From Dehalococcoidia bacterium (GTDB lineage: Bacteria; Chloroflexota; Dehalococcoidia; Bin125): a stretch of DNA of 64,000 nt. Below the pieces are notes generated by a model. It worked only from the letters and a program-made list of their open reading frames with translations. It was not told the origin of the DNA and made no database searches. Location of the stretch: the NCBI GenBank assembly GCA_963663235.2, contig CAXXNO010000004.1, positions 672,001 through 736,000 of the forward strand. Reading direction: 5' to 3'. A program made the translations under genes and the position numbers. Below, piece by piece: positions 1 to 64,000 of the stretch. Positions within the stretch are counted from its first letter, which is position 1. Each line of letters starts with the position of its first letter.

Positions 1-454
1 CTCGCGGCCCTTGCACGGCCAGCATGACGGTCGTGCGGGTCGCCTCCGTCGCCGCGCTCCCCGCCACGGCCCGCACGCGGGCGTAGTCGGCGGCGGCGTT
101 GGCCGCGTTGTGCACGATCAACCAGCGCTCGCCGTCGACGTGGTAGATGAACACGTCGTCCGCGATACCGCCTGCCTCGGTGCAATACAGCGAGTAGTGG
201 GCGCTGCCCGCTTCCAGGCTGAGCACGTTGTAGGTCGTGATGGACCGGATCTGCCGCCCGGCCTCCGGCCCCGTGACCCACACCCGCCCCAGGTGCGATA
301 CGTCGAAGACCCCGGCCTGAGTCCGCACCGCTTCGTGCTCTTCGATAATCCCCCGGTACTGGATCGGCATCGCCCAGCCGGCGAAGGGCGCGAACCGCGC
401 CCCGAGTCTCGCGTGCTGATCTCGCAGCGCCAGCGGCCGCAGCACGCTGGTCAC
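1..454 (-). CDS. gcvT: Glycine cleavage system aminomethyltransferase T (5' part; runs off window)
   Basis: Not in the ORF track. Manual translation from GTG 454: VTSVLRPLALRDQHARLGARFAPFAGWAMPIQYRGIIEEHEAVRTQAGVFDVSHLGRV...GGIADDVFIY...VHNAAN, containing the GcvT motifs FAGWxMP, EHxAVR, FDVSH and NAAN. Confidence 0.92.
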   Translation of the reverse strand, partial: MTSVLRPLALRDQHARLGARFAPFAGWAMPIQYRGIIEEHEAVRTQAGVFDVSHLGRVWVTGPEAGRQIRSITTYNVLSLEAGSAHYSLYCTEAGGIADDVFIYHVDGERWLIVHNAANAAADYARVRAVAGSAATEATRTTVMLAVQGPR

Positions 455-464
455 GGCCTGGAGG

Positions 465-1115
465 TCATGGGCGCGCGGCGGTCGTTTGCGCCTGGCGGAC
501 CAGGTAGCTGCTGTGCGCTTCCAGCAGCACCCGCTCGAATTCCAGGTGCTCCGTTCGCACCAGCTTGTTCAGGTCGCGCCCGGTGATGTACCGCCGCGAC
601 CATTTCGCGTCCTCCGGCACCGGCGCCAGCTTCGACGTCGTGGCGCACAGGAACAGGTGGAAGCGCTCGCTCCCCGGTTCGGCCTTTTCCGCTTGCGTCG
701 TCGCGGTCAGGTGCTGCCTCCCGAACTGATACCAGTCCTTGACCACAATGCCCCAGCGCTCGCGGGCGAGCCGCTTCAGCCACCTCTCCACTTGTTTCTC
801 GGCGCTCTTGGCGCGCCCCTTGGTCTGTTCCTCGAACGCCTCCGGTGTCTCCGCCCGCTCCACGATGGGGATCCGCCACGGCGCCCACTCGTCCCCCTCC
901 CGCACCACCACCGGCTTGTCCCGATGCCACGTCAGCACGTGCACGCTGTCCACGAGCTCCAGCGCCGGGACGTCTGCGCTCTCCTCGAAGCGGGAGATGT
1001 ACTCCGAGCCGATCCGCTTCTCCTTCTGGTAATGCATCGACTGCATCTCCAGCTGGTAGCGCTCGACCTCGGCCTTCTGCTCCATCCAGTTCTTGAGCTG
1101 CTCGGGCTGAACCAT
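465..1115 (-). CDS. Hypothetical protein, possibly a degenerate Nudix fold
   Basis: 216 aa ORF with protein-like composition, co-oriented between the MBL gene and gcvT; SVHVLTW..VVV..WRIP and LKRLARERWG resemble Nudix strands and a decayed Nudix box. Confidence 0.7.
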   Translation of the reverse strand: MVQPEQLKNWMEQKAEVERYQLEMQSMHYQKEKRIGSEYISRFEESADVPALELVDSVHVLTWHRDKPVVVREGDEWAPWRIPIVERAETPEAFEEQTKGRAKSAEKQVERWLKRLARERWGIVVKDWYQFGRQHLTATTQAEKAEPGSERFHLFLCATTSKLAPVPEDAKWSRRYITGRDLNKLVRTEHLEFERVLLEAHSSYLVRQAQTTAARP

Positions 1116-1167
1116 GATGCTTGTCCCTCCGCCGCCGCGGCCCGAGCGCCGCTCCTAGACCTGCCTC

Positions 1168-2034
1168 CTAGAAAACATGAGACGCCTCCGCCACGGCTTT
1201 GACCTTCCCCTCGGTCGCCCTCAGCCGCGCGACCCCCGGGTACGCGTGGTGCGCGTAGATCAGCAACTGCCGCTGCGCCACCGCCTCCGCCACGATCCGC
1301 CGCTTCGTCTCCATGCTGACCAATGGCAGGTCGTCGAACGCGCACAGCCAGGCGACGCGTTCCAGTTGCACGAACTGATGCGCCACGTCCCCCAGGTAGA
1401 CGGCCGTCTCGCCCCCTCGGCTGATCACCACCGACGCGTGGTCCGCCGTGTGCCCCGGCGACTCGATCACGCGCACGTCCGGCGTGATCTGCGTCTCCCC
1501 GTCCAGGAACTCCACCAACCCCGCTTCTTCCAGCGGCAGCAGGTTCTCCGACAGGTACGCGCCTTTGGTCCGCTCGTTTGGGTGCGTCGCTGCCTCCCAG
1601 GCCGCGCGCTGGATGTAATAGCGTGCGTTCGCAAACGTCGGCGTCAGGGCCTCACCCTCTCGACGCGTGTTCCAGCCGCAGTGGTCGTTGTGCAGGTGGG
1701 TGTTGATGACGATGTCGACGTCGCCGGGCTGCACCCCGTTGGCGGCCAGCTCGTCCAGCAACCGGCCGTGCTCCACCGGCGCGCCCCGCTTGCGCAGCAC
1801 GTCGATGGTCTTGTCGCCCAGCCCCGTCTCGATCAGCACGGTCTTCCCGTCTGATTCCAGCAGCAGGCAGTTGAGCCCCAGAGGGATCTCGTTACGCTCG
1901 TTGATCTCCGGCGCAACGCGGGACCACAGCATCTTGGGCACGGGACCGAAGACGGCGCCGCCGTCCAGCCACATCACCCCGTCGGACAGCACCGTCAGCG
2001 TCAGCCCGCCGACTCGGTACTTGGGACTCGACAC
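1168..2034 (-). CDS. MBL-fold metallo-hydrolase (YtnP/quorum-quenching lactonase-like)
   Basis: LDGGAVFGPVPK..W N-terminus, THLHNDHCG (HxHxDH), PGHT and HH motifs. Confidence 0.9.
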   Translation of the reverse strand: MSSPKYRVGGLTLTVLSDGVMWLDGGAVFGPVPKMLWSRVAPEINERNEIPLGLNCLLLESDGKTVLIETGLGDKTIDVLRKRGAPVEHGRLLDELAANGVQPGDVDIVINTHLHNDHCGWNTRREGEALTPTFANARYYIQRAAWEAATHPNERTKGAYLSENLLPLEEAGLVEFLDGETQITPDVRVIESPGHTADHASVVISRGGETAVYLGDVAHQFVQLERVAWLCAFDDLPLVSMETKRRIVAEAVAQRQLLIYAHHAYPGVARLRATEGKVKAVAEASHVF

Positions 2035-2101
2035 GGGCGCTCCCTTTTCGGAGGGCAGCGTAGCACGGGGGCATCTGCGCTCTGCGTTCCTCCGCGTCCC
2101 T

Positions 2102-2866
2102 CTAGTAGGCGAGACGGAGGAGCCGCGTCAGGGCGGCGGTGGCGGCGATAGGGGGCGCCACCTTCCACATGTCCCACCAGGCGCTACGTCCTCCGCGATC
2201 GAACGGCGCCGCCAGGTGCCGCGACATCCGCCACATGGGTCGAACCAGGCCCCCGCTCGTCGTGCGCCGGATCGGCCGGCCGTCTGTGACGGCGGCCAGC
2301 GCCTCGGCCATCGCCTTCGTGTCGTTCGCCCATTGGGCGCGGTACAGGATGATTCCACCGCTGTCGAGCAGGTAGGCCGAGTTCGGCTTGGGGCTGAGCG
2401 CCCGGTGCAGCGTGCCGTCGATGTCGTCGGTCGCCATTTCAAAGTCGAAGCCGTGAAGATCACGCAGCAACGCCGTGTGCTCCCGCTTCGTGTCGAACTC
2501 CTTCGGCTGCGGCGTCTTTTCGCCCGGGTGCGCCTCCCGCACGTTCACGATGACGAACCGCACGCGATCCCCAAAGCGGCCCTGCAACTCCCGGATCCCG
2601 GCCGCCGCGCTGTCCGTCACGGGGCAGGTGTACGAGCCGAACACCAGAAGCACCGGGCCTCGCTCTGCAAGGTCGCTGGACTGGAAGCGGCCTCCATCAA
2701 GGGTGGGCAGATCGAAGTCTGGGACGCGGTCACCCGGGCCGGGGTCGTTCTTCTTGTAGTACATGTCCCCAAGCACCAGCCGCATCCCGAGGTGATCAAA
2801 GCGGTAGCGGCTGCCGGCCTCGCTAGGGGCCTCCGCTTGTGCGGTATTGCTGGCCATTTGCATCAC
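2102..2866 (-). CDS. Peroxiredoxin-fold iodothyronine-deiodinase-like protein (Cys form)
   Basis: PGDRVPDFDLPTLDG..PVLLVFGSYTCP and VNVREAHPGE match the deiodinase-family FGSxT(U/C)P and ExEAH motifs. Confidence 0.78.
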   Translation of the reverse strand: MMQMASNTAQAEAPSEAGSRYRFDHLGMRLVLGDMYYKKNDPGPGDRVPDFDLPTLDGGRFQSSDLAERGPVLLVFGSYTCPVTDSAAAGIRELQGRFGDRVRFVIVNVREAHPGEKTPQPKEFDTKREHTALLRDLHGFDFEMATDDIDGTLHRALSPKPNSAYLLDSGGIILYRAQWANDTKAMAEALAAVTDGRPIRRTTSGGLVRPMWRMSRHLAAPFDRGGRSAWWDMWKVAPPIAATAALTRLLRLAY

Positions 2867-2873
2867 TCCCTAT

Positions 2874-3455
2874 CTAAGCGTCCCTGCGCGGGAGGGGAGG
2901 ATAGCGCAATCGCGCGTGGATATCCGCAAGCGCAAACGGAGCAGCGAATATCCTTCGGACCGTGGCTGTCGGGGCGATGATCGCCACCGGCCTCGTCATC
3001 GTCGCTATGAGCGAGTCCTCTCGATGGCGCGCCGATCCAGGCTGACTCAGCCCAAGCTGACGCAGCCCATGCTGACGCGGCGACGCGTGCTCCTCGGCTG
3101 CGGGCGCCGGCCTGGTCGTCGTCGCATCACGCGTGCGCCGGTAGTGATCCCGACTCATCCGTAGCGCCCGAACGTGCAGGCTAGACTCCAACACCTCCTC
3201 GGCTCCGATCACCAACGACAGCGCCAGAAGCCAGTCCAGCTGCCAGATCCAGGCGCCCGCGACGCCCGCCAGCGCCAGTCCGATGATGCCTCGCCGGAAC
3301 CCCTGCACGCCGTCCAGCGTCTTCGCCGGATCGGCGTATGGCGGCCGGAACCCGCGCCACAACCGACGGCCTCCCTGCAGCGGTGGCAGCAGCCCGGCCA
3401 CCGCGAGCGTGGTGGCCGGGTACGTCCGCCACGACAGATCGATGAGCGCCTCCAC
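2874..3455 (-). CDS. Small membrane protein (3' part probably spurious extension)
   Basis: About 3 hydrophobic segments in the first ~100 aa; lies in the operon after MFS-SDR. Confidence 0.55.
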   Translation of the reverse strand: MEALIDLSWRTYPATTLAVAGLLPPLQGGRRLWRGFRPPYADPAKTLDGVQGFRRGIIGLALAGVAGAWIWQLDWLLALSLVIGAEEVLESSLHVRALRMSRDHYRRTRDATTTRPAPAAEEHASPRQHGLRQLGLSQPGSARHREDSLIATMTRPVAIIAPTATVRRIFAAPFALADIHARLRYPPLPRRDA

Positions 3456-3476
3456 GCTGCGCCCCGCTCTCCGCTA

Positions 3477-5930
3477 CTACGCGGCCGTCTCCTTGGGACG
3501 CTCGAATGCGGCTGGCTCGCCCGCCGCGGACCCGGCGCCCTCCGCCATCTGTCGCATCATCTCCCACGCGCCCACCGCCCCGAACATCTTCGACGCGAAC
3601 GCCGGCGAAAGCGTCAGCAGCTTCGCCCCCGGCGGTCCCACCAGCACCTCGGCCTTGTCCCGCTTGATCGCCCGCACCACGCCCTTCGCCACGGCCTCGG
3701 GGGTGACCGGCGGGAACATGCGCGGGGGCCGCACGCCGGACCGGTCCATCGCGTCCTGAAAGATCCCCGCCCCATCGACGCCGGCCGGGCTCACGACGGA
3801 AACGCTCACGCCCGTGCCGCGGAGCTCATAGCGCAGCGACCGGCTGAACGCGATCAGGCCGGCCTTCGCCGCCGCGTAAGACACGGCGTACTTCGCGTCG
3901 ACCTTTGCCAGCATCGTCGAGACGTTGACCACGTGCCCGGCGCAGCGCTTGAGCATCTGCGGGAGCGCTTCGTGCGTGAGCAGCATCGGCGCGGTGAGGT
4001 CGATCGTGATCTCGTTCGCGACCTCACCCCGCTCCTGCTCGCTGAACGCCCCCATGTGCCCCACGCCGGCATTGTTGACCAGCACCTCGATGCCGCCGAA
4101 TATGCCGCCGAACTCGCGCTCCGCGGCTTGCAGCAGCGCCCCCCGCGCGGCGGCGTCCGTGACGTCCGTCGGCACGACCAGCGTACGCACGCCGTACTCC
4201 GCCTCGATCTCCGCGGCCGTCCGTTCCAGCCCCTCCCGCGATCGCGCCGCGAGCACCAGGTTCATCTCCTCCTTCGCCAGCGCCCGCGCGATGTGCGGTC
4301 CGATCCCCCGCGACGCTCCGGTCACCACTGCTGTTCGATTCTTCAGGTTCTTCACCGCGTCCTTTGGCTCGTGCTCGGCCTGGTTCGTCCGCATCCGCCG
4401 CGGCAGCAACAGCGCCGCCACGACCGCTGTGGCCATTAAGCCCACGCTGACCCACAGCCCGATCGCGAAGGCGTCCACGAAGGCGGTGTTCGCGGCGGCC
4501 ATCACAATCGCACCGACGTCGGGCGGGAGCGACTGTGCCGCCACCGCCGCCACGCCGATCCCTTCTCCGGCCGTTTCCACCAGTCCCTCGTCGACGAGGC
4601 CGCTGAGGTTGTCTTCGACGTTACTGGTGTACAGGCTGCCCACGATGCTCCCGGTGATGGCGATGCCCAGTGTTGCTCCCAGCTCCCGGCTCACGTCGTT
4701 CACCGCCGAGCCGATGCCCGCATCGTCGACCGGCACCGCCGCCATCACCGTGTCCGTCAGCGGCGCCTCCGCCAGGCCGCCGCCGAAGCCGAACATCATC
4801 AGGCCGATGGCTACGGTGCTGTAGTTGGTGTCGACGTCGAGCTGCGTCAGCCAGGCCAGCCCCAAGGCCATCGCGCCCGTGGCGGCCAGCAGGAGGACCC
4901 GCGGGCCCACGCGCTTGTTCAGCACCCCGGAGATGGGCGCGCCGACCATCATCATGCCCGCCATAGGGAGCAGGTAGGCGCCCGCCGTCAGCGCGCTCTT
5001 CCCCTGCACGATCTGGAAGTACTGGGTGAGGAAGAAGAACGTCACCATCAGCGAGAAGAACACCAGCCCGATGATCAGCACCGCGCCGCTGAAGTCCCGC
5101 TGCCGGAAGAACCGCAGCGGCAGCATCGGCGCGGGTGTCCGCAGCTCCACCGCCACGAACGCCGCCAGCAGCACGATGCCGATGCCGAAGGCCGCCACGA
5201 TCCCGGGCGAGGTCCAGCCGGCCTCGTTCCCCTGGATCAGGCCGTAGACCAAGGCCAGCAGCCCGCCGGTCGCCAGCAGGGCGCCCCGCAGGTCCAGCCC
5301 CAGGAAGCGGCTATCGCGGGATTCCGGCACCACCCGCAGGCCCAGCAGCACCAGCGCCACGATCGGCAGGTGCAGCCAGAACACCGCATTCCAGTTGATC
5401 TCGTCCACCAGCAAGCCGCCGAAGACCGGCCCGATCGCCAACCCCAGCGCCCCCACCCCGGCCCAGATCCCGATCGCCATGGAGCGCTCCTCGCGCGGGA
5501 AGACGTTCGTGATGATCGAGAGCGTCGCCGGCAGCACCAACGCCGCCCCCGCGCCCTGGATGCCGCGCATGAGGATCAGCGTCTCGGCGCTGGTCGCCAG
5601 CGCCGCCCCGGCGGCCCCGGCCCCGAAGATGACCATCCCCAGCGTGAAGAACCGCCGCCGCCCGAAGCGGTCGCCCATCGTGCCGCCCAGGAGCAGCAGC
5701 CCGGCCAGGATCAGGGTGTAGCCGTCCACCACCCACTGCAGCGTCGACATCGAGGCGTTCAGGTCCCGCGCGATCGACGGCAGCGCCGTGTTGACCACCG
5801 TGTTGTCCAAGAAGATCATCAAGGTCGCCAGCGACATCACCGCCAGCACCAACCAGCGGCGCGCGGACGGGCCGGCGATTGTCGGGGGGGGCATTCTTGG
5901 GTCAGGGAGTCGGAGCGCTTCGGTGCTCAT
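3477..5930 (-). CDS. DHA2/EmrB-QacA MFS transporter fused in frame to a C-terminal SDR
   Basis: LDNTVVNTALPSI, GDRFGRRR, 14-TM pattern; then TAVVTGASRGIG, NNAG, SYAAAK. Confidence 0.88.
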   Translation of the reverse strand: MSTEALRLPDPRMPPPTIAGPSARRWLVLAVMSLATLMIFLDNTVVNTALPSIARDLNASMSTLQWVVDGYTLILAGLLLLGGTMGDRFGRRRFFTLGMVIFGAGAAGAALATSAETLILMRGIQGAGAALVLPATLSIITNVFPREERSMAIGIWAGVGALGLAIGPVFGGLLVDEINWNAVFWLHLPIVALVLLGLRVVPESRDSRFLGLDLRGALLATGGLLALVYGLIQGNEAGWTSPGIVAAFGIGIVLLAAFVAVELRTPAPMLPLRFFRQRDFSGAVLIIGLVFFSLMVTFFFLTQYFQIVQGKSALTAGAYLLPMAGMMMVGAPISGVLNKRVGPRVLLLAATGAMALGLAWLTQLDVDTNYSTVAIGLMMFGFGGGLAEAPLTDTVMAAVPVDDAGIGSAVNDVSRELGATLGIAITGSIVGSLYTSNVEDNLSGLVDEGLVETAGEGIGVAAVAAQSLPPDVGAIVMAAANTAFVDAFAIGLWVSVGLMATAVVAALLLPRRMRTNQAEHEPKDAVKNLKNRTAVVTGASRGIGPHIARALAKEEMNLVLAARSREGLERTAAEIEAEYGVRTLVVPTDVTDAAARGALLQAAEREFGGIFGGIEVLVNNAGVGHMGAFSEQERGEVANEITIDLTAPMLLTHEALPQMLKRCAGHVVNVSTMLAKVDAKYAVSYAAAKAGLIAFSRSLRYELRGTGVSVSVVSPAGVDGAGIFQDAMDRSGVRPPRMFPPVTPEAVAKGVVRAIKRDKAEVLVGPPGAKLLTLSPAFASKMFGAVGAWEMMRQMAEGAGSAAGEPAAFERPKETAA

Positions 5931-5969
5931 CTCTGTGGCTCTCCTCTCGGCGTGCCTGGTTCGATTGCG

Positions 5970-6094
5970 TACCGTACGTTCGTCTTGTATGGTCGTATGG
6001 ATACCGTACGGTCGTTAGGTAAGTCAACCCATGTGGGGACATAACAACTAGGGAGGTACTTGGCCCGAGTGTTCCCTGCGTAACGGACGTTCGG
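5970..6094. promoter_or_regulatory. Probable TetR operator repeats in the divergent intergenic region
   Basis: TACCGTACGTTCGT (5970-5983), TACCGTACGGTCGT (6002-6015, contains palindrome ACCGTACGGT) and degenerate TAACGGACGTTCGG (6081-6094). Confidence 0.55.
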
Positions 6095-6143
6095 TCCGGA
6101 TATCATGCGAGCGCGAGGCCGCCGCCTGCGAGAGGACCAGACC

Positions 6144-6767
6144 ATGCCTGCGAAGCTGACGGAGACCGAAGCACGGACGAAGCGCGACGAGTTGCTGGCG
6201 TTGGTCGCCCCGCTCTTCGCGGAGAAGGGCTACGAGGGCGCCACGGTCAAGGACTTAGAGCGGGCCACCGGCCTCAGCCGCGGCGGCATCTTTTTCCATT
6301 TTCCGGGAAAGCGCGAGCTGTATCTGGCGGTTCTGAGGAAGTCGCTCCTGGAGGAGCCGCTCGCCGAAGGTATGCCCTTCGTCGGCAAGATCGCCATGAG
6401 CGCCGGCTCAGCGGAGGAGTCGTTGCTGGCCACCTACCACGGGATCCTGGAGTGGCATCGCGACCATCCGGAAGGAATGCAGTTCTTTCAGCAGCTAGCC
6501 GTCCGCTCCGGTACGGAGCCCGACATCGCCGAGCTCGACCGGCAGATCACCGAATCCGTGAACGAGTTCATCGCCGAGATCGTGCGCGCCTTGCAGAACA
6601 AGCGTGTCTTCAATCCCGAGGTGAATCCGCAAGCGGCCGCCGCCATGTTCCAGGGGGTGATGGACCATCTGGTCGCGCGGGCGCATTCCCTGCCCCCCGA
6701 CCAAGCGGAGTCCATCGCGCGCGCCACCTTCAAGGTGATGGCGGAGGGACTCAAGCCCCGCGCCTAA
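6144..6767 (+). CDS. TetR/AcrR family transcriptional regulator
   Basis: LFAEKGYEGATVKDLERATGLSRGGIFFHFPGKRELY HTH; ATG 6144 after GAGGA. Confidence 0.92.
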   Translation: MPAKLTETEARTKRDELLALVAPLFAEKGYEGATVKDLERATGLSRGGIFFHFPGKRELYLAVLRKSLLEEPLAEGMPFVGKIAMSAGSAEESLLATYHGILEWHRDHPEGMQFFQQLAVRSGTEPDIAELDRQITESVNEFIAEIVRALQNKRVFNPEVNPQAAAAMFQGVMDHLVARAHSLPPDQAESIARATFKVMAEGLKPRA

Positions 6768-6862
6768 TCGGTCGACTGGCGCCCACGCCCGACCGCGTCG
6801 CTCGGCCTCTTCTGCTCGCCGCCCCTATAATGGCGCGACCCGCGGAAAGGAGCCCGCGCGCC

Positions 6863-7804
6863 ATGGCCGGTACCCCCTACGCGTTTTTCGAGGGCAAGTT
6901 GATGCCCCTCGCTGAGGCCAAGATCAGCGTGATGACGCACGCCTTCAATTACGGCACGGCCGTCTTCGAGGGCATCCGCGCCAACTGGAACGCCGAGGAC
7001 GAGCGGCTCTACCTCTTCCGCGTGCCGGAGCACTACGCGCGGCTCCGCCGCTCGGCGCACATCTTGATGATGGAGCTGCCCTATTCGGACGACGAACTGA
7101 CGCAGATCACCACGGAGATGGTCGCCAAGGCGGGGTTCCGGGAGGACCTCTACGTCCGGCCTATGGTGTACAAGGCCCAAGAGGTGCTCGGCGTTCGCCT
7201 CCACGACGTCGAGGACGGCGTCCTCATCTTTGTCACCCCCTTCGGCGCTTACCTCGACCTGGACAAAGGGATCCGCTGTTGCACCTCCTCTTGGCGCCGC
7301 GTCGACGACACCTCCATCCCGGTCCGCGCCAAGGTCACCGGCGTCTACGTCAACTCGGCCCTGGCCAAGACGGAAGCCTTCCGCCGCGGCTATGACGAGG
7401 CCATCCTGCTCAATCAGGACGGCCACGTTTCGGAAGGAAGCGGCGAAAACATCTTCATGATCGGCAACGGCCGGCTCTTCACCCCGCCCAGCGCCGACAA
7501 CATCCTTGTCGGCATCACCCGCGCGACGGTGATTGAGCTGGCGCAAAAGGAACTCGGCCTCGACGTCGTGGAAACGACGATCGACCGCAGCGAGCTCTAC
7601 GTGGCCGACGAAGTGTTCATGACCGGCACGGCCGCCCACGTGACCCCCGTGGTGGAGGTGGACGAGCGACGGGTCGGGAGCGGCGACATCGGCCCCGTCA
7701 CCGCGCGACTGCAACAGCTCTACTTCGACGCCGTTCTCGGTCGGCTGCCCCAGTACAGCGATTGGGCCATCCCGGTCCCCAGCGGCCAGCCGGTGAAGGC
7801 GTGA
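6863..7804 (+). CDS. ilvE: Branched-chain amino acid aminotransferase
   Basis: HAFNYGTAVFEGIRA, YVRP, AKVTGVYVNS, SEGSGENIF, LVGITR, DEVFMTGTAA. Confidence 0.95.
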   Translation: MAGTPYAFFEGKLMPLAEAKISVMTHAFNYGTAVFEGIRANWNAEDERLYLFRVPEHYARLRRSAHILMMELPYSDDELTQITTEMVAKAGFREDLYVRPMVYKAQEVLGVRLHDVEDGVLIFVTPFGAYLDLDKGIRCCTSSWRRVDDTSIPVRAKVTGVYVNSALAKTEAFRRGYDEAILLNQDGHVSEGSGENIFMIGNGRLFTPPSADNILVGITRATVIELAQKELGLDVVETTIDRSELYVADEVFMTGTAAHVTPVVEVDERRVGSGDIGPVTARLQQLYFDAVLGRLPQYSDWAIPVPSGQPVKA

Positions 7805-7939
7805 CGCCGCGAAACCCGCTCGTCCGTAGCCCTGATCCTGTCGCAGGGTCCCGGGGCGCTGGGGGCCGAACGGATCGCCGGTCACGGGAGACCGTCCGCT
7901 CACGGCCGTACTGAGCGTGCGACGCATGGGCCGGACCGC

Positions 7940-8563
7940 ATGCACGAGGCGCTGACGCTCATCCTGGCCTATGCCATCGGCTCGATCCCGAGCACGTGGC
8001 TCATCTTCTACTGGCGAACCGGCGCGGACTTGCGCCGCGTCGGCGACCGCAACGTGGGCTCCGCCAACGCGATCCGCGAGGGGGCGGGGTGGTTCTGGGG
8101 CCATCTCACGCTCCTGCTGGACACGGGCAAGGGGCTCCTCGCCGTGTCGATCGCCCGTTGGTTGGACCTCGACGTCGGCTGGTGGCTGGGGGCGGGCTTT
8201 GTTGTGATGATCGGGCACATGTATCCGCTCTGGCTCGGTTTCCGCGGCGGCCGCGGCGCCGCCACCGCCATGGGGGCGGCGGGCGCGTTCTTGCCCTGGC
8301 AGTTCGGCCTCACCTTCGCCGCCGGCATGGTGGCGTTCCTCGGGCTGCGTAACGCCCAACTCGGCTTGCTCCTCGTGTCGGCCCCCCTGCCGTTCCTCGC
8401 GATCGCCTTCGGCTTGCCCGCGGCCGCCATCGCCTTTTGCTTCGCCGCGCCGGTCCTCGCTGGCCTCAAGGCCGGCCTCGATCGCTGGCAGCGGCGCAGG
8501 GCGGGTCCGGCCCCGACGACGCCCGCCCTCCCGCCCGCTGGCCGGGCACGGTCCGACGCATGA
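7940..8563 (+). CDS. plsY: Glycerol-3-phosphate acyltransferase PlsY family
   Basis: AYAIGSIP, DLRRVGDRNVGSANAIR, LDTGKG, GHMYPLWLGFRGGRGAAT. Confidence 0.85.
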   Translation: MHEALTLILAYAIGSIPSTWLIFYWRTGADLRRVGDRNVGSANAIREGAGWFWGHLTLLLDTGKGLLAVSIARWLDLDVGWWLGAGFVVMIGHMYPLWLGFRGGRGAATAMGAAGAFLPWQFGLTFAAGMVAFLGLRNAQLGLLLVSAPLPFLAIAFGLPAAAIAFCFAAPVLAGLKAGLDRWQRRRAGPAPTTPALPPAGRARSDA

Positions 8564-9756
8564 CGGAGCGATACGACTGCGTCGTCCTCGGCGCTGGCCC
8601 GGCCGGGTCCACCGCCGCGCGTCATCTCGCCGCGACCGGCGCGCGCGTCCTCCTCACGGATCGCGCCTCCTTCCCGCGCGACAAGCCTTGCGGCGGCGGC
8701 GTCCTGCTGCTCGCCGCGGCGCTCCTCCCCTTCTCGCTCGATCCCGTGACCGAGCGCGTCGTCACCGGCTTTCGCATGACCTACCGGCACGGCCGGCCGT
8801 TCATGCATCGCTACGGCGAGCCGCTGGTCCTGATGACGCAGCGCTCTCGTTTGGACGCCTTTCTTGCCGAACAAGCCGTGGCGGCGGGCGCAACCTTCAC
8901 CGACGGCCGCGGCGCGACCGGGCTGGAAATCGCCGATGCCCATGTCGCGGTCCGGCTCGCCGGCGGCGATCTCGCCACCGCGCGGACCGTCGTCGCCGCC
9001 GACGGCGCTAACGGCGTCGCGCGTCGCGCGCTGGGGATGCCGCCGCTCCGCCGCGCCGTGGCCTTGGAGGCCAACACCGGCGCTGTGCCGGACCGCTGGC
9101 GGGACGTCCTGGGGCTCGATCTCGGCAGCATGCCCGGCGGCTACGGCTGGGTCTTCCCCAAGGGCGACCACTGCAACGTGGGCGTCGGCGGCTGGCCCGC
9201 GGCGGGCCCCGGGCTGCAACGCTCCCTCGCCGCTTATGCGGCCTCGGAAGGCTTCGATCCGGGCGCGCTGCGCGACCAGCGCGGCTATACCCTCCCGCTC
9301 AGCGATCCCGCCGCGCCCGTAGTCCGTGGCCCCGTGGCCTTCGTCGGCGACGCCGCCGGCCTGATCGATCCCCTCTCGGGGGAAGGGATCGGCAACGCGA
9401 TCCGCTCCGCGCAAATGGCGGCCGAGGCGGTCGCGCGCTTTCTCGCCGGAAAGGCGCCCGACCTCGCTGGGTATCAGGTGGCGCTGGAGCGGGAGATCGA
9501 GCCCGAGCTGGCGGTGGCGCGCCAGTTCCAGGCCCTCTTTCACCAGTTGCCCTGGCCCTACGTGCAGGTGCTGCGACGCTCCGGGCGTTTCTGGCGCTCC
9601 TTCTCCCGCATGGTCCGCGGCGAAACGACCTACGTTGGCTTCAAGGGGCGGCTCGGGCCTGCCGCGCTCCTCGTCGACGCCGCCGCCTGGCAGGCCCAGC
9701 GTTCCATGGCTGCTCGCAGCGGCTGGGCCGCGTCGGAGGCCAAGGCTTCGCGCTGA
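8560..9756 (+). CDS. Geranylgeranyl reductase family FAD-dependent oxidoreductase
   Basis: YDCVVLGAGPAGS, FPRDKPCGGG, GYGWVFPKG, VGDAAGLIDPLSGEGI; ATGA overlap with the plsY stop. Confidence 0.9.
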   Translation: MTERYDCVVLGAGPAGSTAARHLAATGARVLLTDRASFPRDKPCGGGVLLLAAALLPFSLDPVTERVVTGFRMTYRHGRPFMHRYGEPLVLMTQRSRLDAFLAEQAVAAGATFTDGRGATGLEIADAHVAVRLAGGDLATARTVVAADGANGVARRALGMPPLRRAVALEANTGAVPDRWRDVLGLDLGSMPGGYGWVFPKGDHCNVGVGGWPAAGPGLQRSLAAYAASEGFDPGALRDQRGYTLPLSDPAAPVVRGPVAFVGDAAGLIDPLSGEGIGNAIRSAQMAAEAVARFLAGKAPDLAGYQVALEREIEPELAVARQFQALFHQLPWPYVQVLRRSGRFWRSFSRMVRGETTYVGFKGRLGPAALLVDAAAWQAQRSMAARSGWAASEAKASR

Positions 9757-9838
9757 TCACGCACCGCGCGCTGCGAGGGCCCGGATGACGGGCTCGTGGC
9801 CGGGGCCCGGCTAGAGAGTCTGTATGGGAGGGGGAGCC

Positions 9839-10657
9839 ATGCGACTTGCGGAGCAGGTGGTAATCGTCACGGGCGCGGCCGGGTCGTTCGGGCGCGCCAT
9901 CGCTGATCGGTTCGCGGAGGAGGGCGCCGACCTGGCCCTCGCCGACGTCAACGAAGCGGGGCTGCAGGAGCCGGCGCGGCTCGTGCGGGAGCGCGGGCGC
10001 GATGCGCTGACGCTGCGCTGTGACGTCACCCAGCGCGCCGACGTCCAGCGCCTCGTCGACGAAACCGTCGCGCACTTCGGCCGGCTGACAACGATGGTCG
10101 CGAACGCGGGCGTGATTGACCTCGCGCCGTTCCTGGACCTGACGGACGAGGCCTGGAGCCGCGTGCAGGCGGTGAACCTTACCGGGGTCTTCCTCTGCGA
10201 CCAGATCGCCGCGCGCCAGATGGTGCGCCAGGGCGGCGGCGGCCGGATCGTCAACATCGCCAGCCAGATCGCCGAGATCGGGGCGCCGCTGACCGTCTCC
10301 TACGCTGCCAGCAAGGCGGGAGTCCGGAGCCTCACGAAGTCGACCGCGGCCGCGCTCGGGCCGCACGGCATCCGCGTCAACGCCATCGGCCCCGGGCCCT
10401 GCCCCACGGACCTGAACATGGAGCGCTACTCCCAGCCCGAGATCCGCGCCCACGTCGAGCGCCAGGTTGCCCTGGGGCATCTGGGCGAGCCCATCGACGT
10501 GGCCAACGTCGCCGTCTTCCTCGCCTCGGACGAGACCCGCTGGATGACCGGCGAGACCATCTTCGTGGACGGCGGCTTCCTCCTCAACGCCTACCGCGGC
10601 TCCCCGGAGTACGACGCCGCCATGCTGCGCGTGGTGGAGCGGCGGCCCGGCGGCTAA
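9839..10657 (+). CDS. Short-chain dehydrogenase/reductase
   Basis: VTGAAGSFG, ANAG, SYAASKAG, IRVNAIGPG, TGETIFVDGG. Confidence 0.92.
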   Translation: MRLAEQVVIVTGAAGSFGRAIADRFAEEGADLALADVNEAGLQEPARLVRERGRDALTLRCDVTQRADVQRLVDETVAHFGRLTTMVANAGVIDLAPFLDLTDEAWSRVQAVNLTGVFLCDQIAARQMVRQGGGGRIVNIASQIAEIGAPLTVSYAASKAGVRSLTKSTAAALGPHGIRVNAIGPGPCPTDLNMERYSQPEIRAHVERQVALGHLGEPIDVANVAVFLASDETRWMTGETIFVDGGFLLNAYRGSPEYDAAMLRVVERRPGG

Positions 10658-10696
10658 TCGCGGGAGCGAGGCTCGCTCCCCGCCGCCCTCTTCGGC

Positions 10697-10920
10697 TACG
10701 ATAAGAACTAGTCAAGAGACTCCGCGAATGGAGCGCGAGCGCGTGTCCACCACGCACCGAACTCGACAGGAGGCGGCGCCGCGACGGCGCGCAGTGATCG
10801 CAACTGCGCCCCCGCGCCTGGTAATTGCCTCCCCCGCCCGCTTCCTCGGGCGGTAGCTCCGTCCGGGAAGCCGCGCCGGCCCCGGCCACCACGCCGCCGG
10901 CGCGATTCACCTCCATTCCC
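10697..10920 (+). promoter_or_regulatory. Structured ilvB leader with putative leader peptide (uORF 10728-10856)
   Basis: -10-like TACGAT 10697; uORF MERERVSTTHRTRQEAAPRRRAVIATAPPRLVIASPARFLGR* with consecutive Leu-Val-Ile codons at 10818-10826; stop lies in hairpin GGGCGG-TAGCT-CCGTCC; outer stem GAATGGAG/CTCCATTC. Confidence 0.55.
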
Positions 10921-10970
10921 GATCGCAGTACAGTGACCGACGCTCACGCAGCGTCGCGGAGGCAGCCAGC

Positions 10971-12650
10971 ATGAAGCGCAACGGTGCACAAATCCTGCTC
11001 GAGTGTTTGAGCGCGGAGGGCGTCGACCTCGTCTTCGGCTACCCCGGCGGCGTGGTCTTGCCTCTCTATCATCGCTTTGCCGAGTTCCCGCAGATCAAGC
11101 ACGTCTTGGTCCGGCACGAACAGGGCGCCGCCCACGCCGCCGATGGCTACGCCCGCGCCAGCGGTCGCACCGGCGTCTGCCTGGCCACCTCCGGGCCCGG
11201 CGCAACCAATCTGGTCACCGGAATCTGCACCGCCTACATGGACTCCATCCCCATGGTCGCGATCACCGGCAACGTCGCCCGCGACCTCATCGGCCGCGAC
11301 GGTTTCCAAGAGGCCGACATCACCGGCATCACCTTGCCCATCACCAAGCACAACTACCTCGTCATGCGAGCCGAGGAGATCGCAACGGCGGTCAAGGAGG
11401 CGTTCCACATCGCCTCCACGGGCCGCAAGGGACCGGTCCTGGTCGACATCCCCAAGGACGTCTTCATTGAAGAAGCGGAGTTCACAGGCTACCCGGAGCA
11501 GGTGCACTTGCGCGGCTATCCCCTGGCGGACCGCCCCGCGGACCTCGAAGTGGAACGCGCTGCCGCTCTCATCAATGAGGCGCAGCAGCCGCTGATCCTC
11601 TCCGGCCACGGCGTCATCCAGTCCGGCGCAAGCGCCGAACTGCTCGATCTGGCGGAGCGGGCCGAGGTCCCTGTGGTGACTACCCTGCTCGGCCTCTCCG
11701 GCTTCCCCGAGGATCACCGCCTCGCCTACGGCATGATGGGCATGCACGGCAACTACTACTGCAACATGGCCGCCAGCGCCGCCGATGTGGTGCTCGGCAT
11801 CGGCATGCGCTTCGATGACCGCGCCATGGGCCGCTTCAAGGACTTCAACCCCGGCGCGAAGATCGTCCACTTCGACATCGACCCCGCCGAGATCGGCAAG
11901 AACTTCGTCACCCACGCGCCCGTCCTCGGCGATGTGCGCGCTTCGCTGCAGGCGCTCCTGCCCCTGATCCAGCCTGCCTCCCACACCGATTGGCTCCGCC
12001 ACATCGACGACCTCAAGGCCAAGCACCCCACGGACTACGCGGGCGAGGGGCCCGAGTTGAGCGGCCCTTGGCTCTGCCGCGCCATCGCCGAGGAGACGCA
12101 GAGCCAAGCGACCATCGTCACCGGCGTGGGACAGCACCAGATGTGGATGGCCCAGTACTACCGCTACAACCGTCCCCGCCAGTTCGTGACTAGTGGCGGC
12201 CTTGGCACGATGGGTTTCGAGGTCCCCGCTGCCATCGGCGCCCAGTTCGCCCAGTCCGATCCGGTGTGGGCCATCTGCGGCGACGGCGGCTTCCAGATGA
12301 CCGCGCAAGAGTTGCAGACGGTCGCGGAGCACAAGCTCCCCATCCGCTACGCGATCTTTAACAACCGCTACCTGGGCATGGTGCGCCAGTGGCAGGAGCT
12401 CTTCTATGAGAACAACCTGCACTCCGTGGCCTTGGGCCAGCCGGACTTCGTCAAGCTGGCCGAGGCCTACGGGATCACCGGGCTGCGCGCCACCACCCGC
12501 GCCGAGGCGACTGAGGCCGTTCGCACCGCGGCCCGGCACCCCGGCCCCATCGTGATCGACTTCCGCATCGTCGAGGAGGAGAACGTCTGGCCCATGGTCC
12601 CCGCCGGCGCGGCGCTCTCCGAGACCATCGAGTCGGCGGAGGAGCTCTGA
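10971..12650 (+). CDS. ilvB: Acetolactate synthase large subunit
   Basis: FGYPGG, RHEQGA, TSGPGATN, GVGQHQMW, SGGLGTMGF, GDGGFQMT, NNRYLGMVRQWQ. Confidence 0.97.
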   Translation: MKRNGAQILLECLSAEGVDLVFGYPGGVVLPLYHRFAEFPQIKHVLVRHEQGAAHAADGYARASGRTGVCLATSGPGATNLVTGICTAYMDSIPMVAITGNVARDLIGRDGFQEADITGITLPITKHNYLVMRAEEIATAVKEAFHIASTGRKGPVLVDIPKDVFIEEAEFTGYPEQVHLRGYPLADRPADLEVERAAALINEAQQPLILSGHGVIQSGASAELLDLAERAEVPVVTTLLGLSGFPEDHRLAYGMMGMHGNYYCNMAASAADVVLGIGMRFDDRAMGRFKDFNPGAKIVHFDIDPAEIGKNFVTHAPVLGDVRASLQALLPLIQPASHTDWLRHIDDLKAKHPTDYAGEGPELSGPWLCRAIAEETQSQATIVTGVGQHQMWMAQYYRYNRPRQFVTSGGLGTMGFEVPAAIGAQFAQSDPVWAICGDGGFQMTAQELQTVAEHKLPIRYAIFNNRYLGMVRQWQELFYENNLHSVALGQPDFVKLAEAYGITGLRATTRAEATEAVRTAARHPGPIVIDFRIVEEENVWPMVPAGAALSETIESAEEL

Positions 12651-13249
12651 TGGCTGCCGCGAACTCCGTCCTCAACACGGTGGTGGCCTACGTCGAAGAC
12701 CGGCCGGGCGTGCTGGCCCGCGTGGCCTCACTCTTCCGCCGGCGCGGCTTCAACATCGAGAGCCTCACCGTCGGCCACTCCGACGAGCCCGGCGTCAGCC
12801 GCATGACGATCGTGGTCGATGGGCAGAACACCCAGGTCCACCAGGTCCAGCATCAACTCTTCAAGCTGATCGATGTCGTCTCCGCCGTTGACATCACGGA
12901 CCAGCCGATGGTGGCGCGCGAGCTGGCGCTGATCAAAGTGGCCTGCTCTCCGCAGGGCCGCCGCGAGATCATGGATCTCGCCACCGTCTTCCGCGCCGAC
13001 GTGGTCGATGTCGCCGAGGCCAGCCTCATCGTCCAGGTGCTGGGCGATGAAGACAAGGTCGATGCCCTCCTCGGGCTGCTGCGTCCCCACGGCGTCCTGG
13101 AGATGGTGCGCACCGGCCGCGTGGCCTTGGTCCGCGGCAGCGCCACCAGCAAGCCCGCGCCCGTCAGCGAGTCGGAGCGGCGGGCGGAGGCGGAGCGCGC
13201 CCAGCGCGGCCGCCGGCCCCAGGGCTCACTCCCCTTCGCCAGCGACTAG
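12650..13249 (+). CDS. ilvN: Acetolactate synthase small (regulatory) subunit
   Basis: [42 protein letters not shown]. Confidence 0.96.
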
Positions 13250-13304
13250 ACGGCGGCCCGCGACCCCCCTAGCCTCGGCGCCGCAGCCACCAAGGAGCAA
13301 CGAC

Positions 13305-14306
<1,002 letters not shown>

Positions 14307-14399
14307 GCGCGGCTGGCGCTCCGCTTCGGAGCCTCACTCCACGATGCCTCCCGCGCCTGGGCCTGCCCGCGCGGAGGCGCACGACAAGGAGAGAGTCGA

Positions 14400-14816
14400 A
14401 TGGAACAATCCCCTCGCCGCCCACAGCTCGCTCGGGCATTCGCCTGGCTAATCGCCCTCACCCCGCTCCTCGTCATCCTGCAGGCGTTCCTCTTTGGCGG
14501 TTTCTACGACAAGTTCAACGGCGATCTGATCGATGCGCACCAGGCGGTCGGTTTTATTTCGATGATCTTGGTGGTCGTGCTGGCATTCCTGGCATACTTC
14601 GCCCGCTTCCCCAGGGAATCGCGCATCTTCCATCTCGCAATCGCGCTCGCGCTGCTCTGGATCGTCCAGTGGATGCTGGGCAGCCTCGCCTCGAATGAGG
14701 CTCGCTGGGTGGTCGTCCTGCACGTCCCCACCGGCCTGATCGTGTTCGGCCTCGCCGCGCTGCTCGTCGGCAGGACCCACCGGACCCTGGCCGCGGGCCG
14801 GCGCGCGGCGCCCTAG
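14400..14816 (+). CDS. Four-TM membrane protein with two His (cytochrome b-like/DUF6220-like)
   Basis: Four hydrophobic helices; DAHQAVG and VLHVPTG; AAGGAG RBS. Confidence 0.7.
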   Translation: MEQSPRRPQLARAFAWLIALTPLLVILQAFLFGGFYDKFNGDLIDAHQAVGFISMILVVVLAFLAYFARFPRESRIFHLAIALALLWIVQWMLGSLASNEARWVVVLHVPTGLIVFGLAALLVGRTHRTLAAGRRAAP

Positions 14817-14935
14817 CCTCCGGGCCCACCCCAGCGACGACGGGGGCGAGGAGTTGCGCGGGACGATGGCCCGGTTACACCAGAAGGCGGACGAGGCTGC
14901 GCCGCCCCCCGTAGGCAAGGGGCCCCCGTTTGCGT

Positions 14936-15066
14936 CATAATGAGCGCATGATGGTGAACTCGTCAGAGGGAGGAACATACCTGCGGGCTGCCTCGGCCCG
15001 TGGCGTCCTTGGACGGTAATCCTGCACCAACCGTCCGGGCGGGGCGTCCCTGTTCACCAGTCATGC
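14936..15066 (+). promoter_or_regulatory. leuA leader: -10 box, probable leaderless uORF (14948-15019) and multi-stem RNA
   Basis: CATAAT 14936-14941 followed by a 6-nt spacer and ATG; MMVNSSEGGTYLRAASARGVLGR*; stems GCATGATGGTGAAC/GTTCACCAGTCATGC, CGGGC/GCCCG, GGACGGT/ACCGTCC. Confidence 0.55.
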
Positions 15067-15097
15067 CCCCTTTCCGACCCAAGGAGCGCACGTCACG

Positions 15098-16666
<1,569 letters not shown>

Positions 16667-16674
16667 ATCAATCC

Positions 16675-16812
16675 GTTCGTCCTGAACCTGCCGAAGGGTC
16701 AGGACGAACAGCCCCCGTCCCCTCTCCATCGCTTGCGATGGAGAGGGGACGGGGGTGAGGTCCTCCCGCCTCCGCGTTACATGATCGAAGGGGGACGCAT
16801 CGCGTCCCCCTT
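16675..16812. repeat. Cluster of REP-like palindromes plus a terminator-like hairpin
   Basis: GTTCGTCCTGA/TCAGGACGAAC (16675-16709); 21-bp perfect stem CCCCCGTCCCCTCTCCATCGC/GCGATGGAGAGGGGACGGGGG (16712-16755); AAGGGGGACGC/GCGTCCCCCTT (16788-16812). Confidence 0.75.
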
Positions 16813-16930
16813 CTGCTCTCTCGGACGCTTCTGGTGAGCGGAGGAACTCGTGGTGGCCCGTTCGACGTTCGCAGCGAGTATCCTGCTCCAACGACGGCAT
16901 CATGTCCGCCGTTGGAGATTTGGTGATCAC

Positions 16931-17993
16931 ATGCCGAGAAAGCAACGAGAGATTGCAGCGAACATCGGTCTCGATAAGCTATATCTGGACCAATTGAACC
17001 CGCGGCTTCCTGCCGGAATGCAGACCAAGAAGGAGGATGAACTCCTCCGATACATCGCGGACCGCTACAACACGATCGATGTGGCGACTTCGATCGCACG
17101 CCACGGCTACTTCATTTCAGAACCGATGATCGTCATCAAGCGGAAACAGGCGAATGGATACACGGTCGTCGAAGGAAACCGGAGGCTCGTAGCACTGAGA
17201 ATCTTGAGCGACCCAACCCTCGCTGAGGGCCTTGAAGATCAGGAGGAATGGGTGGCGCTTGCTTCACAGGCTCAGACACCCGAGGTTCTGCCTGTCGTGA
17301 AAGCAATAGACCGAAACCGCGTGGCTGCGGTTATCGGATTTAGGCATATTTCCGAGATCGAAGAATGGGAGCCGTACGCCAAGGCTCGCTTCATTGCGAC
17401 GCTGATTGACATTCAAGAAATGTCATTCGAAGGTGTCGCGGATCTAATCGGAGAGACCGTGGCCGACATCCGATCCCAGTACCGGAACTGTGGAATTATT
17501 GAACAAGCGCAGGAGTTCGGCATTGCCACCCAATTTGCTGAAGCAGCCTTCGGCGTTTTCACGCGTGCAATGACATCTACTGGTATTAGGGGACACATCG
17601 GAGCATCAGCACCGGCTCGAGTGGAATTACGGAACTGGCCTTTAGCCGACGACAAAAAAAGAAGAGCTAAAGGAAGTCTTCTCATACCTGTTCGGTGACG
17701 GCGAGCACGACAAGGTAATCGACGAATCACGGGACATCACGACACTTGGCAAGGTGCTAGCGGATACGGACGGGCTGCGAGAGTTACGTGCATCCCGGAA
17801 CTTGCAGGCGGCTGAGGAGGCGACTGGGGGCAGCCGTACGCGTCTTCGGTCAAAGCTCGTAACGGCTCGGAACTCTCTTACAGATGCGAGCCGCGATATT
17901 GCTGAATATGTTGGTGAAGACGAAGTGGTTGAGCTTCTTCAAGAGTGCAAGGATGCGCTTGATCTCTTAATCGAGTTAAATGCCGCCGCGTAG
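16931..17993 (+). pseudogene. ParB/Srx-like N-terminal domain protein, frameshifted at an A7 run (~17654-17660)
   Basis: LYLDQLNPRL and YTVVEGNRRLVAL motifs; removing one A gives DDKKEELKEVFSYLFGDGEHDKVIDESRDI continuing into ORF 17754-17993; visibly lower GC. Confidence 0.8.
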
Positions 17994-18195
17994 GTTCAAT
18001 ACGCCTCCAATCCATCTCGATCAGGCGGGCCTCACCGACTGGGTTGAAGGGGCACTGCTCGTCGAGGGCAGGGACCGGTTCAGCAGGGCTCGCTTGAAGA
18101 AATCACTGCAGCGATTCACAGGAAGCGGTGGCGAAGACCTTGAGATCAGGAGCGACCTTATAGACGAACACAAGACCGCCGCGGCCAGACGATAG
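17980..18195 (+). pseudogene. Probably truncated partner gene of the ParB-like protein
   Basis: Overlaps the previous stop; LTDWVEGALL N-terminus; ends abruptly at the junction with the oxidoreductase. Confidence 0.45.
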
Positions 18196-18204
18196 GGGGA
18201 TGGG

Positions 18205-20184
18205 ATGGTCCGCTACGCAGCCTTGTTTTCGCCCTTGTCCGTCGGCGGGATGGAACTGCGGAACCGCCTCGTGATGACGGGACATGTAACGGGCATGGCC
18301 TCGGACCATATGCCGGGCGAGCAGTTGCGCGCGTACTACCGCGAACGTGCCCGAGGCGGCGTGGCAATGATCATTTCCGAAGCATCGAGTGTGCACCCCA
18401 CTGCCGCGCACATGAACCAGACGATCTTTCTCTACGACCCGCGAATCGTCGATTCTTACAAGGTCTTGACGAAGGAACTCCACGAGCTCGGCTGCCGCTT
18501 CATTGCACAGCTTTGGCACTGCGGCACCAACACGGACGGCATGAAGACGGAAATGCCCGTATGGGGTCCATCGCCGCTGGCGGGAGTGCTGAACCACGAA
18601 CTCGCGCACGAGATGTCCCGAGCGGAGATCGAGGAGATGGTCGATGCGTATGCGAGAGCCGCCGCGTACGCGCGCGAGGGTGGCGCAGACGGCGTTGAGC
18701 TGCACATGGCGCATGGCTATCTGCTGCAGCAGTTCATGTCGCCGTTCACAAACAAGCGAACAGACGAATACGGGGGCGACCTTGAAGGCCGGATACGCTT
18801 TCCCCTGGCGGTCCTTGCCGCTGTGCGGGAGGCGGTGGGGCAGGAGTTGATCGTGGGCGCGCGATTGAGCGGCGAAGAGGGTGTCCCAGGCGGCCTCGAC
18901 CTGCTCCAGAATCTCAAGATCGCAAAGATGTTGGCTGCGACGAAGGCGGTCTCCTACTTCAGTATCAGCTTCGGGAACTATCACAACATGGAGATTCAAA
19001 CCGCCCCGATGGGGATGCCGGCTGGGCACCTGACGCACCTGGCCGGCGCTGTACGCGCGCAGGTGGACGTACCCATCCTCGCGGTGGGCCGCATCCTGAC
19101 GCCCGACGTGGCGGAGGCGGTGCTCAGCTCCGGACAGGCGGATCTGATTGGCATGGCTCGTGAGTGGATCGCCGACCCGCAGTTCGGGACGAAGGCAGAG
19201 AGCGCCCCGGCAACAATCCGTCAGTGCATCGGGTGCAACTACTGCCAGTCGCGGGTTGGGTTTGGGAAGCACGTGACGTGCATTTACAACGCGGCCGCGG
19301 GACGGGAGCGCGAACTGGGAGCGGAGACGCTGACACCGGTGGCCCAGCCAAAGCGGATTCTCGTGATCGGAGGTGGGCCGGCGGGCCTGGAGGCGGCGCG
19401 CGTGGCGGCGCTGCGCGGACACGAGGTGACGCTCTACGAGCGCGCGCCAGAGCTGGGCGGGCAGATCCGCCTTGCCGCACGCGTGAAAAGCCGCGAGGAG
19501 ATCGCGAACGTCGTCCGCTTTCTGTCGAACGAACTGCGCCGGCTGGAAGTCGATGTGCAGCTTGAAACTGACGTCACACAGGAGCTGATCGATGAATGTC
19601 AGCCGGATGCCGTGATCCTCGCGACGGGCTCGCGGGCACGCGCCGTTGGGATGAATGCGCTGCGATCGGACGTGCCTGGGATTCCTGGTATTGAGACGTG
19701 TGATGCGGTCACGCCACGGGACGTGCTGGACGAGAGCCGAGACGTGGGCCAGAACGTGCTGGTCGTCGATTTTGAAGGGCATGTTCAGGGCATGGCGACC
19801 GCCGAACATCTGCTTGATCAGGGGAAGCAGGTCGAGATTGTGACGGCAGCACCGTTCCTGGGCATGGCGATCGGAGGGACATCATGGATCAAGCTGATGC
19901 AGGACGTCTCGGGCAAAGGGGTCAAGATTACAACCGACACGATGGTTGACGGGGTCGAAGGGCGCACCGTGAAGCTGGTGCACGTATACGGTGGTGGGAC
20001 TGAAACGCGGGAAGGCATCGACACAATCGTTGTCGTGGGCGATGCGGTTTCGGAAGACCACCTCGGGCGCGAGCTCGAAGTCGCAGAGGCTGGCTACCGC
20101 GTGATCTCCGTGGGCGATTGTGTCGCGCCCAGGCACCTCGACATGGCAGTGCTGGAAGGGCATCGAGCCGGGCGGGCCGTGTGA
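18205..20184 (+). CDS. NADH:flavin oxidoreductase (OYE/FadH-like, FMN + 4Fe-4S + FAD)
   Basis: LRNRLVMTGH, DGVELHMAHGYLLQQFMSPFTNKRTDEYGG, CIGCNYC..C cluster, VIGGGPAGLEAA, GDCVAPR. Confidence 0.93.
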   Translation: MVRYAALFSPLSVGGMELRNRLVMTGHVTGMASDHMPGEQLRAYYRERARGGVAMIISEASSVHPTAAHMNQTIFLYDPRIVDSYKVLTKELHELGCRFIAQLWHCGTNTDGMKTEMPVWGPSPLAGVLNHELAHEMSRAEIEEMVDAYARAAAYAREGGADGVELHMAHGYLLQQFMSPFTNKRTDEYGGDLEGRIRFPLAVLAAVREAVGQELIVGARLSGEEGVPGGLDLLQNLKIAKMLAATKAVSYFSISFGNYHNMEIQTAPMGMPAGHLTHLAGAVRAQVDVPILAVGRILTPDVAEAVLSSGQADLIGMAREWIADPQFGTKAESAPATIRQCIGCNYCQSRVGFGKHVTCIYNAAAGRERELGAETLTPVAQPKRILVIGGGPAGLEAARVAALRGHEVTLYERAPELGGQIRLAARVKSREEIANVVRFLSNELRRLEVDVQLETDVTQELIDECQPDAVILATGSRARAVGMNALRSDVPGIPGIETCDAVTPRDVLDESRDVGQNVLVVDFEGHVQGMATAEHLLDQGKQVEIVTAAPFLGMAIGGTSWIKLMQDVSGKGVKITTDTMVDGVEGRTVKLVHVYGGGTETREGIDTIVVVGDAVSEDHLGRELEVAEAGYRVISVGDCVAPRHLDMAVLEGHRAGRAV

Positions 20185-20233
20185 GTACTTGTAGCGGGTA
20201 ACCGACTACAAGATGGACAAGGAATGAAGGCCG

Positions 20234-20380
20234 TGACCTGCCGCCCAAAACTGATCCATCCGGAATGAGCGGATTCTGGGGATCGGGAAGGGAGCCGGCA
20301 TGGCACGCAAGCGGTACATCGCCGAAGAGATCATCGGCAAGCGCCGCGAAGCGGAGGTCGCGCTGGGCATGACGATCGCG
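20234..20380 (+). mobile_element. IS3-family left end with truncated orfA
   Basis: TG-starting IR-like TGACCTGCCGCCCAAAACTGATCCA; MARKRYIAEEIIGKRREAEVAL is a typical IS3 orfA start. Confidence 0.75.
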
Positions 20381-20424
20381 TGCGACGACCGACCGGGATC
20401 ATCTGGAGCCGACCGAGAGCAATA

Positions 20425-20556
20425 CTACGGCCGGGACGTTCCCACCGTTCCCTTGCCCTTCGCAGCCTTCTTGTCCTGCTTGGCCTGCCGCTTCTCCTTC
20501 AGAGTCCGGGACGCGGCCTGCTTCGTGTTCCTGCCGCCCTTGTCCTTCGTTGGCAT
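20425..20556 (-). CDS. 43-aa lysine-rich small protein
   Basis: GAGGAG RBS; MPTKDKGGRNTKQAASRTLKEKRQAKQDKKAAKGKGTVGTSRP*; below the ORF track cutoff. Confidence 0.65.
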   Translation of the reverse strand: MPTKDKGGRNTKQAASRTLKEKRQAKQDKKAAKGKGTVGTSRP

Positions 20557-20807
20557 CAGTGGCTCCTCGCTGACCGTCTTCGTGGCGCCATGGCACCCCT
20601 ACAGGGTAGCGGACCCGTTCCAGCTCCCGGTGCCGGCCAGACCGCGGCTCACCTGTGGGGCGCCAAAACTTCATCTGCTCTGATTTTGGGCGCCGATTGG
20701 GCCGTGCGAGGGCAAACTCCTATTCCGATCTGATAAGTGCGGTGTCACTTTCATCGTCGGCCACGGCGCTGGAGATCGAGGTCTAGCCCAGCGGAGGCGC
20801 CCGGGCC

Positions 20808-21491
20808 TCACGGGTGGCTCCTCGAAGCACCAGCGACGCGATCACCGTGACTGGCTTCGCCGTAAAGTCGAGCCGCTGTGACTGCGATCCATGTCAGGAG
20901 TGCCGCCGCGAAGATGCGCTCAACGAGGCCGTCGATGGATTCCGCTCCCGCCGCCCTGGTCGCCATGAAGCCTGCGAGGCCCACGAAGGCGACGAACGCG
21001 GCGCCGCGAGTGAATGAGGCGTGGGAATCGCCACCGCGGATCGCCCCGCCAGCGGCGCGCGAGCACGAGCATGCCCGCGATCGCTGCCACGAACCCGCCG
21101 ACGCCGCTGATATTGTGCAGCAGGCCCACCGTCGTTTGGCCGTCGCAACCGAGGTCGCATGGCAAGAGGCCGTTGGCGATCGCGCCCGACAGACCGAAAA
21201 GCCCACGAGCCCCGGTCCGAGCGGGGGCCCGCCGAGTACGCGAGCGAGCGCCCACGAGAAGCCGAGCACGAGCACGCCGATCATGATGAAATTGAAATTC
21301 TGGAGGGCAGCGTACTCGGCACCCTCCCCACCGAGCTCGCTGATCGCCTGACCGGCATGGCTGTATCCGTCGTATAAGAGGCCACCTGCGACCACGATTG
21401 GGACGAACAGCAGCGGCCCGGCCACGCCACCAAGCGCTAGCAAGCGCACCGTCCGGTTAGAGCCCGTCGCGTTTTGAACGCGCTTCTGCAT
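20808..21491 (-). CDS. DUF998 family membrane protein (two compensating frameshifts)
   Basis: GYSHAGQAISELG motif; the central segment LFGLSGAIANGLLPCDLGC..LHNISG reads in the frame of ORF 20920-21255. Confidence 0.75.
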   Translation of the reverse strand: MQKRVQNATGSNRTVRLLALGGVAGPLLFVPIVVAGGLLYDGYSHAGQAISELGGEGAEYAALQNFNFIMIGVLVLGFSWALARVLGGPPLGPGLVGFSVCRARSPTASCHATSVATAKRRWACCTISAASAGSWQRSRACSCSRAAGGAIRGGDSHASFTRGAAFVAFVGLAGFMATRAAGAESIDGLVERIFAAALLTWIAVTAARLYGEASHGDRVAGASRSHP

Positions 21492-21577
21492 CGTCGCCCC
21501 CTTTTATGGCATGCCGCACTAATTATTATAGTCTACTCTCTTGGATATGAGTCGCTCCTGTCAAGTATGATCGCCCC

Positions 21578-22207
21578 ATGACTGGCAGTCGCCCGTATCG
21601 ATCGACGCTTCGCGACAAGCGCGCCCGAGAGACGAGGCTCCAAATCCGCCGAAGCGCGCGGGAGCTGTTCGCGGCGCGAGGGTTCGCCGGCACGACGATC
21701 GCTCAGATCGCCGAAGAGGCCGGCGTCTCGCTGCAGACGGTCTACGCCGTATTCGGGGGCAAGGCGGGCATCGTTGGCGCGATGCTCGAAGACCTCGATC
21801 AGTCCGCGGACCAAGATGCGTGGCTCGCTCGCATAGCCGCTGAGGAGAATCCACGGCGGCAGCTTCGGCTGTTCGCGTCTTTCAACCGCACGCTGTTCGA
21901 GGCAGGAGCGCCGATTTTCCGCGCGATCATGGCAGCGAGGACCGAGGCCGATGTCGCCGCGGTCGCGGAGCGCGGGGACCGCAAGCGACGCGAAGGAACC
22001 TCCCAGCTCGTCGCCGTGCTGGCGAGTAAGGGCGCCCTCCGCGAAGGCCTGAAACCCCGCGACGCCGCCGACCGTCTCTGGCTCCTGACCAGTGCGGAGC
22101 AGTACATGCTGGCTGCGGACGGACTCAGCTGGTCGCCTTCGCGCTACGAGCGATGGCTCGGCGACCTCCTCGAGGCGGAGCTGCTAGATCCTGCTCTCCT
22201 CGACTAA
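21578..22207 (+). CDS. TetR/AcrR family regulator
   Basis: RPYRSTLR..ARETR, LFAARGFAGTTIAQIAEEAGVSLQTVYAVFGGK. Confidence 0.92.
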   Translation: MTGSRPYRSTLRDKRARETRLQIRRSARELFAARGFAGTTIAQIAEEAGVSLQTVYAVFGGKAGIVGAMLEDLDQSADQDAWLARIAAEENPRRQLRLFASFNRTLFEAGAPIFRAIMAARTEADVAAVAERGDRKRREGTSQLVAVLASKGALREGLKPRDAADRLWLLTSAEQYMLAADGLSWSPSRYERWLGDLLEAELLDPALLD

Positions 22208-22277
22208 CGCGCGCCCCAAACGCCATCGTCGAGCGGGTGATCGGCACGCTGGATGCAGCAGGGTGCAGTCCGTCGTC

Positions 22278-22299
22278 GCTATTACAGTCAGACTCTCGC
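22278..22299 (+). repeat. 22-bp dispersed exact repeat (second copy 40119-40140)
   Basis: GCTATTACAGTCAGACTCTCGC is identical at both loci. Confidence 0.85.
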
Positions 22300-22560
22300 C
22301 CGTTCACGGCCACGGCCGTGCGCGACTGGCTTGGCCGGATCGGCGTGACCACCCTCTTCATCGAGCCGGGCAGTCCCTGGGAGAACGGCTATGTGGAGTC
22401 CTTCAACGGTAAGCTGCGCGACAAGTGCCTCAACCGCGAACGCCTCGACACGCTTCTCGAAGCCCAAGTGCTCATCGAAGGTTGGCGGGGGGAATACAAC
22501 CAGATCCGGCCCCACCGTGCGTTGGGCTACCGCCCCCCGGCCCCCGAAACCCAGCAATCC
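22300..22560 (+). mobile_element. IS3-family orfB (DDE) C-terminal remnant
   Basis: FTATAVRDWL..TLFIEPGSPWENGYVESFNGKLRD..YNQIRPHRALGYRPPAPE. Confidence 0.88.
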
Positions 22561-22651
22561 CGGGGCGCCAGAGGACGGCCGACCGGGACGACTCACAAGC
22601 ACCCACACTCAATCTAATATTCGTGCCATACCGGAACGGGAAGGAGGACTC

Positions 22652-24001
22652 ATGACGGGAGCAGCGGAGGCGGAGTTGGACCAATTTATGGGCGGCCTGG
22701 AGAAGCGGAACCCAGGCGAACCAGAGTTCCATCAGGCCGTCCGAGAGTTCGCCGAGACGATCATGCCGTTCCTCGAGGAGCATCCCGAATACCGCGATGC
22801 CCAGATCCTGGAGCGCATGACCGAGCCCGACCGAATCGTAACCTTCCGAGTGAGCTGGGAGGATCAAGCGGGCCACGTCCGCGTCAACCGGGGCACCCGT
22901 GTCCAGTTCAACAACGCGATTGGGCCGTACAAGGGCGGGATTCGCTTCCATCCCTCTGTGACGCTCAGCGTCCTGAAGTTTCTCGGCTTCGAGCAGACCT
23001 TCAAGAACTCTCTGACGACGCTGCCCATGGGTGGCGCCAAAGGCGGAGCGAACTTCAACCCGAAGGGCAAGTCCGACCGCGAGATCATGCGTTTCTGCCA
23101 GGCCTTCATGACCCAGCTCTGGCGACATATCGGCGCCAACGTTGACATTCCCGCCGGTGATATCGGGGTCGGAGCCCGCGAGGTCGGCTACCTGTTCGGG
23201 CAGTACAAGCGGCTTGCGGGCGAGTTCACTGGAGCCATCACCGGCAAGGGCCTCGCCTTCGGTGGAAGCCTCATCCGCACCGAGGCTACCGGCTACGGCA
23301 ACGTTTACCTCACCGCAGAGATGCTTGCCCGCCGCGGTGACGGGATAGAGGGGAAGACCTGCCTCGTCTCCGGCTCCGGCAACGTCGCTCAGTTCACCGT
23401 AGAGAAGGCGACGGAACTCGGCGGTAAGGTCGTCACGCTTTCGGACTCCTCAGGGTTCGTGCACGATCCGGACGGCATAGACGCCGAGAAACTTGCGTTC
23501 GTGATGGAGCTCAAGAACGTCCGCCGCGGCCGCATCGTGGAGTACGCGGATCGCTTCGGATGTGACTTCCACGAGGGCCTGCGACCCTGGGCCGTACCCG
23601 CCGACATCGCATTCCCCTCGGCGACGCAGAACGAGATCGACGGTGATGACGCCCGCAAACTGGTCAATAATGGCGTCCGCGTCGTGTCCGAGGGCTCGAA
23701 TATGCCGAGCACCGTCGAAGCCGTCCGCCAATTCCAATCAGCAAAGCTGCTCTATGCGCCGAGCAAGGCGGCGAACGCTGGCGGCGTCGCCGTTAGCGGC
23801 CTAGAACAGACGCAGAACGCCATGCGGCTGCAGTGGAGCCGCGACGAAGTGGATTCGCGGCTGAAGTCGATCATGCGAGAAATCCACGACCAGTGTGTCG
23901 AGTACGGCGATGACGGTGAACACGTTGACTATGTGCGCGGGGCCAACCTCGCGGGGTTCGTGAAGGTGGCGGATGCCATGCTTGCGCAAGGAGTGATGTG
24001 A
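22652..24001 (+). CDS. gdhA: NADP-specific glutamate dehydrogenase
   Basis: RNPGEPEFHQAVRE, GPYKGGIRFHP, FKNSLTTLPMGGAKGG, PAGDIGVG, RTEATGYG, KAANAGGVAVSGLE; AGGAGG RBS. Confidence 0.97.
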   Translation: MTGAAEAELDQFMGGLEKRNPGEPEFHQAVREFAETIMPFLEEHPEYRDAQILERMTEPDRIVTFRVSWEDQAGHVRVNRGTRVQFNNAIGPYKGGIRFHPSVTLSVLKFLGFEQTFKNSLTTLPMGGAKGGANFNPKGKSDREIMRFCQAFMTQLWRHIGANVDIPAGDIGVGAREVGYLFGQYKRLAGEFTGAITGKGLAFGGSLIRTEATGYGNVYLTAEMLARRGDGIEGKTCLVSGSGNVAQFTVEKATELGGKVVTLSDSSGFVHDPDGIDAEKLAFVMELKNVRRGRIVEYADRFGCDFHEGLRPWAVPADIAFPSATQNEIDGDDARKLVNNGVRVVSEGSNMPSTVEAVRQFQSAKLLYAPSKAANAGGVAVSGLEQTQNAMRLQWSRDEVDSRLKSIMREIHDQCVEYGDDGEHVDYVRGANLAGFVKVADAMLAQGVM

Positions 24002-24017
24002 GAGTGGGAACAGGAAG

Positions 24018-25871
24018 GTGACCTTGTCGAGAGAACTCCCGCTCGCGGCCGCGCCGGAGAGCGCCGCGAAACCCAAGATCGATCCGATTCAGCTGCTGGT
24101 GATGGCCAACCGGGTGGACGGGATCACCCGCGAGATGACCAACACGCTCGTGCGCACCACCCAATCCGCCACCCTCGCCGCCCGCGACCTCTCCACGTCC
24201 GTCTCCACCGCCCAACACGAACTGTTCACCGCCCCCGAAGGCATCCCCGTCCACGTCTACGGCTCCGGCCTCCTCTGCGAGACCATGGCCGACCTCCACC
24301 CCGACTTCAAAGAGGGCGACGCTTTCCTCCACAACGACCCCTACCTCGGCAACACCCACCCCGCCGACCACACCGTCCTCGTCCCGGTGTTTTACGAGGG
24401 TGAGCACATCTTCACCATGTGCGTCAAAGCGCACCTGGCGGATATCGGCGATGCCCTCCCCACCACCTACATGCCCAACGCGATCGACGTCTACGCCGAG
24501 GGCGCCCTCATCTTCCCCTGCGTCCGCATCCAGGAGCACTACCAGGATGTGCCGGACATCATCCGCATGTGCGAGAAGCGCATCCGCGTCCCCGAGATCT
24601 GGTACGGCGACTATGTGGCCATGATCGCGGCGGCGCGGGTCGGCGAGCAGGGCGTCAAAGAGTTCTGCGCCAAGTTCAGCCTGGAGACCGTGAAGACCTT
24701 CGTGCGCGAATGGCTCGACTACTCCGAGCGCCTCGCCACAGCCGCCATCCGACGCCTTCCCGCCGGCCGCCTCCACGCCAGCTCCACCTTCGACCCCTTC
24801 CCCTACGTCCCCGAGGGCCTGGATCTCCAAGCCGACATCGACGTCGACCCGGACGCGGGCCACGTCACCGTGGACCTCCGTGACAACCCGGACTGCGTCC
24901 CCGCAGGGCTCAACCTCAGCCGCGCCACCGCCACGAACGGCGGCATCTCCGGGGTCCTCATGGTCCTCAACTCCATGCCGGACGTGCAGACTCAGGTCCC
25001 CAACAACGCCGGCACCTTCCGCCGCATCCATGTGCTGCTCCGCGAGAGCTGCGTCGTGGGCATCCCTGTCCACCCCACCTCCTGTTCCATGGCCACCAGC
25101 AGCGTTGCCGCTCACGTCGAGAGCATGATCGAGTCCGCCTTCGCCCGCTTGCGGGACGGCATCGGCCTGGCGGAGCCCGCCCGGGGACAGGGGCCGTGGA
25201 TGGCGGTCGTCTCCGGGTTGGACCGGCTGCACAACCAGCCCTATACCCTCTCGCTGTTCACCGGCAGCGCCGGCGGCCCCGGTGGCCCCGAGTTCGACGG
25301 CTGGCTGACGTTCCTGATGGCCGGCTCGGCCGGCCTGCAATACATCGACGCCACCGAGCTGCTCGATCAGAAATACCCCTACGTCGTCTTCGACATGCGC
25401 GTCCGGCCGGACTCCGAAGGCGCGGGGCGGCAACGCGGTGCGCCCGGGGTCATCACGATCTACGGCCCGCTCTACGATCCCCAAGAGGTCCACTACTCGA
25501 TGGACGGCATGATCAACGTCCCCAAAGGCGTCCAGGGAGGCGGCCCCGCCCGCGGACCCGCCGCTCAGCTGATCGACCGCCGTGGCGTCACCCGCGACCT
25601 GCCGGACATCGTCGGTGAACAGACAGTCCAGGCCGGAGAGCGCATCGTCTCCCTCTCCTCGGGCGGGGGCGGCTACGGCGATCCCCTGACTCGTGACGCG
25701 GAGGCCGTCCTGCGCGACGTCGTCGAGGGCTTCATCACCATCGACCGCGCCCGCGCCGCCTACGGCGTCGTCATCATGGGCGATTACGAGCGGGTCGAGA
25801 CGCTCGTCGTCGATGGTGAGGCCACGGCCGCGGCACGCGTCGCACGACGCCCCCCGTTCGCCCAAGCGTAA
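24018..25871 (+). CDS. Hydantoinase B/oxoprolinase family protein (copy 1)
   Basis: DPIQL..REMTNTLVRT, HNDPYLGNTHPADH, KAHLADIG, DSEGAGRQRG, GGGGYGDP. Confidence 0.92.
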   Translation: MTLSRELPLAAAPESAAKPKIDPIQLLVMANRVDGITREMTNTLVRTTQSATLAARDLSTSVSTAQHELFTAPEGIPVHVYGSGLLCETMADLHPDFKEGDAFLHNDPYLGNTHPADHTVLVPVFYEGEHIFTMCVKAHLADIGDALPTTYMPNAIDVYAEGALIFPCVRIQEHYQDVPDIIRMCEKRIRVPEIWYGDYVAMIAAARVGEQGVKEFCAKFSLETVKTFVREWLDYSERLATAAIRRLPAGRLHASSTFDPFPYVPEGLDLQADIDVDPDAGHVTVDLRDNPDCVPAGLNLSRATATNGGISGVLMVLNSMPDVQTQVPNNAGTFRRIHVLLRESCVVGIPVHPTSCSMATSSVAAHVESMIESAFARLRDGIGLAEPARGQGPWMAVVSGLDRLHNQPYTLSLFTGSAGGPGGPEFDGWLTFLMAGSAGLQYIDATELLDQKYPYVVFDMRVRPDSEGAGRQRGAPGVITIYGPLYDPQEVHYSMDGMINVPKGVQGGGPARGPAAQLIDRRGVTRDLPDIVGEQTVQAGERIVSLSSGGGGYGDPLTRDAEAVLRDVVEGFITIDRARAAYGVVIMGDYERVETLVVDGEATAAARVARRPPFAQA

Positions 25872-25951
25872 CGGCGCCCGCGCGGACTTGCCTTCCCGTC
25901 GAAGCGGAGCGTCCATGGACAGCGCGATGGACGCCGACGGTCTCGTCGGGA

Positions 25952-26040
25952 CGCCAAACTTTCATCTGTTCTAATTTCTCGTGCCGACGAGGCGCACGCG
26001 GACGTTCCGTCACCGCGAAATCAGAACGGATGCATTTTCC
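25952..26040. repeat. Inverted-repeat site related to 20660-20750
   Basis: CGCCAAACTTTCATCTGTTCTAATTT vs CGCCAAAACTTCATCTGCTCTGATTT; internal IR CATCTGTTCTAATTTC/GAAATCAGAACGGATG. Confidence 0.5.
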
Positions 26041-26185
26041 GGCTCCACTGCCTGCCGTGCTCGTGCCGGGCCCGCTCAGGCATTAGGGTGAAAGTGCGGA
26101 GTCCTAGGGCGAGAACGCGCGCTTCGATTGCGGCGTCCACTGGGACCGGGACTCGGTTGTGGGATGAGCACAGGAGGATCCGGAG

Positions 26186-26551
26186 ATGCAGATCATCCAC
26201 TCCGCCGAAGGCGAGACCGTGGAGCGTTCCACGCTCGATATCTTCGAGGGCGGCCAAGTCTGGGCGCGCGGGCTCACGGGAAGCGAGGGGAGTCGAGATT
26301 TCAACGTCACTCTCGTCCAATTCGCCGCCGGCGCCCGCACCGTCATGCATCGGCACGGCAGCGACCAGATGCTGTACGTGATCGCGGGGATCGGCAAGGT
26401 CGGGGACGCTACCGGAGAGAACGTGATCAGCATCGGCGACTCCGTCGTCATCCCTGCCAACACCGACCACTGGCACGGCGCTCACGACACGGGCTCGCCC
26501 ATGTCCCACATCAGCGTCACGGCGGCGGCAAGTGAGACCACGCTGAGCTAA
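26186..26551 (+). CDS. Cupin domain protein
   Basis: VQFAAGARTVMHRHGSDQMLYV..GDSVVIPANTDHWHGA; AGGAGG RBS. Confidence 0.9.
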   Translation: MQIIHSAEGETVERSTLDIFEGGQVWARGLTGSEGSRDFNVTLVQFAAGARTVMHRHGSDQMLYVIAGIGKVGDATGENVISIGDSVVIPANTDHWHGAHDTGSPMSHISVTAAASETTLS

Positions 26552-26573
26552 GCGGACCCGCCGGCCGTCGAAT

Positions 26574-26858
26574 GTGCTCCGGGCGCGCGAGGATTGGGAG
26601 GAGAGCGTGGAGGCCTCGATTTGCATAACGGAAGAGGTGAGCCCACCGCGCGACGCCTCGCATGGCACAGCAGATCCCATGGTGTGGCGGCGCGTTGAAT
26701 TCCACTTTCCACAGGGGAAAGCCACATTCGAACAGACCGACTACGGACACCCTGGTCGGTTCAATCCCTGGGAGCCCCGAAGCATCGCCCCGGTGCTGCA
26801 GGCGCGAACCACCGAGCTGGAGTCGGTGGCGGAGAGGGTCTTCGCCCTGCTCCGCTAG
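26574..26858 (+). CDS. Hypothetical protein (start uncertain)
   Basis: Protein-like composition (FEQTDYGHPGRFNPWEPR); co-oriented with neighbours. Confidence 0.5.
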   Translation: MLRAREDWEESVEASICITEEVSPPRDASHGTADPMVWRRVEFHFPQGKATFEQTDYGHPGRFNPWEPRSIAPVLQARTTELESVAERVFALLR

Positions 26859-27148
26859 GCCGACGAAACGAATCAGCGTAATGGACGCGAACTCCTGACT
26901 CGGGGTTGGCCCGCGTCGAGCACGATCCGTCGCGAGTGTCTCGACCGCGCCGGTGGTGGCCGAGCAAGCGACGGCCCTGTTCGAGGGGATCGTGTGCGGG
27001 GTCGAGGGCCCGGAGCCGCTCGGCGTGCTGCTAGACTTTCCGCTCGGCGGCAACGCAGGAGCGAGTCGAGCGGCCCGACCGATTGCTCGCGTGGATTGGC
27101 CCTGGCGCGTCGGGCGCCTCGGTGCAGGCATGAGGAGGAGATCGCCCC

Positions 27149-28966
27149 ATGGCGCCGAGCGATGCGAGCGCCACGAAACCCACGCTCGATCCGGTCCAGC
27201 TCCTGGTGATGGCCAACCGCCTCGACGGCATCGGCCGCGAGATGACCAACACCCTGGTCCGCACCGCGCGCTCCGCCACCCTGGTCGCGCGCGACTTTTC
27301 CTGCGCAATCGTCGATGCCGACCACGATCTCATCTCCGCGCCCGAGGGGATCCCCGTCCACGTCTTCGGCTCGGGGCTTCTCTGCGAGTCGATGGGGGAG
27401 CTCCACCCCGACTTCCAGGAGGGCGACGCCTTTCTCCACAACGATCCCTACCTCGGCAACACCCATCCGGCCGACCACACGATCCTGGTGCCCGTCTTCG
27501 CCGAGGGCGAGCACGTCTTCACCACCTGCGTCAAAGCGCACCAGGCCGACATCGGCAACGCGATCCCCACCACCTACACCCCGAAGGCCATCGACGTCTA
27601 CGCCGAAGGCGCGCTCATCTTTCCCTGCGTCTGGGTGCAACGCGATTATCAGGACGTCGGCGACATCATCCGCATGTGTGAGAAACGGATCCGCGTCCCC
27701 GAGATCTGGTACGGCGACTACCTGGCGATGGTGGCGGGGGCCCGCGTCGGGGAGCAGCGCCTGCAGGAGTTCTGCCGCAAGTTCGGGCTGGACACCGTCA
27801 AGCGCTTCGTCGGCGAGTGGAAGGACTACTGCGAACGGCTGGCGGAGTCGGCGATCCGAGAGCTGCCGGCCGGGCGCGTCCACGCGAGCACGGCGCTCGA
27901 TCCGTTCCCGGGCGTGCCGGAAGGCATCCCGCTGCAGGCGGAGATCGACGTCGACCCGGCCGCCGGCCGCGTGACGATCGACCTGCGCGACAACCCGGAT
28001 TGCACCCCCACCGGCCTCAATCTGAGCGAGTGCACCGCGATCAACTCCGGCATCTCGGGTGTCCTGACCGTCCTCAACTCCAAGCGCGATGCCACGGCCT
28101 CCCTGGTGCCGAACAACGCGGGGGTCTTTCGCCGCATCACCGTGCTGATCCGCGAGAACTGCGTCGTCGGGATCCCGCGACACCCCGCCTCGTGCTCCAT
28201 GGCCACCAACACGGTGGCCGATCGCGCGCTGGGCATGATCTACTCCGCCTTCGGACGTCTCGCCGACGGGATCGGGCTGGCGGAGCCCTGCTGGGGGTCG
28301 TGCCCGTTTGAAGCGGTCGTCTCCGGCTTCAACCGCAAGCGCGGGGAGCCCTACGTTTTGCAACTCTTCAGCGGCACCGCCGGCGGCCCGGCGAGCGCGG
28401 AAACCGACGGTTGGGTGACCTTTTCGATCCCCGCCGGGGGTGGTCTAGCCTACGTCGACGAGACGGAGGTGATCGAACAGAAATATCCGTTTGTGGTTTT
28501 CGAGACCAAGGTGCGCCCGGACTCGGAGGGCGCGGGGCGCCGGCGCGGGGCGCCGGGGAACATTTGCATCTACGGCCCCCTCGACGGCTCCATGGAGGCG
28601 CACTATTCCTTGGACGGCATGTTCAACGTGCCCAAGGGCGTCCAGGGCGGCGGCCCCGCGCTGCGTCCTGAGGCTTGGCTGATCGAGCAGGATGGGTCCA
28701 CGCGTTTCCTCCCCGACATCGTCGGCGAGCAGCGGATCGAGGAGGGCACGCGGCTGCTCTCGCTCTCCTCAGGCGGCGGGGGCTACGGCCAGCCGCACAC
28801 CCGCGACGCCGGAGCGGTGCTCGCCGACGTCGTCGAGGGCTACGTCACCATCGAGCGCGCCGCCGACGTCTACGGCGTCGTCGTCGCCGGCGATCCGGCG
28901 AAGGTCGAGACCCTCAGCATCGATGCCGCCGCCACGGCCGCGCGTCGCGAAAACGGAGCCCGCTGA
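27149..28966 (+). CDS. Hydantoinase B/oxoprolinase family protein (copy 2)
   Basis: Same motifs as copy 1; GAGGAGGAG RBS; TGCTAGACT extended -10-like element at ~27029. Confidence 0.93.
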   Translation: MAPSDASATKPTLDPVQLLVMANRLDGIGREMTNTLVRTARSATLVARDFSCAIVDADHDLISAPEGIPVHVFGSGLLCESMGELHPDFQEGDAFLHNDPYLGNTHPADHTILVPVFAEGEHVFTTCVKAHQADIGNAIPTTYTPKAIDVYAEGALIFPCVWVQRDYQDVGDIIRMCEKRIRVPEIWYGDYLAMVAGARVGEQRLQEFCRKFGLDTVKRFVGEWKDYCERLAESAIRELPAGRVHASTALDPFPGVPEGIPLQAEIDVDPAAGRVTIDLRDNPDCTPTGLNLSECTAINSGISGVLTVLNSKRDATASLVPNNAGVFRRITVLIRENCVVGIPRHPASCSMATNTVADRALGMIYSAFGRLADGIGLAEPCWGSCPFEAVVSGFNRKRGEPYVLQLFSGTAGGPASAETDGWVTFSIPAGGGLAYVDETEVIEQKYPFVVFETKVRPDSEGAGRRRGAPGNICIYGPLDGSMEAHYSLDGMFNVPKGVQGGGPALRPEAWLIEQDGSTRFLPDIVGEQRIEEGTRLLSLSSGGGGYGQPHTRDAGAVLADVVEGYVTIERAADVYGVVVAGDPAKVETLSIDAAATAARRENGAR

Positions 28967-30774
28967 TGACCACCGCCACCCTCGACCCGGTGCAGCTTTT
29001 TGTCATGGCGAACCGTATCGACAGCATCACCCGTGAGATGACCAACACCCTGGTCCGCACCGCCCGGTCGGGGACGCTCGCCGCGCGTGATCTCTCCTGC
29101 TCCCTCTCCACCGCCGGGCATGAGCTCTTCGCGGCGCCCGAGGGCTGCCCGGTGCACGTCTACGGATCCGGCCTCCTCTGCGAGGCCATGCAGGAGATGC
29201 ACCCCGACTTCAAAGAGGGCGACGCCTTTTTGCACAATGATCCCTACCTCGGCAACACCCACGCGGCCGACTGGACGATCCTGGTACCGGTCTTCTATGC
29301 CGGCGAGCACATCTTCACGACCTGTGTGAAGGCGCACCAGGCCGACACCGGCAACGCCATCCGCACGACCTACTCGCCCGAGGCCGTCGATGTGTACGCC
29401 GAGGGGGCGTTGATCTTCCCGTGCGTGCGCATTCAGGAGCACTACGCAGACGTCGGCGACATCATCCGCATGTGCCAGAAGCGCATCCGCATCCCGGAGA
29501 TCTGGTACGGAGACTATCTCGCCATGATCGCGGCCGCCCGGGTGGGCGAGCAGGGGATCCAGGCCTTCTGCCGCAAGTTCGGGCTGGAGACGGTGAAGAC
29601 CTTCGTCCGCGAGTGGCTGGACTACTCCGAGCGCATGACCATGGCGGCGATCCGCGAACTGCCGGCCGGCGAGGCCGAGGCGTGGAGCACGGTGGATCCG
29701 TTCCCCAGCCTCCCCGATGGCATCCCGCTGCACGCCAAGATCGCGGTCGACCCAGAGGCCGCGCGCGTCACGGTCGACTTCCGCGACAACCCGGACTGCA
29801 CGCCCACCGGCTTGAATCAGAGCCGCGCCACCGCCACGACCGCCGCCGTCTCCGGCATCCTGCACATCCTCAACGCGCGCCCGGAAGCCAAAGTGGAGGT
29901 CGCGCCCAACAACGGTGGCAGCTTCCGTCGCTTCGATGTGCTGTTACGCGAGAACTGCGTGCTGGGGATCCCGGTCCATCCCTACTCCTGCTCCATGGCC
30001 ACCTCCACGGTCTTGGAGCGCGCCATGGGCATGGTCTTCGCCGCCTTCGCTCGGCTCGCCGACGGCGTGGGCCTGGGCGAGCCGGCCTGGGGCCTGGCGC
30101 CCTACGACGGCGTGGTGTCCGGCTTCGACCGGCGGCGCGGCGAGCCCTACATGTTGCAGGTCTTCAGTGGCACCGCCGGCGGCCCCGCCGGGCCGCAATC
30201 CGACGGCTGGCTCACGCTGGTCGGCGCGGGAGCCGGCGGCGTCCTGTACATCGATTCCGCCGAGGTCATCGAACAGAAGTACCCCTACGTGCTCTGGGAG
30301 AAAAAGCTCCGCGTCGATTCCGAAGGGGCCGGCCGCCAACGCGGGGCGCCGGGCAATATTTGCAGCTACGGTCCGCTCGTGGACCCGATGGACGTCTACT
30401 ACTCGCTCGACGGGATGTTCAACCCGCCGCAAGGCGTGCGCGGGGGCGGCCCCACGCAAGGGCCCGGCGCGCACCTGCGAGAGGCAAGCGGCTCGACGCG
30501 CGTCCTTCCGGAACTCGTCGGTGAACAGCGGCTGGAGCCCGGGGAGCGGATCGTGGGCCTCTCCGCCGGCGGCGGCGGCTACGGCGATGCCCTGACTCGT
30601 GACGTGGAGGCCGTCCTGCGCGACGTCGTCGAGGGCTTCATCACCGTCGGCCGCGCGCGCGCCGTCTACGCCGTCGTCCTCACCGGCGACTCGGCGAAGG
30701 TCGAGACGCTCTCTATCGACCGCCAAGGCACCGCGGCCCGCCGCCAGGAAGACGGGCGATGCAGTACGGCCTGA
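28966..30774 (+). CDS. Hydantoinase B/oxoprolinase family protein (copy 3)
   Basis: TGATG overlap with copy 2; MTTATLDPVQL.. HNDPYLGNTHAAD, KAHQADTG, GGGGYGD. Confidence 0.93.
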   Translation: MTTATLDPVQLFVMANRIDSITREMTNTLVRTARSGTLAARDLSCSLSTAGHELFAAPEGCPVHVYGSGLLCEAMQEMHPDFKEGDAFLHNDPYLGNTHAADWTILVPVFYAGEHIFTTCVKAHQADTGNAIRTTYSPEAVDVYAEGALIFPCVRIQEHYADVGDIIRMCQKRIRIPEIWYGDYLAMIAAARVGEQGIQAFCRKFGLETVKTFVREWLDYSERMTMAAIRELPAGEAEAWSTVDPFPSLPDGIPLHAKIAVDPEAARVTVDFRDNPDCTPTGLNQSRATATTAAVSGILHILNARPEAKVEVAPNNGGSFRRFDVLLRENCVLGIPVHPYSCSMATSTVLERAMGMVFAAFARLADGVGLGEPAWGLAPYDGVVSGFDRRRGEPYMLQVFSGTAGGPAGPQSDGWLTLVGAGAGGVLYIDSAEVIEQKYPYVLWEKKLRVDSEGAGRQRGAPGNICSYGPLVDPMDVYYSLDGMFNPPQGVRGGGPTQGPGAHLREASGSTRVLPELVGEQRLEPGERIVGLSAGGGGYGDALTRDVEAVLRDVVEGFITVGRARAVYAVVLTGDSAKVETLSIDRQGTAARRQEDGRCSTA

Positions 30775-30921
30775 TGATGCTGAGCTCGCGCGAGCCGATC
30801 TCGCGCTTCGCGACGATCGCGCGGCGGCGGCCCGTCGACACGCCCGCGCGCGCCTGGCATCATGCGGGCCCAGGGGTCGCCGTCGCGCGGCCCTGAATGG
30901 CAAGGGAAGGGACGCGCGAGG

Positions 30922-31953
30922 ATGGAGATCGGCAACCACATGGACACTCACGGCGTCGCCATTCGCAGCGACACCGAGTTCTGGCTGGAATCGATTCCGC
31001 CGCAAGACATCCAGCCGGTGAAGTATGCGCAACTCGCCGAGCGCGTAGGCTTCCATTCGCTCTGGTTCTCGGACCACGTCACCTTGCCCTTGCAGACCAC
31101 CAACGTGCACATCGCCAACCCGGAGACGGGCAAGCGGCACTACCCCACGAAGCCGGTCATGTTCGACGCCCTGACCACCATGGCGGCCGTGGCGGTGACC
31201 ACGGAGCGGATCAAGCTGGCGACCTCCGTGCTGATCTCCCCCTACCGCCCGCCCCTGCACGACGCCCGGCAGTTCGCCACCGTCGACTGGCTCTCCAACG
31301 GACGGGTGATCGCCGGCGTGGGCGCGGGCTGGGCCAAGGAGGAGTTCGAGGCGCTGGGCCTGCCCTACGACCGGCGCGGCGACATGACCGACGAATGCAT
31401 CGAGATCTACAAGCGCGCGTGGACGGACGACGTCGTCGCCTTCCACGGCGAGTTCTACAACTTCGACAACCTCTCCATGGACCCCAAGCCCGTGCAGAAG
31501 CCCCACCCGCCCATCGTCTTCGGCGGCCAGTCGATGGCCGGCGCCCGGCGATCGGCGCGGCTCTGCGACGGCTTCTACCCCCTCTTCTCCCATCCCAATG
31601 CCCGCCCCGCTGACAACGATCGCTTCCTGGATGCGATCCGGCGCGAGGCGGAACGCGTGAACCGCGACCTCTCGGACTTCATGCTCATGGGCGTCACCGC
31701 CGCCCGCATCACCGACGCCGACGATCCGGACGTCAAGAAAGACCGGCGCCCCATCTGCGTCGGCACGCCGGAGATGATCCTCTCCGACCTCCAGGGCTTC
31801 GCCGAGGCGGGCTACTCCCTCATGATCCTCTCGCAGGAGACCCGCAGCCGCACCGCCGCCGAGCTATTCGAGCGCCTGGAACAGTTCGGCAACGAGATCA
31901 TCCCCACCGCCAAAGGCTTCAAGCCCGGCGGTGAGTGGATGCCCGTGCCCTAG
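30922..31953 (+). CDS. LLM-class (probably F420-dependent, Rv2161c-like) oxidoreductase
   Basis: AERVGFHSLWFSDHV, TERIKLATSVLI.PYRPP, LSNGRVIAGVGAGW..EEF, PKPVQKPHPPI. Confidence 0.9.
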   Translation: MEIGNHMDTHGVAIRSDTEFWLESIPPQDIQPVKYAQLAERVGFHSLWFSDHVTLPLQTTNVHIANPETGKRHYPTKPVMFDALTTMAAVAVTTERIKLATSVLISPYRPPLHDARQFATVDWLSNGRVIAGVGAGWAKEEFEALGLPYDRRGDMTDECIEIYKRAWTDDVVAFHGEFYNFDNLSMDPKPVQKPHPPIVFGGQSMAGARRSARLCDGFYPLFSHPNARPADNDRFLDAIRREAERVNRDLSDFMLMGVTAARITDADDPDVKKDRRPICVGTPEMILSDLQGFAEAGYSLMILSQETRSRTAAELFERLEQFGNEIIPTAKGFKPGGEWMPVP

Positions 31954-32159
31954 GCCCCGCACCCACACCCGCGCCGTCGCCGGCCGCGACGAGATTTTCT
32001 TCGCTGACCCGTGGCGGGGTGAGAGGGCCGGTTCCGGCGGGGAAAAGAAGGCCGTCCAACTACCAGCGTTCGTCGTCGCCCGCAGCCGAGCGGAGCGGAT
32101 GATGACTCGATCATCGGCATCAAGCGGGATAGTGATCTCGCGATCGAAGTCGAGCCGCG

Positions 32160-32200
32160 TGGGTGCGGCCGGAGGTGAAGACGAAGATGCCGATCTTCAT
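32160..32200 (-). pseudogene. 5' stub of another LLM gene
   Basis: GGAGG RBS then MKIGIFVFTSGRT, after which the sequence is unrelated. Confidence 0.4.
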
Positions 32201-32237
32201 GCGCGGGCCCTCCGCATCGCGATGCGTCTGTCGCTCC

Positions 32238-33087
32238 TTAGCTGCGCCCTTCGATCAGCGTGGCTACCTGATCTAGCACCGGCATCACAGTCTCCGTCGG
32301 GGCGCTAGGCAGCTCGAAGAGGCATCTGTCGACGCCCAGCTCTTGGTACGCGTCCAGCATGCCGGCGTCCGGCTTGGTCCACAACGTGACGCTCACCGAC
32401 TTGGGATCGCGACCGATGCGCTCCGCGCGCTCGCGCAGGTCTTTCATGTCCTCGGCCATCCGGCGCGGCGGCGAGAACAGCGGCAGCCAGCCGTCGGCCC
32501 ACTCCACCACACGCTGGCGGGACCACTTCGTGCTAGCACCGATGTAGATCGGCGGATGGGGCTGCTGCACCGGCTTGGGGCTCACCGTGGTGCGGGGGAT
32601 ATCGACGTACTTCCCGTGATACTCCGCCTCGTCGCTTTGCCAGAGCGCTTTCATCGCCTCCACCCGCTCCCGCGCCACCTGCCAGCGCTCCTTGAAAGGC
32701 GTGCCCAGCGGCTCCATCGCTTCGGCCAGCCAGCCCGCGCTGACACCGAACAGGAAGCGCCCGCCGGAGAGACGGTCCAGGCTGGCCACTTGCTTCGCCG
32801 TGACGATCGGCTCCCGCTCGTTCACCAGACAGATCGCCGTCCCCACTTTCAGCGTCGTGGTGACGGCCGCGAGCGACGCTCAGCGCCACGAACGGGTCGT
32901 AGGAGCGGAAGTACCGTTCCGGCATCTCGATGCTCTTCGTGCCGGGGAAGGGCGTCACCCGCTGCGAGGGAATGTGCGGGTGCTCCGGCATCCAGAGCGA
33001 ATCGAACCCGCGCTCCTCCACGGCCCGTGCCAACGCAGGGACGGGCATCGATTTGTCGGTGAAGAACGTCGAGACGCCGTATCGCAT
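32238..33087 (-). pseudogene. LLM-class F420-dependent oxidoreductase, frameshifted near 32870
   Basis: MRYGVSTFFTD..EERGFDSLWMPEHPHIP..DPFVALS in one frame; GTAICLVNEREP..LDRLSGGR..PKPVQQPHPP in another. Confidence 0.88.
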
Positions 33088-33405
33088 CCGGTCCTGGCCT
33101 TCCTTCGAGATGGCCGCGGCGGGGTTGAGGCAAACGTAGCAGGCACGCCCATTTCAGGGCGTGCTTCCTCTTCAGTACCTTCATCGACGGCTTCCGGAGC
33201 CAGGGCGTCGGCGTCTGGACCGCCGGTGGGGAGGTGGTGCGCAGCGCAGTCCGCACGGCGCTGGCCAGCTGGTTGTTCGTTGAGGAACCAGTCGACGTGG
33301 GCCGCGCGGGCGGCGGCAACCAGTTCGAGATCGGGGACAACCGACCGAGCGACGGCTATCCTACCCATCGAACAACGGTGGACGTCGCGGAGGGGAGTGC
33401 AGCCG

Positions 33406-34590
33406 ATGAGCGTGCGAGGCAAGACGGCGATCGTAGGGTTCTATGAGGTCCCGACGCTGAAGGAGTATCCCGACCGCAACACCATGAGCCTCTTGGCCGA
33501 GACCGCCAAGGGCGCGATCCGCGACGCAGGCCTGCGCAAAGAGGACATCGACGGTCTCATCTCCTCGGAGGCGCTCAATTCCATCACCCTGGCCGAGTGG
33601 CTCAACATCAAGCCACGGTATACGGCATCGATGACGGTGCACGGTTCCAGCGGGGCCAATTCGATCGCGACGGCCGCCTCCGCCATCGCCGCTGGACTCG
33701 CCAACTACGTGCTCTGCATCTTCGGCGGGTCACGGCCGCGCAGCAGCTCGCGCATTGGTGGCGCCCAGCTCCCGCGCGGTGGCGGCGGCGCCGCCAGCGG
33801 CATCACGGAGTGGGAGGCGCCGTTTGGGCCGGCCATCGGCGCCAACGCCGGCTACGGCCTGATCAAGCAGCGGTACATGTACGAGTACGGCGCGACCCAG
33901 GAGCAGTTCGCCAAGTGTGCCGTGGACGAGCGCTTCAATGCGCTCACCAATCCCAATGCCCTCTGGAAGGGGCGGCCAATCACGATTGAGGATGTCCTCA
34001 ACTCGCGCTTCATCAACGATCCGCTGCACCTGCTGGAGTCGGTCATGCCCTGCTCCGGCGCAGCGGCCGTCATCGTGACGACTGCCGAGCGCGCCCGCGC
34101 GCTCCCCAATCCACCGGTCTTTGTTCTGGGGATCGGCGGCCCCGCCACCCGCCACGACATGATCTGGCAGGAGGAGTCGGTGACGACGACACCGGTGATC
34201 CTGTCGGCCCCAACCGCGCTGCGCATGGCGGAATATAACGCCAGCGAGATGCAGTTTGCAGAGTTCTACGACTGCTACACCATTCTCGTCATGATCTGTC
34301 TGGAGGACGCCGGCATCTGCCCCAAGGGCGAGATCGGCCCCTTCTACGAGTCCACCGACACGACCTACAAGGGCACGTTCCCCATCAACACGGACGGCGG
34401 ACAGATCGCCGCCGGCCAGCCCGATGGTACGGCCGGTGGCTTCCGCCACGTTGTAGAGGCGACACGCCAAATCATGAAGAGAGCCGACGATCGCCAGGTC
34501 GAAAAAAGCGACCTGTGCCTCGTCAATGGTTGAGGCGGCACCGCCAGCGTGATGTGCACGCTGGTGCTCGGTTCGAGCGCCACCCTTTAG
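33406..34590 (+). CDS. Thiolase-like (SCP-x/Ltp2-type) protein; in-frame UGA at 34531-34533, probably read through to TAG 34590
   Basis: KTAIVG, DAGLRKEDIDG, EFYDCYT, PINTDGGQ; the C-terminal loop reads LCLVNG-UGA-GGTASVMCTLVLG, completing the family's final GG-strand motif. Confidence 0.85.
34531..34566 (+). other. Candidate bacterial SECIS hairpin
   Basis: Stem CGCCAGCGTG (34542-34551)/CACGCTGGTG (34557-34566), loop ATGTG starting 18 nt after the UGA. Confidence 0.5.
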
Positions 34591-34621
34591 CAGCCAAGCC
34601 GAACAAATTGGGAGGAGTGTT

Positions 34622-35038
34622 GTGGCGGACGAATACACCAAACCGATTCCGCGGCCGGAGAATATCGAACTGACCCAGCCTTTTTGGGACGCGGCGAAGC
34701 GCCACGAGCTCATCATGCCCCGCTGCCGGAAGTGCGCCAGCTACTTCTGGTACCCGCGTCCCCACTGTCCCGACTGTCTCACCGAGGACTGGGAATGGTC
34801 AGCGGTCAGCGGGCGAGGCCGGCTCTACACCTTCACCGTGGTCCGTCAGCCGCAGAACCCCGCCTTCGCGGACGACACCCCGTACGCCTACGCCGTAGTC
34901 CAGCTTGACGAAGGCGTCCGGATGTTATCGAACGTCGTCGATTGCAAGATCGACGACCTGAGCGTCGACATGCCTCTCCAGGCCACCTTCGATGACATCA
35001 CCGACGAATGGACGCTGGTGAAGTTCAAGCCGGCCTAG
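34622..35038 (+). CDS. DUF35 Zn-ribbon/OB-fold protein (thiolase partner)
   Basis: KPIPRP..PFWDAAKRHEL..CRKC..PRPHCPDC, SGRGRLYTFTVV, LDEGVRMLSNVV; GGGAGG RBS. Confidence 0.93.
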   Translation: MADEYTKPIPRPENIELTQPFWDAAKRHELIMPRCRKCASYFWYPRPHCPDCLTEDWEWSAVSGRGRLYTFTVVRQPQNPAFADDTPYAYAVVQLDEGVRMLSNVVDCKIDDLSVDMPLQATFDDITDEWTLVKFKPA

Positions 35039-35042
35039 GCGG

Positions 35043-35201
35043 CCGGGCTGCCACCCCGTCACCTTCACGCAGACCCCCGCCAGCATCCGCCGCGTCGCTC
35101 CCGAGCTGGGCGAGCACACGCAAGAGATCCTGAAGGAGCGGTTGGGGTATAACGACGAGCAGATCGCCGAGTTGGTGATCGAGGGTGTGATCACGTCGTA
35201 G
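35043..35201 (+). pseudogene. C-terminal remnant of a CaiB/BaiF (class III) CoA-transferase
   Basis: PVTFTQTPASIRRVAPELGEHTQEILKERLGYNDEQIAELVIEGVI*; no start codon. Confidence 0.8.
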
Positions 35202-35288
35202 CGCGGGGCTGCGGCCCCACGGCGGTGGAGGCCGATCCCCGAGGGTGCGCGGTCCGCGCTTCGGCCAGCCGTGGGAGGCGACCGCGGC

Positions 35289-35906
35289 TCAGCGCAGAGG
35301 GGAGAACGGCGCGGGGGTGAGAATCCTGGTCTCCTGGCTCACGAGAAACTCACGTGTGGCGGGTGGCCAGTTGGGGTCTTTGAACGCCTCGGCACGAATC
35401 TGGTCGCGGGCTTCGAGACTCTCGTAAGGCGAGATGTGGGTCCACCGGTTGAGAGCGCCGATTTCGGTGTACCAGCACGCCGCCAGCGGCGAATACTTCT
35501 CCCGATGCACGATGGCAGCGGCCCAGCGATCGATCACGGCGGGGATGGAGAGCGGTCGATAGGTGTAGGTCCGCATCTCGTAGATGTTGCCCAACTCCTG
35601 GTCGCGGTCCAGGTCGCGCATGAAGGGCGCGCCCACTCAGATCTCAGACTCCATGTTCAGTAACACGGCTGTGTGTGTGGGCGGCCAGTGCGGGTCCGCA
35701 GCGGCAGCCGCCCGCACTGCCTGCCGCTGGGCGAGGTCCTCATACGGCCAGACATGGATGGCCTGGTTGAGGGCACCCAACTCCGATCGCCAGAACGCCC
35801 CGAGCCGGGAGTATTGAGTCCGATACGGGAGGGCCTCGGCGAACCCTCTCTCGAACTCGGCGAGATCACCCGGGGCGAAGGTGTACGTGCGGACCTCGTA
35901 CAACAT
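35289..35906 (-). pseudogene. Two-domain NIPSNAP family protein interrupted by in-frame UGA (35637-35639)
   Basis: LYEVRTY..HVWPYEDL and IYEMRTY..HISPYESL domains in one frame, joined by ESEI-UGA-VGAPFM. Confidence 0.85.
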
Positions 35907-36326
35907 GGGACGACCTCCTCCACGGCAAGCGACCGCTACGGTTTCCCGGAAGATAGCGGGTGCACCAATCCGTTGTCCTGGGCGGGCGGGGCGACGGTCA
36001 GCCGAGCGCGAAGAGTAACGCCTGGCCGCGATCGGCGCTAGGCGTCGACGTGTGGTGGCTCAATATTCCGTCCGCCCGGTATCGGCTCACGGATCGCGGT
36101 CTGATCGGATCCGATCCGCCAGGTCTAGAGACGGATAAGGTTTCGGGCCGGTACACCTCGCCACGCCCATGGCTCTCCCGAGCATCGAGTGATCAGAACG
36201 TGCTCGCCCGACGTCCGGCGCATCGGCCTCTAGGGCCTGGGTGAGAAGTCCCATCGCAGGATAGTTCACCTGCACCTGGGCTAAGCGTGCAGGAACGAGG
36301 AGCATGAGGCACAGAGACTAAATCTA

Positions 36327-37382
36327 ATGACCGAGCGATTCGATACCGTCGTAGTTGGCGCCGGCCAAGCGGGACTCGCCATCGGGTACTACCTGGCAGA
36401 GCAGGGTCGCGACTTCGTCATCCTCGATGCCGACTCGGAAGTCGGGGGTACTTGGCGGCGGCGGTGGGACTCGCTCCGGCTATTCACGCCCGCCGGGCTG
36501 AGCAACCTCCCCGGGCTGCCGTTCCCCGCTCCAAGCAACCATTATCCGACCAAGAATGAAACGGCCGAGTACCTTGAACGGTACGCGGCCACCTTTCAGC
36601 TGCCGCTGTCGCTCGACACTGCGGTCGAGTCGCTGACACCGCAGGGTGCGTACTATCTCGTCAAAGCAGGGCGGCGCCTCATCGAAGCGCGCAATGTTGT
36701 GATCGCCACGGGCGCCTATCAAGCCCCGTCCGTGCCAGCGTTTGAGTCCGAACTCGATCCCGCGATCGTCCAGATCCACTCAAGTCAGTACCGCAATCCC
36801 GACACGCTGCGCGACGGCGAAGTGCTGGTAGTGGGGGCAGGAAACTCCGGGGCGCAGATCGGAATCGAGTTGGCCGCGTCCAAGCGCACCTGGCTCTCCG
36901 GCCGCGACGTCGGGCGAATCCCGCAAGAGGTCCTCGGACGACCGATCCACTGGTGGCTCTATCGCACTCGCGTGCTGACCGCTACGCGCGAATCCTGGAT
37001 CGGCCGGCGCCTGCACGGGCACGGTGGTAAAGGTGGCGTGCCGCTGATCGGAACCTCTAACGCGCGGCTTGCTGGAGCCGGCGTCGAGCGCGTTCCCCGC
37101 ACGGTCGGCGTCCGGGATGGGAAGCCCCTCCTTGAGGATGGCCGCGTCATGGATGTGGCGAACGTCGTCTGGTGCACGGGGTTCCGTCCGGATTTCAGTT
37201 GGATCAGTTCGCTGGTCCGCGGAGACGATGGCAATCCCCGCCACCACCGCGGCATCGTCCGCGGCGAGCCGGGGCTCTTTTTCTTGGGACTGATCCGCCT
37301 TCACCGACTGGACTCCTCCCTCCTCGCCGGCGTCGGCTTCGACGCCGGCGACATCGCGCAGCGCATCGCTGCTCAAACCTGA
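36327..37382 (+). CDS. Flavin-containing monooxygenase (CzcO/ArsO-like)
   Basis: VVGAGQAGL, WRRRWDSLRLFTP, QIHSSQYRNP, VVGAGNSG, VVWCTGFRPD. Confidence 0.9.
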   Translation: MTERFDTVVVGAGQAGLAIGYYLAEQGRDFVILDADSEVGGTWRRRWDSLRLFTPAGLSNLPGLPFPAPSNHYPTKNETAEYLERYAATFQLPLSLDTAVESLTPQGAYYLVKAGRRLIEARNVVIATGAYQAPSVPAFESELDPAIVQIHSSQYRNPDTLRDGEVLVVGAGNSGAQIGIELAASKRTWLSGRDVGRIPQEVLGRPIHWWLYRTRVLTATRESWIGRRLHGHGGKGGVPLIGTSNARLAGAGVERVPRTVGVRDGKPLLEDGRVMDVANVVWCTGFRPDFSWISSLVRGDDGNPRHHRGIVRGEPGLFFLGLIRLHRLDSSLLAGVGFDAGDIAQRIAAQT

Positions 37383-37628
37383 GCGACGTGCCGCGGGAGG
37401 TCCTCCGAGACAGCAACGCTCCTGGTTCAACCGGGCCACGGCGACTCAGCCGTTTGTCCCTGCCGCGGTGGTTGACGCGAGGGTGACAATGCCGATAGGA
37501 AGCCAAAAAGGGAGGAACACATCATGTCCCTCGAGCAGTCTGGTATCGACGCGTTGGAGCACAACACGAGGCGGCGGTCCCAGAGCGATCTGCATCGATC
37601 GCCACAGGGAGCCTAGGTCAACGAGCCG

Positions 37629-38141
37629 ATGCGAGACGGTCCTCAATCCGAGGGGGATCACGGCGGGTTGAGAGCCCAAGGTGCGGGCCCGTGGGAAGGG
37701 GCACGCGTTGCTCCGGGTTATATCGGAGCCGCGTGGCTGTTCCTGTTCCTGTTCTTCTTGAGGGTCCTGAGCCAAGCCCTTATCGAAATCTTCAACGTCA
37801 AGTTCTTGCCGCCCGTGGAGGAGTGGCGATCCGGCCTCCTTCCTTATCGCATTCTCTTGGCCGCTCAGATCCTGATCCTCGTCGTGATGGGCAAGGTGGC
37901 TACCGACTTCTCGCGAGGCTCCGGGGTCTTCGCCGAGCCGAACCCGTCGCTGGGGCGCCGCCTGCGCCGGGTCAGCTACCCGTATTTCGCGTCGATGGTG
38001 CTGCGCTACGGCATTCGCATGACGGTGCGCCCGGAGGCACGGTGGTTCGGTGGCACAATTCCCATCATCTTTCATTGCGTGCTGGCCACATACCTTTTCG
38101 TGATCGGTTCCTACCACACGCGGCGTGCCCATCTGAACTAA
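37629..38141 (+). CDS. Hypothetical membrane protein (start uncertain)
   Basis: Four hydrophobic segments; FLPPVEEWRSGLLPY and WFGGTIPIIFH. Confidence 0.65.
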   Translation: MRDGPQSEGDHGGLRAQGAGPWEGARVAPGYIGAAWLFLFLFFLRVLSQALIEIFNVKFLPPVEEWRSGLLPYRILLAAQILILVVMGKVATDFSRGSGVFAEPNPSLGRRLRRVSYPYFASMVLRYGIRMTVRPEARWFGGTIPIIFHCVLATYLFVIGSYHTRRAHLN

Positions 38142-38410
38142 GCGCGACTCGCAGTTCGGAGTGACCTCCCTCCAAAAACAGATCCAGGTGCAGTGCGAGA
38201 CTGCACCTGGATCGGGATTCGAGGTCAAGCGCACCCGCCCGCTGGAACTCCGAAGAACGCCTCGGCAGGATCCCGTCGTTCACGCGTCGCGGGGGAGGGA
38301 ACGCGCATCGTTCTCCTTGACTCCGGTGCGAACATCACCGCCTACACCGGCGTATCGGCCATCCGCATCGCGCTGCCGCGACAGCGCCGCAGGCGCGCAG
38401 AGCGCTGGAA

Positions 38411-38734
38411 CTACGCGCTGCCGCGACTGCGGCCTGTCTGCACCCCGAGCGTCCCGTCCCACCAGCGCGGCGACCCGTTCAGCAGCGCAACCAGCTCCTG
38501 ATGCCACTGGCCCTGCGCCGGCCGACGCGCGTTGGTGTAGTAGTTGCGGCTGTTGTCCCAGTAGACGACGCCGCGGATCTCATTCGGAACCTCGCGACCC
38601 ACCGCGACGGTGGAGCGGAGAAAACCCTTAGCGTAGCGGCGCTGCTCGCGGTCCCATTTCCTGAAATGGCGCAGCACCACGCCTCGCTTCCCCGGCTTCA
38701 CCTTGGCGGTGAAGAATGAGACATGCTCAGCCAT
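38411..38734 (-). CDS. Dimeric alpha/beta-barrel (ABM-like) small protein
   Basis: FFTAKVKPGK..GVVYWD..W pattern; AAAGGGG RBS. Confidence 0.65.
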   Translation of the reverse strand: MAEHVSFFTAKVKPGKRGVVLRHFRKWDREQRRYAKGFLRSTVAVGREVPNEIRGVVYWDNSRNYYTNARRPAQGQWHQELVALLNGSPRWWDGTLGVQTGRSRGSA

Positions 38735-38864
38735 CGCGTCCCCCTTTTCGTCTTGTGCCGGAGAGAAGACTACATCGCCGCCTGTGGTGGCGCTTCCCAC
38801 CGATGCGGAAGCTCTCGCGATGACGGGCACGATCTCGCGATCGTGGGCGCTGCTACGTCGCGCT

Positions 38865-40013
38865 TCAGGCGAGGGCGGCGATCCCCGCCACGGCGATCAC
38901 TGTCCCCACGACCGCCCAGCGCGTGATCTGTTCGCGCAGGAAGATCATCGCCAGCGGCAGTCCGATGAGCGGGGAGACGGAGAACACGGCGATCGCTTGG
39001 CCCGCGCCGATCTCCTGGATGGCGACGATGATCAGCAGGCTGGAGACGCCGGTTCCGAGAATGCCATAGAGCGCCATGGCGCTCATGGTCCGCCGGTCCA
39101 CGTTGCCCGCGCGCAGGTGGGAGTTCGGCCACAGCCACGCCCCCACGCCGAGCACGCCCAGGATGAGCGGCACCCGCACGATGGCGGCGGCGGAGGGGTT
39201 GACGTCCACGGCGGCGGCGCGCAGCCACACCGTTGAGGCCGCCCCGCTGGCGCTGGCCGCCACCGCCAGCGCGATTCCGATCGCCAAGCGATGCGCAAAC
39301 GCCCAGCGCACGATCACCGGGAGCGTCGCCACCGCGGACCTCCCCACCGCGCGCGAGGAGCCGAGGAAGAGGGTCGGGAGCACGTCCCGCGGTCGCCCCT
39401 GGTCGTAGGCCGGAGCGGCCGTCGCGGATTCCATCGAGTCGGCGCCCCCACCGGCGATGCGCCACCGAGGGCGGCGGCGCGCCGGACCGTGCCGCCGCGC
39501 GGCCGTGATGGAGAGCGCCGGCGGGGCGATGCTGGGCGGGCGAGCGGAGCGTGGCTCCGGTGCGGCCCCTGCGGCACCGGCGCGGGGCCGGCCGTACAGG
39601 GCTACGAGGTAGACCCCGGTGAGCACCAGCGCCGACCCCAACCCGTCCTGCCACGTGACGGCGTCGCCGAGGAGGATCGCCGCGAAGATGAAGGTCAGCA
39701 GGACGATCAGGCCCGTGATGATGGCGAACGGCCGCACCAGCCCGAGCAGGGCGATAGCAGCCGCGGTGAGCGTCACAGTGATCCCGGTGCCGAGGAATCC
39801 CGCCATCGACAGTTGCCACATGTTGTGAAAGCTCATGGCGGCGAGGTCATCCAGCCCGCCCAGCGCGAAGAGGGCCGCCACGAAGAACGCGCCCGACCAG
39901 ATCGCCTGAATGAATATCAGCGTGAGTGTGTCGACGCGCGCCGTCTGCGATGCCAGGAAGGTGCTGGCCACCGCCCACGCGGCGGCCGTACCGAGGGCCG
40001 CGCCGATTCCCAC
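38865..40013 (-). CDS. EamA/DMT family transporter with a long inter-domain insertion
   Basis: ALGTAAAWA, AAILLGDAVT..G, SPLIGLPLAMIFLREQIT..VVG. Confidence 0.8.
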   Translation of the reverse strand: MGIGAALGTAAAWAVASTFLASQTARVDTLTLIFIQAIWSGAFFVAALFALGGLDDLAAMSFHNMWQLSMAGFLGTGITVTLTAAAIALLGLVRPFAIITGLIVLLTFIFAAILLGDAVTWQDGLGSALVLTGVYLVALYGRPRAGAAGAAPEPRSARPPSIAPPALSITAARRHGPARRRPRWRIAGGGADSMESATAAPAYDQGRPRDVLPTLFLGSSRAVGRSAVATLPVIVRWAFAHRLAIGIALAVAASASGAASTVWLRAAAVDVNPSAAAIVRVPLILGVLGVGAWLWPNSHLRAGNVDRRTMSAMALYGILGTGVSSLLIIVAIQEIGAGQAIAVFSVSPLIGLPLAMIFLREQITRWAVVGTVIAVAGIAALA

Positions 40014-40229
40014 CGTTGTCGCTTTCCGTTTTCACGCTTTGGCCGCAGCCGCGACGATCGCGTGTCTACGCATCGTAGGCGCTGCGACTCCGTCGGCCTC
40101 ACCTTGGGGGGTGCGTCGGCTATTACAGTCAGACTCTCGCACGATGACACCCCGCCCGGCCGCCCGCCATCGTCATCGAAGACGTGCTCTGCATTGGGCC
40201 CATCAGCGGACGCGCCACGATGATGGCGC

Positions 40230-40407
40230 GCTGCTAGACTTTCCGGCCGGCGGCGACGCAGGACCGCATCGAGCGCTCTGACACATCGCTCGCGTGGATC
40301 GGCTCCGGTGCGTCGGGGGCCTCGGCGCAGGCACGATGAAGAGATCGCCCAATGGCCCCGAGCGATGCGAGCGCCGCGAAACCTACGCTAGATCCGGTGC
40401 AGCCCTG
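40230..40407 (+). pseudogene. Promoter plus 5' stub of a fourth hydantoinase B gene
   Basis: Near copy of 27027-27205 including GCTGCTAGACTTTCCG and MAPSDASAAKPTLDPVQ, then unrelated sequence. Confidence 0.85.
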
Positions 40408-40591
40408 CGGGAATCGTCGCGTGATTCCGCGGCGACACGGCCGGGCCGTCGTTCCTCACGATCGAACGGGCAAAGACGCCGCGCGGACCGATGAACAATT
40501 ACCTTCTCGGGACCCTCTTCACGCGGCTCCGCGGCGAGGCGTCTTGCACGCCAACGCTCCCGTCTCCAGCCAGCGGCGCGATGCCTCCCGG

Positions 40592-41491
40592 TCAATAATC
40601 AACCACCGTGGTCCACGGACCCTCCTCATGCGCCTCCCAGTACCGCTGCTTCAGCGTCTTGGTCAGCGGACCCACCACCCCTTCCCCCACCGGCTCCCCA
40701 TCGATCACGGTGATCGGCATCACCCCACCCCCCGTCGTCGTCACGAAGACCTCATCCGCCCCCCGCAAGAAACTCCCATCGAACGCCTCGAGTTTCGCCG
40801 GAATCCCCTCTTGCTTCGCGAGGTCGAGCACCGAGAGCCGTGTGATCCCCTCCAGCACGCCGCGCGGCGGCGTGTACAGCGTCCCCCCGGACACCGCGAA
40901 CACGTTGAACCCCGGCCCCTCCGTGATATTGCCCTCCGCATCGGGCAGCACGGCCAATCGCCCGCCCCGGTCGTAGGTCTCGAACATGGCCCGCGTCAGG
41001 TCGCCCCAGTGGAAGTTCTTGGCCGTCGGATCGACCGACTGCTCCGAGATCCGGATCGTGTCCTGCGCGATCACCAAGTGCGACCCCGTCTCCTGTTCCT
41101 CCGGCGACACGATCCACACGTACGGCATGGAATACACATAGAAGCGATTCCGCGACCGGCGCGGGTCTCGCAGCCCTTGCTCCGGCACCCCTCGGGTCAA
41201 GATCATGCAGAGGAACGCATCGCGGATCCCCGAGCGCCGCACGCATTCGAACACAATCTCCGCCATCTCCGCGCGACTCAGAGTCGGAGTCATCCGCAGC
41301 CCACGCCAACTCCGCTCGAAGCGGTCCAAATGCGCGTCGAGGCGGAAGAACTTGCCCTTCCACACGGCCACCGCGTCGTACGTGACATCCGAGCGCAGAA
41401 AGCCCGCATCGAGAATGGAGATCGTGGCGTCCGCGACGGGCGCATACTCCCCGTCCACGTAGGCACAACCATCCGCGTAGGCATTGGTCAT
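40592..41491 (-). CDS. Fold-IV aminotransferase, (R)-selective amine transaminase-like
   Basis: GCAYVDGEY, DAGFLRSDVTYD, LTRG, VDPTAKNFHWGDL, ITEGPGFN, LEGITR, ADEVFVTTTGGG. Confidence 0.88.
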   Translation of the reverse strand: MTNAYADGCAYVDGEYAPVADATISILDAGFLRSDVTYDAVAVWKGKFFRLDAHLDRFERSWRGLRMTPTLSRAEMAEIVFECVRRSGIRDAFLCMILTRGVPEQGLRDPRRSRNRFYVYSMPYVWIVSPEEQETGSHLVIAQDTIRISEQSVDPTAKNFHWGDLTRAMFETYDRGGRLAVLPDAEGNITEGPGFNVFAVSGGTLYTPPRGVLEGITRLSVLDLAKQEGIPAKLEAFDGSFLRGADEVFVTTTGGGVMPITVIDGEPVGEGVVGPLTKTLKQRYWEAHEEGPWTTVVDY

Positions 41492-41660
41492 GATGGCTCC
41501 TCTGCATGCGTCGGGTCCGATCCCACCAGAGTGACCGGCTGCACGCACTTTACTCCCCGAGGGGCGAGGGCTGTGCGAGCGTGGCTGGCGAGCCTACAGC
41601 CTCGCTGGAGGATCTTTTTCGCTTCGCTCCCGAGCGCAGCACAGCGCTTACGACTCCCGA

Positions 41661-41696
41661 CTTCCCAAGCAGAGGGTCGCGGGATCGAGTCTCGTT
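41661..41696 (+). other. Degenerate 3' fragment of tRNA-Gly(CCC), possible att-site scar
   Basis: CTTCCCAAGCAGAGGGTCGCGGGATCGAGTCTCGTT resembles the anticodon loop, variable loop and T arm; no D arm or acceptor stem. Confidence 0.55.
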
Positions 41697-41982
41697 GATC
41701 AGGGCCGAGCGGGCGGCCCGGTCGCAGCCGCCGCGGCCGCGCGGACGCTGACCCGCCTTCCCGGCGCGAGCAGCGCGTCGACGGGAGAAGGGCCGACCCT
41801 GCGAGGCGTCCGAGAATCGCCGCTTCCCCTGTCCGGGTGACCGACCGCTGGCGCGAAGAGACCGGGCCGCTGGTGCTAGTATCCGTCCGCAGCCGCGGCG
41901 CTGGGCCGCCCCGGCGCGGTGCGCGACGGACTTGCGGTCCGGGTTCCCATTCAGGGCGGCGTGGACGACCAGGAGGCGGAGC

Positions 41983-43407
41983 ATGGCGACGAACAAGGAG
42001 ATCCGCACCGTCCGGGCGATCGCCGACGGGCTGGCGGCGGGCGAATTCTCGAGCCGCGAGATCACGCAGCTCCTGCTGGACCACATCGAGCGGACGGACG
42101 GCACGATCAAAGCCTTCAACCGCGTCGCGCCTGAGCACGCGCTCCAGGCGGCCGACGCGTCGGACAAGCGTCGGCGCGCCGGCGCTGCGCAGGGTCCGCT
42201 GGATGGGGTGCCGTACGCGGCCAAGGACCTGGTCGAGACGGCCGGGATCGAGACGACCTCCTCCTCGAAAGTGCTGGAGGGGCACATCCCGACCCAGAGC
42301 GCCTCCACGGTGGAGCGCCTGGACGCCGCGGGCGCGGTCTTGGTGGGGAAGACGAACACCCACCAGTTCGCCTACGGGGTGCAGACGCCGCCGACGCGCA
42401 ATCCCTGGGACATGGAGACACCGCGGGTTCCCGGCGGTTCGAGCGGCGGCACCGGCGCGGCGGTGGCCACGGGGCAGATCCCCTTCGGCCTGGGCACGGA
42501 CACCGGCGGGTCGATCCGCATCCCCGCCTGCGTGAACGGGGTCACGGGACTGAAGGCGACGTTCGGCCGGATCCCCAAAGATGGAGTCCACGTGCTCTCG
42601 TACGCCCTGGACCACATCGGGCCCCTGTGCTGGACGGCGGAGGACGCCGCTCTGGCGCTGAACGTGCTCGCCGGCTACGACGCCCGCGACCTGAACTCGT
42701 CCAAGCAGCCGACCGAGGACTACACGGCGCACTTGGGGGAGGGCGTCAGGGGCCTGCGCGTCGCCGTGCCGCGTAACTACTTCAACAGCCACTACCCGGG
42801 CGTGACGGCGCCGTTCGAGGCCGCGGTCGCCGAGTTGAAGACGGCGGGCGCGCAAGTGTTTGCGGTCACGATACCGAAGGCGATCGAGTTGGTTGAGCCG
42901 GCAGGGTTCGGCATCTCCTTGGCGGAGTCGGCGGCCTGGCACGCCGGACCGATGCGCCGGCAGGGGCCGGACTATCAGGACGACGTGCGCAGCTTTATCC
43001 AGATCGGCGAGGTGATGCTCGCCACCGACTACATCAACGCCCAGCGCTATCGCACGCGGTTCAACGCAGAGATGCGAGAACTCTGGAAGCAGGAGCGCAT
43101 CGACGTGCTGGTCACGCCGACGATGCCAGTCACCGCGGCCCGGCACGGGCAGATGGAATACGAGGCGCCGGACGGCTTCCAGGAGACGCTGATGTCGGCC
43201 TCGATCCGCTGCTGCTTGCCCTTCAACATGACCGGGCAGCCGGCCCTGACCGTGCCGTGTGGCTTCGATGAGCAAGGGCTGCCCGTAGGGCTGCAGATCG
43301 TCGCGCGGCCGTGGGCCGACGCCCTGACGCTGCGGGTGGGGCACGCCTACCAGCAAGCGACCGACTGGCACACGAAGCGTCCGCCGCTCGCGGCGCTCGG
43401 CGCCTGA
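41983..43407 (+). CDS. Amidase-signature family amidase (copy 1)
   Basis: GPLDGVPYAAKD, PGGSSGG, GTDTGGSIRIPA, GLKATFGR, GLPVGLQ; AGGAGG RBS. Confidence 0.93.
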   Translation: MATNKEIRTVRAIADGLAAGEFSSREITQLLLDHIERTDGTIKAFNRVAPEHALQAADASDKRRRAGAAQGPLDGVPYAAKDLVETAGIETTSSSKVLEGHIPTQSASTVERLDAAGAVLVGKTNTHQFAYGVQTPPTRNPWDMETPRVPGGSSGGTGAAVATGQIPFGLGTDTGGSIRIPACVNGVTGLKATFGRIPKDGVHVLSYALDHIGPLCWTAEDAALALNVLAGYDARDLNSSKQPTEDYTAHLGEGVRGLRVAVPRNYFNSHYPGVTAPFEAAVAELKTAGAQVFAVTIPKAIELVEPAGFGISLAESAAWHAGPMRRQGPDYQDDVRSFIQIGEVMLATDYINAQRYRTRFNAEMRELWKQERIDVLVTPTMPVTAARHGQMEYEAPDGFQETLMSASIRCCLPFNMTGQPALTVPCGFDEQGLPVGLQIVARPWADALTLRVGHAYQQATDWHTKRPPLAALGA

Positions 43408-43641
43408 AGCGCCGCTCCCCGCGGCCGCTCGCCAGTGACGGCTGCAAGTGCTGTCGCGTCTCGCGAGCGCGGACGATCCGTTGATCGTGGTGGTCGAGTC
43501 CAGCCGACGGTCCGCGTCGATCAGGGCGGCTCGGGCTGCAGACGGGCCGCACGCCGGTGTATCGCTCGGCGCGTCGCGGCAACGCGGGCGCCGGCGCAGG
43601 ACGCCGCCGGCGGCGGCCCCTGCTCATCGAAGGCGGCCGGT

Positions 43642-44055
43642 CTAGCCGAGCGCGGCGATGCCGGCCTGCGCCACTTCCATGTCCTGCTGGTAGCTGCCAC
43701 CGCTGACACCGATCGCGCCGATGGTTTGGCCATCGCTCTGTAGGGGGTAGCCGCCGCCGATCATCATGAAGCGGGGAACGGCGAGGATGCCGTTGAGCAG
43801 CGGCGGGTCGTCCTTGATCAGGTCGAACCACTGGTCGGTGGGGAGACCGAACCCGGCGGCGGTCCAGGCTTTGTCGTTGGCGACGCCGATGCTGGGAAAC
43901 GGGGCCCCGTCCATGCGCACGAACGCCTTCAGGTAGGCGGCATCATCGAGCACTGAGATGACCACGGCAACGCCGATCTCCTTGGCTTTGGCCTCGGCGG
44001 CCGCGACGACCTGCTTCGCCGCCTCCGCGCTGATTGTCTGCTTGGCTACCGTCAT
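43642..44055 (-). CDS. GlcG/HbpS family heme-binding protein
   Basis: VVISVLDDAAYLKAFVRMDGA, KAWTA, GGGYPL, IGAIGVSGG..QD. Confidence 0.9.
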   Translation of the reverse strand: MTVAKQTISAEAAKQVVAAAEAKAKEIGVAVVISVLDDAAYLKAFVRMDGAPFPSIGVANDKAWTAAGFGLPTDQWFDLIKDDPPLLNGILAVPRFMMIGGGYPLQSDGQTIGAIGVSGGSYQQDMEVAQAGIAALG

Positions 44056-44241
44056 TGCCACGAGTGGCTCCTTTTCGCTTGGGGGCTCACGCATTCGATG
44101 CACACGGGAGGCTAACGGAGATACCACGGCGCGAACAGGGCGGGGAAGGTCAAGCCTGCTGCGGAGAACGGCCTCGACCGACGTGAACGGATGCGCCCCT
44201 ACACGAATCGCGAGGCCGAGATCGACGAGCGTCCCCCTGGC

Positions 44242-45490
44242 TCACTGCAACGGAATTCGCGCTCGGAAGCGGCACCCGGAGCCGCCGTCCTCATCCAGAA
44301 CGAGAGTGCCGTCGTGCGCCTCGAAGATCCCGCGGGCGATCGCGAGTCCGAGACCCGCGCCGGCACCGTCGCGCCACGTCGCCGCGGAAGAACGGATCGA
44401 AGACACGGGCGGCGTCCGCAGCCGGGATGCCCGGGCCGGAGTCCGCCACGGTCAATTCCAGGCCGCCGTCCAGGCGCCGTGCCGCGAGCGTGACCCGCCC
44501 GCCGGCTGGCGAATAGCGGATGGCGTTGCTGAGCAGATTGCGCAGCGCCCGCTGCATGCACCAGGGGTCGGCTTGAACCAGTGGAAGGTCCGGGCCCACC
44601 TCGCTGTGGAGCTGCACGGCGTCGTGGTCGGCTTCGGCGCGCACGCTTTCGACGGACTCGGCGACCAGCACACCCACATCGGTGGGCGTGCGTTGCAGCG
44701 CGAGGGCACCGGCCTCGATACGGGAGAGGTCGAAGAGATCCTCGATCAGGCGGTCGAGCCGTTCGAGCTCAGCTCCGATCTGTATGAGGTAGCGACGCTG
44801 GGTGTCCTCATCAAGAAGCTGATCGGCGATCGCTTCGCTCATCAGTCGGGCGCTGGCGAGCGGCGTGCGCAGGTCGTGGGAGATGGCCGCCACCAGTTCC
44901 CGTCGCTGGGCTTCCGCTCGCGTCCGCGCCGCCGTGGCGGCGCTCAGCCGTTCGGCCATCGCGTTGAACGCGCGAGCCAGATGCGCGACCTCGTCGTGGC
45001 CGTCGGTCGCGGCGCGCACCGCGACGGTATCCGTGCGGACCTGGTCAACGGTCTGGACGAGACGGCTGATCGAGTCGGAGGCCGCGCGCGCGACCTGGCC
45101 CGCGATGAGGGAGGCGACGAGGAGAGAGAAGAGGAGCAGGGCCGCGAGCAGCGTGAGGTCATGGCCGCTGAGGAACATGAAGCCCGCCGTGATGATGACG
45201 TTCACCAGCGCCAGCAGGACCCCGAAGAGGGCCGCCAGCACGATCCGTCCCCCCATCCCGGCGAGCGGGCGCCTTCGCAAATAGCGGAGGATGGCGAAGT
45301 AGGCCAGGAAAGAGACCAACGCGGAAGCGCTCAGCAGGCCTGCGATCTGGGGCAGTTCGCCCTGCGGCGGATCCATCGCCAGCCAGATGACGAACAGGCC
45401 CACGGCGATGGCGCCGAGGAGGGCGAAGGGGAGCGCCGGCATGCGACCGAGCAGGAGCGAGACGCCGTGCGCGCGGGGAACGCTACGCAT
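44242..45490 (-). CDS. HAMP sensor histidine kinase (frameshift near 44372)
   Basis: DEVAHLARAFNAMA, ISHDLRTPL, NLLSNAIRYS, DSGPGI, FDPFFRGD; G2 box GAGLGLAIARGIFEAHDG..FRARIPLQ* reads in another frame. Confidence 0.88.
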
Positions 45491-46166
45491 CGAACCGATA
45501 CCCGACGGACCACACGGTCATGAGATGGCGCGGCCGTTGATCATCGACCTCGATCTTCACGCGGAGGCGCCGCACGTGGACGGTGACGGTGGAGGCATCG
45601 CCTTCGAAGTCCCAGCCCCAGACCTGCTCCAGAAGTTGCTCCCGGCTGAAGACCTGACTGCGATGCGAGGCAAAGAACAGGAGGAGGTCAAACTCCTTGG
45701 CGCTGAGCGCGATGGGATCGCCGTCTCGCAGAACGGTGCGAGCCGCCGGATCGATCTCGAGATTGCCCGCGATCAGCCGTCCGTTGGTCCCGGCATCCGC
45801 AGCGCTGCGGCGCAACACCGCCTTGACGCGGGCGACGAGCTCCCGCGGGCTGAAGGGCTTGACCAAGTAGTCATCGGCGCCCAGCTCAAGGCCGAGAAGA
45901 CGCTCCGGCTCGCGCCCCCGCGCGGTGAGCATGATGATGGGAACATCCGATTGGGCGCGCACACGGCGACAGACCTCTTCCCCCGGGATCTCTGGAAGCA
46001 TGAGATCGAGCACGATCAGCTCGGGCGGGTGCGTGGCGATCATGGCGAGCGCTTCCGTCCCCGACCGCGCCGTGCGGACAGTGAAGCCGTCGCGCTCCAG
46101 GTAGCGGCGGACCACGTCGAGCACGGTCGCTTCGTCGTCCACCACGAGGATCGCGGGCTGGGCCAC
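45483..46166 (-). CDS. OmpR/PhoB family response regulator
   Basis: ILVVDDE, LDLMLP, IMLTAR, GADDYLVKPFSPREL, TVTVHVRRLR, TVWSVGYRF. Confidence 0.95.
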   Translation of the reverse strand: MAQPAILVVDDEATVLDVVRRYLERDGFTVRTARSGTEALAMIATHPPELIVLDLMLPEIPGEEVCRRVRAQSDVPIIMLTARGREPERLLGLELGADDYLVKPFSPRELVARVKAVLRRSAADAGTNGRLIAGNLEIDPAARTVLRDGDPIALSAKEFDLLLFFASHRSQVFSREQLLEQVWGWDFEGDASTVTVHVRRLRVKIEVDDQRPRHLMTVWSVGYRFDA

Positions 46167-46246
46167 GTCGTTGCTTCCAAGGCGGGGCAGAGGGGCGAAG
46201 CCCCCTCCACGCTCCGCGGGGCGCTCGCTTCCGCCACCCGAGCGTT

Positions 46247-47311
46247 TTAGCGCCGCGCCCTCGATAGTCGAACGATAGCACCGAGCGCGAGGACACCCAG
46301 AGCGGCGAACGCCGCGATCTGCCACGGGGCCAAGCCGCCGTCTCCATCGGCGAGACCGCCGCTCCCAGTTGACGGGAGGGCCGTGGCACGCGGCGGCCCG
46401 CCGAGCGTCGCGGTTCCCGTGGGGACGCTTCCGAGGTTCTGCTCCAGTGGCGTCAGGGTGTGGTCGAGCAGGCCCGCGGGCACTTCGCCCACGAGTGGCT
46501 TGATGGAGAAGGGTCCAGAACCCGTGGGGTCACTCCCCATCAGGTCGGGCTCCACGGAGATCACGATGAGCGAGTCGCCATCCGCGAGGTTGACCGGGGG
46601 CGCTATCGCCGCAGGCAGGTTTGCCACGAAGTCCTCCCCGGGGAAGGGAGGGCCGGAGCTCGACCCCGAGAAGGCAGCGGCGAGATCGGCGCCGCCAGGG
46701 GTTTCGAAAGGTCCCGTACTCAGCGGCGTCCCCTGCGTCACGCCCCAGCCCTCGTAGACCCACCCGGCGGGCAAGGCGGGGAGGGTGAGCGACGGTTGCG
46801 GGCCCGCGGGGTCCAAAAACCAGACGCCGGCGGCATCGTTGTCGGGGTCGTCATCCGTGGGTGTTGCGAGGATGTAACCGCCGGCGGCGGCGGAGAGGTC
46901 GACGGGGAAAGCCAGAGCGGCGCGGTCGCCGGCGCGCGGGCCGGCCAGGACGACGATGCCGCTCGGCAGATCGTCGACATCGCCGTCGGCCTCGATCGTG
47001 ACGACGATGGAATCTGCGTCGCGCAGATCGACGCCGGATCGGAAGAGGTCGATCGGCTGGCCGGCGAGCGTCAGAAGGGAACCGTCGCCGGCGAGGGCGA
47101 ACTTCCCGGTGCTGACCTTTTCCTCCCCGAAAATCGCCCAGCCTTCGTAATGCCCCGCTGCCAGGGGTTCAAGCGCCCGGAGATCGAGGCGCAGCGTGGT
47201 GGCGACCTGGGCCTGCGTCTGTTCTGTAAGGACCGGGGCGACCACGGCGGCCGAGATCGCCACGAGTCCGAGAGTGAGGACGTACAAATGCTTCCTAGTA
47301 ATGCGTCGCAC
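46247..47311 (-). CDS. Secreted protein with two YEGW repeats and an LPxTG-like C-terminal sorting signal
   Basis: Signal peptide; HYEGW..STGKF and VYEGW..STGPF; LPSTG, hydrophobic helix and RLSRARR tail. Confidence 0.8.
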   Translation of the reverse strand: MRRITRKHLYVLTLGLVAISAAVVAPVLTEQTQAQVATTLRLDLRALEPLAAGHYEGWAIFGEEKVSTGKFALAGDGSLLTLAGQPIDLFRSGVDLRDADSIVVTIEADGDVDDLPSGIVVLAGPRAGDRAALAFPVDLSAAAGGYILATPTDDDPDNDAAGVWFLDPAGPQPSLTLPALPAGWVYEGWGVTQGTPLSTGPFETPGGADLAAAFSGSSSGPPFPGEDFVANLPAAIAPPVNLADGDSLIVISVEPDLMGSDPTGSGPFSIKPLVGEVPAGLLDHTLTPLEQNLGSVPTGTATLGGPPRATALPSTGSGGLADGDGGLAPWQIAAFAALGVLALGAIVRLSRARR

Positions 47312-47436
47312 TGACCACGCTCCTTTTCCTACAGGAGCCAGTGTGCGGGGTAATTCTTACGAATCTCTAAACGAATCGACGGCGGCGATGGGGCGCAGGG
47401 CGTCACGTTTTGCCGCCTGAACCCTCTAATGGGCAG

Positions 47437-48553
47437 ATGAAAATGCGAGCGACACTCATCCTCCGAGCGCCCCTGGACCGGGTGCGCTTCGCAGTCGGCA
47501 TCGTGGACGGGTCGCGGGGCCACGAGGAGTCCGAGCAGGCCCCCGCTATCGATTGGTGCGCCGGGTGCGCCCGGGTCGCTGCCAACCTGCCACGGATCAG
47601 ACAGCGCCACCACCTCCTCCGCGTGCCGCGCCTCACGCTCCCGGGCGGGCTTCCGCCCGTCCCGGGCCCGACGCGCAGGATTGCACTCGTAGCGGTGACG
47701 GTGGCGACTATCGCGGTCGTCGGCCATTACCTGTCCGCACCAGGCATGGAGCAGACCTCCGTGTTGTACGCGTCCCCTCCGCACAGCGATGATTCCGCCG
47801 GCAAGGATCGCATCCTCACGCCGATTGAAACGCTCACCGACACGATCAATCGCGCCTTGGCGGACGGCCAGCTGACTGAGCAGGAAGCGGCGACGCTGGG
47901 CCGGCAGTGGCCGGAATTGGCCCTGGCGCAACAGTCCTTCGAGAGCGTGATCCAAGGAACGTCCATGCAGGAGCTGTTCGCCGCGCTCCTTGGGGTGACC
48001 AGACTGCAGAAACACCTCGCGGCGGCCGATGACGGCACGCCCGAGCAGATCGGCCTACTCCTGACATCGTGCAACGCTCTGGCTTCGGTCTTGCAAGATG
48101 CGATCCCGGATGAAGGCGGTAGCACAGACGGTTCCGGCGTCGCCGTCGATGGCGACGGCTATGTCCTGTACTACGTCCCGGCCAACGGCGCTACGGACTC
48201 GGCCCCCGACAACAGCGACGGCGGCGGCAACGGCAACAACGGCGGCGGCAACGGTAACGGCGGCGACAACGGTAACGGCGACAACGGCGGCAACGGCAAC
48301 GGCGGCGGACAACGGCGGCAACAACGGCGGCAACGGCAACGGCAGCGGCGACAACGGCAACGGCGACAACGGCAACGGCGACAACGGTAACGGCGACAAC
48401 GACAACGGCAACGGCGGCAACGGCAACGGCGACAACGGCAACGGCGACAACGGTAACGGCGGCGACGACGGTAACGGCGGCGACAACGGTAACGGCGGCG
48501 GCAACGGTAACGGCGGCAACAACGGTAACGGCGGCGGCAACGGTGACGATTAG
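47437..48553 (+). CDS. Membrane-anchored protein with Gly/Asn/Asp low-complexity tail (frameshift ~48305)
   Basis: TM IALVAVTVATIAVVG, helical domain, then (GNGD/GNGG)n continuing in ORF 48098-48553. Confidence 0.55.
48209..48550 (+). repeat. GGC/AAC/GAC codon-level low-complexity tandem repeat
   Basis: Repeated units such as GGCGACAACGGYAAC. Confidence 0.9.
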
Positions 48554-48633
48554 CACGCCGCGCGCGTGCTTCGATCGCAGCCCCAGAATCTCCCGCCAGT
48601 GCCCTCTGGCGGGATCCGTGGGGAGCGGCCTGG

Positions 48634-49065
48634 CTACAGGTCCATTCGCTGCGCCAGTAGCTCCGCGATCATCTCCACCACCTCGGCCGGCGTCGGCACC
48701 AGGAACGCGATAAATTGGAGCAAGCCCACCGCTCGCCCCCGACGGATCAGCGCGATGTCGAGGGATATGGGAAACTTCGCTCCCTCCACCTCCAGCGTCA
48801 CCATCCCCCGGAACAGCGCGGACTCGTCCCCGAGCCGCAGGAACGGTCTTATCCCACTCGGTCCGACGGCGACCGTCGCCACTGCGCCGATGTTCTGCTC
48901 GGACAGCGCCTCGGCCAGCTCCTTGAACAACACCGCCGCCACTCGGCCCACGTCCTGCCCCGCGATCTGCTGGAACGCCACCGCCGCGTCGCCTTCGCTC
49001 TCCAGGATCACGGCGATGTGCCGCACGGCGTCCACCACCCACCCGTCCGGGAGATCCGCGAGCAT
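48634..49065 (-). CDS. Hypothetical protein, PknH-like extracellular-domain fragment
   Basis: DLPDGW, LGDES, LIRRGRAV pattern; may be truncated. Confidence 0.45.
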   Translation of the reverse strand: MLADLPDGWVVDAVRHIAVILESEGDAAVAFQQIAGQDVGRVAAVLFKELAEALSEQNIGAVATVAVGPSGIRPFLRLGDESALFRGMVTLEVEGAKFPISLDIALIRRGRAVGLLQFIAFLVPTPAEVVEMIAELLAQRMDL

Positions 49066-49122
49066 TCCCCGCCGACGCCCCTGGCCGGCCCTCAGAGGCT
49101 TGTGCCCTCGATCAGGTGTTGT

Positions 49123-49480
49123 GGGAGCCCTTGATCGGGCCGCCCTAGATAGCGGCATGGCGCGGGGAGTCTGAACAGGCCCCCGCGATCGATCTGCACG
49201 CCGTGTGCGCCCGGGTCGCTGCCAACCGGCGACGGATCGGACAGCGCCAGCGCCTCCTCCGCGTGCCGCGCCTCACGCACCCGGGCGGGCTCCCGCCCGT
49301 CCCGGCCCGACGCTCAGGAATGCACTAGTGGCGGTGACGGTGACGGTGACGGTGAGCCGGCGATCACAGCGACGACGATGGTGACGACCGCCGCGGCGAT
49401 GACGATCGCGCTGGCAACTCGGGCGGCAACAGCGGTGGTAATCACGGCAACGGCGGCGGCGACGGTGATGATTAGCACGC
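49123..49480 (+). pseudogene. Internally deleted, degenerate copy of the GN-rich gene
   Basis: 49123-49350 matches ~47467-47705 (e.g. GCGCCCGGGTCGCTGCCAACC, CCTCCTCCGCGTGCCGCGCCTCACGC); ends GGTGATGATTAGCACGCC like 48542-48560. Confidence 0.8.
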
Positions 49481-49564
49481 CCACGGCCGAGCGATCGATC
49501 GGCGGGGCGGGGCGGCGGATGGGCAGTATACTGCCGGGGTTCGATGGTTCCGTCGGGGGGCGTG

Positions 49565-50746
49565 ATGGACTTTTCGTTTGGCGAGAACGAGGAGCGGCTG
49601 CGGGAGGAGGTGCGGTCCTTCCTGCGCGACAACCTGCCGGAGTCGGATGTCGGCGGCGACGCCGCGCTGCGGCCGCGAACGGACCGCGAGTTCGAGCGGG
49701 CCCAGGCGATCAATCACAAACTGGCGGAGCGCGGCTGGATCGCGCCGGCGTGGCCGAAGCAGTACGGCGGGCTGGGCGCGTCGATCTTCGAACAGATGGT
49801 GTTCAACGAGGAGTTCGGCTACTACGGGGTACCGGACACGGGAACGCGGACCTTCGGCGTGGGCATGATTGGCCCGACGCTGATCATCCACGGGAGTGAA
49901 GAGCAGAAGCAGCGCTACCTGCCGCGGATCACGAGCGGGGAGGATATCTGGTGCCAGGGGTACAGCGAGCCGGGCGCCGGCTCAGACCTGGCCGGCCTGC
50001 AGACGCGCGCGGTGCGCGACGGCGACGACTACGTGATCAACGGCCACAAGATCTGGACTTCCGGCGGGCATCGCGCCAACCAGATGTTCTGTTTGGTGCG
50101 CACGAACCCCGAGGCCCCCAAGCATCGCGGGATCAGCTTCTTGATCGTCGACGACATCAAGCACGCCTCCGGCCTGGAGATCCGTCCCTTGATCAACATG
50201 GCGAACCGCCATCACTTCAACGAGGTCTTCTTTGAGGACGTGCGCGTGCCCGCGCGCAACCTGGTGGGGGAGGAAGATCGGGGCTGGTACATCGGCATGA
50301 CGTTGCTCGACTTCGAGCGATCGGGCATCGGGACGACGGCCGCCCAGCGCAAGACGCTGGAGGTGCTGGCAGCGAGGAGTCGCGAGTTGCCCGCGAGCCA
50401 GCGGGCGCGGGCGCGCATTGCGCTGGCCGATTGCGTGGTGGCCAACAACGCCTCCCGTCTCCTGGGCCTGCGCTTGGGCTCCATGCAGGCGCAGGGCCAA
50501 GTCCCGAACTATGAGGCCTCGATGGTGAAGGTGTTCCAGTCGGAGTTGGGCCAGCGGATCTACGGCTTCGGCGTCCGCATGCTCGGCCTGGCCGGCCAGC
50601 TGGTGCCGGAGGAGCCGCGCGCGCCGCTGGGCGGGGAGATCGTCGAGGCGATGATCCAGGCGGTGCCGACGACGATCTACAGCGGCACCAGCGAGATTCA
50701 GCGCAACATCATCGCCACGCGCGGGCTGGGCCTTCCGCGGGAGTAG
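49565..50746 (+). CDS. Acyl-CoA dehydrogenase family protein
   Basis: WPKQYGG, WCQGYSEPGAGSDLA, NGHKIWTS, FNEVFFEDVRVP, TIYSGTSEIQRNIIA. Confidence 0.94.
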   Translation: MDFSFGENEERLREEVRSFLRDNLPESDVGGDAALRPRTDREFERAQAINHKLAERGWIAPAWPKQYGGLGASIFEQMVFNEEFGYYGVPDTGTRTFGVGMIGPTLIIHGSEEQKQRYLPRITSGEDIWCQGYSEPGAGSDLAGLQTRAVRDGDDYVINGHKIWTSGGHRANQMFCLVRTNPEAPKHRGISFLIVDDIKHASGLEIRPLINMANRHHFNEVFFEDVRVPARNLVGEEDRGWYIGMTLLDFERSGIGTTAAQRKTLEVLAARSRELPASQRARARIALADCVVANNASRLLGLRLGSMQAQGQVPNYEASMVKVFQSELGQRIYGFGVRMLGLAGQLVPEEPRAPLGGEIVEAMIQAVPTTIYSGTSEIQRNIIATRGLGLPRE

Positions 50747-50892
50747 CGCGCGCGGAGCGGCGCCCGCCTGGACGCCCAAGGCCTCAATCCTGCCGACCGG
50801 GCTACTCGACGACGCGACAGGCGCTGCGCCCTGTTTGTCTTGGACAGCGATGCCGTCTCGCCCTGCACCTGGACCAGTTCTTGGGGGACAAG

Positions 50893-51010
50893 TCAGTCGA
50901 GCTCGCGCGAGCGCTCTGCGTCGGAGACCGCCGCGTCGACGTTGCCAAGCGAGCTGTGAGCAGCCGAGCGGGTGGCGTAGGTACGGGCGAGTGCGCGCTT
51001 CCCGGCGGCG
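50893..51010 (-). pseudogene. 3' remnant of a TPR gene paralog
   Basis: ALARTYATRSAAHSSLGNVDAAVSDAERSRELD* matches the end of 51689-52183 (VYETRAVAHESLGNFDSAARDAERSREFD). Confidence 0.7.
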
Positions 51011-51079
51011 GTGGGACGGGGTACCGGCGAACGCCTGGAGAATGGCGGTCTCTGATCCCCGCCGCGTGCCAGCCGAGCG

Positions 51080-51523
51080 ATGAGTCGTCTGTCCTATGGG
51101 GAATGGGACCAGTGCACCTCGGCTCCAGCGTCGCCACCACCGAGCATGGCGATGAACTGGAGGGACACGATGCACGATGCTCTCGTGGCAACTAACCAGA
51201 GTCTTTCGAAGAACGACACGTCGGCCCGCGAGCCCATGTGGAAGCGCTTCAAGCAGAGGCTGGGAGATGCGGCCCTGCTTCTCGTGGGAGTGGGGGCACC
51301 TCTCGCGCTCCCGATCGCCTTGGTTGTGACGAGCGACGGCCTCGCAGCCGAGATCAGCGGAGGGTTGTTGGGGCTGATGTTCTACTCGTTCGGCGTTGTT
51401 TTGATGGGGTACGTGTTCCTGTGGTGGATCACCGCTGCTCTTCTTGTCTTGGGCACAGTTTTTCTTGTCGTGACCGCTGCTCTTCTTGTCATGGGGGCGG
51501 CGAAGGCAATCCTCGCCTACTGA
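51080..51523 (+). CDS. Hypothetical membrane protein (start uncertain)
   Basis: Three hydrophobic helices. Confidence 0.55.
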   Translation: MSRLSYGEWDQCTSAPASPPPSMAMNWRDTMHDALVATNQSLSKNDTSAREPMWKRFKQRLGDAALLLVGVGAPLALPIALVVTSDGLAAEISGGLLGLMFYSFGVVLMGYVFLWWITAALLVLGTVFLVVTAALLVMGAAKAILAY

Positions 51524-51688
51524 TGCAAGGCGCGAAACTTCTCGATGCGGTGGGCGAACTCGGCCTCGAAATCGCGCCGCGTGGCAGCCTCACCACTCGC
51601 CCCGGCCTTCGCCAAACCCCCAGCGTCCTTTGCTGCTAGCAGTCAGTGCGGCGAGGTGGCCCATCTGGGTCTGGTGTGTGGGGGCCGG

Positions 51689-52183
51689 TCAATCGAATTC
51701 GCGCGAGCGCTCTGCGTCGCGCGCCGCCGAATCGAAGTTGCCAAGCGACTCGTGTGCGACCGCGCGGGTCTCGTAGACGCCGGTGAGAATGGAGTGAAGG
51801 CGTCGATCCGGCAATCGTCGCTCCCAGAGGTCAATAGCGCGGCTGGCATCGGCGATGGCTGCGTCGAAGTTTCCGAGCTCTAACTGGGCGCGCGCGCGGT
51901 AGTCGTAGGCCAAGGCGAAGTCGGGGTCAAGATCGATCGCGGCGTCGAATCTGGCGATGGCGGCCGTCCACGCATGGCGTCCGCTGAGTTCGAACCCTGC
52001 GTCGAAATGCTCATCGGCGGCCTCAGGGCGTCCTCCAAGTGTTGAGCATGCGGCTGCCAGGACGATGAGGAGGGTGAGGAGGGCGACCGCGGGGCGGAGG
52101 AAACCGGGAGGTTGGGGGGCGTGACGGATTCGCGGAAACGAGGGAGACGCCACATCGGGCTGCCTTTCATTCGACAACGCCAT
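51689..52183 (-). CDS. TPR-repeat lipoprotein
   Basis: Lipobox LAAAC; AIARFDAAIDLDPDFALAYDYRARAQLELGNFDAAIAD. Confidence 0.8.
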   Translation of the reverse strand: MALSNERQPDVASPSFPRIRHAPQPPGFLRPAVALLTLLIVLAAACSTLGGRPEAADEHFDAGFELSGRHAWTAAIARFDAAIDLDPDFALAYDYRARAQLELGNFDAAIADASRAIDLWERRLPDRRLHSILTGVYETRAVAHESLGNFDSAARDAERSREFD

Positions 52184-52342
52184 TGTGCAAATGCGCGATG
52201 ATTGTGGAGAGTGAGAACGGTTCCGGCAACCTAGTATTCGTGCTGCGCAGGTCCCGCAGGACGGAGTGTTGTGCCCCACAGGCTTTGAAACACCACGGGC
52301 TTGCCAAGAAGAGATGAACCAGCGCCGATGCGAGGATCTGGA

Positions 52343-53161
52343 TCAAATCTCGGGGGGTCGGCCGCTGCGCCTCCCTCGGCTGACGCGGGCTGACGGCCAC
52401 ACCGTTATCCAAACCAGCCCGGGGGCTACGAACAGGAGGACCTGCGCCCAGGACGCCCCAAAACCGACTGCCCACAGCAGCACAAGCGCGACGAGGACGA
52501 GGCCAAGGAGCGTGAGCGCGGCCGCATCGTCGCGATGCCGAGCCTGAACGGCCAAAACGATCCCGATCACACCCAGCGGTAGGTAGAACAACGCGTAGAC
52601 CAGCACCAGCAGAATCAGCGCCCCCTCAAAGTCGGAAAGGCTCCAAAATACATTGGTAAAGGGGCCCGGCTTAGGCTGCGCATGCGACGCGCGCGCCAGG
52701 TGCGGCACCCACCATGCCAGCGGGACGAAGATTGCGAGGGCTCCCGCCCACCCCAGGGCTTCCGTAAGGCGGCTTACGCGACGAGAATCTGCGGTCTTCA
52801 GACTCCGCTCGCTGTTGTGGTCCATCGCCGCTCGCGCGGCGGAGCCGCGAGTTTGCGCTTCGGGGCTGACGTCCCCCCTGCATCGCGGGCAAATCCGCGC
52901 GTGTTGCGATAGCCACCACCCGTCATATTTCGGTATTCCGGCGAGTTCCACTTCCAAGGAGAGGTAGCATCGCCTGCAGTACCTCGCATCACAGTTGTTG
53001 CAGGATCTCCAGCGTAAGATGAGTCGCCCTAGCCAGCCGCGCTCCGTTCCACAGACATAGCAGGCTGCCATCCGTGACCACGATCTCCCGGCGCGGGTTC
53101 CATGCGGGTTGTCATCTGGGAGTGGATCATGCCCGTGGTCCCGGTCGCTGCGGTTTGACAT
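52343..53161 (-). CDS. Membrane protein with an N-terminal 8-Cys zinc finger
   Basis: CYVC..CNNC..CRRC..CPRC followed by ~4 TM helices; AAGGGGAG RBS. Confidence 0.7.
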   Translation of the reverse strand: MSNRSDRDHGHDPLPDDNPHGTRAGRSWSRMAACYVCGTERGWLGRLILRWRSCNNCDARYCRRCYLSLEVELAGIPKYDGWWLSQHARICPRCRGDVSPEAQTRGSAARAAMDHNSERSLKTADSRRVSRLTEALGWAGALAIFVPLAWWVPHLARASHAQPKPGPFTNVFWSLSDFEGALILLVLVYALFYLPLGVIGIVLAVQARHRDDAAALTLLGLVLVALVLLWAVGFGASWAQVLLFVAPGLVWITVWPSARVSRGRRSGRPPEI

Positions 53162-53287
53162 TCGCAGGCTCCCCTTCCGCGGGCTGATCACCGACGGCCC
53201 CCGATGCCGCTGCCGAAACTGGCGGGCACGACGTGCGCCGCCCGACAACAGATGGTGGGAGCGACACACGGAGCGTTCAATGGCGGG

Positions 53288-53491
53288 TCAGAAGACCGCG
53301 ATGGCGACGCGCACGATCCAATACGCCATGGCCAAGAGCGCCAAGACGCCCCAGATGCCGAACTCGTCGTCCTTCGTATTCGCCTTCGAATCGACGGTGC
53401 CGGATGCGGCGGCTGAACCGCGCGCGCGATCCCTCATCGCGTCGCCGGCGTCGCTGGGTCCGCTCGTGTCCTCGTTGGGTAGACGTCGCAT
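53288..53491 (-). CDS. Small single-TM protein
   Basis: GGAGGTGA RBS; C-terminal hydrophobic helix. Confidence 0.5.
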   Translation of the reverse strand: MRRLPNEDTSGPSDAGDAMRDRARGSAAASGTVDSKANTKDDEFGIWGVLALLAMAYWIVRVAIAVF

Positions 53492-53703
53492 CGCTCACCT
53501 CCGTTCTGTGCAGCATGGTCGCCTGTCGCCCGACCGGCGGCGAGTGACAGATGGCCTATCCCGCAGAGGACAGGTGGCCCATTACGCAGTGCGCTCTCGA
53601 CTGGCCTCACAGCGGCCACGCCAGGCCGCACACCAGGATCGCTCCCAAGACGCCGAATGCGGCACCGATCAGAGGCGCCGTGCCGCCGACGGGCCGGCCG
53701 CGG

Positions 53704-54726
53704 TCAGCGCTGCTCGAGCCTGTAGACCCGGCGAGCGGTGTCGTGGAACATTGCGGCTCGCTCGTCGGGCGTGAAGTCACGGGTCAGCTTCTTGAACTGA
53801 TTCCAGAGGACCGTGTAACTGCACGAGGTCCTATCGACCGGGAAGTTGCTCTCGAACATGCAGCGCGCCGGGCCGAACTGCTCGATCGCGAAGAGGTACC
53901 AGTCGCGGTTGCGCTCAACCAGCTCGTCGGAAGTGGGCGGCTTGGGCCGCTTGTGCCAGCCGTAGCCGTTCACGGCCATCTGGATGCCCCCGAGTTTCAC
54001 CACCACGTTGGCGCAGGTCGCGAGCTGTGCGACGTCCGTCTTCCAGGCGCGGTAGATCTCGTCGCGCCGGCCCTCGTACGGCCCGATGCCCAGGGGGCCG
54101 CCGAGATGGTTGAGGATGATGGTGGTGTCCGGGAAGGCGCGCGCCAAGTCCGTGAGCTCCGGGATCTGGTGGTGGTACACCCAGGCATCGAAGCTGAGGC
54201 CGTTGGTCTCGAGCCGGGCGAACCCCTCGCGGAAGGTGGGGTCGCCGAGCAGTCCCTGAGGCGGATTGGTCGGGGAGCTGCGGATGGCGTCACTCGCATC
54301 CCAGCCCGCCGTATGGCGGATGCCCCGGAATCGATTCAGGCTGGCCGCGAGGTGATCTTCGAGTGTCCCGGAGATCGCGTCGCCCGCGCTAAGGTCGGCG
54401 AAGCCAACGATGCCGGCGGCCGCGCGCAGATCGCCGAACTGCCCGCTGGCGCTCTGCGCCGCGATGCCCTGGACGAACTCCGTCTCACCGACGGGGCGGA
54501 GAAGATCCGGGCCATCGGCGCGGTACATGGACTGGCATTCCACGAAGACGGTCTGGCGGACGTTGTGCCCCGCGAGATCATCGCGGAGTTCCGCCAGCAG
54601 GTAGCGTTCCGCAGGAACGTCCCAGAGGTGGTGGTGGGGATCGATGATCGGCAATTCGGGCTCGATCGCGTCCTCGTCCGTTAGCCGCAGCCACTCCGCC
54701 TTGGTCAGCTTTGCTGAAGTCGACAA
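53704..54726 (-). CDS. Amidohydrolase_2 family protein
   Basis: IIDPHHHLW, TVFVEC, RFRGIRH, ILNHLGGP, VVVKLGG, RCMFESNFPVD; TTG start after GGAGGAGG. Confidence 0.92.
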   Translation of the reverse strand: MSTSAKLTKAEWLRLTDEDAIEPELPIIDPHHHLWDVPAERYLLAELRDDLAGHNVRQTVFVECQSMYRADGPDLLRPVGETEFVQGIAAQSASGQFGDLRAAAGIVGFADLSAGDAISGTLEDHLAASLNRFRGIRHTAGWDASDAIRSSPTNPPQGLLGDPTFREGFARLETNGLSFDAWVYHHQIPELTDLARAFPDTTIILNHLGGPLGIGPYEGRRDEIYRAWKTDVAQLATCANVVVKLGGIQMAVNGYGWHKRPKPPTSDELVERNRDWYLFAIEQFGPARCMFESNFPVDRTSCSYTVLWNQFKKLTRDFTPDERAAMFHDTARRVYRLEQR

Positions 54727-55086
54727 CCGGCACCTCCTCCACTTCGGCGTTACCGTGCGGACAACGTACGTTACCAGGCCGGTCCGGACGGCCCTTGCGT
54801 TTCCACCAGTTCCTCGGTCCGTCCGACCGCGGCACATGCTGATGATGCCTGGCTCGCCTCGGTCTGGGAAGCCTCTCGTTGCGCGTGGCTCGGCTCTCGA
54901 CGCGCGGGGCATCCGGAGCGCGGAGCGTCCCTGGTCCGGGTGACCGACCGACGGCGCCAAGAGACGTGGGGACGGGTGGTAGCATCGGCCGACAACCCGA
55001 GCCCTGAGTCGCTTCGGAACGGTGCGCGACGGACCGGCGGGCGGGGTTCCAATCCAGGGCCGCTCGGGCGACAGGGAGGCGAAGCG

Positions 55087-56511
55087 ATGGCGACGAACGA
55101 GGAGATCCGCACCGTCCGGGCGATCGCCGACGGGCTGGCAGCGGGCGAATTCTCGAGCCGCGAGATCACGCAGGTCTTGCTGGACCACATCGAGCGGACG
55201 GACGGGACGATCCGGGCGTTCACCCGGCTGGCACCGGAGGTGGCACGGAAGGCGGCGGCCGCGGCGGACGAACGGCGGCGCGCCGGCCGGGTCATCGGCC
55301 CGCTGGACGGCGTGCCCTACGTCGCGAAGGACATCGTGGAGACGGCGGGGATCGAGACGACAGGCTCGTCCGACATGCTCAAAGGGAACGTGCCGACTCG
55401 CAACGCTTCCGTAGTGGAACGATTCAACGCGGCGGGGGCGGTGCTGATGGGGAAGGTGAACACGCATCAGTTCGCCTTCGGGGTGCAGACGCCCCCGACC
55501 CGCAACCCGTGGGACATGGAGACCGCGCGGGTGCCGGGAGGATCGAGCGGCGGGACCGGCGCAGCGGTGGCATCCGGGCAGGTACCGATCGGGTTCGGCA
55601 CGGACACGGGCGGCTCGATCCGCATCCCGGCCTGCCTGAACGGAATCACGGGCTTGAAGGCGACCTTTGGACGGGTGCCGAAGGACGGAGTGTACGCGCA
55701 AGCGTGGTCGGCGGACCACATTGGGCCGATGTGCTGGACGGCGGAGGATGCGGCAATCGCGCTGAGCGTAGTGGCGGGGTATGACGCACGGGACATCAAC
55801 TCATCGAAGCGGCCGGTAGAGGACTACGTGGCGAAGTTGGGCGGCGGGGTGCAGGGGTTGCGGGTGGCAGTGTCGACCAACCACTTCGTCAGCCACTATC
55901 CGGGCGTGACCAACGCCTTCCAGGCGGCGGTCGATGCCTTGCGAGGGTTGGGCGGCGAGATCGTCGAGGTCACGATGCCCAAGAGCCTGGACTTCAGCCA
56001 ACCGCTGGCGTTCGCTATCGCACTGGGCGATTCGGGGGCGTGGCACGGCCCGCGCCTGCGCCGGCAAGAGAAGGACTACCAGGCCGACGTGGCCAGCTAC
56101 TTAAAGGTGGGCGAAGTCATGCTCGCCACCGATTACATCAACGCGCAGCGGTATCGCTCGCGCATCATCGCGGAGATGCGCCAGTTGTGGCGGGACCAGC
56201 GCATCGACGTGCTGGTCACCCCCACGCTGGCGGTGACCGCGGCCCAGCATGGACAGATGGAGTACAAGGCGGCCGATGGCTTTGAGGAGACGCTGATGTC
56301 AGCCTCCGTGCGTTGCACCGTGCCCTTCAACGTCACCGGTCAGCCGGCCCTGACGGTGCCGTGCGGCTTCGATGAGCAAGGGCTGCCGGTGGGGCTGCAG
56401 ATCATCGCGCGGCCGTGGGCCGAAGCCCTGATGCTGCGGGTGGGGCACGCCTACCAGCAGGCGACCGACTGGCACACGAGACGCCCGGCGATCGCGACGC
56501 TCGGCGCCTGA
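55087..56511 (+). CDS. Amidase-signature family amidase (copy 2)
   Basis: Same length (474 aa) and motifs as copy 1; MATNEEIRTVRAIADG start. Confidence 0.93.
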   Translation: MATNEEIRTVRAIADGLAAGEFSSREITQVLLDHIERTDGTIRAFTRLAPEVARKAAAAADERRRAGRVIGPLDGVPYVAKDIVETAGIETTGSSDMLKGNVPTRNASVVERFNAAGAVLMGKVNTHQFAFGVQTPPTRNPWDMETARVPGGSSGGTGAAVASGQVPIGFGTDTGGSIRIPACLNGITGLKATFGRVPKDGVYAQAWSADHIGPMCWTAEDAAIALSVVAGYDARDINSSKRPVEDYVAKLGGGVQGLRVAVSTNHFVSHYPGVTNAFQAAVDALRGLGGEIVEVTMPKSLDFSQPLAFAIALGDSGAWHGPRLRRQEKDYQADVASYLKVGEVMLATDYINAQRYRSRIIAEMRQLWRDQRIDVLVTPTLAVTAAQHGQMEYKAADGFEETLMSASVRCTVPFNVTGQPALTVPCGFDEQGLPVGLQIIARPWAEALMLRVGHAYQQATDWHTRRPAIATLGA

Positions 56512-56728
56512 AGCGCGAGGGCACCGTCGGAGCCGATCGGGCCGCTGCTTGCCCAGGAAGGGTCGCGGGTTCACGTGGCGGCTGCCGCCGCGGACGCCCG
56601 GGTGGACGAGAACCGTCGTCGGTGCAAGCGGCATCCGCGGCATCGTCGAGTGGGTATACTGCCGCCACTGATCGAGGAACGATCGCTCCCGCGCTGGGGG
56701 AGCCGGGTTCCGGAAAGGCTGGGGCGTC

Positions 56729-57994
56729 GTGGTCAAAGTGATGTTGCAGATTTACCCGGTGCTCCCAGCGGCAGACGAAGACGAACGGCGGGCGCTGCGC
56801 CCCATTGGCCGCAACGTGGAGCGCTACCACGACGTGATCCTTGGGTGCGATGACCTGGTCAAGGCCTGCGACGAGCTGGGGCTGTGGGGCGTGTCCACGA
56901 TCGAGCACCACTTCCACTCCGAGGGCTATGAGGTGGGGCCGAGCCCGGGCATGCTCAACATGCGCTGGGGGACACTGACGAAGAAACTCCGCGTCGGCGC
57001 GCTTGGCTACGTGATGAGCGCGCAGCACCCCATTCGGGTGGCCGAGGAGATCGCGATCCTGGACCATCTGACGGAGGGCCGGTGCTTCGTCGGGTTTGCG
57101 CGCGGCTACCAAGACCGCTGGACGAACATCATCGGCCAACACCTGGGCACGCGGGCGACCCACTCGGACGGCAGCGCCGACGACCAGATCAACCGCGACA
57201 TCTTCGAGCAGCAGGTGCAGATGGTGCTGAACGCCTGGACGCAGGAGAGCATCGAGCAGAACACACCTCTGTGGCAGATCCCCTACCCCTACGAGGAGGG
57301 GATCGACTGGTGGATGGCGGAATCCACGGAGCGCCTGGGCGCTCCGGGCGAGATAGGCGACGACGGCCGCGTTCATCGCGTGAGCGTCGTGCCAGCGCCC
57401 TACACCAAGCCGTATCCCCCCGTGTTCGTCGCGAGCAGCGGGTCGGAACGCACCGTGGAGTACTGCGGCCGGATGGGCTTTATTCCGACCTACTTCACCA
57501 ACGTCGAGAACGGCGCGGAGATGGGCCAGATCTACTTGAAAGCCACCCGCGCCGCCGGCCACGACGTGCAGTTCGGCGAGCGGCAAGCCACCACGCGCTG
57601 GCTGCAGCTGGGGGACACGCACGAAGACGCCGTCGAAGCCGTGGCGAAGTACGACGCCGAGATCCAGCGCAATTTCTACAACCAGCTTGCCCTGGTGGCC
57701 CGACAGGACCGCAAGACGCTGCCGCTGAAGAGCAGCGTCAACGCGTTCACCGAGGTGATCGAGGAGTCAGAGCAGCACTGCGTGGGCACCGTGGACGAAG
57801 TGCGCGCCAAGATGGTGCGGCAATGGCAGAAAGTGCCGTCGGAGTACTGTGTTCTGATCCTGCATTACGCGCAGCAGCCGCTGGACAGCGTGATCTGGAA
57901 CCTGGAGAAGTTCATGACGGAGATCAAGCCAGCCCTGGATGAGCTCGCTCCCACGCCCGAGACGGCGGGGGCGGCAGCGTCACCGGCGGGCTAG
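56729..57994 (+). CDS. LLM-class flavin-dependent oxidoreductase
   Basis: STIEHHFHSEG, HPIRVAEEIAILDHLTEGR..GFARGYQ, PAPYTKPYPP. Confidence 0.9.
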   Translation: MVKVMLQIYPVLPAADEDERRALRPIGRNVERYHDVILGCDDLVKACDELGLWGVSTIEHHFHSEGYEVGPSPGMLNMRWGTLTKKLRVGALGYVMSAQHPIRVAEEIAILDHLTEGRCFVGFARGYQDRWTNIIGQHLGTRATHSDGSADDQINRDIFEQQVQMVLNAWTQESIEQNTPLWQIPYPYEEGIDWWMAESTERLGAPGEIGDDGRVHRVSVVPAPYTKPYPPVFVASSGSERTVEYCGRMGFIPTYFTNVENGAEMGQIYLKATRAAGHDVQFGERQATTRWLQLGDTHEDAVEAVAKYDAEIQRNFYNQLALVARQDRKTLPLKSSVNAFTEVIEESEQHCVGTVDEVRAKMVRQWQKVPSEYCVLILHYAQQPLDSVIWNLEKFMTEIKPALDELAPTPETAGAAASPAG

Positions 57995-58067
57995 TCGATC
58001 GACGCGGTAGGGCCACGCACTTTCGTGAGAGCCGCGTCGACGAAGACAGCGGCCGAGGCGGGCGGGG

Positions 58068-59105
58068 TTAATCCGCGCGGAGCCGTTCTTCGATCCGCCG
58101 CAAGTTGGCGGGGTCCGGCCGGAGCTCACCAACGGCAAACGAGTGGAAGACCTCCACGACGGCGGCGTTGCAGGGCGTAGGCACGTGCACCTCGCGGCCG
58201 CGGTCCACAACGTAGCCGTTGAGATCATCGATCTCTGTGCGCCGCCCGCGGAGGACGTCTTGCAGGAAGGAAGGGCGGCCCTCGCCGAGTACTGCCGCCC
58301 CTGCGATGAGCTCCGCCTCCAGGGCCGCCCGATCGCGCCCGGCGACCGCGTCGAGGAAACGGTGCGGGGCGATGCCCCAGACGGGCTCCAGGTCATGGCC
58401 CAGCGCGCGGCCGACCTCGATCACTTCAGCGGCGAGGCGGATACAAAGCGACCGGGTGTCGGGCCGGCGCCGGACGTCGGCGGAGCCGTAGCCGGTCAGT
58501 CCGGCGATGGGGTTGGCCATGCAATTGACGGCGAGCTTGGCCCAGCGTTCCCCCGAGAGATTGGTCGTCACCTCGGCCCGCTCGACCAGACTCACGATCT
58601 CGGCGACCCGTCGGGCGCGCTCGGAGTCGCGGCCGTCGAGCTCGCCGATGCGGAACCCGAGCGTGCGGGTGTCCGTGCGCATGGCGTGCCCAGGCTCTTG
58701 GAGCCCGGCACCGATGGTGATGACGCAGCCTAGTGTGCGGTCGCGCCCCACGATGGCCGCGACCCGTTCATCGTTGATGCCGTTCTGGAAGCCGACGACG
58801 AGGCCGTCCGCGCTGAGGTAGGGGTGGATCAGTGCGGTGGCCCAGTCCGTGTCGTACGCCTTCACCGCGATGAAGGCGAGATCAAAGGGCACCGCCGTGG
58901 CCTGTAGTTCCCGGAAATGGAGCGCGGTGACTGGGATCGTGAAATCCCCGAGGGTGCCGGAGAGCCGGAGCCCGTCGCGCTTCATCTTGTCGACGTGCTC
59001 GGGCCATTGCCCAATCAGCGTGACATCGTGACCGGAGCGGGTGAGCATCCCGCCGACCACGGAGCCGATTGCGCCGACGCCAACGATTGCGATCCGCGGG
59101 CCCAT
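58068..59105 (-). CDS. Ketopantoate reductase (PanE/ApbA) family protein
   Basis: IVGVGAIG, AVKAYDT, FQNGI, WAKLAVNC..N, SFLQDV..RRTEIDDLNG. Confidence 0.88.
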   Translation of the reverse strand: MGPRIAIVGVGAIGSVVGGMLTRSGHDVTLIGQWPEHVDKMKRDGLRLSGTLGDFTIPVTALHFRELQATAVPFDLAFIAVKAYDTDWATALIHPYLSADGLVVGFQNGINDERVAAIVGRDRTLGCVITIGAGLQEPGHAMRTDTRTLGFRIGELDGRDSERARRVAEIVSLVERAEVTTNLSGERWAKLAVNCMANPIAGLTGYGSADVRRRPDTRSLCIRLAAEVIEVGRALGHDLEPVWGIAPHRFLDAVAGRDRAALEAELIAGAAVLGEGRPSFLQDVLRGRRTEIDDLNGYVVDRGREVHVPTPCNAAVVEVFHSFAVGELRPDPANLRRIEERLRAD

Positions 59106-59215
59106 CTCACCTCCCCTGCCACCAGGCGCGAGTCTAGATCGCGGTCAGGCCCGGCGGTTGCGCACGATCGGTGGCTCCGCCTCCGCGATGTGCAGCGTCG
59201 GCGCCGGTGGGCCGG

Positions 59216-60166
59216 CTAGGCCAGCCGGCGGAGCTTCTTCAGGCACTTGAGTTCGCGGGGCGGGTCCAGGTACTGGCCGCGGATCGTGAAGGCCGTCTCG
59301 GCGACGTAGATATCGCCCCGGGAGTCCACGGCGATGCCATGGGGCGCGATGAACCGTCCAGGTTGTTCGCCCTCTCGCGGGTCGCCGAAGCGGGCGAGGC
59401 GCTCGCCTTGCGGGCTGAAGATGCTCACGCGATGCCCCAGGCCCGGAGCATCGTCCACGCCAGGAAAGCCGTTCAACTCGCCGATGTAGATGTTGCCGTC
59501 TGGGCCGATGGTCAAGCCGTCCGGCCGATGGATGTTGTTCCACATGGCGAGGAACGTCCCGTCCGCGTCAAAGACCTGCACCCGGTGGCATTCGCGATCC
59601 GCCACGTAGACGCGATCCGCCGCATCCACGGCGACGTTGTGGGGCCGGATGAACTGTCCGGCATCGATACCCGGCTCGCCCCAGCTGAGGAGGTGGCGGC
59701 CGGCAGGCGTGAACTTGTGCACGCAGGCGTTCCCGTACCCGTCCGTGACATAGAGATGCCCCGTCTTAGGCGAGACGGCCGCATGCGTGGGCCGGTTGAA
59801 CGGCTTTCCGCCCCATTCCGGCGCGGGCTGGCCGGGTGTGCCGAAGGTCGCCAACCGTTCGCCCTCCGGGGACCAGCGGGTGATGGTGTGCGTGCCGTCA
59901 TCGGCGCAGTAGATCGAGTCATCAGGGCCGACAAGAATCCCGTGGGCGCGCTCGCTGAAGACGCCGGCGCCGAAGGTGGTGCGGAACGCTCCCTCGCGGT
60001 TGAAGACGATCACCGGGTTCTCCGGGTTGCGGGTCAGGACGTACACGTTGTCGGCCGAATCCACGGCGACACCGGGCGCTTCGTGGAACCGCATTCCAGC
60101 CGGGAGCGCCTCCCAGTCCTCGAGCGCCTCGTAGCGGAAGCCGCCGCTTCCAACTGTGACGACCAT
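59216..60166 (-). CDS. NHL-repeat, PAL-like beta-propeller protein
   Basis: GVAVDSADNVYV, FNRPT, VTDGYGNA, PHNVAVD..VYVADRE, PHGIAVDSRGDIYVAE. Confidence 0.9.
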   Translation of the reverse strand: MVVTVGSGGFRYEALEDWEALPAGMRFHEAPGVAVDSADNVYVLTRNPENPVIVFNREGAFRTTFGAGVFSERAHGILVGPDDSIYCADDGTHTITRWSPEGERLATFGTPGQPAPEWGGKPFNRPTHAAVSPKTGHLYVTDGYGNACVHKFTPAGRHLLSWGEPGIDAGQFIRPHNVAVDAADRVYVADRECHRVQVFDADGTFLAMWNNIHRPDGLTIGPDGNIYIGELNGFPGVDDAPGLGHRVSIFSPQGERLARFGDPREGEQPGRFIAPHGIAVDSRGDIYVAETAFTIRGQYLDPPRELKCLKKLRRLA

Positions 60167-60240
60167 GGTGCTTCCTCCCTCGACTGCGCGGGCGGCTGTG
60201 AGCAGATCGGACGGCCGTAAAGCGGTTCGTTCGCGGGCCG

Positions 60241-61323
60241 TTAGCCGAGGTCCGTCAAGCGCGGCATCACCTCGTTGGCGAGGAGACTCATAGAGCGCTC
60301 CCATGCCTGGCGCGGCTCCCATTCGTGCGCGACGACGAGGAGGACGCCGAAGCCGCCGGAACCCTCGTAGAGGCGGCGGATCTTTCGCTCGACGTCGTCC
60401 ACCGAGCCGACGATCCAAGTGTTATCCACCAGGTACTCGGGGGTGATCCGCTCGTTCGGCATGTCCGGATCGTCTTTAAAGAGGCCGAGCGCTTCGAACT
60501 TCTTCATGATCACGAGGTTGTAATCGACGTAGTCGCGGGCGAGCACGCCGCCAAGGGCGATCCGTCGCGCTTCCTCGGTCGAGTCTGCCACGAAGACGTC
60601 GCGGCACACCCGCCAGGTCGAGCGATCGGGCGTCCGGCCAGCAGAGCGAGCTCCCTCTTCGACGGTTCTCCAGTGGCCGCGAAGCACGCGCGGCGCACAG
60701 TAGTGGATGCTCATGGGGGACCAGCCGCGCTCACCGGCCCAGGCGAGCGAGGGGGATGTCTCGGACAGGCCGGCGACGGCGATCGGCGGGTAGGGCTTCT
60801 GGTAAGGCTTGAGGTAGAGGTGGGAGGCGACATCGTCCATCGGTTCCGTGACCTTGAAGCGCCACCAGCGATTGCCGTAATAGCCGGGCTCTAGGCCCTG
60901 CCACAGCTCGAGGATGGCGTCGACCATCGCGCGCGCGATCTCATAGTGCTCGCCGGCGACGGAGTCGACGTTGAAGGCATCCATGTCGCCGGGCGAGGCA
61001 CCGGGCCCGACCCCCCATTGGAAGCGGCCGAGCGCGAGATGGTCCAGTTGCGCGATGCGATGGGCGAGGAGGAAGGGGTTGTGATTGGGCAGGCAGCTGA
61101 CGCCGGTCCCGAGCGTGATGCGCTCCGTCCTGGCGAGCGCGTTGGCGATGAAAATCTCCGCCGAGGTGATGTTCTCCCACTCCAGGGTGAGGTGCTCGCC
61201 GATCCAGGCCTCGTCGAATCCGAGCGCGTCGAGCGTGACGACTTGGTGGAGATCGTCGTGCAGGGTCTGGGCGAGATCCGAGCCGGGCGGATGGAGCGGC
61301 TGCATGAAATAGCCAAGCTTCAT
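60241..61323 (-). CDS. LLM-class flavin monooxygenase (diketocamphane monooxygenase-like)
   Basis: MKLGYFMQPLHPP, GFDEAWIGEH, RIAQLDHL..GR, KPYQKPYPPI, IVGSVDDV. Confidence 0.9.
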   Translation of the reverse strand: MKLGYFMQPLHPPGSDLAQTLHDDLHQVVTLDALGFDEAWIGEHLTLEWENITSAEIFIANALARTERITLGTGVSCLPNHNPFLLAHRIAQLDHLALGRFQWGVGPGASPGDMDAFNVDSVAGEHYEIARAMVDAILELWQGLEPGYYGNRWWRFKVTEPMDDVASHLYLKPYQKPYPPIAVAGLSETSPSLAWAGERGWSPMSIHYCAPRVLRGHWRTVEEGARSAGRTPDRSTWRVCRDVFVADSTEEARRIALGGVLARDYVDYNLVIMKKFEALGLFKDDPDMPNERITPEYLVDNTWIVGSVDDVERKIRRLYEGSGGFGVLLVVAHEWEPRQAWERSMSLLANEVMPRLTDLG

Positions 61324-62092
61324 GGGGGGTTCCTTCCCGGCTCGCCGACGCGCACGAGCCACTCGTTTCCGGATGATCGCACACCGAGCAGACCGGCGCT
61401 CGACACGACGCAGAACGCCACCGCTCAACGGACGCTCCAGGACCATGAGACCACTGCCAGTGTTTCCGCTTGGCGGCAAGGCAGGACCGGGACGAGCGCC
61501 GTTCCGATCCTGTCGAGGGTCGCGGGACCGAGTCCCGTCTCCCGCTCTTGTTCCTCCACCTCAGCCACGGCCACCAGCAAGCGGTAGATCTCGGCAGCCA
61601 GCACGGCGCGTTAGGTGGCGATCCCGGGAGGTCCCACTCGCGGTGCGACCATTGGTCGGCATCCAGCCAAGACCATCGCCAGACGCGGTGGTCGCGCACC
61701 CCGGCCTATCGTGACCCCAGGTGCTGTCCACGGCGCAGGCGTCGTCGTACGCCCCGCACCACGCGTGCTCCCAGATGGGGTGGAACAGTACGAGCCTCGC
61801 GAAACAAGGGACAGCCGTCACAGAGGCGTCGTTGGCTGGTCTTAACTATATAGCGAGGGAGAGCCAGACGGCGCCCGCCTGATCGCGCCGCGGAGCAGGA
61901 CGCAGCGTTGCGGCTCCGAGCGTCGATCACCTCGGGCTGAAGGGTGAGCAGATGCTCGGCCGTCCGACGAGCGGAGCGCCACGGCCGCTGGGCGGGGGCA
62001 CCGGCGGGCGGGATCTCGCGCGGTCCCGAGGCCGACCACACGGCCGGCCCGGTACCCGACCGCACGGCTCCAGGGGAAACGAAAGGCCCGGC

Positions 62093-64000
62093 ATGAGGGT
62101 CCTCACCGCGCGAGCGCTTGGGGTCCGGCGCCGCGTTGGGGTGGTGGCCGCGATCCTGACGGCGCTGGCCGTGCTTGGGACGTCGGTACCGCCCACGGAA
62201 GCGGCGGGCTTCGGTGCGCGGCCGTATGGCGTCTCTCAAGAAGCGTCGGCGCATGTCGAGGTGACCGCAAGCCCGATGTGGCTCGAGGTGGGGATGAGCG
62301 CGCGCCTCACGGCGACGGTCATCGACGAGGAGGGCGAGCCCGTTCTCGGCGCGCGGGTGCTGTTCACCGAGTCGCTCTCTGTCGCGGCGGTGGATACGCG
62401 GCTCAAGACGACCGATGAGAACGGCCAGGCCCACTCCGCCTTCAGCGCCGAGGGCGGCGGAGTCTTCACGATCGTAGCGGCGGTCGTGGAGATCCTCCCC
62501 GACGGCACTTGGGGCCCGACGCTGTTCCAGGACGAGATCGAGCTGCATGTCGCGGAGCCGGAACCCGAACCGGAGCCGGAGTTCGAACCCGAGTTCGTAC
62601 CCGAGTTCGAACCGGAGTTCGAACCGGAGGCAGAGCTGGAGCCGGCGGCGATCCTCCCCGCGATCCCCGCACTGCGGGCGGGGGGGCAGTTCGTCGAGTG
62701 GCTGGGCGAGCCGTCGTTCGCCGCCGACGTATTCCGGACCGTCGAGATCGCCTGGCTCTACGATCCGGTGAGGGTGGCGTGGACGTCGTACATACCGGCC
62801 CTGAACCGGACCAACTTCGCACTCCGTTGGGGCGCGGTGCTGTGGATCGTATCGGAGACCGCCCAGGAGATCCGGCTTCCCGGCGTCGCCGAGTCGATAC
62901 CGCCTCCACCGCCTCCACCGCGTCCGTCCGTGACCGGTCTCAGTTGCGATAACGACTTGAGCCACCGGGGCGAGCTCATCGCCCGGGTCCTGTTCCCGAT
63001 CGGCGACGGCAGCGCAGACATCGAGGTGATCCGCGACGGCGATTTCCCGCCGGCCGGCAGCCTGGAACTTCTGGGGATGTACGACACCTTCGACGGGATC
63101 GAGCCCGCCAGCGAGGACTGGATCGGCTACGTCTTCGATTCATCGCATTGGTGGGAAGGGCTGCTGTTCCAGGAGGGGCTGCAGTTCGACGATGGGGGGT
63201 GGTTCGAGACGCTGACCGTGCAGGTGCGCCAGGACGGGCGCTGGGTGACGGTGACGGGGCTGACGATCATTCCGGGCTACCCCTTTGGCGATAACGAGCT
63301 CTCCTACGAGACGTTCGAGCTGACGTTCGACCCCCTGGGGGGGGACGGGATCCGGATGTTTGGGGCGCCTGGCGGCATCGCCGATTTCATCTCCGTGGGG
63401 GAGCTCCGCGTCTTCGGCGACTGTGAGCGTACGTCCGAACCGCCGCCGCCACCGCCACCGCCACCGCCGCCGCCGCCGTCTTTCATCGGTAGCTGCGGCG
63501 ACAATTTGGCCAGCGATGGTCAGATCATCGCGTCGGTGACGGAGCCCACGGGCGTGGGTAGCCGGTCCATTGAGGTGATCCGGGACGGCGACTCGCCGCC
63601 GGCCGGCAGTCTCGACCGTCAGCGCATGTATGACACCTACGACGGGATCAACGACGCCGCCTACGACTGGATTGGCTACGTGTACTCCGGGTCGGTGGTT
63701 TGGGAGGAGATGCTGTTCCAGGAGGGGCTGCAGTTCTCCAACGGCGGGTGGTTCGACACGCTGACCGTGGAGGTGCGCCAGGGTGGGAGCTGGGTGGACG
63801 TGACGGGGCTAACGATCACGCCGGAGTACCCGTTCAGCGACACGGGGCTCAACTACGAAACGTACCAACTGACGTTCGATCCCATGCTGGGCGACGGCAT
63901 CCGTCTGTTAGGCGCCCCCGGCGGCGAGGCGGCCTTCATCTCGGTGGCCGAGTTGAGCGTCTTCGGAGGCTGTGAGCCGCCGCCGCCGGTTGTTGCGAGC
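62093..64000 (+). CDS. Large secreted surface protein: signal peptide, Big_1-like Ig domain, EPEF repeats, tandem discoidin/galactose-binding-like modules with poly-Pro linkers (partial)
   Basis: Not in the ORF track (no stop in window). Frame open from ATG 62093: LTATVIDEEGEPV..TTDENGQA; two modules with IEVIRDGD..YDT.DG..DWIGYV..FQEGLQF..GGWF..DGIR..ISV.EL. Confidence 0.88.
   Translation, partial: MRVLTARALGVRRRVGVVAAILTALAVLGTSVPPTEAAGFGARPYGVSQEASAHVEVTASPMWLEVGMSARLTATVIDEEGEPVLGARVLFTESLSVAAVDTRLKTTDENGQAHSAFSAEGGGVFTIVAAVVEILPDGTWGPTLFQDEIELHVAEPEPEPEPEFEPEFVPEFEPEFEPEAELEPAAILPAIPALRAGGQFVEWLGEPSFAADVFRTVEIAWLYDPVRVAWTSYIPALNRTNFALRWGAVLWIVSETAQEIRLPGVAESIPPPPPPPRPSVTGLSCDNDLSHRGELIARVLFPIGDGSADIEVIRDGDFPPAGSLELLGMYDTFDGIEPASEDWIGYVFDSSHWWEGLLFQEGLQFDDGGWFETLTVQVRQDGRWVTVTGLTIIPGYPFGDNELSYETFELTFDPLGGDGIRMFGAPGGIADFISVGELRVFGDCERTSEPPPPPPPPPPPPPSFIGSCGDNLASDGQIIASVTEPTGVGSRSIEVIRDGDSPPAGSLDRQRMYDTYDGINDAAYDWIGYVYSGSVVWEEMLFQEGLQFSNGGWFDTLTVEVRQGGSWVDVTGLTITPEYPFSDTGLNYETYQLTFDPMLGDGIRLLGAPGGEAAFISVAELSVFGGCEPPPPVVAS

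Follow-up and report, generated by a model that had tools for sequence, protein, structure and literature searches.

The closest described relative of the protein reported here is CtSal of Comamonas testosteroni (PDB 9MYR), a bile-acid side-chain retro-aldolase described as CtSal-Shy(DUF35); according to its description, Tyr302 and Cys304 are catalytic, with Cys304 as the catalytic acid, and the oxyanion hole is made by the side chain of Gln161 and the backbone NH of Gly391 (PMC12329534). The steroid aldolase TcLtp2-ChsH2(DUF35) (PDB 6OK1; E 6.6e-49 to our protein) likewise has a thiolase fold lacking the nucleophile Cys, works with a DUF35 partner and has its Tyr base within a YDxF/Y motif, and the same fold with DUF35 as scaffold is seen in the archaeal thiolase/HMG-CoA synthase/DUF35 complex (6ESQ/6ET9). 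SCP2-type and classical thiolases share the fold and the CoA-ester chemistry, their catalytic Cys lying in the HDCF/YDC loop of the SCP2 type and in the CxG loop of the classical type. Selenoproteins are mostly thiol-oxidoreductase-like, and selenium use is not known for the thiolase-fold enzyme class. Table 1 of PMC13188914 (May 2026), which covers 119 prokaryotic selenoprotein families and shows a UxxC or CxxU redox motif for most of them, contains no thiolase, SCP2, Ltp2 or Sal-like family; a preliminary description of this DNA likewise did not count thiolases among the standard families. A thiolase-type selenoprotein was not found in the literature either, including PMC5109826; supplementary selenoproteome tables could list one.

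We describe here a gene of a Dehalococcoidia bacterium, located in a window that is the whole 64,000-nt stretch of DNA analysed, that belongs to a widespread family of thiolase-fold (Sal-aldolase-like) CoA-ester enzymes in Chloroflexota and whose in-frame TGA almost certainly encodes selenocysteine (Sec). We show its recoding signature, family, fold, catalytic motifs and conserved gene pair. Like the selenoproteins catalogued in PMC13188914, this family combines UGA with a hairpin in the coding region, has homologues with Cys, is truncated in database entries, and contains one or two Sec in each chain; unlike most of them, it carries Sec in NG-U-GG and YD-U-Y contexts within a C-C lyase fold.

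Gene, fold and active-site residues

The frame begins with ATG at 33406 and ends with TAG at 34589-34591 (Table 1). Reading through the TGA, which is codon 376, gives 394 aa, just as had been claimed from the letters alone. The context of this codon is LCLVNG-TGA-GGTASVMCTLVLGSSATL, and the 18 in-frame codons after TGA complete the fold before TAG is reached.

Table 1. Features of the locus, with positions counted in the window
Feature	Position	Strand	Remarks
Gene for Sal-type thiolase-fold protein, almost certainly a selenoprotein	33406..34591	+	394 codons + TAG; gene callers end it at codon 375
YDCY motif (Y288, D289, C290, Y291)	34267..34278	+	Corresponds to CtSal catalytic Tyr302 and Cys304
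Gly80	33643..33645	+	At the thiolase nucleophile Cys position and CtSal Gly89; invariant in alignment A1
Gln333 and Gln338	34402..34419	+	Correspond to CtSal Gln347 and Gln352; Q338 replaces the thiolase GHP His
UGA, almost certainly read as selenocysteine 376, in NG-U-GG loop	34531..34533	+	Recurrent TGA, independent contigs, Sec machinery
Hairpin 1, candidate SECIS	34542..34566	+	Core 6 bp 34546-34551 / 34557-34562; loop AUGUG 34552-34556
Second conserved hairpin	34563..34581	+	GGUGCUCG / GUU / CGAGCGCC, immediately 5' of the stop
Stand-alone DUF35 partner, 138 aa	34622..35038	+	C-x2-C-x10-C-x2-C zinc ribbon + OB fold

The protein matches Thiolase_C_1 of Pfam (1.7e-41), and 9myr_A is its best match both in sequence (E 1.4e-75) and in fold (Foldseek TM 0.90, 37% identity). 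The AF2 model has a pLDDT of 93.0, and its residues 382-389, which lie after the TGA, form a strand of the core sheet with pLDDT 95-98. None of the NCBIfam models reached its cut-off, the best being NF004811 (288.2 bits, cut-off 421), and none of the selenoprotein models in that collection matched. The kinship with Ltp2-type thiolase-like proteins working with DUF35, proposed earlier, needs adjustment: the DUF35 partner is present, but CtSal is nearer, and Ltp2 and true thiolases are more distant. Ltp2 uses YDHF and Tyr344, whereas the present protein follows Sal, with YDCY and with Q338 at the place of Tyr344.

In the alignment with CtSal, Y288, C290, Q333, Q338 and G80 correspond to Tyr302, Cys304, Gln347, Gln352 and Gly89, and this catalytic set is kept in all 60 Sec copies wherever the alignment covers the residues. 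Both proteins thus have a thiolase fold without the nucleophile Cys, YDCY, both Gln and a DUF35 partner, and the TGG loop of CtSal corresponds to the UGG loop here, with the oxyanion Gly391 equivalent to G378. The differences are that CtSal has Thr where Sec376 stands and that its oxyanion Gln161 aligns with Ala146. Because the Tyr/Cys/Gln/Gln/Gly set is intact, with none missing, the suggestion that Sec could supply the catalytic group did not hold in that form; Sec appears to be added beside an intact Sal-type dyad and to replace no missing catalytic group.

For the comparison with classical thiolases by profile alignment (hhalign), the reference was taken from a relative because the source genome has no classical thiolase over the cut-off. 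Three claims on the motifs stood in this alignment: the nucleophile Cys is matched by G80 (TVHGSSG, with KVCGSG in the thiolase) and the GHP His by Q338, and YDCY is kept, opposite NEAF. With neither the nucleophile Cys nor the GHP His present, no standard ping-pong thiolase mechanism is expected unless Sec376 is the nucleophile. C290 sits in the loop equivalent to HDCF. On the further claim that column 376 is that of the classical CxGG Cys, the alignments differ: in the one with CtSal, the equivalence of Gly391 and G378 places U376 at Cys-x-Gly, but hhalign sets the CxG Cys opposite C371.

The DUF35 gene, which starts 30 nt downstream, was confirmed by Pfam (OB_ChsH2_C, 9.7e-24; zf-ChsH2, 1.5e-12), and such a gene follows 57 of the 58 Sec-form genes with room downstream. 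By likeness to the solved structures this is a textbook pair, and the protein most likely acts as a complex with this zinc-ribbon/OB protein on an acyl-CoA thioester. The DUF35 part of CtSal is the C-terminal domain of a hydratase and has a Cys3His zinc site, whereas here it is a free protein with the canonical C4 site. We looked for a conserved pathway neighbourhood beyond DUF35 and did not find one; the neighbours vary (carboxyl transferase, family III CoA-transferase, HMGL-like lyase, acyl-CoA dehydrogenase, aldo-keto reductase, phosphotriesterase), with no steroid-pathway genes among them. In an all-against-all clustering of neighbouring ORFs, the alternative reading frames of the high-GC DNA drowned the signal.

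Recurrence of TGA at codon 376 and the selenocysteine machinery

An assembly error had been raised as a caveat. Contigs of runs X2, X5 and X7, which come from three other studies, all read TGA; over the stretch that spans codon 376 they differ from the window in 0, 1 and 0 letters, respectively, and nowhere at 34531-34533. Because these contigs carry identical letters at the codon, the TGA is not an error, and a TGG-to-TGA sequencing error or a pseudogene is ruled out by them together with the recurrence of TGA in 58 loci. A genome-wide reassignment of TGA was also rejected, because thiolase-like paralogues of the same genome lack internal stops and TGA occurs only at columns 376 and 290. Near-identical DNA has holders in about 9 further studies. 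At the RNA level, the metatranscriptome run X19 gave two short pieces only, one of which, from a relative, spans the TGA region.

TGA at codon 376 was found in 60 gene copies at 58 loci of other genomes and metagenomes, always followed by a conserved in-frame tail, GG-x-x-S-x-M-x-x-L-(V/I)-L-G, and thus the homologues with TGA in this column and downstream coding, which the preliminary description had proposed to look for, do exist. The Sec-form loci are kin, and their counts are therefore not numbers of independent events. Among the matches listed, at least 50 of the 401 genomes sampled from the class have the TGA form, and a genome can have as many as four copies. Marine, groundwater and soil metagenomes also contain relatives. 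In the tree, the Sec forms make up a clade of 57 rows (support 100), whose sister clade consists of 20 Asn rows (support 99); among the Sal-type thiolase-fold enzymes, the Sec-bearing members thus form a monophyletic subclade.

When the best 120 database homologues were examined, 106 ended exactly at residue 375 and 10 were full length (the remaining 4 belonged to neither group). At column 376, these 10 have N (6), C (2), S (1) and V (1). Cys had been predicted for non-Sec homologues at this column, and it is present, in P0068 and P0076, but Asn is the commonest residue, occupying also the entire sister clade of 20. Including P0136, three full-length proteins have Cys-376, and their residues at 290 are G, G and A, that is, none of the three has Cys-290. 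Cys as a minority alternative is unusual for a catalytic Sec, and because Asn is usual at this column, with Thr in CtSal, the Sal-type dyad works without a chalcogen there.

All four genes of the Sec machinery, selA, selB, selC and selD, are present in the genome. The tRNA-Sec scores 70.9 bits (cut-off 47) and has the anticodon UCA and a G discriminator before CCA; SelA scores 445.9 bits, the wing domain of SelB 72.6 bits in a 637-aa frame, and SelD, which contains its own TGA, 357.8 bits. SelA is found in 48 of the 50 TGA-bearing genomes listed, compared with 300 of 401 overall; it was not found in G040 and G111, which are 71% and 95% complete.

Hairpins and a second TGA at codon 290

Hairpin 1 has 10 bp (arms 34542-34551 and 34557-34566) with its loop at +22 to +26, counted from the U of the UGA codon. 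This is the spacing of a bacterial SECIS, in accordance with the earlier account, whose distance of 18 nt to the AUGUG loop was counted from the A. The caveat on this loop also holds, in that it reads AUGUG or AUGAC, with no G in the first two positions. The local fold (-34.7 kcal/mol, z = -2.17) is by itself only mildly unusual, because 7 of 200 shuffles fold equally well. RNAalifold on alignment A2 did not recover hairpin 1 as a consensus, keeping 3 of its pairs in a weak structure (-2.55 kcal/mol) in which UGA is paired with CUCGG, and the hairpin was therefore tested as a named structure and by a register-free count of stems. For the named structure, 85.8% of the cells of helix 1 are paired, with 5 sequences showing CG in place of GC and 2 showing AU in place of UA; the whole structure is 79.4% paired, compared with 24.6-53.2% when the partner is slid, and its covariation score of 0.164 (0.099 +/- 0.011 in shuffles) was matched by 0 of 500 shuffles.

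Stems with at least 6 bp centred at +19 to +27 were counted in 37 of 50 sequences of the Sec form, in 2 of 24 of the Asn form and in 7 of 52 further paralogues, with 12-16% in shuffled controls. The hairpin, whose conservation had been named as a point to check, is thus conserved with compensatory changes and mostly gone in Asn forms; in the Asn paralogue L036, for example, its stem is degraded. Different lineages place unrelated stems at one position (CCGGGAC/GUCUCGG, CGUCACA/UGUGACG and GCGAGCG/UGCUCGC), and in 13 of the 50 Sec forms, most of them from a single genus-level group (L014, L138-L148), there is no more than an interrupted stem. The second hairpin is kept in two registers and has the compensatory variants GUUCUCG/CGAGAAC and GUCCUCG/CGAGGAC. 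Identity of synonymous codons reaches 0.576 after the TGA and 0.448 before it. An Rfam search of 34450-34650 with E up to 10 gave nothing relevant, only two chance matches on the opposite strand. In SelD of the same genome, a weak candidate SECIS with a 4-bp stem and a 5-nt loop at +20 to +24 was noticed by eye.

The catalytic Cys of YDCY is replaced by TGA in 19 paralogues elsewhere, always together with TGA-376, and the same site has Cys in 41 Sec-376 copies and in 24 Asn forms; such Sec/Cys replacement is a classical pairing. The first TGA of these double-Sec forms has its own hairpin, whose core is invariant in 19 of 19 and whose pairs are formed at 0.86 in double-Sec, 0.62 in Cys-290 and 0.42 in Asn forms.

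Decoding of UGA-376 and the possible role of Sec376

UGA 34531-34533 would be decoded as selenocysteine by Sec-tRNA(Sec) and SelB, with the hairpin directly 3' of it as the signal, and we consider it highly probable that 33406-34591 encodes a full-length 394-aa Sec protein of the Sal-type subclade, with hairpin-directed UGA decoding and a likely complex with DUF35. If UGA-376 were read as an ordinary residue instead, either as Cys by SelC* tRNA-Cys and SelB or as Trp by near-cognate decoding, a full-length, selenium-free enzyme would result, for which GCGG or GWGG is a plausible loop and for which the Cys of P0068 and P0076 could be a precedent. SelC* tRNA-Cys with a UCA anticodon is known and can decode opal as Cys, although the hosts given in the accessible part of PMC5389517 are Firmicutes, Thermodesulfobacteria, Nitrospirae and Proteobacteria, with Chloroflexi not named there. 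We regard such read-through as very improbable, because the sole tRNA over the Rfam cut-off has G before CCA whereas SelC* has U73, because the genome has SelA and a Sec-type SelD, and because selection for a hairpin at a set position, lost in Asn forms, is not expected from plain read-through. Still less probable is that UGA-376 is a true stop, which would leave a 375-aa enzyme without its last strand and make the downstream stretch an RNA element, for example one for translational coupling of DUF35. The public annotations, which all end the protein at residue 375, and the two conserved hairpins between TGA and the DUF35 start would suit such an element, but the 18 codons are in frame in 60 of 60 copies, change conservatively in amino acids, match residue for residue the C-terminal strand of the non-Sec homologues and of CtSal, and supply the core-sheet strand of the AF2 model; termination at codon 290 in the double-Sec forms would, in addition, cost 105 residues including the Gln loop.

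As to the role of Sec376, we infer that it would lie in the C-terminal loop of the active site, at position -2 to the glycine whose CtSal equivalent supplies the oxyanion-hole backbone NH, and would adjoin Cys290 of YDCY, the equivalent of the CtSal catalytic acid. Tentatively, Sec376 and Cys/Sec290 may form a chalcogen pair with a direct part in C-C cleavage, as proton shuttle or nucleophile, on a beta-hydroxy- or beta-keto-acyl-CoA. A selenolate requires no His for its activation and therefore fits the absent GHP His. More doubtful is the wider proposal that the two residues are a selenium catalytic device giving new or restored chemistry to a nucleophile-less thiolase fold, either as a relocated selenolate nucleophile that would form an acyl-selenoester, rebuilding a thiolase without Cys89 and His348, or as a Se/S proton relay for retro-aldol or retro-Claisen cleavage; Dehalococcoidia with up to four paralogues per genome would then use it to degrade CoA-activated organic acids. 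The main alternative, which we think rather unlikely though not negligible, is that Sec376 is purely protective or regulatory, forming a selenenylsulfide with Cys290 that reversibly shuts off the aldolase and guards against over-oxidation in oxic water. The Asn forms retain the full Sal catalytic set, and a chalcogen at 376 is therefore dispensable for catalysis; Sec/Cys pairs are typical of redox couples, UxxC/CxxU being present in most families catalogued in Table 1 of PMC13188914; and both the holders of near-identical DNA in about 9 further studies and the marine and groundwater records of relatives would agree with this redox role. Against it, the catalytic Cys is itself Sec in 19 copies, and selenium in the chemical step is therefore indicated; the Cys-376 forms lack Cys-290 in all three cases, which resembles a relocated catalytic group rather than a redox pair; and no conserved thioredoxin-like partner is found in the neighbourhood.

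If the chalcogen pair acts in catalysis, the thiolase superfamily would here have its first selenoenzyme, one of the few with Sec in non-redox C-C bond chemistry, and Sec in the catalytic loops of a C-C-cleaving CoA-ester enzyme, two of them in a third of the members, would mean a wider selenium chemistry. The abundance of the family therefore has a bearing on the selenium demand and carbon metabolism of these Chloroflexota. The natural series of Sec/Cys/Asn at 376 and Sec/Cys/Gly/Pro at 290 can be used as a mutational series for the Sal-type active site. An annotation problem is also resolved, because more than 100 database clusters end at residue 375 and some at 289; these shortened clusters are named 'thiolase family protein' or 'acetyl-CoA acetyltransferase'.

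Recurrence of the in-frame TGA and selenocysteine machinery

The gene under study had been proposed in the preliminary description to encode a selenocysteine (Sec)-containing thiolase-like enzyme with a DUF35 partner; on the window sequence, the in-frame TGA and a read-through product of 394 aa were confirmed, the adjacent gene was found to carry zinc-ribbon and OB-fold Pfam domains with a canonical C-x2-C-x10-C-x2-C site, and the overall reading is supported. A sequencing error, for which a TGG-to-TGA change had been named as the case to check, and a pseudogene are both ruled out by contigs of runs X2, X5 and X7 from three other, independent studies, which align from 33406 to 34572–34586 with 0, 1 and 0 mismatches and read the same TGA, together with the recurrence of the TGA in relatives.

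Features of the gene pair and its surroundings in the window
Feature	Position	Strand	Remark
Hydantoinase B/oxoprolinase-family genes, three in a row	24018–25871, 27149–28966, 28675–30774	+	E 1e-110 to 1e-115
Luciferase-like monooxygenase	30862–31953		after the hydantoinase B/oxoprolinase row
Luciferase-like monooxygenase, split	32238–33087	-	two overlapping frames
Thiolase-fold gene	33406–34591	+	start ATG at 33406; ribosome-binding site GGAGGGGAG ahead of it
In-frame TGA	34531–34533	+	codon 376, single frame from the ATG
Tail after the TGA	up to TAG 34589–34591	+	18 in-frame codons GGTASVMCTLVLGSSATL, then TAG
Hairpin 1	34542–34551 and 34557–34566 (arms), 34552–34556 (loop)	+	loop AUGUG; core helix (6 bp) 34546–34551/34557–34562
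Hairpin 2	34563–34581		just before the stop
DUF35 gene	34622–35038		
CoA-transferase end	35040–35201	+	open frame of 53 codons immediately past the DUF35 gene
NIPSNAP-domain genes, two adjacent	35289–35906	-	115 and 89 aa

Of the 120 best homologues in a set of 5.8 billion proteins, 106 have their last residue precisely at the position of G375; 10 others are full length, and 4 belong to neither group. When DNA was searched in whole genomes of the class, species-representative genomes and metagenomes, TGA at codon 376 was found in 60 gene copies at 58 loci, and these have, with few exceptions, a conserved in-frame tail and the true stop 18 codons on, as had been anticipated for homologues of a genuine Sec gene. 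This tail supplies the final beta-strand of the thiolase fold; in an AlphaFold2 model (97-sequence alignment, pLDDT 93.0, pTM 0.93), residues 370–377 and 382–389 form a hairpin with pLDDT of 95–98. We regard it as very probable that this is a real selenoprotein gene.

All four of selA, selB, selC and selD, whose confirmation had been recommended, are present in the genome of the window (2.75 Mb, 91.9% complete). One tRNA exceeds the Rfam tRNA-Sec cut-off (70.9 vs 47 bits), is called tRNA-SeC with anticodon UCA by ARAGORN, and has an acceptor end of G then CCA; G before CCA is the Ser/Sec-type discriminator, whereas the tRNA-Sec-like tRNA-Cys has U (PMC5389517). SelA (445.9 bits), a SelB wing domain within a 637-aa frame, and SelD (357.8 bits), which has its own in-frame TGA in CGG-U-GSK, were also found. 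This SelD (locus L119, 103776–104699 of contig C4) is a selenoprotein itself (...AVCGG-U-GSKYG...), and a small hairpin follows its TGA with the loop at +20 to +24. In the class as a whole, SelA occurs in 300 of 401 genomes (including the unpublished G259). The TGA form occurs in at least 50 genomes among the 150 matches listed out of 180, and among the matches listed 48 of 50 such genomes have SelA, those without a match being G040 (71% complete) and G111 (95% complete).

Hairpin downstream of the TGA

A hairpin with an AUGUG loop had been described after the TGA, and it is present; its loop lies at +22 to +26, as in the fdhF element of E. coli. Taken alone, the local fold improves only slightly on shuffled sequences (z = -2.17; 7 of 200 shuffles fold as well). 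In 27 distinct sequences, the core helix is paired in 85.8% of cells, with changes on both sides that preserve pairing (in five sequences GC becomes CG through paired wobbles, Val GTG/GTC with Thr ACC/ACG; in two UA becomes AU, a Val-to-Glu change being matched by Thr-to-Ser); the two-helix structure is 79.4% paired vs 24.6–53.2% with the partner slid, and its covariation score of 0.164 vs 0.099 ± 0.011 was reached by 0 of 500 shuffles, but these pairing and covariation figures overstate independence because the sequences are related.

More telling as evidence of a SECIS than these figures are the lineage-specific stems and the stem counts in Sec and Asn forms. Lineages whose sequences differ widely have distinct stems at the same place (CCGGGAC/GUCUCGG, CGUCACA/UGUGACG, CGUCGC/GCGACG and GCGAGCG/UGCUCGC). 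Among distinct Sec forms, 37 of 50 have an uninterrupted stem of at least 6 bp with the loop centred at +19 to +27, in contrast to 2 of 24 Asn-376 relatives, 7 of 52 other paralogues and 12–16% of shuffles, and in the Asn paralogue L036, which shares a genome with the Sec form L035, two stem pairs are lost. The conserved and covarying hairpin looked for at the outset was thus found, in its compensatory changes and in these counts. Synonymous codon identity is 0.576 (2598/4512) after the TGA and lower, 0.448 (4629/10340), in the 45 codons before it.

The hairpin has weak points: the loop has no G at its first two positions, a caveat already raised that holds, and 13 of the 50 Sec forms have an interrupted stem only. 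The RNAalifold consensus did not recover the helix of hairpin 1, and no Rfam model matches the TGA/hairpin region. Hairpin 2 is kept in two registers with compensatory variants; it might belong to the SECIS, or it might serve translational coupling to the start of DUF35. On 34506–34560, short pieces of other organisms in metagenome contigs pile up with at least 90% identity, the summed depth being 106 and 78 vs 4–12 in the flanks; from this excess, the TGA/SECIS stretch is unusually well conserved among relatives at the nucleotide level.

Active-site residues and the second Sec site

A profile alignment with a classical thiolase from a relative sets G80 against the nucleophile Cys, Q338 against the GHP His and YDCY against NEAF, which bears out the motif losses and the retained YDC noted earlier; judging from its sequence, the protein is not a working classical thiolase. 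Among solved structures, the best match in sequence (E 1.4e-75) as well as in fold (TM 0.90, 37% identity) is 9MYR, the Sal–Shy(DUF35) bile-acid aldolase of Comamonas testosteroni (PMC12329534). According to that paper, the catalytic residues of Sal are Tyr302 and Cys304 of Y-D-C-Y, Gln347 and Gln352 stabilise the thiolate, the Gly89 backbone contacts the beta-hydroxyl, and the oxyanion hole consists of the Gly391 NH and the Gln161 side chain. By a HMMER alignment (chain numbering minus 24), Tyr302, Cys304, Gln347, Gln352, Gly89 and Gly391 correspond to Y288, C290, Q333, Q338, G80 and G378, and the catalytic set of Sal is therefore kept except for Gln161, which is Ala146 here. Sec376 lies at the position of Thr389, two residues ahead of the oxyanion glycine. 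G80, Y288, D289, Q333 and Q338 occur in all 60 Sec copies wherever the alignment covers them. Position 376 may correspond to the classical CxG Cys; against this placement, hhalign, with a single-sequence template and a two-residue gap opened, set that Cys opposite C371.

A further TGA stands in place of the YDCY Cys in 19 of the 60 TGA-376 copies, giving YD-U-Y, and no aligned copy has it without TGA-376. It has its own downstream hairpin (loop at +21 to +25), whose core GGCCGU-N-N-GCCUCGA is invariant in 19/19 sequences, although the double-Sec proteins are only 50–64% identical to the window's protein; the fraction of pairs formed is 0.86 in double-Sec, 0.62 in Cys-290 and 0.42 in Asn forms. 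Four database proteins (P0139, P0144, P0169 and P0181) end exactly at ...YD, as is expected if gene callers stop at TGA-290, and probably represent double-Sec genes truncated at their first TGA. The Sec/Cys exchange at 290 is a textbook pair at a residue of known function. Double-Sec paralogues are L037, L046–L050, L056, L057, L065, L068, L069, L126–L129 and L133–L136; tandem two-copy loci are L051, L052 and L126, and within one family of the class genomes hold as many as four copies.

In a quick FastTree phylogeny of 129 near-full-length copies (Sec columns masked as X, local support), the Sec forms group together in a single clade (57 rows, support 100): 38 Cys-290/Sec-376, 14 Sec/Sec, 3 cut short and 2 Asn (L036 and L054), the last being apparent reversions. 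Its sister is a group of 20 Asn-376 Sal-type proteins (support 99), and the two are told apart, at a level of at least 80% within each, by residues such as C371 (sister: Ala), M383 (sister: Gln), F346-R347 (sister: Met-Ser), T317 and T319. In thiolases, the acid/base Cys alternates between the CxG loop (classical) and the HDCF loop (SCP2). Among the best 120 homologues and the related database proteins compared, only three full-length proteins have Cys-376, with Gly, Gly and Ala at 290; this looks like the same alternation, as if residues 290 and 376 could bring their side chains to one spot.

The analysis establishes the fold, the Sal-type motifs, a conserved DUF35 partner, and signals of recoding at two columns of the active site. 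By homology, the enzyme would form a complex with DUF35 and act on a CoA thioester; Sec376 might adjoin Cys290 and Tyr288 and perhaps join the chemical step as a proton relay or nucleophile, and the GHP His is lost, in keeping with a selenolate that needs no activation. The main alternative is that Sec376 forms a protective selenenylsulfide instead of having a chemical role, and relatives that keep the dyad have Asn or Thr at this column, which speaks against a strictly catalytic Sec376.

Family status and gene neighbourhood

The family is a new Sec-bearing version of a known type of enzyme, widespread in Dehalococcoidia; its named relatives are MAGs of Dehalococcoidia and Chloroflexota. A May 2026 review (PMC13188914) presents in Table 1 a self-described most comprehensive inventory of 119 families and subfamilies, and neither the whole of this table nor the text searched contains a thiolase, SCP2, Ltp2 or Sal-like family. 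Full-text literature searches yielded no paper on a thiolase-type selenoprotein; supplementary tables of selenoproteome papers might mention one. NCBIfam has no model for the family, and relatives stand in public databases as truncated entries named 'thiolase family protein' or 'acetyl-CoA acetyltransferase'.

The DUF35 gene lies 9–139 nt downstream in 57 of the 58 Sec-form genes with room for it, the lone exception being L035; two more copies have no room. Beyond DUF35, neighbours vary and generally belong to acyl-CoA metabolism. In the window, luciferase-like monooxygenase genes and the three hydantoinase-B-family genes lie upstream of the pair, and downstream of it are a family III CoA-transferase remnant, the NIPSNAP pair and a gene resembling flavin monooxygenases. 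The CoA-transferase end is a deletion remnant because the rest of the gene is missing there; its product shares 87% identity with the C-terminal end of a 410-aa full-length paralogue (Pfam CoA_transf_3) on contig C12 of the same genome. The split monooxygenase, whose N-terminus lies in 32533–33087 and whose other frame (32238–32846) matches positions 70–224 of Pfam Bac_luciferase, results from a frameshift that is either genuine or an assembly artefact.
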